A DNA stretch of 63,986 nucleotides, filler included, from Collodictyon triciliatum (Eukaryota): NCBI GenBank assembly GCA_043381765.1. It is 6 parts of 6 records of this genome, joined end to end, with 100 filler letters (N's around TTAATTAATTAA, not from the genome) between each part and the next. Parts side by side here need not be neighbours in the genome. Positions count along the whole stretch, not along the records: positions 31,686 to 39,228 come from JBHJMP010000151.1; 5 more parts are not named here. One strand, given 5' to 3'. Under the pieces are notes generated by a model. It searched no databases. It worked only from the letters and a program-made list of their open reading frames with translations, and was not told the origin of the DNA. The position numbers and the translations under genes were made by a program. How positions within the stretch are numbered: position 1 is the first letter of the stretch; every line of letters begins with the position of its first letter. Below are positions 1 through 63,986 of the stretch, one piece after another.

Positions 1-76
<76 letters not shown>

Positions 77-99
77 TAACAATAATAACAATAATAATA
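1..99. repeat. (AAT)n microsatellite
   Basis: Direct (AAT)n/(AAC) run. Confidence 0.95.
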
Positions 100-100
100 C

Positions 101-325
101 ATGAGCATCCTGCTCTTGCGCAAATCTCAAACTCAGCGGACGGACTCCATTGACGGCAGCCGTGGGAATGCGGTACGAAGCAGGATCACCAAGGACTATT
201 CGCCCACGCTGGAGAAACGACCGCAGAGCAGGCTTCGGTGTCTTTGGCATGTGCGGTCGGCCGATCAACGGCAGAAACGAAGGCTCCACAGGCGCGTTTT
301 CTAGGCTGCTGCTCATTTCTCCCAT
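101..325 (-). CDS. Probable first exon of a hypothetical protein; gene runs off the window
   Basis: ATG at 325 opens MGEMSSSLENAPVEPSFLPLIGRPHMPKTPKP...QEQDAH, ending at a GTATTA donor into the microsatellite. No recognised domain. Confidence 0.35.
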
Positions 326-967
326 GCAAGATCGGGATGCAGTTCAAGAGCCAAAACTTGTAAGCCGCAGCTACTCGAGGCAGGTCTTGCTGTTTCGTAG
401 TTTGAACTTTGATTGAGTGCGTTTCTTTCGTTATTAAACGGGGGGTTTGCCTCTAACCCAGCCTGTTTTTCTTTTTCCAAGAGGCAGGATGTGCGGAAGA
501 GAAGGAAGAGAAAGATAGCATGGTTGTTGGCACGGGCGCCAATAGCAAAGCCTGTCGTGAATAAAAAAAAAATAAAATAAAAGGAGTACAATAGCAGATA
601 ACTGCAAAGTAGGCGATAACATTGACTGAAAAAACAAGTGTTTCGGACTCGCTCAGATTTTTGTTTTTACAGCGGGCCGCAACGGTGTAAATTTTTCTTT
701 GACGAAATAAATATATTCCACATATGAATGAATCTGCATTTATTGAGCACCACATTCGCAGCCCAAGATGAATCACAAACGAGCATTGGTTGAATTGCGT
801 CGCCTTCACCCAACCCCCACAGAAACGAGGTCTTTTCTCAAGTAATAGTCATTCTGGTTCCCTCCTTTTTTTTCTCCATTTTTTTTTATTCTCCTTCAAA
901 TAGTCGCCACAAAGCCAAATGCGAAGAGATGTACACGCTTCATTACATGGAAAATATCCAGAGCCAC

Positions 968-1036
968 TAAAACGGCCTTATGTTTTTTTTTTTATTCTTC
1001 CTTTCAATTTTGTGCAGGATAAAACGGCCTTATGTT
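968..1036 (-). mobile_element. LINE family A 3' stub (35 bp) with 17-bp TSD
   Basis: TAAAACGGCCTTATGTT at 968-984 and 1020-1036 flanks the reverse complement of TCCTGCACAAAATTGAAAGGAAGAATAAA(A)n, which matches the 3' end of the LINE fragment at 14640-14679. Confidence 0.9.
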
Positions 1037-1215
1037 ATTTAACATAATTAATAGCGAGTTTGTTCCTCTTGATGTTTGCTCCCCTTATTTTTTTCATCTG
1101 CAAAGCTTTCTTGCTCGCCATTGCCACATCTTCCACTAATCAAGAAAAACATAGGAAAACAATAAAAAAAAAAAAAAAAGAAAAGAAAAAAGAAAGAAAA
1201 GAACAACAACTCGCA

Positions 1216-1606
1216 ATGTCCACATTCCCAGTCTGGGGTCGTAACATCGATGCGGCACTGCGAAGAATGAAGCGCCAGTTGTGGGCTGAGGGTGTTGTCC
1301 GCAAGTATCGCGATCAGATGGAGCACACAAAGCCGACCACACTTCGCGTCCAGAAGGAAACCATCCAATACAATCGCCTCAAGAAGCGCGAAATCCGCCA
1401 GACAATCAACCATCTGCTCCACAAAGCCAGAGAGTGCGCTTTTCTATACATACACAAACCATCTATACATATCTATACACATCTATACGCATACATAAAC
1501 CATCTATACACATCTATACATACAAATATAAATACATGCTTTTCTATCCCGCATGATTTATAAGTCGCGTTCTTATCAAAGGGAGGAGCAATCATCTCAG
1601 GAGTAA
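1216..1606 (+). CDS. MRPS21: Ribosomal protein bS21, probably mitochondrial; 2 exons
   Basis: MSTFPVWGRNIDAALRRMKRQLWAEGVVRKYRDQMEHTKPTTLR fits the S21 pattern (N-x-D/E-x-AL-R-x-x-K-R...KP). Short second exon 1582-1606. Confidence 0.8.
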
Positions 1607-2021
1607 CCACAACATGCTTGTGACGCCCGCGGTCCAAATAAACCAATTAGCAACACATGTCCCGAATGATCACCGATTACAGACAATTCTATTTGCACAT
1701 CCCCTTACTTTAAAGCCGCGCTTTTTCTTGAAATACATGGTGATTACAATATAAGAACACAGTATCAGAATATACATACACCTGCACCAGCTGGAAATTT
1801 TTTTTATGATTTATTCAATCTTTTCTTCTTTTTTTTTAATTAAATCCGTGCGCAAATCCAATCCTTTAGTGTAGCGATGTGTGATTGCGCCGTGGTGGGG
1901 TATCATCTTTGTATGTTTGTTAGTTCGTTCGTTTGTTTCTTTTTTTTCTATTCTTTTTCGTGTCCAGTGCAAAAATGATGCAGACCGAGGCAGGAGAAAG
2001 AATGGTGCCGCACACGGTGGG

Positions 2022-3235
2022 TTACGGGTCAGGATGGTTGATTTCACCCTGCATGGCTCGGCTGCTGGCCACGCTGAAGGACAGAAGCGACGCGTCCACG
2101 ACCTTCTTGGCTTTTCTGGGGCCCTTCTTTGCGGCATCTGCTGCTGCTGCTGCTGCTGCGCTCTGGGCCGCAGGCTTTGGCTTTGGCTTTGGCTTCTGCT
2201 GTGGAGTCGTCTGCGGCGTCGGCTTTGCACCCTGCAGGTTCAGCGACGTCACCACAGACGCTTCGCGACACTCGGCCCGTTTGCGGCGGATAAACTCGTC
2301 GGCAAAGACTCCGACCTCCGGTGTGCGTCCGAGGTTGTCCATGATTAGTTCCCGCGTCTCGGTCGTGTCTTCACTCAGGAAGTAGTCCAGTAGGCTTGGG
2401 TCCGCTGTGATGATGATGATGGCGATGATGATGGTGATGATGATGGTGATGATGATGGTGATGATGATGGTGATGATGATGGTGATGATGGTGATGATGG
2501 TGATGATGGTGATGATGATGTGATTATAGAACATGCCGTCTTTCATGAGTCGCTCGAGAGAATGGTGCGCCCAGTTGAGAAAATCTCTGGAGATAACCAG
2601 GTCAATACCAAAGCATGTTCTCGTGACTTCCTTGGAATCTGGAGAGTTTTGTAGGGAAATTCAGTGGTGAGCTTGTTATGTATTCATTATTCTTGTTTTT
2701 TTAAGGTCTTAAGTAAGAAAAAAAGAAAAAGAAAAAGAAAAAGAAAAAGAAAAAGAAAAAGAAAAAGAAAAAGAAAAAGAAAAAGAAAAAGAAAAAGAAA
2801 AAGAAAAAGAAAAANAAAAAGAAAAAGAAAAAGAAAAAGAAAAAGAAAAAGAAAAAGAAAAAGAAAAAGAAAAAGAAAAAGAAAAAGAAAAAGAAAAAGA
2901 AAAAGAAAAAGAAAAAGAAAAAGAAAAAGAAAAAGAAAAAGAAAAAGAAAAAGAAAAAGAAAAAGAGATGAGAATTGGATTCGGTGCGATGATATATTAG
3001 ATGCATGGGAAATGGCAAAAAAACATCGATTTGTGGGTTCGTGGTTGTTGAAATAAATTCTATCCAGAGAAGACTTACCAGGATTTTGGTGCTTTTCGGA
3101 TGAGAAAGAGATAGTGTCGTGCTTCTTTTTTGGTGGGAGGGCAGGGAAGTCATCGGCGCTAAGCATATGATATTGAGGTTTGTATGTAAGAATGGAAGGA
3201 CTGAGTATACAAGCATTCCCTAGAGCATAGATGGG

Positions 3236-3267
<32 letters not shown>

Positions 3268-6057
3268 TTGTTTTTGTTGTTGTTGTTATTTCTCTCTCCC
3301 TGCGAACATATACGATAAAGCCATAAACATTTATCATAAGGATTGGTTATATGACATTTGATTACGTGGGGACGACCCCTTTGTTTGACTGCATCACCGT
3401 CTTTGGATAAGTTAAAGGAGCAGCGGGTGTGATTGGGTTTGTGACTGCCTTCGCAGACTTTGCTTGTGGCCGAGACCCAGGGAGGGCGGGGAAATCCTCT
3501 CTACAGGATGCGTGCAGAGCAAAACATATTAAGAAAAATACACAGGCATATTTACAAATGAATCGACCGGTGTGATTCTCCTTCGTGAGATCTACACACA
3601 TGTATATAATCACTGAGATACTCTTCACTGGTGAAATAAGTAGCGATGTTTCAGGTCTTCCCTTTTTCTCTCTTCTTCGTTATAGAAACATCCAAAAAAA
3701 AATATGAGCGATAACAATGACAAGAAATACTATTACGTACTCTTTGATTGGTGCGGACTCTGGTTGTGCACTCTTTGTTGTTTGTGCAGGTTGTATGGGT
3801 TGAGTAGAAACTGGCGAAGCGAGTGTCGGCGAAATGGGTGTTTGCTTGACCACGACCCCTGCTGCTGTTGCTGTTGATGATGGCGGTGGGACATTTGCAT
3901 CAGACCCCCAGAACATGTCCTCCTCATCATTATCCTGGGCTGGAGGGACCGCAGGAACCACAGGCTATATTATTATTATTTCAACTACAGTGGTCAAAAT
4001 ACTGACCATGATAATATCACTGAAAACGTTTTGATGAAATACAAGGAAAAAAATAGTATAGTTAAACATAGTAGACAACAACTCTACGATTATACCTTTG
4101 TAATAATCGACACAGTACTCAGCAGAGAATTCGCATTTGCATTTGGCTGCTGCTTGGCAGAGGCAGGTTTCTCTGCTGGCTTCTGTGTTGACGACTTCTT
4201 GTGCTCTGGAGCCTCCTTTACTGGCTGACCAACAGGATTCGTTGGTCGACTATCTGAAATCGGTGCAGAAGCTGATGCAGAAGCTGGCGCAGAAGCTGAG
4301 ACAGAAACTGGCACTGATACAGGTGCACTCTGTGATGAGGTCTGACCCGCGTTCGTCTTCTTTTCAGCATCCAGAATCTCCATGATCGACAGCGGCTTAA
4401 TCTTGGAGGGAGTCGGGATGTCCCATACAATAAACGTGGATTTGTTTGGAGTTCCGTCAACGACTGCCGCAACGACCTTTGCCTGCTCGTTGGCCAATGA
4501 GGAGCCCGCTTGTAAGGATGAAGCGGAGGGGGCAGTACTTGAAGGTTGTTTACTTTTCTCCAATGCAGCGCGTCGTAGCTCTTCTTCCTGGATTTCCTTT
4601 AGACTGGGAGTGTGCGGCTTCTTTGCAGCAGTTGTCACATTCCACGCAGATTTGGAATCGACAGGTTTCTGTTCCACAACAACGGCGACATTTGATGCTT
4701 GTCGAGTCGAATAGGTCTTCACCTCTTCATCCATGATGCTCTTAAGTGAGTCGACGTTCTTTGGCTCTGCAATCTTCGCCCACGACGCGGCAGGCTTGGT
4801 TGCCTCTGCAGCGTGTCCAGAGTCTGCCTTGGAGGTCGAAGTCAATTTTTGGGACTCGCCTTTGGTCGCCTGTTTTCCTTCTGCTTTTGTTGTAGAGGCC
4901 TTTTTGGAATCAGAAGACCCCGAGGTGCGTGCAGATGTCTCATCTTTCCTTCTCGCGGCAACAGATGGCAGCGGTGGGAATGCATTCGGATCATCTGAGA
5001 CGATAGGTGCAGCAGTCGGTTCTTTCAAGATGGGGGCAGGAAGAACAGACACTTGATTGCCAGTCATTACAGGGTAAGTGTGTGGATTCTTTGTTGGGGC
5101 TGTCTCGGTCGTGGACTGGATTGGTAAAGGTTCTGCTTTCTTTACTGGATTTTCACTTGCCGCTGGAGGTTGGTTAGTCTTGACTATCTGGATTCCCTGA
5201 GGAGGAACATGATTTTCCTGTATGACTGGCTTATCTTGCGGAATACTCTCGCTTGGATGTTCGCTTCTCTGCTCCTGTGTTTGTGATGACTCTTGTGTTT
5301 GTGGTGTCTGTGGCTCTGCACTGCCCCATATCATTTTGGACCAATCCTGAGCCTGTTGTGGCTGCATTTGGGGTTGCGTTTGTGGTTGCGTTTGTGGCTG
5401 CGTTGCTTGTTGAGTGAGCACCTGGGCAAATGAAGGATTTGGATACTGACCAGTAAATTGCTGGGGATAGAGACCAGGAAATCCTTGTGAGGCAGAATGG
5501 GGTTGAGCCGCCATTTGTTGAGGAAGAGAAAGATTCGCACTTTGGTCGAATAGCTGCGGATTCATGGCAGAAGCTTGCATCACGGGGAGGAATGCTTGCA
5601 TAGAGCGCATCAGATATGTCCTCTTCATTTCGAATTGGCGAGATTTTTCGATAAATAAGGCTTCATACTCTGCGATTTGCTGCCCGCCTTCGGGTGTTCT
5701 GGTAAGTTTGAGTTGCTCGATGTTATGGTAAAGCATTTGAAGCGCTGCATATTCGTGCTGCAAGGCAATCATAAGCTCCATATGATTCGACATAACCGGG
5801 TTGATTCCATAGCCTGTGGCCGCCATTTGCTCAGGAAACATTCCTACACGGGCGGCTGCTTGCATTTGCGATACAACTTGTGGGTTCATGGAATGCATCG
5901 GAGGTACGTTTTGTTGTGGGTTGAGTCCTGGATACGCGGTCGAAGGGTTCCCCGCAGCGCTACCAAACATACCAAAAGAGTTTCCTGGGAACACACCTAT
6001 TTATTTTGGTTCAAACTTAATATGAGAAAAAAATTATGCTGAGGTGCAGTGCAAAGT

Positions 6058-6089
<32 letters not shown>

Positions 6090-7637
6090 CGATGCGTAAA
6101 AATTAGGGGGCCATTTTATTAATAAAAANNNNNNNNNNNNNNNNNNNNNNNNNNNNNNNNNNNNNNNNNNNNNNNNNNNNNNNNNNNNNNNNNNNNNNNN
6201 NNNNNNNNNNNNNNNNNNNNNNNNNNNNCCTACTCCTCCCCACAAAAACATAAAAAAAAAAAAAAAATATCCGTTGGGTCATTTATTTTTGTTTTTTTTT
6301 TTTTTTTTTTTTTTGCGATGCGACAAAATCAGAGGGCACATTAATAGAATAAAAAAATTAGCATGAACTTGATAAACTTTCTTTTATAGAAACTAACCTG
6401 AGGGAAATGGAATTCCATCGTTGGCAGGCTTCCGTCCAGAAAAATCTTCTGTAAAAGGAGAGATAGGAGAAGAATCTGGGGTATCTGATGAAGGTGCCTT
6501 GTATGACAGGAATATTGGTTGGGTTGTTTGAAGGATGGATTCCAAGGGGAAGAAGGCCTTATCCTGCGTCGTTTTTATCAGGAGTGTTGGCTGGAAAAGT
6601 CCCATTCCGTACCAGTATTGCATTTGGTTGTCTGAAAAGGGGCCCTGGGTCTTTTGGTTCTGATCAACATAGAACCAACGTCCTTCTCTCAGGTGAGATG
6701 CCGGAGTGTCCGTAAATGAAGAGTCCTGGGTAACAGGAGCAGTTGTATATCCAGAGAACGTGGGTGTCGATGACTGCTGCAATCTTGCGAATGGGTCGAA
6801 AGACTGCTCAGGCATTAAGCCTGGTTGTGGTCCATTTTCATGGACACCTTCAGCCATTTCTGCTGGCAATTTGGGGGAATAGGGCTTCTGGATAGGGGTT
6901 GGGGTTGTCCCTCTGGCAGGAATTGGCCATGGAGCGAGGCCGTCCGCTTCAGTCTCTATCTTTTCTCTGAATTGATGAAGCCTGCTCCCCGCAGGTAGTG
7001 CAGATTCTGTTTGGCTCGACGAGTCGACTTCGGTATTTTCCAGAGAAGGTGTAACAGGTGTTGAAGAAGGCAGTGACGAAGATATTCGACCAGGTTTGTC
7101 AAAGAAAGTGTCAGTTTGATTGCTTGTCTTTGGTTGGTTCGCAGCCATTTGTGCAGCCATTCTCTCCTTGAATTCTTGCTATTAACGTATGATGCGTCAA
7201 ACGAAAAAAAAAAAAAGGAAACAAAAAATAATCATGTTGATAATAAACGAGTAGAAGGAGGAATCTCCAGGGAGGGAGGGAAGGAAAGGAGAGCCTACTC
7301 TCTTTGGGTGCACATGAAAAAAAGTGTGAAAAAAAGGCTGCCCGATTATACATACCCTTCCGATTGCCACAGGGTCTAGATAAGTGGACGATTCATATGC
7401 CTTGGATTCGTCCTGAGACGGTTTTTCGGGCGCTTTTGTCTTGGACGAGACATCAGTACCCTTCATTCTCGACTCCAAGAAATCGTCGAAATCTAACACA
7501 AGACAAATCATCAATACAGACTAGCCCCATCATTTCATATGAAGATGTATAAGCACACACATACACATACACATACATACATACACACAAAAAAAAACTT
7601 TAAAACTTGGTGTGATTATCCTGCAGGCACATGAAAC

Positions 7638-7682
<45 letters not shown>

Positions 7683-8692
7683 GATGAGAAAGAGAGAAAA
7701 TGCAATAGTCATATGCCCCAACTAACCAGCACGAGCCGATGATGCGAACGCACTGGAGCTACCGAGTATATTGGGCCTTGAGCGCTATACAAAGCAGAAG
7801 CACACCGCATATTCAAATCTAAGCATCCTCATCCAATTCTTTCATATAAGAGAAAAAAGAGAAAAAAAGAGAAAAAAGAGAAAAAGGAAGGGAAAAACAA
7901 AGGCCCAGTAGAACAGACCTCAGGATAGTCTGGAATCCTCCGCTCGACCAGATGCGAGACGGGAGGCAGCGAGCACTCGGAGAGGATGTCGGCCAGCGCC
8001 TCGTCCACCCTGTCCATTGTCGTGGGGCGATGCAGCCGCAGAATATCGCGCTGGGAATAGTACGGTACATCCCTCCTCTGGTTCGCCGGATAGTCCGCCA
8101 GCACCGCTTGAGGCTGCGAGTGCGGCCCTGCCGAGGACTGCGCGTCCCTCCCCGCGTAGAACGCTGCACTGCGGCCGTGCACATGAGAATGCGGATGCGG
8201 ATGGGCCCCGGAGCGGCTGCCGTGGTGGGGAAAAGTCGCCGAGGCCGTGGGGCTGCCCGCATTCCCTGTGGACGGACCAAAGCCCGCCGGCCGCGGGTGG
8301 TAGCTGCGCGGACCGTGTGCGGCCTTTGGGGAGAGGAACGGCTTCGCGGGGGCGGCTGAGTCGTCGGCGGCCTTTGGAGGCGGCGACGGGGGCGGCGCGG
8401 TGGCTGTGGCTGGCGTTGTGGCTGTGGCTGTGGCTGTGGCTGCTGGGCTGGTGGGCGACGGGGCCGGGGAGGTCTGGGAGCCGAAGCGGAACGCGTTTTG
8501 GTTGTCCTTGTCTGCCTTGCCGCCTTTGAACCACGACGGGCGCAGTGCTGTGGCTGGCGTTGTGGTTGTGGCTGTGGCTGGCGTTGTGGTTGGAGTTGCG
8601 GTTGTGGCTGTGGCTGGCGTTGTGGTTGTGGTTGCGGTTGCGTCTGCCGGCGGGGCGTGCACGTCGATGCGCAGGCCGCGTGGTTGGCTCAT
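2022..8692 (-). CDS. GIGYF: GIGYF/Smy2-like GYF-domain translational repressor; multi-exon
   Basis: N-terminal 4EHP-binding-type motif YYSQRDILRL; GYF domain WFYVDQNQKTQGPFSDNQMQYWYGMGLF; repeated SLxxIxxEE motifs; C-terminal DNLGRTPEVGVFADEFIRRK and VDASLLSFSV...GEI as in GIGYF. One junction (~3078 to ~2640) is unresolved. Confidence 0.85.
2408..2524. repeat. (CAT/CAC)n microsatellite filling a 132-bp GC-AG intron
   Basis: Direct repeat inside intron 2405-2536 on the minus strand. Confidence 0.9.
2717..2965. repeat. (GAAAAA)n microsatellite, intronic
   Basis: Direct repeat; source of spurious poly-KR and poly-F ORFs. Confidence 0.95.
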
Positions 8693-10845
8693 TGTGGAAG
8701 GGGTTTGTATCTTTGGTCGCCTCTTTTGATTATTATTATTATTATTGTTTATATTGCTTTTTTTTTTTAAAAAAAAAAAGGGAATTGTTTAGTTTTGTAG
8801 TTACGTACTCTCTGTGTATTCTTGATGTTTTGTTCTGCATTTTAGTGGGGTGGGAGGCACATGTTGGGTGCTTTTTTTTCTCTCTTTTTTTTTTATGTGT
8901 GTGTGTGTGTGTTTGTCTCTGAGAATCAAAAAGCGAAAAATGTGTGCGGTTGTTGGGGCTTCGCTTGTTGTCTGGATTCTGTGTGCCTGTTTGTGATTTT
9001 TGTGATCTTTGTTTTTGATTTTTGATGCGTTTGGTTTAGAGTGAAAATTCCAAAATTAGATACATTAATATAATATGGTATAAAAATAGATAAATTTGGT
9101 GTTTTCTTCGTTCCATCAGAATCATTTCTGCTGCTAAAGGTGACTGGGCGGTAATTGTGGGTTGTGATGACCCGGAAGGTTATGAGGGTTATTTACAATA
9201 ATCAATTATCATTATTATTTATAAAATTATTCTAATTAATTAAATGGTTGATATTGGCGGTAGAAAAATATGAAAACCACTATTTTCCAGATATATTAAA
9301 AACGCGTTGTTTGCGTTATTTGTGTTATTGACCACACAAGTATTCTAGTTTTGCGGAAGCGAAAGGTTTTTGAGAGATCTGGGCGTGTGCGGCGGACGAG
9401 TAGGCAGAAGCATGGGCAAAGGCGTGCCTTACCATTATCTATCCATCCATCAATTATTTAATTATTTAATTATTTATTTGATTATCTATGACATACGCTG
9501 CAAACCATAGATAAGCACTAGACGATTCTTGTAGACTACCACAGAAGACCACCAAACTATAAGAGATCACATTTATTCATTCTTTCATTTGCTTATTTAT
9601 TTATTTATTTATTTATTTGGTTGTTTGCTATTCATATTGCCTCACCTCGTTTGGTTGCAAAAGAATTTGTAAAAACAAGATAACATACAAGCAAGAAATA
9701 TAATTAAGTGGGTCTGAATGGACTTGGTTCTGTCTCCTCACTTTGTTGTTTGTCCAGTCTCACATAGTCATTTGCGTGTAGTGAAATACCTTTCTGTTCG
9801 GCATTCGGTTTTGGGTTCTACAAAAATACCGCACTAAATGTTTCTATGTTGCTTCTTCCAAAGCTCTCATACCGGGTTTCTGCCCACCCTCGGTTCGACT
9901 CTTTCGCCACCGCTTCTCCTTCGCCCTCGTTGCGCTTATTCCTGGCCGCATCCTTTCAACTCCATCGGATTCGCTTCAGTTTGTTTTACCACTCCTTCTG
10001 CCCTCGACTACACTATCCTTTTCTCATCGCCTCATCTCTTCCTCTTCCTTCTTCTTTTTTTTTTTTTTAAGCATCAGTTCATATTTATCTATAAAATACT
10101 TTTCACTCTTATACTGCCGAGTATAATTCAGAGTCTTTTAGGGAAAAGTTCATAGAAGGTCCATATTCACAAAAGAAGCGCCCTTGGTTTTCTGGCCCAC
10201 TTGGTAGTCTTTCTGCTTCGGGATATTTACCCGTGCTACTGTCGTATCTCTGGACTTGCCGAGAAAGAAAGAAAAAAGAAAGGAAGAGAAAACACTCTTA
10301 TCACATCCTTTTCTTGCTTTCCCTTGACCAAAGCAAACAGTCCATTGAATTGTCCCCGGTTTTTTTTTAAACCCAATTGTTGCTGTTTCAAAGTCTTCCC
10401 TCCTCGAACTTTGCGTTAAAGGACATAACTCTGCCTCACCGCAAAAGCTTGGAAAAATCCTAACCGAAAGAGCAGAAAAGAAAATAGAATAAGAAAGAAG
10501 ACACTAAATTTTCTCTTCAGTCTTTTAGTTTTTTTTTTCCAAGAGAAATACATCTTCCTTTTGAACAGCAACAAAGTACCAAAACAACTTTTGTTCGTAA
10601 GTGAATTTGTTGGGCTTGTTAAATTGCATAAAACATTGTATCATGGACTCATTTTCTTTTACCACATAAAGATATCAATAAGAAAAAAAAAAAGAGGCGC
10701 TATTCACAAATTACCAGTTTATATTATACTTTTAATTAATCGAGTTCTTATGCAATAGAACCGCCCTAAATTCCCTACTGCTGAAGAGTTGCTCAAACTT
10801 AACAACTTGGTCAGATAAAAACTGCGACTATAACCTGGCACTATC

Positions 10846-13319
10846 ATGAGTTCAACTGCAATTGAAGATCTTTCTCTTGTGGCATCTCCTTTGCCATCAA
10901 CAAACACATTTCCCTCAAAGAGTCAAACATCTTCGCCCAAGGATGCAACTGAAAAAACGGAGACGAGAGAGACTCGCTCATCCTCAATGTCTCGTCGCTC
11001 CAGTGGTTCTCGAAAGAGGGTAATACTTTTACATTACCTTCTCACAATTACACATTTTCATTTTGAATTATTCTATGTTTATGCCCATCGATTCCAAGGT
11101 TAAATAAAAGCAGCCTATGAAACACTTGCAGAACAATTTCTTATTTCTTTATTCATTTATTCAGACTTACTGAATCTTGCTATTCTAAGAGAAGTAACTC
11201 CACCACGCGAACCTAAACCAACCCCGAACCATTTTTAGAATTCACTCGTCCCTTATTTCGAATCATTTTTAGAATTCACTCGTCCCTTATTTCGAGCCAA
11301 TCAAAGCACCGTACTTGTATGTAAGCCAGCTTCGTCCTGATGCACCGATAGGGAAGCTAATTCCTCTTCTCCAAGAAAAGGGAGGTCCAATCATCGCCAA
11401 CCACTTTCTTGAGAACCAAACATTCGGCTTTGTCCACTTTTCTTCGACAGAAGCTGTCTCAGCAGCCGTCCAAGCACTTCACGGAACCACATTTCACGGA
11501 CACCCAATCCATCTGGAGCCGTGCGAGCGTATGACGCCCGGAATCGAATTGGTTCGAGTGAATCCAAGCTCAGCAAGCCCACAGTCTTCACAACCCTCCA
11601 GCCTCAGGATTGAAAAGCCTTCAAAAAAGGATGGCGCCAAAGCAGAGGATACTGAGACTAGACAACTTGAAGAGAAAGTTGAAAAATCTAATTCTCTTTT
11701 TGTTCGAAACTTTCCAGCCAAAACGCAGGAGGAGCTTTTGCGCTTCATGGCCGAAAAAGGGGTCCATCCATTGGAAGTTAGCTTACATTTCACCACGGAT
11801 GGTCGTGCCAATGGATTTGCATTTGCCATGTAATATTCGTGCATAAATAATCCCTTTTTTCTTCTACTCTTCTACTCTTCTACTCTTCTACTCTTCTACT
11901 ATTCTACTATTCTACTCTTCTACTCTTCTACTCTTCTACTCTTCTACTCTTCTACTCTTCTACTCTTATCCTTTTCCTTTTCCTTTATTTTTTTTTTGTT
12001 CAATCATTTGTTGGCATCTGGCTCTATGTGCATATCTTCAGACTTTCCCTTGAAGCACTTTCAATTCTTTTTTTTTTTAATCATAAAATATCTGACCACA
12101 GGTTTTCCTCTATTGATGAGGCATCATTGGCTTTTAATGTACTGGACAAATGCCCATACGGAAACCGAAAAATTAAAGTGGAGTGGAAGAGGCCATCTGC
12201 ACAACATTCTAAATCACCAGGTTGAAGCCTTGGTACTCGATGTACCAGAGTCTTTATTCATATTCATATACCACATGTACACAAATAAATACGAAGTGAA
12301 ACGGATAATAGAATCTCTTAAATCTCATGATACTATGCCAAATCTATCATGAAATCGAGCCTAAACTAATTGACAAAGCCTTACTGTAATGTAATTAATT
12401 GATACTCAAATTGCTATTTCCTTAAAAGGCAACGATGAGAGAGCTCACGGGAATCAAATCATCATGGACAAGCTGAGCGCCTTTTCAGCTAGTTCAGAAT
12501 CAAAGCTTGAATTACCAGATGTTCCAAAAAGTCAGGTATATCACGTGTTGAAATTTTTTTTCATATTCTTCACTTACCATATAGACAATTTTTTTTTAAT
12601 TCTGACCTATCCCCCAACCCTTTGCCAATGTCTTTTATCTATATGTATGGATTATACTTATACATTTGCGTCCAAACATAGCCAATTTAATACTCTTCAT
12701 AACAATACAACAGCACCGCGCTTTCATCGATGCTGCCACCAAACTAGGACTCAGTCACCAACTCAAGGGGGATGGACAAAGCCGGGTCCTTACAATATCC
12801 AAGCCCAACGCCACCCCAGAGCCCAGCGGAAGCCGTCCTTTGGTCGCAACAATCACAACAACACTGATGGACGGACAAGTCTCTATCACATCCCACGTCG
12901 TAATCAAAACGGTCGACGGCAAACAGGATTCTACAATAAGCCCACCTGCAAACGCATCGACCATTTCTCTACACACATCACAAACAAGCCAAGCCCCTTC
13001 TTCCAAGCCCCTCAGACTCACTGAATCTAGGTTAATACATAGAAAGAAAAAGTTGCACTCCTTTTTTTAAAAAAAAATCTTTCATTCATCATGCCATCAC
13101 TCAATTACTGCAGTTGCTATTTTATATGCACGAAGCCAAACCTGCATTATTCTTCATTCGATATTGCACTAGTGTTTACAGCAATTAACAGAAGCTGACA
13201 CGAGTATTTGCTGGTGCAGGCCACCACAGACATTGTACAGCCCTTCACGAGCACCAAAGGGCCCCGACGGATCAAAAGGATTCACCCACTTCCCTCGCAC
13301 AAAGGCTACGTCTGATTAG
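10846..13319 (+). CDS. RNA-binding protein: 2x RRM + degenerate R3H + C-terminal SUZ-C motif
   Basis: RRM1 LYVSQL...FGFVHF; RRM2 LFVRNF...NGFAFA; R3H-like KLGLSHQLKGDGQSRVLTISK; last exon SRAPKGPDGSKGF; GT-AG introns in phase. Confidence 0.8.
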
Positions 13320-13967
13320 ACCCACTGGCTATCCTTTTTTTTTCCTTTCCCCTTCTCTCCCTTTTCCCCCTCTTTCTTTCATTTCTTTTTTGGATTCATT
13401 TCAACAGTTCATTGAGAGAGAACAAAGCCGAGGAATCACCTTCTCCATTTCCACGTTCTTTCATATCTGGATTCTAAATTGCCCTGCTGTTATACCTTGC
13501 ATCCTTTGCGCGTCCTTTGCGCACCCTCGACACCCTTTGGCTTTATCCAACTTCTGAGTCAGCATACTTTACTTTGAGTCCGTTCATAATGCCTCTACTG
13601 CGATCTGGGACGTCTGTTTGTGTTCATGCAATAGCCCTGTCTCTCAATTACCGCACAGCCAGGTTCTCTTCTATCCTTGAGCTTCTTGGTTTGCATCCAA
13701 GCATGAGGAGGTTGGGTTGTTTCCTTAATCACGCAAAGTCTTCCTCAAAGCACTTCTTGCCCGACTACGCATACTCATGTCCCTTTCATTTTACTTTATA
13801 TATTAAAATGCAAGTGACAACTCACCCGCCCAACCACCACTGCATCTGAAATACTTCATGGGATGCTAAAGGGGAACTGAACAAAGAATAAATAATAATA
13901 ATAATAATGATGATAATTACACCTAGCGAAAGTTATATTTTTTTCTTCATGAAAAAAAAAAAGTCAT

Positions 13968-14679
13968 TTTCTCGCCAAGAATCATTTCATGTCATGTCTG
14001 TGCGGGACTGGCGAATAAGTTTGAATCAAACCTTGGATTGAGAACGTGCGGCAAAAGCTGGCAAAGACTCCCAACAATGCACACATTGCAGCAACAGTGA
14101 TGAATCCATTGAGCACACATTTATGCAATGCCACTGCGCTCAAAATCAGCATAAAAAAAACAGCCGGCGAGATTCTTCGACTGACACTCAAGACGGCTGC
14201 GGCTGTTTGCCCAATCCAGGCGATATTTAGACCTCTGCAACAGCTGCGTCCAGAGGCAAAAACATTCTGGGCAGTGACGCGAGGCCATCTGCTATGGACT
14301 ATGTGGATAGCGCGCATATACTCACGCAAAGCAAGACTCAGCAACCAGCCACCCATTCCTGATAACAGGCTGGATGACATCATATAAATATCTTTCCTCA
14401 ACAGCTTCCTTCGCCACCTCCTCGCGTTCTCTTTTACTCAGACCCTGTGAGAAGAAACATGTGGAAAGAAGCTGAGAAGGATATTAAACCTCGCCTTGTA
14501 TCTCTCATGCAAACACAAGACCCAGGCTATTGGCCTAACCGCAGGATGCAATTGCTGAATACCGACTACTTCTCCACCACTCGGCCACCAAGTAGCGTCC
14601 ATGCAAACGATGGCTATCGAACCAAAGCCAATATCTCCACCATCCTGCACAAAATTGAAAGGAATTATGAAAAAAAAAA
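13968..14679 (+). mobile_element. 5'-truncated, decayed L1/Tx1-like LINE (family A), ORF2 C-terminus plus poly(A)
   Basis: CTHCSNSDESIEHTFMQC at 14078-14131 (zf-RVT-type CCHC finger), LLWTMWIAR motif, frameshifts, 3' A-tract; imperfect TSD ATGAAAAAAAAAAAGTCAT / ATGAAAAAAAAAATGACAT. Confidence 0.85.
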
Positions 14680-14844
14680 TGACATAGCTCAATCAGTTCG
14701 GGGTTTATTCTTTTAGTGGGACATTCTGCCGGGAAAAAGCGATGCAGTGCTACGAATAAGCTTAGAAGCTGTTGAACCTAATTTATTGTTATTTATTTAA
14801 AGACATGAAGAGTATATTGCATGAATTAATATTACTAACCGATC

Positions 14845-15863
14845 TTAACTAATCGCTTTCTGTTTCCAAACAATAGCCTTTTCGATGTCCTTCTCTACAC
14901 CCCACCCATTCTCGTAGTATTCGGCAACAATGAGGGTAGCTGATGGATATTTATATCCAGCATAATCATTTATTTCAGCCATTTCTTTCAAAACATCGAA
15001 TACTGCGTTTGAGCCTTGTTGAGCTAGTTGTCTTAATCTTTCGAAAGTTTCTTCCTTACCAAACCATGCTATCACTTTCTCATCGTCCTTCTCAACTCCC
15101 CATCCATTTTCATAGCATTCGGCAACAATAGGAATGGCCTGCATATATTTTTTATTTTTCGCCACAGTCTTTCATTTCGGCCATTTCCCCCAAAAGATTG
15201 AAGGCATCTTTTGAACCTCGTTGTGCTAAGTTTCTCAGTTCGCCAAAATCCAATGAGAGCTTAGGAAAGGCTATACATCTCCAATAATATGCCTTTTTGG
15301 TATCTTTCTCAACAACCCAGCCATTATTATAGCACTCGGCCATCATTTGAGCATGAAGTCTGGTAAACTTACTCTGCTCACAATAAACAGCAAACAAAGA
15401 GTCAAAAGAAACAGCACCAATCGATAACAAGAGAAAGTGATTGAATTTACTCAATCCTTTCACGTCTCTAATTCGAATATTTTCACCTTCCAACTTTCTT
15501 GAGCCGATGACCTGGACTGTCTTCAAATATTCTATTTTGTCCATATCAATCAATTTCATTAGATCACTTATTTCGTTGAATACTGCTATGATTTCTTCTG
15601 GTCTATCTTTCATGACCAATTGACTCTTCTCATTGTATATCACTCTTGATTTTTTAAAAGGGTGCGTAGGCACACACCCAGCACACATTCCAAATATATA
15701 TTAAACTATCATCACTTCCAAAAGCCAACCACTTTTCACCATTCGGTCCTTGAGTACTGCAAATAGTTTTTACACGGCCGTCATGTCCGTCTAAGGCTTT
15801 AATTTTGTTTCCTATGGTTACAAGCCAAATACAGATTGTTTTGTTATTATTTCCAGAGGCCAA
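14845..15863 (-). pseudogene. Intronless WD40 + Sel1-like repeat pseudogene
   Basis: LASG..KTICIW..LDGHDGRV..GSDDSLIYIW and GVCLRTL (WD40), then three AE(C/Y)YxNGWxVEKD (Sel1-like) units; at least 3 frameshifts. Confidence 0.75.
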
Positions 15864-15959
15864 TCCCCTTTGATTTTGCAAAAAAACCACGATTCCCCTT
15901 TGATTTTGCAAAAAAAACCACACGAAACGCACAAGAGCTAGGTGCCTCAACTTGACGAC

Positions 15960-16249
15960 GAGAATGGGTCTATGAGCATTACCGAACGTGACCGGTGGAG
16001 CGAGCAGCGGGGCTGCGGGAGAAGGGACTCTACCCGGCCGGCTGCGTGGTGCGCCTTGTGGACGAGTACACTGAGACACTGACACACGCCACACGCCTGC
16101 GTCTGCTGGAGCAGCTGTGCGAAGTACACCGCACCCGCGAGTGCGCCACTGAGGGCGTTGTGCTGCTGGCATCCGACCTGTCGAGCGGCCTGGGCCTTGC
16201 GTACCCCCGCAGGGAGACGGCCGAGCGCTTTGCCCCACAACAAAGGCGA
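15960..16249 (+). pseudogene. GC-rich coding-like fragment with in-frame TGA, cut by a gap
   Basis: REWVYEHYRT*PVERAAGLREKGLYPAGCVVRLVDEY...; GC-rich codon pattern, no family recognised. Confidence 0.3.
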
Positions 16250-16816
16250 NNNNNNNNNNNNNNNNNNNNNNNNNNNNNNNNNNNNNNNNNNNNNNNNNNN
16301 NNNNNNNNNNNNNNNNNNNNNNNNNNNNNNNNNNNNNNNNNNNNNNNNNTTTATTTTGTTTTATTTTGTTTTATTTTGTTTTATTTTGTTTTATTTTGTT
16401 TTATTTTGTTTTATTTTGTTTTATTTTGTTTTATTTTGTTTTATTTTGTTTTGTTTTAGTTTTTGCTTCGTTTTTCTGTCGTCCGCAAGTGGCGTGAGTG
16501 TGAGCAAATATGGATGGATAAACCCAGAAAATGGTGATGTTTTGCAACCGGATTAAAATTTCCAGATTCGGTGTATTTTTTCCACATTGAACCTCCAGCT
16601 GGTGGGTTTGCTAGGGTGCAAGACGCCTCCAGGGGTTGGTGTGCGGGGATGCTATTTTGCAAGCCTGTGTGCTGCTTGCATAATCTGGTATAATAGTGGC
16701 AGATACTTGGCAGCAAGAATTAGTTCAATCATAAGTAGATGTAAAAAGCTGTTCTGGATACAATGTGGTTTGGGGGACGCTGGCTTACGTATGCCAATCT
16801 TTTGAACAGAAAAACA

Positions 16817-16861
16817 TTGACATGTTTTTTTTTTCCTTTATTCGATACTAAGGTTGACATG
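16817..16861 (-). mobile_element. LINE family B 3' stub (29 bp) with 8-bp TSD
   Basis: TTGACATG at 16817-16824 and 16854-16861 flanks the reverse complement of CCTTAGTATCGAATAAAGG(A)10. Confidence 0.7.
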
Positions 16862-17592
16862 GTTCTTGATTAGGGGATGGCGAGAGAGGAATCCGAGTTT
16901 CTGAGGCACCGCTATTTTGAAGACCAAAGTCTATGGATCTGCTTCCCTTCTATGAACCTACATAATTGGTGGATAATATTTAATAGGAATTCCAGACAAA
17001 TGAACGGCCTGGAGCACACAAGGAGCTTACATTTTTTCTTTTTTTTTTTTATGAATTGTGGCTTGTAAGGTGGCTCTGGGGTTGATGGGGGATTCTCTGG
17101 TCTGCTCTGTTGTGACATGAGCCTCAAGACATATTTTTATTGCGGTTTTTATTTGTTGGCGCTGAATCCGCCATCTTTCTTGGAGCCATGAAGAGGAAGA
17201 GGGAGAAAGGGCGAAGCTCATAGATGGGCAGAACAGGGCACACTTGAATGTCAGAATGATTTGTGAACGAATGCTTAAGGACTAGATACATAGGGAGCGC
17301 AAGGATTTCGTGAGATGAAAAAGCGAATAATGAAATTCAAAGACAAGGCATGAGAGCAAAACCAAAGGCCAGTGGTGCAAGGCATCTCTGACGACAAAGA
17401 GCGCTCGCAACAAAAGACCATCCCCAGAATAAGAGAGAAATATATATATATATTTAAAAAAGAAAAGAGAGAGAAGAATAGAAAAGAGAAAGAAAAATGG
17501 AAGAATTATGATAAGATAGAAAAAAAGAGTTCGGGGAATAGAAAGATAGCATGCTCTGGCTGTCTAGAGCAAAAACAAAGAAGCCTCCTTAC

Positions 17593-18659
17593 AGGCGAGC
17601 TGAGTGCGGAGTCTGGCAACCTCGGCCTGGAGCACCCTGATTGCCGCAAGCGAGTCGGTCAGCAGCGTCAGGCGGTCGGCGCGCGAGTCCTCCGGCAGCT
17701 GCAGGGCCTGCGCAAGATTCCCGAAGCGGTCGTTCAGCNNNNNNNNNNNNNNNNNNNNNNNNNNNNNNNNNNNNNNNNNNNNNNNNNNNNNNNNNNNNNN
17801 NNNNNNNNNNNNNNNNNNNNNNNNNNNNNNNNNNNNNNNNNNNNNNNNNNNNNNNNNNNNNNNNNNNNNNNNNNNNNNNNNNNNNNNNNNNNNNNNNNNN
17901 NNNNNNNNNNNNNNNNNNNNNNNNNNNNNNNNNNNNNNNNNNNNNNNNNNNNNNNNNNNNNNNNNNNNNNNNNNNNNNNNNNNNNNNNNNNNNNNNNNNN
18001 NNNNNNNNNNNNNNNNNNNNNNNNNNNNNNNNNNNNNNNNNNNNNNNNNNNNNNNNNNNNNNNNNNNNNNNNNNNNNNNNNNNNNNNNNNNNNNNNNNNN
18101 NNNNNNNNNNNNNNNNNNNNNNNNNNNNNNNNNNNNNNNNNNNNNNNNNNNNNNNNNNNNNNNNNNNNNNNNNNNNNNNNNNNNNNNNNNNNNNNNNNNN
18201 NNNNNNNNNNNNNNNNNNNNNNNNNNNNNNNNNNNNNNNNNNNNNNNNNNNNNNNNNNNNGGTGGCTGTGGTGCTGTTGTGCGTGTGGTCAAGGGGCTTA
18301 TCCTCGGCAGGCGAGCAGGTGGACAAAGGGGAGCGGGAAGAGCCGGTGAGGGGCTCCGAGTATAGATGCTGATCAAAGGCGTTGTGGCTGTGGCTGTGGC
18401 TGTAATCGAGGTCCTGCGGTGCACAGCCGGCCTGCAGGACATCCTGCCACACGTGCTCATAGCCGACATCGGCCCCGCCGTCGTGGGTGTGGGGCAGCGG
18501 GAGGACCCCTGCGGTGTGGAGCGACGGCGACTGCAGGAAGTGCGGCATGCGCATCCGCGGCGGGACGGGGCCGCTGCTGGCGTGGTCGGGCGGGGCGCTG
18601 GAGGTCAGCAGCGTGGAGAGTGGGGCGGCGCTGTAGAAGTCGAAGCTGTCTGGGGCCAT
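17593..18659 (-). CDS. bHLH transcription factor; basic region in the N gap, downstream exons unresolved
   Basis: LNDRFGNLAQAL...RADRLTLLTDSLAAIRVLQAEVARL is helix1-loop-helix2 plus coiled coil; GTAAGG donor at 17592. Confidence 0.75.
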
Positions 18660-20050
18660 CGTCTGCTCTCTGGCTGGTGGGCTTCTCTCTCTCTCTCTCT
18701 CTCTGTCTGTGTGTGGTTGGTTGGTCGGTCAGTTTGCGTTATTGGTGAGGCTTCACTCGTATTTTACGCGATTAGTCTTCCTCCTACTCCCCCTCCTCTT
18801 CCTCCTGTTCTTGATGCAGTGGCGATTGTGCGCTTGGCCTTATCCTGTCGTGCGCTGCTCTGCGCAATTGCGCCGTGATGCTTCCATGGAATATATAGCA
18901 AAAGTGCTGCGGTTTTCTTGTGTGGGTATTTATACGTTTCCGGTGTCAGAATCCATCCGGTGACTTTGAATGTGCGAGTTATTATATACATATGATTTAT
19001 GCTATTGCGTCATATTTTTGTTTGCTCATATATGTGTGTCCATTCTTCTGGGCTTCTTGTTCGAATGAATAGCGGTTACTAGTAAATATGTGCTCTTTGG
19101 GCATTTTGATTATATGCAAAACAAATGTTCCGCCCATTTTCTGAATGTGTGGGAAGTTAAAAGTTGCCATTTATTCCACTTTAGGTATGAAGATATAGCC
19201 TGTTAAGGGACAGCCAGCGCGTGCATCGTGCGCATTATACATTTATGGATAAATCCTCACATTTATTATGTACATATTAAGAACATTTTCGCCCAAAGTG
19301 GCACTCGCTCGTTCCTGTGGGTCTTCCTCACGAGCACACTTCCAAATGGGTTTTCTATAATTGGGAGTTGCCCGTGTCGGTTTCTCCTTAAAAAAACCAA
19401 TATTCCAAATATGTTTAAGTGGCGCATGCGTACGGTATTCAGGTTCTTTATGCACAGTTCTGATATTCTCTGGAATCTTCTAGAAGATTCTGCCCCTTAG
19501 GAGGCAAAATGAGATATTATAAATTATATATATTGTATGTATTATATTATAAAATAAAAAATTAAAGTTACAATAGAGAAAATTATAATTATATTATATA
19601 ATTTCCACAAATAGGAGAATCAACGGGTGTTTTCTCTTCCTCTCTTTCCTTTGTACTTCTCCAAGGCATCCAAGATGAAAGCCACCACCCAAGATGCCGT
19701 CGCCCCCGACAAAGGCTCTCTCTGTGAAAGTGACTAGCCGACTTGATCTTTTTCACCTCGAGAGAATACCACCATAAACACGAGGGACTAAACTGTGCTT
19801 CACAGATCATCTTAGCCAACTTTTTTTTTCTATTCTCTTTTTTAATGATCTGGGAAAAAAAGCTGTGGATCCTTTGATCTTTTTTTTTTTTAACTCTTAC
19901 TTTATTTTGTAAACTTTTTTCTATTGTTTTACTTTTTTCTCTCCTTATTAACTTTTTTTTCTTTAGTTATCTATTTCATTTTCTTAAGTCCAAACAAGGG
20001 CGCCTAAAACCCTCTTTATAGCCGACAAACGAGATAGGAAACCCCCGAGA

Positions 20051-20955
20051 ATGATGCGTACCGGAAACCGCCCTCCCTTCGACATCGCAGACACAGTCAA
20101 CAAACTCAGAAAGGAATACGAGTCGCTCTCCAAAGAAACTTCTCAGTTCAAAGCGCAACGAGACGACTACGAGCGCAAATGTTTGCTTCCAATATCTAAC
20201 CGAAACACAGTTATTTTTTTCTTCTTGGGAGACACCAACACGCATAAAAGTTAACCACACTTCTTCCTTTTTTGCCCCCTTATTGCACATACATTTCCCT
20301 TCTTGATCTAATCCCCTGCTTCTCTCTTTCCTCTTTGTTATGGTTATCGCCCTCGGATTCCTTCTATCTATATCGTTGAATCGTATAATACATATATCGA
20401 AATAGTAATTAATCAGATTTCAGTTTTATGTTGGCATCAATTCAGTATTGTCTCTCAAAAAAATTATTTATGAAGCTTCCTTGTCGGACAAGTGTTAGCT
20501 TTTAATAATATCGCATTTCTGCTATAATCATTTGATATAGTCCACGCCCAGTTGAGCATGATAAGTTCCTTGAACCAGGCTGTTTCAGATTTAGAGAGAG
20601 CCCATAAGCGCATTAAGCTCCAGTTTGACTTGTCTTTATAGTTGATATTAATCTCCCTTATCTCTATTTTAAAGATAAAGTGGTTAAATTGGAGTGGTTC
20701 TAATTTCCAAAGACTGAAAAACGAAGACACATTCATTCCAAAATGGATCAAACATGTATTCTACGAGAAAATAATTACATTCTCAATTCATTAATCATTC
20801 AGGTATGAAGAAGAGCTATCAAAAGCGAAGAAGGGTGAATATGAGAAGCACTCAGAAAACACTACAAAGGATGCAAATTCTGGTAATATTTCTGTCCCTG
20901 AGCTTTGTCGTACGAACACTAAATAATGGTTGAAATTACATTGAAAAGCAAAGAA

Positions 20956-21028
<73 letters not shown>

Positions 21029-22304
21029 CCAAAAAAAAAAAAAAACAAGAATCTACAAGAAATTTAAGCACCAAAACACATGAGATTTATTTATATGATA
21101 ACTCATAACTTAAATTTAGAAAATATCGATAAAGGAAAAACTTAAATTTAGAAAATCAAATTAATCATATGACTCATAACCTCGCTGCACTTTGAATTGA
21201 ATAAAGGAAAAAAATCAATCACATGACTCCATTGACTGTCTTATTTAGTTAAAACTTCAAGAGAACATGAGGCTTCACAGTCTGGATTCGCCTCTACGCC
21301 TACAAGGGACCCATGTATGGTTGCTTAATTTTAGACATGATGCTTGTGATAATTTTTGAAATGTCGATGATTGAAATGTTGATATTTGAAATATTTCTAC
21401 TCTACTAAGAGTTCATTTATATATCTTCTTGTTCGTTAATTTCATTCATTTCTTATTGAATTTCCAATCGAAAAAATTGTTAGCCCTGGCAGGATCCGAC
21501 AAGTATAAAGATGGGGCCATTCCCACCATTCAAAGCAACCCTACAGGAATCCAAGCTTATCAAACAAATACCCAAGGACAACTGTCGTCGGTACCTCAAT
21601 CTCAACAGCACGGTCAACTGAATCATATGAGCCAAATGGGGCAAATGAATTCTATGGGTCCAATGGGAGCCATGAATCCGATGAACCCGATGGGACAAAT
21701 GGGTCAGCTAGGTCAGATGGGGCATATAAGCTCGATGAATCCCATGAATCATATGAATCCGATGGCCCAGATGGGTCAAGTAGGGCAGATGGGGCAGATG
21801 GGACAAATGAATCAAATGGGGCAGATGGGCCAGGTTAACCCGATGAACCAGATGAGTCTCATGAGCCACATGGCTCAAATGAACCAGATGGGCGGATTAG
21901 GTCCTATGGGCCAAATGCCCCAACTTGGAGGGCACATTGGACAAATGGGACAAATGGGACAAATGGGACAAATGGGACAAATGGGACAAATGGGACAAAT
22001 GGGACAAATGGGACAAATGGGACAGATGGGACAAATGGGACAAATGAATCCTATGGGCCAAATGAACCCCATGAATCCGATGAGCGCTATGAGTGGGATG
22101 AGTTCGATGGGAGGTATGGGTTCTATGAACCCAATCAACACATTCAATCAGATGGGGCCCATGGGTCAAATGAATCCTATGAATGCTTCTCAGAACGTAC
22201 CCGGAGGCCCTCTGTCAGGCCCCAATATGCCTATGCAGCATTCGATGAACCCGCAAGGGCAAGGAGGGCACGGGTCTCAAAATCCTTATGGGAAGCGACT
22301 CTGA
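20051..22304 (+). CDS. Tup1 N-terminal (Tup_N) domain protein with Met/Gly/Gln-rich C-terminus and no WD40; ~392 aa, 5 exons
   Basis: Exons 20051-20180, 20541-20622, 20803-20882, 21249-21314 and 21484-22304 splice in phase. KLRKEYESLSKETSQFKAQRDDYERKFHAQL...DLERAHKRIKLQYEEEL resembles the Tup1/TupA N-terminal helix. Confidence 0.8.
21107..21156 (+). mobile_element. LINE family B 3' stub (14 bp) with 18-bp TSD
   Basis: AACTTAAATTTAGAAAAT at 21107-21124 and 21139-21156 flanks ATCGATAAAGGAAA. Confidence 0.7.
21158..21229 (+). mobile_element. LINE family B 3' stub (36 bp) with 18-bp TSD (2 mismatches)
   Basis: AAATTAATCATATGACTC / AAATCAATCACATGACTC flank ATAACCTCGCTGCACTTTGAATTGAATAAAGGAAAA, which matches the copy at 23192-23230. 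Confidence 0.85.
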
Positions 22305-23176
22305 TGAACAGAAACTGGACAAAAATCAATATTCTCGAAATTGAATGACTTAGGTTTCTATCTTGATAGAGTCATCAACTATAAAGTGCCATTTTATTCG
22401 TCGTATATCATTGTTTACTTTATTACTTGAGTGTTTAACTATTTGATAAACTGCTCAAAAATCATTCCACTTCCAACGCCCACAGAGACAGCGACGGTAC
22501 TTCGCTCTATGTTGTGAAGAGCCCCATTTATTCTCGAATATCTAATGGAAACGAACTCCACGGTCTGTGACGTCCACATCCTGTCGTACCTCAACAGCTG
22601 CAGCCTTCGTTCAAAACGATTGATATCTGTTTCTCCTTATTCTCTTGTCTCCTGCTTCATTTACTTTTGAGCCTCTGGCACTCCATACTTGCAAAATGGA
22701 CAATCATATACACTTTTTTCTTTTTGCAGCGCCACAAATCATTCTGCTTGGCCATTTCTCACACATATTTCCACTCTCTTTCTCTAATCTAACATGCCTA
22801 TTATGCTAGGTCGAGATGGACAAATAAAAGATAATGAAATAAGATAAAAAAATTTACTCTATTTTCCTCTTTAACTATTGTAACGACTTATGTGATTGAA
22901 TCAGAGTATACCAGGGTCTGACATCCTATTTGACGCTCGATTCCAAACGACCCACGATTCTAGAGCACTCTGGACAGTCGCAAGGGGATATATGCTGTAG
23001 TTTTTATAGTGTGTGCGTGCATTCTCTCGCTCCTGTGCCTCGAATGAGCTAGAATCGATGCATCAAGGCTGGAAAGCCTCGCACAACACAGCTTCTTGGA
23101 CAGCTTGCTGAAAAACGCCCGCATTCTTTGTTACTCTGTCCGCAAGCGAAGAGAGATGTAGCAAAATATCGTGGGA

Positions 23177-23448
23177 TATCTTTCGAAACATTTTTTCCCC
23201 TTTATTCGATTCAAAGTGCAGCGAGGCTGTGCCATACAAGGGGCGAGATAGGTGCGCATGGTAGAGAGCAAACGATAGTAGGAGAAGACACTACTGTGTA
23301 GAGGCAAGCACTGGAAATAAATCAATGATAGCGAGTTGGTCAGGCGGGCGTCCCTACTAGTTGATTGGTTGCGTGGGCAGCATGGGTTGGATATGCTGTG
23401 GGAGATATCGCACGACACATTCCCACATTTATCTACCTGTCGAAACAT
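23177..23448 (-). mobile_element. LINE family B 3' fragment (242 bp) with 15-bp TSD
   Basis: TSD ATGTTTCGACAGGTA / ATGTTTCGAAAGATA on the minus strand; ends CTGCACTTTGAATCGAATAAAGGGG(A)n; residual ORF aligns without gaps to the family A ORF2 tail. Confidence 0.8.
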
Positions 23449-24099
23449 ATCCAACTGCTGCTGCCCACACAGCCAATCAGCTAGTAGGGCCAACCGCCTG
23501 ACATACTCACCATCGCTAATATCTCTCCAGGGATACCATTTACTTCACTTATCTTGTCTGTATCTGTTTTCTTCCATGCCCTCCTATCTTCTTGATGCAT
23601 GACTTAATCCTCTTAGCACCTTGAATCCAACAAAGGAAAACAAAGAAACAAACACGTAATTAAGTCACCAGTGCATAAGGCGATAGTTATGACCCATCAG
23701 AACACTACCCAGTGAATCCAGAATCAACCACCAATACAGGAGAGACGCCGACTGGGCTGTGCAGCGATATTCCTTCCTTCAGCCTAGGAGGGCCAACATC
23801 TCTCGCGCCTTACTCTCTATGCTTCCTCGTGCCCTCGTTTGTGGCCAAACAGATTCAAGCCCAAAGCCATCCAACGCACATGATTACGTAATTCCGCTCG
23901 CCCATATCTACGATCAAACTTGTTCGCCACAGGTTGGGCGGTAAATCAAAGGCCCTTGGGGTCAAGGCAGCTGCGTCGTGGTAGTTTGCAATCGCTCTTC
24001 CTGGCCGTAGACACCGTGATAACGATCCAAGAGAGCGCACAGGAAGTTCCCTCGCAAAGTACAAGTATGAGAGGGAAAAAAAGAAAAAAAGAAAAAAAG

Positions 24100-24197
<98 letters not shown>

Positions 24198-24539
24198 AAA
24201 AAAGAAAAAAAGAAAAAAAGAAAAAAAGAAAAAAAGAAAANNNNNNNNNNNNNNNNNNNNNNNNNNNNNNNNNNNNNNNNNNNNNNNNNNNNNNNNNNNN
24301 NNNNNNNNNNNNNNNNNNNNNNNNNNNNNNNNNNNNNNNNAAAAAGAAAAAAAAAAAAAAAAAGAAAAAAAAGAAAAAAAAGAAAAAAAAGAAAAAAAAG
24401 AAAAAAAAGAAAAAAAGAAAAAAGAAAAAAGAAAAAAAAGAAAAATAGGGAAAAAAGAACAAATAAAATCAAACAAAAAGATAGAGCGTATTTTTAGATT
24501 CACACCCTTGAGTTGACGCCTACTTATCATATCCTCCAT
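23437..24539 (-). CDS. Hypothetical protein, 5' exons; further exons (possibly to ~22440) unresolved
   Basis: Four phase-compatible exons give MEDMIRRAIANYHDAAALTPRAFDLPPNLWRTSLIVDMGERNYSASLLYWWLILDSLGSVLMGHNYRLMHWRLALLADWLCGQQQLDMFRQ. Start lies 85 bp head-to-head with the amidase. No homology recognised. Confidence 0.4.
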
Positions 24540-24624
24540 CTACTCAGATGAACAGTTTAGTCCCATCCTTTATGGACAATCATAAGCCTTTTCTTTCTAA
24601 AGCGTTCATATACCAGAGCCGATC

Positions 24625-27600
24625 ATGTCGCTCGTGGCTCTGCAAAGAGGAGCAAAGCTGATCCTTGCGGTCTACCTGCTTTCCTATCCCATTCGTGCTC
24701 TTGTTCGACACATACAAACCAAAATGATCCAAAACCAACTCCGTGCAAAGGCTCTACGAAAGAGAAAAGAGCGCGATGATCGCCGCAAAGCCTTTCGAGT
24801 GAGTTTATATTCATTCCTCTTCACATATTCCAATAAAACATGTATAGCTCTATTTGGAGTCTCGGGGAAGTGATACAGTATCAAAGTTGAAGATGAGCGC
24901 ACCAAACTCAATACATTTTTCTTTTCTAATTCCACTTTTACGGCACGATTTCTGAACAGTTGGATGAAACCATGGATGCAGGACTTGTGGTATGTTAATT
25001 TATTGATGCCCAGCAATCCTTCAAAGTTTTTATACATACCTTACTATACGATTTCTTTACTACAAGGTTTTTTTTTTTTTTTTTATCGCGTATGATAGTG
25101 TCGTTCTTCATGATAAAAGCCCACAATAAGTATGTCACAAGAGGCGACAAAAAAAAAAAAAAGTAAAGATAATACAAATCGATGTCTTGTGATTTTCTTC
25201 TAACACCCCATTTCTTCCCGTTAATATATCGCTGGGCACGCGTAAATTGTTAACAGCTCGAGATAAGCAACATGAAAGCTTTCCAACTCGCAGAGAAAAT
25301 CAAGTCTGGAGAACTAACTAGTGAGCAAGTAGTTCGTGCCTTCTGTATTCGAGCCAGGTTAGAAAATTACTTGCAACATCCATAATATGTTTTTACATAC
25401 TCTTACCTGCTTATCATCACTCCACTTATTGAATGTTTCATCCTTAATTGCTACGAAATATGCATTGTAATTTTTTTTTTAAAACTTCAGCCCTCTTCTT
25501 TCTCACCAAGGAAATATATTTTATTACTATGCTTTATTGGTAATATACCAACACCCTCTTATTACCTTCGCATAGGAGATAACTTATCCAATCACACAAA
25601 GTAATGTGAAGTATATGAATTTTTGAGGATAACATTTATACTTTTTTTTTAATAGAGCATGTGGCATCAAGTTTGATAGCAATGCCGAAGAATTCTTCTC
25701 TGAAGCTATCGAAGAGGCAAAGGCGGCCGACAGGTAAAACACAAATGGTTCGATAGCTAAAATTAACAAGACACATTTATGCACAACTAAAAATCGCATT
25801 ATTTTGAACATATCCTCTTAGTGATTACATAAAAATATGCTTTTCACATGATGCAGAAAACTAAAGGAAGTGGGCCCTGAAAACGTTGGTTATCTCCACG
25901 GAGTCCCGATTAGTTTGAAGGACCAAGTGAATCAGAAGGGAGCTGGTACATTTTATCCCTTTATTTGTCTGTATTCATATAACATATAATATCTGATTCT
26001 GAAAAGATACTGCACCAGTATTTTCATGTGAATATTTTATCTTTTCATTTAGTACTAGAATTCATACGTTTTTCTTGATGGTAAAATAAAATAATATAAA
26101 ATAAAGTTAAGTAAAATAAAGTAAAGTAAAATAAAATAAAGTTAAGTAAAATAAAATAAAGTAAAGTAAAATAAAGTAAAATAAAGTAAAATAAAGTAAA
26201 ATAAATAAATAAATAAAATAAATAAATAAATAAAATAAAATAAAATATAGGACGTATTTTTGATAAATCTCTATCTCATCACGGTATTCTCATGATTATT
26301 CATGATGCATTTGCTTCTAGATTCTACTTGCGGCATGGCTGTGAACTGTTTCAACCCCTCCACTGAGGACGGTGTCACACTCAGATTACTGAGGGATCAG
26401 GCAATTCTCCTATAATTTTAAGAGAATCCATCACCTTTATTTAATTATGCTAATTAATGAACAATAGTTTACATACCATAAAGTAGCAAGGATTTTAGAC
26501 GTGCGGGGCTGATATTCTTTATATTTCTTTTTATAAATGATATAAGGGTGCTATTCCATTCGTGCGTTCCAATGTACCCCAATCACTGATGTTGCCGGAG
26601 TCAGGAAATGATATTTGGGGTATCGCAAAAAACCCATGGAATCGCGATAGAACACCGTAGGGTTACTTTCCCTCCTGCCTTTCGTCTCCTTATGCATTTT
26701 CCTGCGTCCAAATTATTATCTTATGAAGAACAATATTTTGCTTTTTTTATTTGTGAAACTGACGGTACTCTTACTATTTTTATTTTGAGAATACTTTCGT
26801 TTTTGTGTTACTTGGAGAATACATTCTAATACTATTTCTGCGCTGGTTGTATTATCTTTCCTTCGAAATTGTAATAGAGGTGGAAGTAGTGGAGGAGAAG
26901 CTGTTTTGGTTGCTGCCCGAGCATCACCTCTTGGCATTGGAACTGATATTGGTGGAAGCGTTCGCATCCCAGCTTTATATTGTGGTACTAGGTTTTTTCT
27001 ATCTGCTCGTATAAAGGTCATAATAAGCCATGATCATTTCCAATGATACGATTGCCAATAAAAAGAAAAATTTAATTGAAAAATTATCCAAAACACACTC
27101 TGATAACTTGCATGACATAAAAGGAATATATTCTTTCAAGCCCACAACGACCCGAGTGACTAAAAACGGACTTGGCTCCAATCGTCGTCCAGTTTGTTTT
27201 ATTTTTAAACGTCCCCTGTTTGATTACTTGCATTTATGTATTGAGAAATAAGAAGCGATAAAGATGAAAGAAGGGAAACAGCAAAAGTATCAACAGATTT
27301 AGGAGAAAGGTTGGAAATTGGACTTCAAATATTGAAAATTAAATAGTAACTTCTATTTTAATCTTAAGGGAATGGCTGGGTCTTTGGAGCTCATCAAATC
27401 AGCTACTGGGCCGATGGCTAATTGTGTGGAGGACCTTGTCCTCGTGATGAGAGCATGGCTTGAGCCCACTGCATTCAAAATCGACCCTCTCCAACCCCCA
27501 ATTCCTTTCGACGCTAAGGAATACACATCGAGCGAACCACTGACTTTCGGATACTTTATTGACGACGGATTTTTCGAGCCAGCACCGTCCTACAAGAGAG

Positions 27601-28973
27601 CAGTGAATATGGTTGTTGATGTTCTGCAAAAAGCAGGACACCGAGTTGTCTCTTTCAAACCGCCCAATGTGGAGCAGGTGCATGCTTCTTTTTTTTCTTT
27701 TAATGATTCATAGCCTCGTTCCTTGTCTAAACTTTATGTACATATTCATGAAATGTAATGTGTACACAAACAGAATTCAGTCCTTGGTTTCATCTTCATG
27801 ATTACAATAGGCGATGGTTTCATATTATGGTGCCATGAGCTCAGATGGGGGAATGCGAAACTTTATAGAAGGACTGCGCGGAGAAGCACTTCATGAATCA
27901 TACAAGCTTCTCTACAAAGCTGCAAATCTTCCCTCTGCCCTTCGACCCATCATTTCCAGAATCCTTCGACTCACTAACAACCACAGACTCGCCATTGTCA
28001 ACGAAATGGGAGGAGGAAAATCTGCTTACCAGCTCCAAGAAATCACTGCAAAAACTCTAGCGTACATCGATTCCTTCACCGAGGTATATACACTCCATTT
28101 GTTATCTACTTTCCCCTTTAAATAAAGAAACACATATGAAGGATGCGCACTCTATACGCAATTAACGAGTGTATATATTCTCGTGAGCGCTTATGTCCCG
28201 TTTTTCTTGTCTTGTTTCTGTTAATCCAACAACAGGCCTTCACATCTGCTGGGATAGATGTGCTGGTTGGCCCAGGACTCGCTCTTCCAGCATTGTATCA
28301 CGGGCAATCGAAGGTGGTCTTTTTGTTTACTTCGCCGATGCCTCCTTTTTTTCTTTTCTTTTTAATTTTATCTATCTTACTATTCCCCCCTTCTGCCAAT
28401 GCATCTGTACTGTTTCTGAATCCATGGTTCGATTCTTGCTCATGTAAGGAGCCACCAATTACCATCGCCCAGCGAAGTGGCGAGTCATCTGACACCTACG
28501 AAACAATCACAACAGGACTTGACACCATCTCTGTCATACACGATGCTCTACAACGTGTTGCGCTACCCAGCAGGGTCGATTCCTGTGACTCGGGTTCGTT
28601 CTGACGAGTGCCACTATGAGACGGGCAACCCAAAGCACCAGGACATGCTAACAAAGCACGCAAAGAAGGTGATGGTTGGCGCACAAGGCCTCCCAATCGG
28701 CATCCAGGTACATAATGAGGAAGCTACACTAGCAACAGACATTGTATCGTACGCAGCCGAAGTCACGCACCGCAGACTCGGACGCCTTCATTTAACCATG
28801 ATGCTGTGATGTGATTTGGTCTATGAAGTTATTGGGCTGTGATTCACTGCCGTTGAATGCGATTGCAGGTTGCTGCACTGCCTTGGAGAGATGAGAAGTG
28901 TTTGCGAGCGATGAAGATAATCCAGGACTTGATCCAGTTCGATGAGAAGCCTCCCGGATATGAGACTCTTTAG
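24625..28973 (+). CDS. FAAH: Amidase-signature family, fatty acid amide hydrolase-like
   Basis: [56 protein letters not shown]-terminal hydrophobic anchor; includes GC-AG intron 26401-26546. Confidence 0.92.
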
Positions 28974-29376
28974 ACAACCTGCCAAAAGACGCTTGCCTTT
29001 CGTCCACTTCTTTTCCTTTCTCCTTGCAAGCAAAACGGCGCTGCCTGTCTTTGGCGCCACAGAGTGACAGGTCGATCTTGCAGAACATACAAAGAAGACA
29101 AAACAGAAACAATCTCCCTACAGAATTTTTTTTCCTCTTTTCCACCGCTTTTGTGTTTGCAAGACTTATTAGTGATGAAAATTAGAGAAAGGGTATGAGA
29201 GAAGCGTTCGCAAACACATAGACATGCGGGAAAACCGAAGTGGATCGAAAGTATGGATCGAGCCTTATGAAGTGATCAAATGCCCAGTGTCCGAGAACGA
29301 CGCCCGGTTTGGCGTGGAAGGAAACGAGTGAGGTTTGATTCTAATGTTGGCGGGTTTGCGATAGATAGATCAAAGG

Positions 29377-31376
29377 ATGCAGCAGCTGCCGTCTTCAAGG
29401 GACAGTGGCTCCATCGTTTTCCTCAAAAAGGCCGACCACAGGACTGGCGAGTCGTTCAACAGATATCAGGAAAAGTATGATGCAACCATCAGCAGCTTCT
29501 GTGTGCCTGAATCACTCCATCTCACTTTCGATCTCATAGCAATTCTCTGTTCTCTTTGCTTCTATAAGGAATCATACTCTTCGGTCTTAACAATACACAT
29601 ACAAATACACATACAAATACACATACAAATACACATACAAATACACATACAAATACACATACAAATACACATACAAATACACATACAAATACACATACAA
29701 ATACACATACGCATACACATACACATGCACATACACATACACACACATACACATACATATACATATACACATACGCACGCGCACACAGAAGGAAAACAAA
29801 CACAAAGAAAACACACGGGCAAGATAAATAATATAAAACAAATTAAAAAGACAAAAGATGAAGCATAACAGAAAAGAAGCACTAATTGAGTTTTAAAAAC
29901 GCTCATGAAAACCCATAAAAACACACTAAGGAATTTCTAATCGAGTTTCAACTTATCCTATCTTTCATTTGCAGCTTTCAAACGAGACATTCTCTTCAAA
30001 GTGATGATGGTGTGTCCGAGACAGCATCTTCAATGACGCAAGTGGACATGTCTGATGCCTCCTTGCGACAATTGTACGCCTTTTCGTATTCTGACAGCTG
30101 GTCCGGCTTCTTTCTCGGACCTGTAATCTCATTCCCAAGGTAAAAAGACCCACTTTTGTTTATTTGAATCTCGATTTTCATATGTGCGGTTATGTGAACG
30201 AGTTTGCCATGAGATATATTGCTTGGGTATTGACGTGCATGGTCTCTGGGCTCTTCATTACCATTGCTACAAATTATCATGGACTGTATGAGATTCGTGT
30301 CAAACTCCTTTGGCAACATCTATGAGCTAATGATGAGTCAGGAACACAAGGACGGAAAGTAAGGAGGGTCCATTTAATTATTTTTTTTATCAGGAACTTC
30401 CGCCTGGCACTTGTCCGCCTGATTTACCCGCCGTTTTTCTCTGGGGTGATATCGATGCTTATGTTTGTGTCGGTTTTTGTATGGTACGAGGGTAAGGATG
30501 AATATTAATGTTACAGTATGTTATAACGGAGAGGCATTTTTTTTATTTTTTGCAAAATAAATTAATATACTCTTATGAGTCTTAAAAAATCGAATAGAAA
30601 GGGGAAAAATCTAATAATTCATGCAGAAAACTGCCAAACAACAAATATATTTCATTTCTTATTAATACAGGTGGATTTTCATACTTTGTATGGGAGAGCC
30701 TACCACTTGAAGTGATACTATCAGTCATCTCGTCATCTTTCTGGATATCTTCAACCTGTATTTGCTTTCCTCATGCATATCCCAGGGACAGAATCAAAGT
30801 GGGTTTTGTAATACTTAATTTTAAGAAGAGAAAATATAAGGAATAGTATACCCTTTATCTATCGCATCCATTATTCAAACTTTCAGCAGACTTCCAACAA
30901 TAAGCTTTTTTTTTACTACACACTTGTCTTTAAATAACTTATCTAACATAGATTATTACCGGTACATTTTTTGGGTCAGTGACGTTTTTTTCAGGACTCT
31001 CAGTTGTATGTATTGTATTAGGCGCAGAGGATTTGTCTTTAATGGAGAAAAGAGGTATATGCGCTTTTAATTTACCAATATGTATATATTGACAATTGAA
31101 GGAAATCATCTGCTTTTTTTTTTAAACCATTCGTTTACTCCTTTCTCTTACGCGCTGAGCAACAACATCAATAACAATAATAAGAACTATACGAAAACTG
31201 ACAACTTTTTTACAGGAATTCGGACGTTGATTGCATTCATCAGACTTATGATTGGATTCATAGCGATCCCTTATTTCTTTTACAAAAATCAGCTGAAGTA
31301 CTCCCCAATAATAGACGATGAGACGAACAAGGTCATAGACACATCCAGCAAGCATGACTCTAGTTACCAACTGTAA
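29377..31376 (+). CDS. Hypothetical multi-pass membrane protein
   Basis: Phase-compatible exons at ~29377, 29974, 30214, 30394, 30671, 30952 and 31216 encode several hydrophobic helices; stop at 31376. Confidence 0.55.
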
Positions 31377-31629
31377 ATATTTCTCAAACAAAATCATTCA
31401 TAAACATATAACATATAAACATATAAACATATAAACATATAAACATATAAACATATAAACATATAAACATATAAACATATAAACATGTAAACAAACAAAA
31501 CAAAACAAAACAAAAAAGATAAAAGATAAAAGATAAAAGATAAAAGAAAAAGAAAAAAGAAAAATAAAAGAAAAGATAAAAGAAANNNNNNNNNNNNNNN
31601 NNNNNNNNNNNNNNNNNNNNNNNNNNNNN

Positions 31630-31641
31630 TTAATTAATTAA
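31630..31641. other. Artificial contig-joining spacer TTAATTAATTAA within Ns (also 39273-39284, 45984-45995, 55383-55394, 59580-59591)
   Basis: Identical six-frame-stop 12-mer flanked by ~45 Ns five times; adjacent genes are truncated. Confidence 0.97.
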
Positions 31642-31686
31642 NNNNNNNNNNNNNNNNNNNNNNNNNNNNNNNNNNNNNNNNNNNNT

Positions 31687-31782
<96 letters not shown>

Positions 31783-31828
31783 AGTGAAAGTATCTATTTG
31801 GTGAGCCTCAAAATCCTTTTTCCTGCAG

Positions 31829-34800
31829 GAATCGTCGACTTGTGCCTTTCAACTGCACCAGAGAAGTTCAAAGTTCTTGTGGTCGACGAGCACACGTCCA
31901 AGATCCTGAATGCAGCGATGAAGCTCAGTGAACTGGTCGACCTCTATATAGCGAGTAAGCGTTCTTTTTTCTTAGTTGCATCTCCTCGAATAACGTTACC
32001 TTTTATTTTACAAAAACTATCGTTGTATTATACCCGGCAAGTCCGTCACCAAACACTAAATCATTTCGATAACTTCTTGTGGTAGCGGTGGACTCGATCG
32101 GCGTGGAACGTCAACCCTTCCCAGACATGGACGCCATTTACTTTATATCTCCTACCTCGGAATCCGTAACACGACTCATATCTGACTTCGAAGGAACTTT
32201 TGCACCGAGATATCACACTGCACACTTGCTCTTCTGCTCGCGTGAGGATCATATTCTACATCACCACCTCCTTGAGATATTCCGTTGTAAACGCACCCCT
32301 TTTATATATACACGCATCTCTTTTCCCCTTTTAAATGAACGCATCAAAGGATAATTGTGGTGTAGATAAAGGTAAATTAACCGATTTGTTGACATATTAT
32401 TCCAAAATTACTCTTTTAAAAAAATTCCATTATAGATGTAGGCGACGCAATTGTTTCAAGGTTAAAGTCCAGCGCTGCCACTATTCGCCGAGTGAAGACA
32501 TTCAAGGAGATTAACATCGATTTTCTGGGTTTCGTTTTATTTTCAACTTTCCCTTGTATACCAGTCAAGTTATTAGGCTTTCATCGTTTGACTAGCCTAA
32601 CAGTTTAAAATGAGAATTTTTCTTTTGCCAAAGTTTATTTCAGAAAAGTTAACGTTTTTCATGCTTTCCTACCTATTTTAGCATTAGAATCTCAAGTCTT
32701 TTCTTTGAATCGGCCGAATGGGTATTTTATAATATCTTGTTGTTTTATCATGATATTGATTCATGAAATCAATTTTCAAGGTATTTACTTTGTAATAAAA
32801 ATTTTAACTTCACAATACGTATAATCTGTTAGGCTGTACAATCTTTTTTCCCCAAACTCTACGTCTAAAGCTGCCGAAGTATCAAGATGTTCTGAGCAAT
32901 TACTAACTTTGCTACGCTCCTTGGATGAGACCTTGTTTCCTCCCATCATTCGACACCAAAATTCTGAATTGTCTAGAAGGTATCTAAATTTATGTGTGCG
33001 CATATGATTCATTTATCTCGGACGATTGCTGGATCTGTACATTATTGACACTAATCTATCAAACACAATGCAATGTCCTCGCTACTAAAATAAAATTGTG
33101 CATTATCATCCCAATAGTATCGCATTGACACTACAAGAACAACTAAGAACTGCGATAGGAAAGCCAAATAGTGCATCTAAGCCACAAAGAGATCCAGCTG
33201 TTGTCCTCATATTGGATCGCTCCTTTGTAATTTTAATTAATTACAACTTCCATGGAAGTTTATGTAAATCTTGATAGTAATGTTAATCATCTTGTTTAAT
33301 TTATTTGATTTGATACTCGCTCTTGACCTTCATATGTAAATAATATATAAAACAGGACCCTCTCTCTCCACTCCTACATGAATTTACATACCAGGCGATG
33401 ATACATGACCTCCTAAATATCGAAAAAGATATCTACCAGTGAGAATTTTGAATTAATATGTTTAAAAAATATCGACAGCACAATACAAACCCCACTGGTA
33501 CTTTTTTTTTTTTTAAAAAAAAAAAAAAAAAGATCATTTTTTTTTTATTTCTTTTGAAGATTCGAATAAAAGAGTATTGAAGACGCTNNNNNNNNNNNNN
33601 NNNNNNNNNNNNNNNNNNNNNNNNNNNNNNNNNNNNNNNNNNNNNNNNNNNNNNNNNNNNNNNNNNNNNNNNNNNNNNNNNNNNNNNAAAAAAAATATTA
33701 AAAAAAATTAAAAAAAAAAAAAAAAAAAAAATATATAATTTTTTTTTTTTTTTTAAAAAAAAAAAAAGAAGCTCATTCTATTCACATGTCCTATGCAGAT
33801 TCGAATCAAAGAGTACTGCAGACGCTGTATTGAAAAAGGAGTTTATCTTGAATGAGAAATTCGGATCTCTTTGGGCTAACTTGCGTTCCATGCATATTAT
33901 GGATGTTATATCAGTAACGCATATTTTTAAACTCATTGACTGAATCGAATACATTACATCGAATGAAACACACACAATCATAAAAATTCAATTTTACAGA
34001 AAATCAAAGAAGACTATGAAAGCTTTAAAGTTGATGTGGAAGGGCCATCTCATGAACAAGGAGGATATCAAGCTGATGCACAGAAAGTATTTTTTAACAT
34101 AATAATTTCACTTTGTTCAAATACCTCAAGTTGCACCTCGTTTTATTTCGATTTTTCTTCTTCCTCTGCTCTCCCTATTTACTAGGGTCGCACAAGGGTA
34201 GATCTCGAGCGTGCCATCCACAGTATGCCAATGAGACGGGAACAAGCGCTGGAGGTAGACTGATTTCTATTACAAACAACGGAAATCAAGATTGGAATAT
34301 CTCGCAAATGTTAAAGGATATTATACATCTTATTTGAGATATGATAAAAGGCTATTAAAAAGCTGTATGTTATAATATGATTCCACTGTTATCGATGATA
34401 TCCTAGTTTGCAGCGCACATCAGTCTGACTGATGAATGTATGACGGCCTTTAAGAGGAGTAACGTCGCAGATTTGGCTGCAGTCGAGCAAGTTTGTGGAT
34501 TATCCTGTGAAATCATATAAACTATACACCTGTCTTTTCTCATTCGCGCGTTACAGGATATTGCAACAGGAGAGGACTCTCTTGGGAATCCTATCCGAAA
34601 CTTGGTCTCATCTGTAATGTCCGTCAGTGAAAAAGCCAGGTATTCATCAAGATTTCTGAAACTCTATGCATTTATATGAGCTCTTCAAAGTTCCTATAGT
34701 AAGGAACCTACGCGTATAGTTCATCAGCAAATTCTAGTCGTGATATTATCAGAGTCTTGATGATGTATGTTATCAGTCAAGGGATTAAGAGTTCTGATAA

Positions 34801-36877
34801 GGAACTTATTTTCCAGGTATGACTCTAATGGTAAACCGAAATTTAGTTGAGTGTCATGCATATATATTCTGATTGGAAAGATAAAACATACTTTGGTAGA
34901 CTTTCAAGTTGAAGCCGGAAGCACAGGCTGCAATTTGTAATCTGGAGCATTTAAATGTTGTGGTCACTAGGGTAAAGAAGCTTACAATTGAGCACACATA
35001 CATATTAACGGAAGTTCTCTTGAACACATTGATGTTTTCAATTATGTTGGAAGTAAATACACTGATATCTTTAACCCCTAAAAGAAAACCAACGAAAAGA
35101 GAGCTGACCGCATGGCTAAGTATGTCTAAGGATTAGACTATCAACCCGTGAACCATGGCAATAAAAGAAAAAAAACATTTTTCCCTTGTTCTATACTTTA
35201 TACCTAAATTGGTATTTGTAATCTAATCAACAGTCAAGGCCGGAAAAAACGAGGAGATGACGTTCCATATGAGCTATCCCGGTATGTTCCTCGCATCAAG
35301 GACATTATGGAGGTAGTATTATCTATCGCTCATGCCCTTCCCCATTGTTATCTTGATGGTTGTTGGCTTTTTTAAGAAAAAAGAAAAGAAAAGCTCTTAA
35401 AATCATGCCCTTTTTCTTACAATATCATTTGAACAAAGGATTTATCTCGAGACCAATTACTCGAAGCAGAATTTCCACATACTTCTTCGGTAGTTATCCC
35501 ATTCATTTTTATAAAAAATTTTTTAAAAAAAAAAGTATGAAAGGAAATATTCAGAGAGGAAAAAAATAATCACATCCTGATGATGGCGAATTATCGAATG
35601 ATCACCAGTTATCCATAATTATCAGAACAGTTTCATATATAAACATAATCACTTAACCAGGCAAAGAGTCCAGCCCCTTCGTTTTCAACGCAAACAAAGG
35701 CAAAATTAAAGTTTGTTGGTATCATGCATACATCTAATAAGTATATGATAATTTTATTGGTGTTTGCTACTTTTTCATACACCATCTCCTAATCATATGC
35801 ATCATTTATTCTAGAAATTGGGCTGCTGGTTCATCTGAGGTTGGTCTCTTAGATTTATTAAGAGTCTATTTCCTTCTGGTCTTACCACTAGTGCTTTTTT
35901 TTCTTTTTTTTAAAGCGAAAAGTATGATGATTTGCAAACACTGAAGGATAGGGAACAAACCATAATTATCTGGATATCGAGATTTTTTTTACCTTTCAAC
36001 TTCTTTAACAATGAGGCACTTGTTAAGTGCGTTCTATGTTTAAGAAAATCCCAACCAGATGAAAGTGCAGGGGTACTGATTGTTGTGCTATTTTGCCTTT
36101 GCAAAAGAGAAGACAAGGTGATGATTTGCACTTGCTGAGGGACGGAAGATAACAAATCAAGATTTTCTGATTTTATGGAGACTTGTTCCAACTTTCGAAA
36201 CCTTTGAAACACTTGTTAAGTATGTTTCATGGTTAAGAAAATCCTGACCAGATGAAAATGCAGGGGTTCTGACTTTTCCTCCTTCTTCTCCCTCTTCGCT
36301 TTCTACCCTCTTTCTCTATTTCCATGTGCGTATTCTATATCATCTATATGGCAGTATACTCGTACTCTCTTCCCATGCCATATTTTTTTTATCTATCTCA
36401 GAAGGACGATTCCAACGTGAAGGGCTGCCGTTTTATCGTATTTATAGCAGGTCTTATATCGACATCACCACCACTTAATGCCAATCAAGCTCAACATTAT
36501 CTTACAAGATATCCTATGCCTTTACTCTTCCATCTGACTACAAGCATTTGTTCCTTTGCGAAAAAAAAAGGTGGGATGACTTATTCTGAGATTCGTTCGG
36601 CTTACGAAACCACAAAGTCATCAAAGAGAGAATTCATTATCGGTAAAACTGATAGTCACCTACATTTTCTACGATTTATTTTCATTTTGCTTTGTTTCCG
36701 ATTACATCACCTCCTCTCTCACCCTATCTCTTTCTCTACCTGCGCAAGAACTATAATTCAAACATGCACTATCCCTCAAAGCCCTCAACCATCCTAGGCT
36801 CCACACACATCCTGACACCGAGCTCGTGGGTGGAATCGGTCGGAAAACTTGACCCTACAAACATACATAAGAAATAG
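31829..36877 (+). CDS. SEC1: Sec1/Munc18 (SM) protein; 5' exon(s) missing
   Basis: [79 protein letters not shown]. Confidence 0.95.
35924..36079 (+). ncRNA. Box C/D snoRNA, copy 1 (predicted U6 Cm62-type guide)
   Basis: Box C ATGATGA at 35924, D' CTGA at 35941, C'-like CAGATGA at 36056, guide GTGCAGGGGTA, box D CTGA at 36076-36079; sense strand in Sec1 intron 35840-36401. Confidence 0.7.
36118..36272 (+). ncRNA. Box C/D snoRNA, copy 2 (paralog)
   Basis: Box C GTGATGA at 36118, D' CTGA at 36135, C'-like CAGATGA at 36249, guide ATGCAGGGGTT, box D CTGA at 36269-36272; AAG/CTT terminal stem; last 63 nt are 54/63 identical to copy 1. Confidence 0.7.
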
Positions 36878-37677
36878 ATTTCTCGAGAATCCCAGCCGCA
36901 GCCGAGAAACCGCCACAACATCATAACGTTAACGACATGATTGAATCCTTTTGTGGGAGAACCATAAACCTGACCAGAAAAAAAAAAAGATGTGCCTGTA
37001 CATTCCTCGCAGTTGCCAACCTCAGTCATTGTATAGAATGATTAAGCTTGTCAGGGGAAAAGGGCGGTGTGGTTAACTAATAGTACTCGCGTATCACATG
37101 ATTATTTTACACGATTTAGTAACGCACATAGAGAGCGGTTGGGCTCAATATATGCCTATTTTGTATGCAAGATATCATCCAGATATGTACGTGAATGAGC
37201 CGCATGCAACTTGTTTCGTTGGTGGCTTCCTCATGTCCCAACAGCGCGATCCACGGTTGCACAGGAACATGACCGCTCGCCAGCAGAAAGACACAAGTAT
37301 CAGGAGGCTACTGACCTCTCAAGTGCGTCTGAAAAATGGCTCATCACACAACAAGAGTATCCCCTTCGTAGTCTTGTCTGCGCAGCGCATGTAAAGTCAA
37401 CTTGAGAAGCCAAACAGAAAGCAGTAAGCAAGCAAAAAATAAAAAAAATAAAAAATAAAAAAAATGGTGGTGGGCTTGCTCTTCAGAGACTGCTCATGGC
37501 TTCGAGCCTGCAAATCATCTGGTTATTGACCCGTTTATCCACAATCTTTTTCCTATTTCACCATTCCTTTCGTTTTGTGCAAGGCGAGAGGCCTTTGGGT
37601 TTTGCTCACTTGAGGTGTCACCAGTCCTTAAACAGCTGTAGAAAGCCGATGAGCAAGAACTCTCGGGAATTAGACAG

Positions 37678-38327
37678 AAGCTGGGATGTCGACGGACAAA
37701 GCGGCCTCTTACTACTGAGTGGTGGGGTTGTCTGCTTTATTCTTCTCTGCGCCTGCATCTTCTACTGCCACACAAACCGAAAGAGAGGTAGTCCCCACAG
37801 CAAACAAAACCTTCTCTAATTATTTTTTTAAGGTCCGCAATAAGCCGATAAAATAAGCAACAAAAAAAAAGAAAAGAAGAAAAAGAAAACAGAAAACAGA
37901 AAACAGAAAAAGAAAAAAGAAAAAAGAAAAAAGAAAAAAGAAAAAAGAAAAAAGAAAAAAGAAAAAAGAAAACAGAAAAAAAGACCAGAAGCTTTTAGAC
38001 GCGTGGTTGTTGTGTATTGGTTTGCTGTGCTGAAACCCGGCTGGGACACATCTCCCACAGGGCACCCACAGAGGCATGGCACAGCCGGACTGACGCAGGT
38101 CGATATGGTTCCGTCCCCGCCACCAGAGTTTTCGCACATGACCAGCCGAGAGTGGTTCGAGCATGTAGAAAAGACGGTGAGTGTGCCTTCACCCTTTGGC
38201 CAAAGCCACGCAACCCCCACAACCTCGACAATGCCCACCGCACACGCCGGTCTCTTTCTTTCCTGTCCCTCTGCATTAACGAGCCTCTGTGTAGAGACCA
38301 GGCCCGTCGCCTCCGGCAACATATTAA
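37678..38327 (+). CDS. Possible small single-pass membrane protein; start unresolved
   Basis: Exon GLLLLSGGVVCFILLCACIFYCHTNRKR (TM plus basic stop-transfer) followed by Pro-rich exons with GT-AG borders. Confidence 0.35.
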
Positions 38328-39109
38328 ACGTCCGCGCACGGATACTTTCCGCACAACAGCACACGCTGCGAAAGAGTGTCTCTGGCAAGCATGCAGGTCT
38401 GAGTTTGCAAGGGTTGTTTGTGCTTGTCTATGTCTCAGAATGGGGATTGGTGTTGTTCATCTTCGTTAGTTTTCTTTTTGTCGTGTGTAAGCTGGGGCTC
38501 AGCTATGTTGCGTTTTTCAGGCACAGGGACGTGAGTCCCACACCCGTCAGCTATCGTCTTCATCGCCCATAGCTTATATAATAAAATAGCTGCAGTCCTC
38601 AGGTTAAGAAGACTAATTGAACGTGGCTACCGATAGAAAACACCTCATCAATCAGGCCGAGGACTATATTATTAAGGAAGACCCCCTTTACAATGTGGGT
38701 ACGCTTGGTGTTTGCGGAATATTTCTAATGAGGAAGGGTTCATATAAATGCCAAAGATGTCACTAAACTATTTATGGATTGTGAGCACGCCCGCAAATCC
38801 CATGTCCATATGTGGATTTCTGCAGAGGCTTGCAAGCGCCCAGAACCCACCAAATCAGCGCCACGTGCGAATGAGGGCGCTAACAAAGTTGATGGAACCA
38901 CACCGCCATCTTGACGATATTGTTGGAAGAGAGACCGAGGTACTTCTTGGACAATACACAATTGACACATCGCCCTCTGTATGATATATTTCCAATCGAC
39001 ACAAAGCTCATTCTTTGTGTCTTCCAATCCACAAGCGTGTTGCACAGACCCAGCCCCAGGAAAGAAGGAAAGAAGGAAAGAAGGAAAGAAGGAAAGAAGG
39101 AAAGAAGGA

Positions 39110-39228
<119 letters not shown>

Positions 39229-39328
39229 NNNNNNNNNNNNNNNNNNNNNNNNNNNNNNNNNNNNNNNNNNNNTTAATTAATTAANNNNNNNNNNNNNNNN
39301 NNNNNNNNNNNNNNNNNNNNNNNNNNNN

Positions 39329-42261
39329 CAATTGGTTCAGCATATATTGAGGTCAGGACAAACACACCACCCAGACGAGGCCAAACCTCATCGAGTCTCG
39401 CTTCTGTGCTACCATTGAAGGATGAGACCACTGTCATTGCACAAGGCTACACCGACGATTTGGAAGACTATCCACTTAAATATTCCTTCTACGCCGTTGC
39501 AGATGTGGGGTTTTTTGAAGCTTAAAATCATTCACGATTACGATAAATCGAACATATTTACAGCCACTTTATAAATAAATGACTATCTTTTCTTGACTAG
39601 GGCGTAAGAGTTAGCCTTCTCTACGATGACATAGTAAACTTTGTGCAAACGCGTATACCCATCATAAAGTCATCCAGTGTCACCATTTTTGCTCAAGTGA
39701 CTATTAGATTTTCCTCTTGCAATAACTTCATATACTTCATTTTTATTAGTTATTTAATTATAGATAGGAAAAAAATTATTTTTTTTAAAAAAAATGTTAA
39801 CATCTTGTTTGAAAATATTTGATATTTGTTCGAATGAAGAGTAAATATGAAGAGTTAACGAAACATGTTTCATATCAGGTTAAGGATGTGATTGGCGATT
39901 CTACGACAGATTCTGTTACAATCCAAGTCGGCACTGTCTCAAACGTCACAGAGTTGATTTCTGAGTTGGTAGATATTGATTACAATCTAGCAGTCAAGGC
40001 TCTCGATTACTTCAGTGCATCTAAATTGGCGTCACTTATTTTGTCAAGTTTGAACTCTGGTACGTCTTATAAAAAAAATTATGACTACGTATGCGCTGGA
40101 TTAACAGCTTTTGTGTATCTTGCAGAAATTTTGATTGAAGTAAAGTAAACTATCATTATATTTCTTGTCCTCAAATTCGATATTTTTTTTTGTTCCGAAG
40201 TCATTATTTTGCTGAAATCTTTTATTTATTTTAGAAGAGGAACAGTCATCTCGTAGACAGTATCGCGACTCACTGGACATACGAAACTATATCCTTCAGA
40301 ATCAAGTAAACCATACTATTTTGTAGAATCCCAATACCATACTAAATCATGTATATCGACCTGATATACTATCAATTATTGTATCCCGATTTAACACTTT
40401 TCTCAAATACCAGGCCCTTTCTGTCAAGAATGCCACAATCACCATGCCGTACATCCAAACGGTTCTTTCGACGCTTCTGCAGGGAACTTCTGTGTCCACC
40501 AAAGTTCGTTTGGTAAGAATATACTTTCTGAATGACTTATCTTTTTTTTCTTTCATAGAAACGGAATCATCGTTATTGAAATCATATTTTGTTCTTTCAT
40601 TTAGGATACAGCGGAGATGGTGAACGATTTTGTCAAAGAGACATCAGCGAGCGTAATTGAATTCAAAGATATTGGTGTCGTTTTTGTTGATGCTTCTGTG
40701 AAGCAGGTTAGAAAAATTGAAATGATTCAAGAAAAAGGAAAAAAGAGGATAAATCATGAAATCAAAACTCCATTGATAAACTGTACAATAATCAGATTCT
40801 GATATTAAATGAAAAACACCACTCTTTCATTTATTAGGACTACACCTTTGTCTTGAGCAACTTGATTGAAGGACAGGCACTGAATGGAACAGACACATCC
40901 ACACTTTTCAGCAACATTCGCTCCACAGTTGATGAAATCACTTTGATATCAATTCGAGACGGTGTATGCGGAGATGAGCAGATAAAACTGTCCTCGAACG
41001 CGATTGACATCTTCCATTACTCTGGTCTGATACCGTTTACCATTTTTAATAGACAAATTGTGAAAAAATGATAAATTCACAATGCGGTTTATTTCGACAA
41101 CATGTTCTTCAATATTCCGTCGATTTTTGCCGCATTTACTTATATTTTTACGCGGAATCAGATGTCGCAGAGAACTTGGGCTCTTATGAGCAGGTGTTTT
41201 CAAACAAGAACATCAGCATTACATACCCAAGCAGCCTCACTTCACAAGCATGTCTCACTGTGGTGGGCAAGGTTTTCAACGAGAACATGCACCACGACAG
41301 AAAGCGAATAATCACGTCGGGGACGGCACAGGCTTCGGTCTATGAAGACAGAGTCATGAATCCAACAAGTGTCGTCACACAAGGAAGCTTCGTATATGTT
41401 CTTCCATTCGAAGACATCTTCGGAAAGAATTGTAAGTTGTCTCTGTGCGCCCACCCTAAATTGCACACAATATTCAATTATTTTACCATAACATCAAATA
41501 TAGTTTTCTATTTTATTTTTATTTATTCATGCAAGTTCTTTTTTTTAATAAAAATAATGATTATGAAATGGAACTGTTCACCTGATTGTATGGCATTTTT
41601 ACAAATTAGACGAAGAGAAATGTGTCGCATTCAACGGGAACTACAACATCAAGGACTGCAAGACCGCCCATCGCGACTCTGAAAAAGTGACCTGCTCTTG
41701 CCAAAAGGTATGAAGCACCTCAAAGTATAAATAAATTCCACATGGCGAATAAAAATCATTTGTGTTCAGTTTTTTACATCTTATTTCATTCTTCTTTTTT
41801 CCTTTTCCTCTATTGTTAAACTGAAATGAAACAAACTGTACACATTTGCAATTTTTACACAGTCCATCGATGTTGCCGTGGCATCCTCAGCAAAGAAAGA
41901 TGACAATGTGAACCTGGCAGCCATTGTTGCGCCATCAGTCATCGGAGGTGTATTGCTGCTTGCAGGACTTATATTTGCGTTAGTTTTTTTCAATCAAAAA
42001 ACCATATTCATTTTAAGTAATTCAACCACATAATTATGATATAATATATTATTGTCCAAAAATGCATATATCGATTCAATTATTTTCGAGTGAATTCTTC
42101 ATGATTTCAGCTTTAGGCGTCGAAGGAAACCCCCAGCCCCAAACCCTGACGAGATGTTTACAATAGTGGCTCATTCGTTTGCCTTCTTCAATCCACACGC
42201 GAGGAAAGGCACAGAATGGGGCGTCATCATTTCGAGAGATGAGATTGATGACGTGGTGTAA
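39329..42261 (+). CDS. REJ-domain + GAIN/GPS-like single-pass receptor; 5' part missing
   Basis: NTPPRRG...GYTDDLEDYPLKYSF and QVKDVIGDSTT (REJ); C...C...VTCSC (GPS); TM IVAPSVIGGVLLLAGLIFAF followed by RRRRK; stop at 42261. Confidence 0.75.
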
Positions 42262-44302
42262 ACTATTCGGGAATTTATTATGTTATCTATGAGAGAATAA
42301 AAAAGAAGAGGCATCCCATAACTCATATAAATTGAGCCGAAAAAAATGTGAATTGATATCAATATATACTTAATATTAAGTATACATGGATATCATGAAT
42401 AATAATTTTCCAAGAATTGCCAACTTCGCTGTCAATTTCATAGTTTTGTATTGGATTAAAACGAATCCATCTCAGCGTGTCGCAAGGAAATATACACTCT
42501 TTGAAAACCTGAGCTTTTTCAAACATGTATTATGCAAAATGCATGATTTTGAGTTTCGATAGAAAGCCTTCCCAATTCAGATATATTTGCAGGCCTCTTC
42601 CTTCCAAAATTTACACGCTTTTTTTCAAGAATGCGCTTCAAAGTTACTCATAGATGTTGCTAATTTGATAAATTATGGGTTTATGTGAAATTTTCTTATA
42701 TTATATTTATTTACTTTAACGATACATGGCAAAAAGTGAGCGCAGAAAATGAATAAAAGGACCAGCAGAGGAGCTATCTTGACCAGTTTTCTGTGATGGG
42801 TTCTCCAGCGCTCATGAAACTGTCACTTGATGGATTTCCTATTACATGCATCCGATCAGCGTATCCCGGAGGTGAATGAGTTTACCTTTTGACTTTTTGT
42901 ATACCCTTGTAGAGGTAGTATCAAGCATCTAATATTATCCTCCAAAGAATTTTCCTTTTGATCCATAGTCGACCCTAGAGTTATTGTTGGCTGTGTTGGT
43001 ATGTATCTTATCTTCATAACAGATATGATTAGTCTGCACTGTCAGTTACATTTCCTTTGTTCTTCTTCGTTATATCAATTCATAAATTTACTTGTACAGA
43101 GGCTACTTTTTTTTAGATCTTTTTTTGAATATATGCATATCTTATTATAAGACTGTGTAGATTTAATACTTGGCATCAATCTTTTCTTTCTCTGCTCAAT
43201 CAAACTTACGTTAAAAATAAAGTTTGAATACCACATGTTCCATTCTAAATTCGATGCAATCATAAAAAAAAAAAACTTTACGAATCAGTTTTCTGTATGC
43301 AAACATGTCTCATGCGGCCTCTGGCATCTGTCAAACAAGCCACTATCGAATGTTGGCAATCAAGCGCCAGATGTGCTGTGCGACGAGTGATTCCTTCATC
43401 CATCCATCCACGATACAAATGGTGGACGCTATGAGTATCACGGCCACCAATCAGACCACACACAGCGCGCGTGTAAGAAACACTAAGCCCTCGTCAAGGA
43501 GTGAATCGTTTGATACACAATAGAAGCAACCTTCAACTAGAAGTCTTAAAGAAAGTAGTATTGGGAGTTATACGATAAATATGCGCGTTGTGAATTCATG
43601 TATTTAGATTTTATTATTTCTCTAAATCTGCATTTTCAAGACAGAAAGAAAGGCAAGGTGGCCATGTGATTTGTGACACAGCCAAAGCGTCTATTCAGTG
43701 GGCCAATAAGCTGATGCAGACTATTTTTATGAGCGTTCCTTTGCTGATCACAGAGTCGTCCTGCCCCGGTTTTCTGGGCTGTGATTATAACTCGCCATCG
43801 ACCCTTCATAATTGTTTTGGTTTGACAAGGAGCTGAGAAGACTTGCAAGAATGAACACAGCTTTTGTTTTCTTTTGTTTTCTTTTATTTTCTTTTATTTT
43901 CTTTTATTTTCTTTTGTTTTCTTTTGTTTTCTTTTGTTTTCNNNNNNNNNNNNNNNNNNNNNNNNNNNNNNNNNNNNNNNNNNNNNNNNNNNNNNNNNNN
44001 NNNNNNNNNNNNNNNNNNNNNNNNNNNNNNNNNNTTTCTTTTGTTTTCTTTTGTTTTCTTTTGTTTACGACGTTTGTTGCTCGGTGGAAACTGTGTTACA
44101 TTTTCTGGAGGGACGATAATGATTAGTGAAGGAGAGCTTTTCCTTGTGAACTGAGACAAGGAAGCGATTGGAATCAGTTTATTAGAATACTCGGACCTGC
44201 ATTTCCATAGTCGTATTTGTGCCTTTCTCTGCTGTCTTTCCTTCTTTTTTTTTTTCTTTTTATTTATTCCTTGTGATTAATTTTATATTTTTAGGGAGAA
44301 AA

Positions 44303-45700
44303 ATGGAGCCTGCTTCTCATGGATCGAGTGGTTCAGGGGATTTGCCCCCTGCTACTTGTGGACTCCAGGCGGAACAGAGCAATCTCATGGTTATTGCAGA
44401 GGACGAAGGCCAACAAGGAATGAGCTTTTCTCAAGTTGACGGACGTAAGTTACCAGCACTTTTTTTTTTTTTGAATTGTATGTTGAAACGGAATTATTAC
44501 TTAGAGTTTATCATACTAGTGTCATTTATTTTTTGCTATTGTTATTGTTTTTTATTGTTTTTTATTGTTTTTTATTGTTTTTTATTGTTTTTTATTGTTT
44601 TTTATTGTTTTTTATTGTTTTTTATTGTTTTTTATTGTTTTNNNNNNNNNNNNNNNNNNNNNNNNNNNNNNNNNNNNNNNNNNNNNNNNNNNNNNNNNNN
44701 NNNNNNNNNNNNNNNNNNNNNNNNNNNNNNNNNNNNNNNNNGTTTTTATTGTTTTTATTGTTTTTATTGTTTTTATTGTTTTTATTGTTTTTATTGTTTT
44801 TATTGTTTTTATTGTTTTTATTGTTTTTATTGTTTTTTATTGTTTTTTATTGTTTTATTATTATCATTATTACCTATATTATGCCTTTCATGTATATCAT
44901 ATGATTATGGTGTATCTGTTGATGAGCCTTTCTGTCCATTCGTAACTTTATTTTCACATCACTCAAAATCATTATTTGTATAGAATCTGAGGAAGTCAAG
45001 ACTAAGGCAAGAGCCAATTCTGAGAGGCCCAAAGAGGAGTGGTTCTCTTTTGCAATGCAACAGCATCCTGAAGTATACTTTAGACGAGCTTTACTTGATT
45101 TTCTTTACGTTCTTGTTGAACCCATTTAAAATTTTACTTTCGCTTTAATGAACGTATCAACTATATAGATATTTGCGTTATATGAGCGGTCTAAGCCTTT
45201 ATTTGAACGGCCTCCAAATCAGACAAATCAAGCTTTTCCTATCGACCGTGGAATTATGGCAGATATAATACCGCAGAATGAGCTTATCCAAATGATTCTG
45301 GAATACTTTGCAAAGAATAGTAATTGAATTGTCCTATTTCTTCTTTTTTATATTTTTTGTCATTATTTTCTTATGCCCTTTTTCGTTCACATATTCGACC
45401 TTATTGACCATATTGTATATCACAGAATATACAGAATCATTGGAACTTTTAGAGCACAGAACTGGGCACGTCCACCAACGTAAACCCTCTCATTGCATAT
45501 ACAAAAACTGTCCATACTTTGTTTATACTTTCTACCAGCCGAATCCATTAGAATATTCCATGCCCATATCTGTCTATTCGAAATGTGCTGAAACATCTAT
45601 GTAACTGTGACAGATACTCATAAAAGCATCACTGCAAGCCGTCTCGAGTTACTCTGCAGACTTGGTGCATCTGGTGTTAGCGATGTGCTTGGAGATTTGG
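44303..45700 (+). CDS. LisH-motif protein resembling the N-terminus of Dictyostelium-type LisH RasGEFs; truncated at contig end
   Basis: ELIQMILEYFAKNKYTESLELLEHRTG (LisH) followed by SRLELLCRLG. No GEF domain visible. Confidence 0.6.
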
Positions 45701-46039
45701 GTTCTGTTCATAAATATGATTTCTGCTCTTGCTTTTTTGTTTCTTTGTTTCTTTGTTTGTTTATTTGTTTGTTTATTTGTTTATTTGTTTATTTGTTTAT
45801 TTGTTTATTTGTTTATTTGTTTGTTTATTTGTTTGTTTTCTTTTATTCAGCTGTAACTTAATGGAAAAGGTTGCTACATCTTTTGATTGAACTATGGGCT
45901 TTTTTTTTTTTTTTGGGAAAAAACGTATTTTCATTTTTTNNNNNNNNNNNNNNNNNNNNNNNNNNNNNNNNNNNNNNNNNNNNTTAATTAATTAANNNNN
46001 NNNNNNNNNNNNNNNNNNNNNNNNNNNNNNNNNNNNNNN

Positions 46040-46099
<60 letters not shown>

Positions 46100-46379
46100 A
46101 AAAAACAAAAAACAAAAAAAGTCACAAAGAACAAATAAAGGGCAAGAGATAAGGCAAGAGACAGAATAAAAGAAGGGGTTGAAAGGAAAAATCCAAATTC
46201 AAAATATTGACGCACTAATTTCAAAACGGATCGAATGCCAAGAATAATGAATCTTTTGATGAATCCCGTTTGCGCTTCATAATTATACCACCTCCAAATC
46301 CACTGGCAAGGACAGGTATTTTTTATTTTTTTTTATTTATTTGCTTGCATATATTCTAGCCATAGCCAAATACTACACA

Positions 46380-48542
46380 ATGAGTCTCGGATCTTTACTC
46401 ACAACAACATCGGCCATCGGAGGGGTCGCAGCAATCGCGCTTGGGGCGCTATACTATTACCAGGTTTCCTTCTCTCTTTCGTCTCAAGCGCCTTCGTTGC
46501 GACCCGTCAAGCAAACGTAGGGATAATATGCAACTCTTTGATATACGATCTCATGTGGAAGTGTAACTCACTTCGTAAACGTGCAGGACGGATTGCTCTA
46601 CTTCCCAAATATGCCTCCAGGTAATAAACCGGATTTCCAAGAAAACATCGAAAAAACTTTCACCTTGCAGCATTTTCCCTGCAATAGAAATATATGAAAC
46701 AATGATACATACAATCATCGAGCTCGTTTTCTGTGACAAGGAGCTAAAAAAATTTTTTTCTCTCCTTTGGCTGTGTAATCCGATGACAATTATTTACACA
46801 ATTACGTAACAGAAGTTTAATATCATCTCTATTCGTTTAAAGTTAGATAGAAAATGGCATACGAACCTATTCCATCATTTATTTCCTTTGTTTAGACGCC
46901 CGGACGAACTTCCTCCAACCAGAGAGATTTGGAATCCGTCATCATGAAAATGTTTATGTTACAGCCAAGTAATCTTTAAAAATTTTAGCTTCACATTCCA
47001 CGAAGGAAAACCTAACTCCATGATGTTACCTCTATATTTGTTTAACAATTCATGAGTTTAACGATTTAATCAATCACTTATGATTCTCATCATTTTTCAA
47101 TATAAAACACTTAAAATTACAGAGATGGTGTGAAAATACACTGTTGGATGCTTTATCCTGATACACCAGACCGGTGCCGAAAGCTACCAACTGTCGTTTA
47201 CTTTCATGGGAATGCTGGAAGTATACGAATTTAACATATTTTACTCATGATAATATTTGAGAAAGGATTTTTTTATTGAATACATTAGAAAGAGATTAGC
47301 TAAATATATATGATATCAATAATTCTCGATTATGTTATCTTTGCCAATCAGTGTCATCACTCCACTATTGATAGATATGAGCTATTTCCTACCAAGTGTA
47401 AGCAGTATTGTCCGAGGCTTAAATGTAAAGGCCTTTCTAGTCTCATATAGAGGGTGAGCAGATCAAATAAATATAATACAGCTTATCAAGGGACCGAAAA
47501 TCATCAGTCTCATTAAAAACTTTCAGTTACTCACCTGATAACCTTACCACTTAAATAAATAAAAGGGGGAAGTGAAATCGGTGAAATATGAAATACTGGA
47601 AAATTCGCCTTTTATGTTCTTAAGATAATTTTTAATAGCACAAATAAATCGTTAAACATCATACATCCAGTAAATTAATTCAAGATAAAAACACATATAA
47701 TATACCAGCTACGGACTCAGTGAAGGAAGCCCCAGCGAGACAGGGCTTAAGTTAGACGGGGATGTGAGAAAATTAAATTAGCTTATAGCATAATAAAGTC
47801 TAGCCAAAAATTTAGCCGATATTAGATTTAAATCATTGTTTACTTTACACATTAAACCATTTAAGTAAATTTTCTAGTCTTTTTCTTATTCATTTTCTTC
47901 CTTCCCTTATCCATACATCAGAGTATGTTCATTGGTTACTGTGATTTTCCTCTCCTATCAGCCAACCCAGTTTTATATGTGCGCCACTACAGGCTGTTAT
48001 GGATCACCTCATCAGCCGCTCTGATGTTGATCATCAGAAAATCTGTGTTTATGGACTCTCCTTGGGCGGCGCTGTGGCAATCTACCTGGCTTCAACACGT
48101 CCACAACATGTAATGTGCAAGCAATTCACTGAAACATTACGGATTCAGCCTCTTCTGATAAATTATTGATTGATATGTTCCCTTCATGTTCAAATTAAAA
48201 GTTTCTACTTTCCCGTTTTATTTATCCGATCGAAATCCCCTCTCGTGAAAGCATTTGATTCGCTATTTAAATTCTTTTTTTCCCCCCTTCATCCAATTAA
48301 TGGAAAAACCCCCTCTGTGCAGATTCGGTGTGCTGTTGTGGAAAACACATTTACATCTATTCCTGACATGATTGATGTTGTGATGCCCTTCCTCGCAATA
48401 GCCAAACCACTATGTACTAATCGATGGGAGTCTATCGAGTTGATTAAAAAGGTCAAAGTTCCCATGCTATTTATCTCTGGACAAAGAGACGAGCTCGTAC
48501 CAAAGGTTCGACGTCTTGTGATGACCATTTCTATCTTTTCTC

Positions 48543-48593
<51 letters not shown>

Positions 48594-48816
48594 ATATAAC
48601 GTTTTCATGCCAGGGTCCATATCACCATGATTGCATCCAAATATCTAACTGTCTGGTTACCAAAAGGAAATGATGGAGAAACTCCACGATTCATGTGCCA
48701 AATCACCTCACAAAGAGTTACTGAAAATCCCAGCTGGGATGCACAATGACACGTGGTTGCGCAATGGATATGATGAAGGAATGCGAGATTGGTTCTCACA
48801 AATATTTCCCCATTAA
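46380..48816 (+). CDS. ABHD13: Alpha/beta hydrolase ABHD13/Bem46
   Basis: YYYQDGLLYFP, YFHGNAGN, SYRGYGLSEGSPSE, GLSLGGA (nucleophile), ENTFTSIPDM, SGQRDELVP, GMHNDTW. Confidence 0.93.
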
Positions 48817-49229
48817 TTTGAAAGAGATAATATAATTCTTACACGAGGAAATGCTTGCCGAAGAATTATCGCAAAATGAAACATTCACTCAATAAAATCT
48901 CACAATGATAAAACAATTCGAATGAGTAAATAATAGAGAAAAATACTTCTATAAATTGCAGGATAAGAGGAATTCGTGCGTGTCCGTCTTTAACAAAACA
49001 AAACAAAACAAAACAAAAAACCATCTATGAGAGTTGAAACTAGGATAGAAAAATGATATTTGTGTGGGCTTTTTTTTTGTTATGTTATGTTTGTGTATTA
49101 TCCCGAAAAAATAAATGTAAATAACAGGTGAAAACAACCTGTTACACCCATGTTTATTTCATAGTGAAGCGAGGAGAAACAATTCTCATAGGGATAATGT
49201 GATATGAACATAACAGCGTCCGACAAGTG

Positions 49230-51519
49230 TTATTCGAAGTAACCGAAACCCTGGAACGGTTCTATTATATCAGTTGGCTCAGTTCTTGAATCAAAAACGC
49301 TTTCGGGTGGGTCACCTAGGACGTGTGTCTGGATGCGAACACAATTACAACTCAATGATATGAGCAATTGTATGCCTTACATTCAAAATGCATATGTGAT
49401 TCTGAATAATGGGGTATTTGTCAGCTGTCAAGTTCCTACTTTTTCGGGGAAGGAGTTCGATGGGAAAGAAAAGCCGGGCGAGTCTCTTTCACTATGGTCT
49501 GATAGAGTTGCTGTATTTGAATTCAAATCGATCGCGCTGGGAGAGTTCAACTCTTCGGCTAGATAAGGGGTTGGCGGATTTTTCTTTTAAATCATTGCAA
49601 GTGAATGAGTGATATTCTCTACTATATTTTAGAAAATTATATTAAATTGTAGTGGTTTACAAATTGAAAGGAAGAATAAAACAATAAATTTAATGATTTA
49701 AACAAAATAAAATAAAGCCCCCAAATAATTACAAATAGACGAATAAAGTGTGATATGCGATGTGTCAATAAAACCTTGATGTCCTTTTAGGCTCGTCGAA
49801 TTATATGAGACGTCTGATATACGTCGTTCAAAACCATGTTTAAATCGCTGGACTTCCTGAAACACAAAATGCATGCCATCCTTGGTCTTTTCTTGGAGGG
49901 TTTGGGATAAATATACTTCTGAACGTAACAGGGAGAGAACATCCTTTGCGTCGCATATCTATTGCGGATTGTTACATAGTTTAAAAGGTATCGGGTGTAA
50001 ATGATTTTAAACTATAAAATAGAAGCAGAAAAATCAGTGAAGAATAAAAAACAAAGGAACATCATCCGAAAGAAAAGTAAGTTATTTTATGATAGAATAG
50101 TCTATCGAATATTCATCTTTATACCTCCCTTGTTATTTGTTGGATAATATCGATATGTGAAGAGATATCAGGGTTGGATAGAGATAGACCTGGAGAGGCT
50201 TAAGCGAAAATGTGGTGATAAGTCTCTCATTAAATGTGGTTTGCTCAAGATATTTTGATGTATTGAAATGTGTGGTTACTAATAAATAAACAAAAAAATT
50301 TATGTCCAGTCACCCTTACACATAAAATGTGCATTTAAAAGAGAAGGCTCATCCGCAGGGATGACATGATTGAGGTTGCTTGTGATATTTTCTCCAGATG
50401 CATCAAGACCAAGGTTCTCCGGCAATCCTGTCAACCTGTCATTATCCTGCTTTGACTATCCACGGTAATTAAAGATATCAGAATACCCACATGCATATTG
50501 TTTAAGATATCAATTTATGTAAGGTAGGCCAAATCATATTGAAAATCTTTAAAGGTACACAAAATTTTACACATTTTTGTCCTATGTCTACACTATATTC
50601 ATATGTATCTGCATTATCTTGATTGGAATTCCTCTTGTCAGTTTTTCTCCGTCGGATAAACTATGTTTTGTTTTTTTGTTTTTATGTAACCAATTGAAAT
50701 GTCAAGTATTGTAGGTATGGAAAATGAAAACGAGGGATTATTTCGATGATTAGCATGGTTTTTTTTTATTCTTCCTTTCAATTTTGCGCAGGATGGTGAA
50801 GATGTTGGCCGATGATTAGCATGGTTAAAATATGATGTGTTCTCAAAATACCCTTATGTCATCCTTCTTTCCTTCGACAAAATGTGAGTGTTTGAATTCA
50901 AGGCTCGTTGTCTCGGTCGTCTATTCCACACAATTTCAGGATTGTTTTGTTACTTGATAAAAGACACAAACATATAAAAAAGAAGAAAGAAGCATGCTTA
51001 CCTTACTAAACCCGTATAGATTGAGTTGGCGAATGAAGGAGCACATATTCTGATGTTGGAAATATTTTGGGAGAACAGTTTCCATGAACAGATGTGCCTT
51101 CCGAATAACAAAGGCTGTTCCCGATTCATCCCATCCTACAATATCCTTATCATAGAAGAAACACATGTTATTCAATAAACGTTGCGAAATAATTATCCAA
51201 ATGAAAATTTTAAAAGGTAATACGCACAATTATAAATCAAAATAAAGCGAAGTTATAGTATTGATACTGATACTGATAATTTTAATGACAATGACAATGA
51301 CAATAACAATGACAATGACAATAAAATTATAAATAGACATAAAAATAAATATAAAATAAGGAAAAAATCCGCAGCAAGGATGCCTAAAGTAATGTTTTTT
51401 TTCCACTTTACCTCAGTCTCCTTCTCTTCAGCTATGTCCCACAATTTTGAGGCAAAAACCGTAGGATACAGTGGGTTACCTCCCTCTTTTTGGTGAAGAT
51501 ATGCTTCGCGCTGAGTCAT
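49230..51519 (-). CDS. HSF-type DNA-binding domain transcription factor
   Basis: FASKLWDI, IVGWDESGTAFVI, VLPKYFQHQNMCSFIRQLNLYGFSK, EFKHSHF, FIRRRK; later exons join in phase to TAA at 49230. Confidence 0.85.
49643..49700 (+). mobile_element. Older LINE family A 3' stub (~25 bp) with decayed TSD
   Basis: CAAATTGAAAGGAAGAATAAAACAA flanked by TAAATTGTAGTGGTTTA / TAAATTTAATGATTTA. Confidence 0.7.
50744..50826 (-). mobile_element. LINE family A 3' stub (49 bp) with perfect 17-bp TSD, in an HSF intron
   Basis: CGATGATTAGCATGGTT at 50744-50760 and 50810-50826 flanks the reverse complement of GCCAACATCTTCACCATCCTGCGCAAAATTGAAAGGAAGAATAAA(A)n, which matches 14627-14679. Confidence 0.92.
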
Positions 51520-52719
51520 GGCTTTTTTTTCTTATGCAAAGTAATAAAAAAGTTTTTCTAAATGAGAACAATTCAGTAAAACAATGCATTTAAATAAATG
51601 AGATGAAAAAATCAGAGCCTAGTACGCATCAAAATGACAGGTTCTGGCAGGCTGAGACCCAGTCGGCGAAAGATTGGGGACTTTGTCTTTGTCGACGCAA
51701 ACCCAGCTGCCCTGACAGAACCACAGATCAAATCATAGATCACGTCGCAGGAGAAATAACAAAAGAAAAAGCATAACTAATTAACCAAATGTGGAATTTA
51801 TTTAGACATCACGATTTATTGCTCAGGATTATTTTTATGGTCAAATGGAAATAATTTCGGGCATTAGAATAATCGAATGTATATCTGAAGATGCAATCAC
51901 TAACCAGGACATCAATTTTGCGAGCAGAGAACCAGAAAAGCATATGCAGTAACGAATACATGAGTGCTTGAATGGCGAAATAAGAAGGGGATGTCACTTG
52001 CCTTGTATCTGCCCGGTTCGTGCGCTCTGGGTTGATGGCTCAGGGAAGCTCTAGTCAGCACAAAGACAATCACAACACATTTCGCGTATTTTTTTTTATT
52101 TTAATCTTAGGAATCCCAGAAAGTAAGCGCACCAGCCGCAAAGTGGCTTACCGAAAGGCATATCTACCAAAGTGTGTGTTTGTCCTACTGAAAAATTCCA
52201 TATCCTTTCATAATCCCAGCACGTCAACCAACACTCCCTTTTGCTCACACACTCTCCCATCCCGGAAGATCACCAACACGGCATTGCCCAGAGAGCAAGA
52301 GAACTATCGTGTTCACGTTCTCTATGAAAATGAAGGATTTTTTTTTTTTTTTTTTAAAAAAAAAGGGGTCACAACGAAAGGAATCGGAAGGCTGCCTTTG
52401 CCCTTCTCACACAAAATCACGCAAAACAAACAATGCCCCTCTTTCCTTCCAACCCCCTTCTGCCTGCCACTCTCGCACCCTAAGAACCAACACGCCAACA
52501 AAACACAACAAAGAAGAAAGGAAAGCGAAAGGAAAGCGAAAGAAAAGGAAAGAAAAGGAAAGAAAAGGAAAGAAAAAGAAAGAAAAGGAAAGAAAAGGAA
52601 AGAAAAAGAAAGAAAAAGAAAGAAAAAGAAAGAAAAAGAAAGAAAAAGAAAGAAAAAGAAAGAAAAGGAAAGAAAAAGAAAGCCAAACCAAACCGACATC
52701 AAAGCAGGAGCTGCCCAGG

Positions 52720-63986: not shown

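Follow-up and report, generated by a model that had tools for sequence, protein, structure and literature searches.

The Collodictyon triciliatum DNA analyzed here, a stretch of 63,986 nt that we call the window, holds a gene of the Sec1/Munc18 family, and one intron of this gene contains two tandem units with the box layout of box C/D snoRNAs. The units measure 155–156 nt, lie on the + strand at 35924–36079 and 36118–36272, and repeat with a period of 194 nt. The intron reads GAG/GTTGGT at its 5′ end and TCTCAG/AAGGAC at its 3′ end, and the adjoining exons are in frame. Specifically, in the spliced protein, the ..AAGSSE side is joined to the next exon in frame. The host is assigned to the Sec1 family by Pfam PF00995 on its exons and by matches to PDB entries, and in the alignment to the PDB match the exons are collinear with squid Sec1 residues 463–492 and 545–573. 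An initial annotation of this DNA had placed the units inside a Sec1 intron, a placement that the Pfam family, the squid Sec1 alignment, and the GT..AG intron all bear out.

Other parts of the window were also searched. Another intron of the Sec1 gene holds a 100-N gap (33588–33687), so the initial annotation's ranking of the host intron as the longest of the gene is tentative. A weak hint of lineage comes from a single exon, whose best matches are to a Diphylleia rotans transcriptome (77%) and to Balamuthia (62%). An ankyrin open reading frame has relatives at 23–39% only, from mixed taxa, and the search with an RRM open reading frame returned no relatives. Examined for protein-coding potential on both strands, the region of the units yielded no Pfam family above the cut-off.

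Each unit consists of a C box, 10 nt, CTGA, approximately 111 nt, CAGATGA, 3 nt, TGCAGGGGT(A/T), and CTGA. The features, all on the + strand, are the following.

35840–36401, +: host intron, Sec1/Munc18-family gene; GT..AG, phase 0
35917–35922, +: outer terminal stem, 5′ strand, GAAAAG; pairs with 36273–36278, a perfect 6 bp, present in the dimer minimum-free-energy fold
35924–35930, +: unit 1 C box, ATGATGA, read directly
35931–35944, +: unit 1 10-nt spacer, TTTGCAAACA, then D′ box CTGA (35941–35944); TTTGCA alone is common with unit 2
35945–36055, +: unit 1 insert, between D′ and C′
35945–35998, +: unit 1 insert segment A; a weak hairpin alone, paired lengthwise with unit 2 36139–36192 in the dimer fold
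36001–36046, +: unit 1 internal hairpin, core GCACTT-GTT-AAGTGC; folded stretch 35997–36050, −14.6 kcal/mol
36056–36062, +: unit 1 C′ box, CAGATGA, differing from TGATGA at one position; then AAG
36066–36075, +: unit 1 guide, TGCAGGGGTA, upstream of box D; with the preceding G (36065–36075) it reads G-TGCAGGGGT-A
36076–36079, +: unit 1 D box, CTGA, read directly
36080–36117, +: 38-nt spacer; hairpin TTTTGC-CTTT-GCAAAA at 36091–36106, closing pairs TTGTT/GACAA (36080–36084 with 36112–36116)
36118–36124, +: unit 2 C box, GTGATGA, read directly
36125–36138, +: unit 2 10-nt spacer, TTTGCACTTG, then D′ box CTGA (36135–36138), read directly
36193–36240, +: unit 2 internal hairpin, core ACTT-GTT-AAGT; folded stretch 36189–36243, −12.4 kcal/mol
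36249–36255, +: unit 2 C′ box, CAGATGA; then AAA
36259–36268, +: unit 2 guide, TGCAGGGGTT; predicted U6 duplex, −17.6 kcal/mol
36269–36272, +: unit 2 D box, CTGA, read directly
36273–36278, +: outer terminal stem, 3′ strand, CTTTTC, read directly and in the dimer fold

Both units thus have a C box of the form RUGAUGA at the 5′ end and a CUGA D box at the 3′ end. Internal D′ and C′ boxes are likewise present, and in the folds the insert hairpins draw them close together. The terminal stem that each unit can form by itself pairs at four of six positions in unit 1, with an internal mismatch, and at five of six in unit 2; the outer stem that joins the two units pairs at all six. Direct reading agrees with the motif positions and order of the initial annotation, and its tandem ~155-nt units stand; it put the period at about 193 bp, and direct reading gives 194 nt. 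The distance from C′ to the 9-mer is three nt, a correction to the same source.

RTGATGA followed after 8–14 nt by CTGA occurs at these two places only in the window, with no occurrence on the minus strand, and a crude scan of the window found no further C/D candidates. RTGATGA overall is found 46 times on the + strand and 21 times on the − strand, an excess that is due mostly to microsatellites. Unit 1 contains a T8 run. Since T-runs act as Pol III terminators, this run counts against an independent Pol III gene. Finally, the initial annotation called the units unusually long. Their length of 155–156 nt is upheld, and it is long only in relative terms, given that 95% of the C/D snoRNAs in one collection are 164 nt or shorter (as reported in PMC12309372).

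Conserved boxes and a predicted U6 guide

The two units have diverged, and not evenly. Their identity is 70% by direct count (113 of 161 columns) and 71% over 160 by blastn; the 82% "mean column identity" is another measure. Between the units, the C box is kept at 6 of 7 positions, D′ at 4/4, C′ at 7/7, the guide at 9 of 10, and D at 4/4. Taken together, boxes and guide agree at 30 of 32 positions, versus 83 of 129 for the rest of the unit (Fisher one-sided p = 0.00046). The final 40 nt of the unit are kept at 36 positions, and the flanks are ~40% identical. These counts support the view that box C/D architecture has been selectively kept between diverged paralogues. At the four positions adjoining D′, the two units disagree in the 10-nt element, which is probably not a working guide.

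Regarding conservation, the initial annotation held that boxes, guide, and a small hairpin were conserved while the spacers diverged. The boxes and guide follow that pattern, and the small hairpins do fold: stretch 35997–36050 has z = −3.83, with 0 of 200 shuffles as good, and stretch 36189–36243 has z = −2.64, with 1 of 200 as good. Covariation of the hairpin does not reach significance. Specifically, when unit 2 is compared with unit 1 over 18 pairs, 2 are compensatory, 2 are one-sided, and 4 are broken, and 118 of 500 shuffles reach 2 of 18 compensatory pairs. A high-copy dispersed repeat with no preferential conservation of the boxes would have counted against the annotation; within the 63,986 nt there is no third copy, and the boxes are preferentially retained. 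A degenerate pattern built from both units matched nothing in viral contigs or in prokaryote genomes. Its three matches in metagenome contigs, all within one bacterial response-regulator-like gene, are put down to chance. Because these metagenome, viral, and prokaryote scans produced no orthologue, the two paralogues alone make up the conservation case.

The potential for a U6 target emerges from the conserved antisense element UGCAGGGGU, which lies directly upstream of box D in both units. In the U6 sequences printed for human and termite, the internal stem-loop has the 5′ strand 5′-GGCCCCUGCGC-3′, and the printed U6 sequences of human (PMC5467268), termite (PMC10256727), and yeast (PMC3177201) all contain CCCCUGC. 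Pairing between guide and printed U6 spans 9–10 bp for human and termite and 9 bp for yeast. The unit 1 guide forms 10 bp at −21.9 kcal/mol with the human/termite stem-loop strand, the unit 2 guide reaches −17.6 kcal/mol, and none of 2000 shuffled guides matches this pairing. On printed U6, the fifth guide position from box D falls opposite the third C of CCCC, the equivalent of human C62. Guides are usually recognized by at least 7 bp, at most one mismatch, and a site at the fifth paired nucleotide (as described in PMC8817022), and the antisense element pairs in this manner with the U6 of other species (human, termite, and yeast). In human, U6 C62 is the SNORD94 site (as reported in PMC6894857). 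U6 is a plausible target of the locus, as predicted from the U6 of other species. This prediction coincides with that of the initial annotation, which had derived U6-Cm62 from the D+5 rule: the guide pairs with printed human, termite, and yeast U6 and faces the third C. A candidate extra pairing, ATTTGC with GCAAAU, may also form, judged on the human U6 sequence.

Our preferred reading, to which we give a probability of roughly 0.55, is that a long (155–156 nt) box C/D snoRNA with a predicted U6 guide has been duplicated in tandem within the intron. The idea is that, following splicing of the Sec1 pre-mRNA, Snu13, Nop56, Nop58, and fibrillarin would assemble on the boxes and shield the RNA from exonucleases. 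The guide would then anneal to the internal stem-loop of U6, on its 5′ strand. Fibrillarin would, in turn, add a 2′-O-methyl group to the third C, which faces guide position five counted from box D and corresponds to human C62.

RNA from the intron and competing readings

Environmental RNA libraries contain RNA that matches this span exactly. Among 24 listed sequencing rows, 20 contain all or part of the stretch, and 17 of those 20, from 13 studies, are recorded as RNA. Four runs, chosen with words from 35880–36300, had their contigs placed on 35500–36700. In all four freshwater metatranscriptomes (four studies), assembled contigs match the span with 0 differences, showing that the region gives rise to RNA. 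The contigs extend over 35946–36266, 35969–36122, 36109–36263, 35930–36119, and 36037–36244. Every matching contig lies whole within 35930–36266, a span whose limits are at most 6 nt from the start of the unit 1 C box and the end of the unit 2 D box. Outside the units, a 28-nt piece of a 31-nt record maps to 35507–35534 with 1 difference; the flanking intron parts and the exons are otherwise free of contigs, and no splice joint is seen, an absence that carries no weight as evidence. This evidence is assembled, and it carries no strand, ends, or size of the RNA.

Contigs continue at least 40 nt past the unit 1 D box in 4/4 runs and cover the whole spacer in each. In two of the four (X1 and X10), they bridge the spacer from unit 1 into unit 2, extending 43 nt or more to either side, which implies that joined molecules exist. 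Thus, the initial annotation's expectation of RNA from the units is supported by exact contigs in every run; its discrete ~155-nt species are not, and the proposal that the copies are cut apart to yield them is challenged by the covered and bridged spacer.

A tentative alternative is that the functional product is one ~345-nt double box C/D RNA bearing two U6 guides, not two 155-nt snoRNAs. In this geometry, C1 and D2 would form the terminal motif, D1 and C2 would meet in an internal one capped by the spacer hairpin, and the units would fold back on each other. Beyond the contigs, the stems favor such a molecule: the outer stem GAAAAG/CTTTTC is a perfect 6 bp and the inner stem TTGTT/GACAA is 5 bp, as against four and five of six for the units' own stems. 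Folding points the same way. Folded singly, the units do not stand out from shuffles (z = −0.36 and −0.32), whereas the dimer (35912–36284) reaches −100.3 kcal/mol; its shuffles give −81.9 ± 4.8 kcal/mol, and none of 100 does as well (z = −3.87). The dimer gains −34.9 kcal/mol over the separate units; independently shuffled units gain −14.4 ± 3.6, with 0 of 150 as good, and in-silico unit 1–unit 1 and unit 2–unit 2 dimers gain −20.5 and −15.4. Between the inserts, the A1:A2 duplex has −27.9 kcal/mol versus −5.7 and −9.2 for the hairpins alone.

Several observations temper this alternative. The contigs may derive from precursors, and they carry neither ends nor amounts. The X4 assembly is broken at 36109–36122, close to the 5′ end of unit 2. 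Fold energies disregard bound proteins, and the predicted fold pairs the guides together, hiding them. The insert heteroduplex beats the homoduplexes by only 4 kcal/mol, and swapping the unit order gives a gain of −37.8, as good as the native order. The folding signal therefore indicates complementary units, not joined units, and the inter-unit pairing is judged in one species. Nonetheless, because contigs run through the 38-nt spacer and the dimer folds far better than shuffles, we rate a joined ~345-nt RNA no less likely than a pair of separate 155-nt RNAs. The fuller version, a single covalent ~345-nt double C/D RNA with its diverged halves paired as a rod, two copies of the U6 guide, and box pairs C1/D2, D′1/C′2, C′1/D′2, and D1/C2, strikes us as slightly more doubtful still. 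The tandem duplication of a snoRNA with a predicted U6 guide remains our preferred reading. The locus can be viewed as a real box C/D snoRNA, a familiar kind of RNA in doubled form, and possibly a dimeric variant.

We regard it as unlikely that these are genuine box C/D snoRNAs with a target other than U6 (rRNA, another RNA, or none, as for orphans), the U6 match being a coincidence of a G-rich 9-mer. The case for U6 does draw on the U6 of other species, and we estimate that several kb of rRNA would contain a 9-bp match, wobbles allowed, by chance alone. Orphan C/D snoRNAs are, moreover, common, with 10 of 27 described as such in Aspergillus fumigatus (PMC2377427) and 9 in Dictyostelium (PMC8817022). 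However, the match here lies in an RNA of ~100 nt, in a strand conserved from yeast to human, and it points at a nucleotide methylated via a snoRNA in human (according to PMC6894857). The shuffled guides noted above and retention of the 9-mer in both diverged copies also argue against coincidence.

It is highly improbable that the units are something other than snoRNAs (a stable structured intron fragment, a small-RNA hairpin precursor, or a local repeat with chance boxes), since, against a strong rod-like fold, Rfam snoRNA families without a match, and a weak likeness of 35997–36050 to the microRNA precursor model mir-302 (22.5 bits, where the gathering score is 55, with E values of 0.025 for 177 nt and 0.11 for 801 nt), there stand four box motifs correctly ordered and spaced in both copies and kept above the rest, canonical C and D boxes at the edges of the contig-covered span, and no additional copy in the window. 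The mir-302 likeness, far under the gathering score, is ascribed to chance.

Smaller candidates within the span were also rejected. A SNORD18-like short snoRNA at 36113–36174 (E = 1.1–5.1) would use a CTGA D box (36167–36170) that is CTGG in unit 1, and contigs extend far past it. An RNA of ~90 nt in the other phase would run from C′1 (36056) through D1, the spacer hairpin, and C2 to D′2 (36138), with TCCC/GGGA flanks; its fold has −27.0 kcal/mol (z = −1.71). As a sole product, it would have a non-canonical C box, and contigs cover much more than its length.

Significance and relation to known systems

The internal stem-loop of human U6 contains a C62–G72 pair, and methylation of C62/C63 is required for efficient installation of m2G72 (as reported in PMC13109388). 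Within the spliceosome, U6 is the RNA with the catalytic role. If a guide for the C62 site exists in a distant freshwater eukaryote, this would point to an ancient origin for snoRNA-guided methylation in the U6 stem-loop. Such a guide sequence would also supply a query for other lineages. From the numbering, Arabidopsis U6 C57 may be the equivalent of human C62. Eight ribose methylations have been mapped in Arabidopsis U6, of which C57 and A65 are listed without an assigned guide (PMC8053127). Our non-exhaustive literature search found no U6 C62 guide outside vertebrates. If the joined, self-complementary RNA is the mature form, the C/D particle would be of unusual construction. A double RNA, if real, would represent a new C/D RNP architecture in a poorly sampled lineage of freshwater eukaryotes and, in addition, a guide for the U6 C62 equivalent beyond vertebrates.

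The closest functional counterpart is SNORD94 (U94) of vertebrates. SNORD94 is itself intronic, as are these units. Like the locus, it is a box C/D guide, and the U6 nucleotide predicted is the same, C62 (PMC6894857). The two differ in host gene, in the tandem, non-vertebrate arrangement found here, and in having no sequence or structure similarity detectable with Rfam. Specifically, the whole window gave 0 Rfam matches at the gathering score, and on 801 nt and on each unit alone SNORD94 (RF00613) is absent at E ≤ 10, with only weak, chance-level matches to Rfam. The Rfam comparison proposed in the initial annotation thus returned no SNORD94 homology even at that lenient threshold. Common descent with SNORD94 is neither shown nor excluded.

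Non-vertebrate box C/D guides for U6 exist in the mgU6-47 family, which includes Neurospora crassa CD11 and Schizosaccharomyces pombe mgU6-47 (PMC2780460). As described there, these guides differ from the locus in directing methylation to U6 A47 (human; A41 in S. pombe), in their ordinary length, and in being single-copy. They indicate that snoRNA-guided U6 methylation is not restricted to animals.

Known RNAs also exist in which two snoRNAs are joined. Specifically, sno-lncRNAs derive from introns, carry a snoRNA at each end, and need two snoRNA genes per intron (as described in PMC4234469). Analogously, both units lie in the one intron, and contigs link them across the spacer. Unlike in sno-lncRNAs, the stretch between them is a 38-nt spacer in place of a long internal one, and both ends are copies of one guide.

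Clustered snoRNA genes occur in plants, yeast, and trypanosomes. By analogy with such clusters, the hairpin in the 38-nt spacer could serve as a cleavage site. Its loop is CUUU, whereas yeast Rnt1 sites have an AGNN loop. Finally, the bi- and tri-cistronic snoRNAs of Dictyostelium resemble the locus in placing several C/D units on one precursor (PMC8817022). The Dictyostelium genes described there are intergenic bar one, whereas the units here are intronic, and here the paralogous units share a guide.

Two conserved units in a Sec1/Munc18-family intron

The host intron and its two units, which are C/D-like in organization, are arranged on the plus strand as follows:

35840-36401 (+): intron, GT..AG
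35924-36079 (+): unit 1
36080-36117 (+): 38-nt spacer
36118-36272 (+): unit 2

Read directly, both units contain boxes C, D', C', and D in exactly the order that the initial annotation gave. By direct count, 113 of 161 aligned columns are the same (70%; blastn, 71% over 160); the 82% figure for the units is the alignment tool's own column measure and is distinct from direct identity. The boxes and the 10-nt guide directly 5' of box D are kept better than the remainder (one-sided Fisher p=0.00046). The final 40 nt agree at 36/40, and the flanks of the two units are ~40% identical.

Positions kept between unit 1 and unit 2
C box: 6/7
D' box: 4/4
C' box: 7/7
10-nt guide: 9/10
D box: 4/4
Boxes plus guide, pooled: 30/32
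Remainder of unit: 83/129

Because the units share only UUUGCA in the 10-nt element 5' of D', that element is unlikely to guide methylation. The small hairpins described earlier are real, and each is part of a longer hairpin that folds better than shuffles: z=-3.83 in unit 1 (35997-36050; 0/200 shuffles as good) and z=-2.64 in unit 2 (1/200). Across 18 hairpin pairs, two changed on both sides yet stayed paired, two changed on one side, and four broke; covariation between these two sequences is not significant (118/500 shuffles reach the same level). The unit 1 hairpin also resembles the mir-302 precursor model, UAAGUGC..AUGUUU arm included (22.5 bits, with the gathering score at 55; E=0.025 on 177 nt and 0.11 on 801 nt), probably by chance.

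Across the 64 kb, blastn returns two copies only, so the unit is not a repeat dispersed in this stretch. Likewise, the arrangement of C box, 8-14 nt, and CTGA has no third site in the window, and none on the minus strand. Most RTGATGA matches come from trinucleotide microsatellites (2407-2512 and 7639-7681, plus strand; 53360-53456, minus strand).

Judged by its translation, the host gene is a Sec1/Munc18 family member. Specifically, Pfam PF00995 matches the exon translation of 33344-33442 (E=9e-10), two further exon translations match more weakly, and translations of 35208-35375 and within 36273-36797 align collinearly with squid Sec1 residues 463-492 and 545-573. The exons flanking the intron are in frame (..AAGSSE, then the next exon). 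Another intron of this gene is interrupted by a 100-N assembly gap (33588-33687) that hides its true length.

The window at large is intron-rich and microsatellite-rich, with ~38% G+C and 22 N runs (1975 N in total), many adjoining simple repeats; these features mark it as part of a draft assembly of a eukaryote. Other coding stretches are:

48296-48505 (+): exon of a BEM46/ABHD13-like alpha/beta hydrolase; closest matches: Diphylleia rotans (transcriptome protein, 77%), Balamuthia mandrillaris (62%), and Dermamoeba algensis (59%)
6393-7178 (-): open reading frame with a GYF domain (Pfam PF02213, E=8e-14)
4090-6000 (-): adjoining 636-aa open frame, Q/P/T-rich, matching no Pfam family
59803-60891 (+): ankyrin-repeat open frame of 362 aa (Pfam Ank, E=2e-45); nearest database proteins just 23-39% identical, from animals and bacteria alike

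The hydrolase matches, the sole lineage pointer found in the window, give no more than a hint of a protist; the ankyrin frame and an RRM open reading frame, also searched, added nothing useful on lineage. The two minus-strand frames may both be exons of a single GIGYF-like gene.

RNA from the locus and the joined units

A search of public runs with 35880-36300 as query listed 24 rows, 20 of which contain all or some of the stretch; 17 of these 20 have RNA as their recorded source, spread over 13 studies that are mostly freshwater metatranscriptomes. Contigs of four RNA runs (X1, X4, X8, and X10, one study each) were aligned to 35500-36700, and all four runs gave contigs with zero differences to the locus.

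Contigs matching the locus
X1: 35946-36266, 321 nt
X4: 35969-36122, 154 nt
X4: 36109-36263, 155 nt
X8: 35930-36119, 190 nt
X10: 36037-36244, 208 nt

Every match is a whole contig. The combined span, 35930-36266, starts at the last base of the unit 1 C box and stops 6 nt short of the end of the unit 2 D box, a weak hint to the RNA's own limits. These matches call for caution because contigs carry no information on strand, ends, or amounts, and RNA libraries can contain DNA. They are good evidence that this span exists as RNA in nature. Expression, and the assignment of the locus as an intron-encoded box C/D snoRNA, are well supported.

In all four runs, a contig extends at least 40 nt past the unit 1 box D into or beyond the spacer, and in two (X1 and X10), it bridges the full 38 nt with at least 43 nt on either side. 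Since contigs cross the spacer, molecules with both units still joined exist, and they are not rare in these low-depth assemblies. The earlier proposal was of two ~155-nt RNAs cut apart from one intron: the two units in one intron stand, and their separation is doubtful given the bridging contigs. One joined RNA and two separate RNAs are about equally likely as the mature form.

Flank sequence and predicted folding are both consistent with the joined form. GAAAAG in the unit 1 5' flank pairs perfectly with CTTTTC in the unit 2 3' flank, and TTGTT (unit 1 3' flank) pairs with GACAA (unit 2 5' flank), enclosing a spacer hairpin, TTTTGC-CTTT-GCAAAA; pairing of each unit's own flanks is poorer (4/6 in unit 1, 5/6 in unit 2). 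In the two-unit fold, unit 1 is paired to unit 2 over most of its length, with C1/D2, D'1/C'2, C'1/D'2, and D1/C2 opposed.

Predicted folding (gain, fold energy beyond that of the units folded separately)
Unit 1 alone: z=-0.36
Unit 2 alone: z=-0.32
Two-unit stretch 35912-36284: -100.3 kcal/mol; shuffles -81.9 +/- 4.8; z=-3.87; 0/100 as good
Natural dimer: gain -34.9 kcal/mol
Independently shuffled units: gain -14.4 +/- 3.6 kcal/mol; 0/150 as good as natural
Unit 1 + unit 1, in silico: gain -20.5 kcal/mol
Unit 2 + unit 2, in silico: gain -15.4 kcal/mol
Swapped unit order: gain -37.8 kcal/mol

The modeled gains show that each diverged unit complements the other better than it complements itself. 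Formation of such a rod in the cell does not follow from fold energies, because these leave bound proteins out of account, the two guides are base-paired to one another in this fold, and the insert between D' and C' forms a heteroduplex only 4 kcal/mol better than the homoduplexes. We note that the UUUGCA.. element after each C box is complementary to the ..UGCAGG guide that precedes box D of the other unit (35931-35936 with 36259-36264; 36063-36071 with 36125-36133, the latter pairing the unit 1 guide to the unit 2 5' element over 9 bp). This pairing might hide the guides or keep the units together. There is a fair chance that the locus represents a dimeric variant of the box C/D snoRNA.

The predicted U6 target

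The guide reads 5'-(G/A)UGCAGGGGU(A/U)-3'. The internal stem-loop carries CCCCUGC on its 5' strand in all three published U6 sequences compared: human, ..AUGGCCCCUGCGCAAGG.. (PMC5467268); termite, the same as human (PMC10256727); and yeast, ..UUCCCCUGCAUAAGG.. (PMC3177201). The match to U6 is a post hoc one, made with U6 of these other species. Against human/termite U6, the unit 1 guide forms 10 bp (-21.9 kcal/mol), the unit 2 guide forms 9-10 bp (-17.6 kcal/mol), and 0/2000 shuffled guides pair as well. Guide position 5, counted from box D, falls opposite the third C; this is C62 in human, to which SNORD94 is assigned (PMC6894857). With U6 of these other species, the pairing also agrees with the rules given for Dictyostelium (7 bp or more, no more than one mismatch, fifth paired nucleotide; PMC8817022). 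The putative additional AUUUGC:GCAAAU pairing suggested earlier fits human U6, and termite U6 has GCAAAA there. Of the annotated U6-Cm62 function, the pairing and the C62 position fit human/termite U6; U6 as the target is plausible but unproven.

Comparison with known guide RNAs

Like SNORD94, the units are predicted to work on C62. They are not placed in that family because its Rfam model matches neither an 801-nt stretch nor either unit by itself, whether judged by the gathering score or by E<=10. The units, previously called unusually long, are long at 155-156 nt but inside the range reported for collected C/D snoRNAs, 95% of which are <=164 nt (PMC12309372). No C62-type guide outside vertebrates was found in the open-access article text searched. 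Guides for other U6 sites are described beyond vertebrates: Neurospora and S. pombe have relatives of mgU6-47 (PMC2780460); in Tetrahymena U6, the guided sites lie in the 5' stem-loop (PMC3273799); and Arabidopsis U6 has eight methylated sites, with C57 listed in Table 3 of its source without an assigned guide (PMC8053127). Finally, sno-lncRNAs have as a stated prerequisite two snoRNAs in one intron (PMC4234469). The Collodictyon locus likewise has its two units in one intron, but only 38 nt lie between them.
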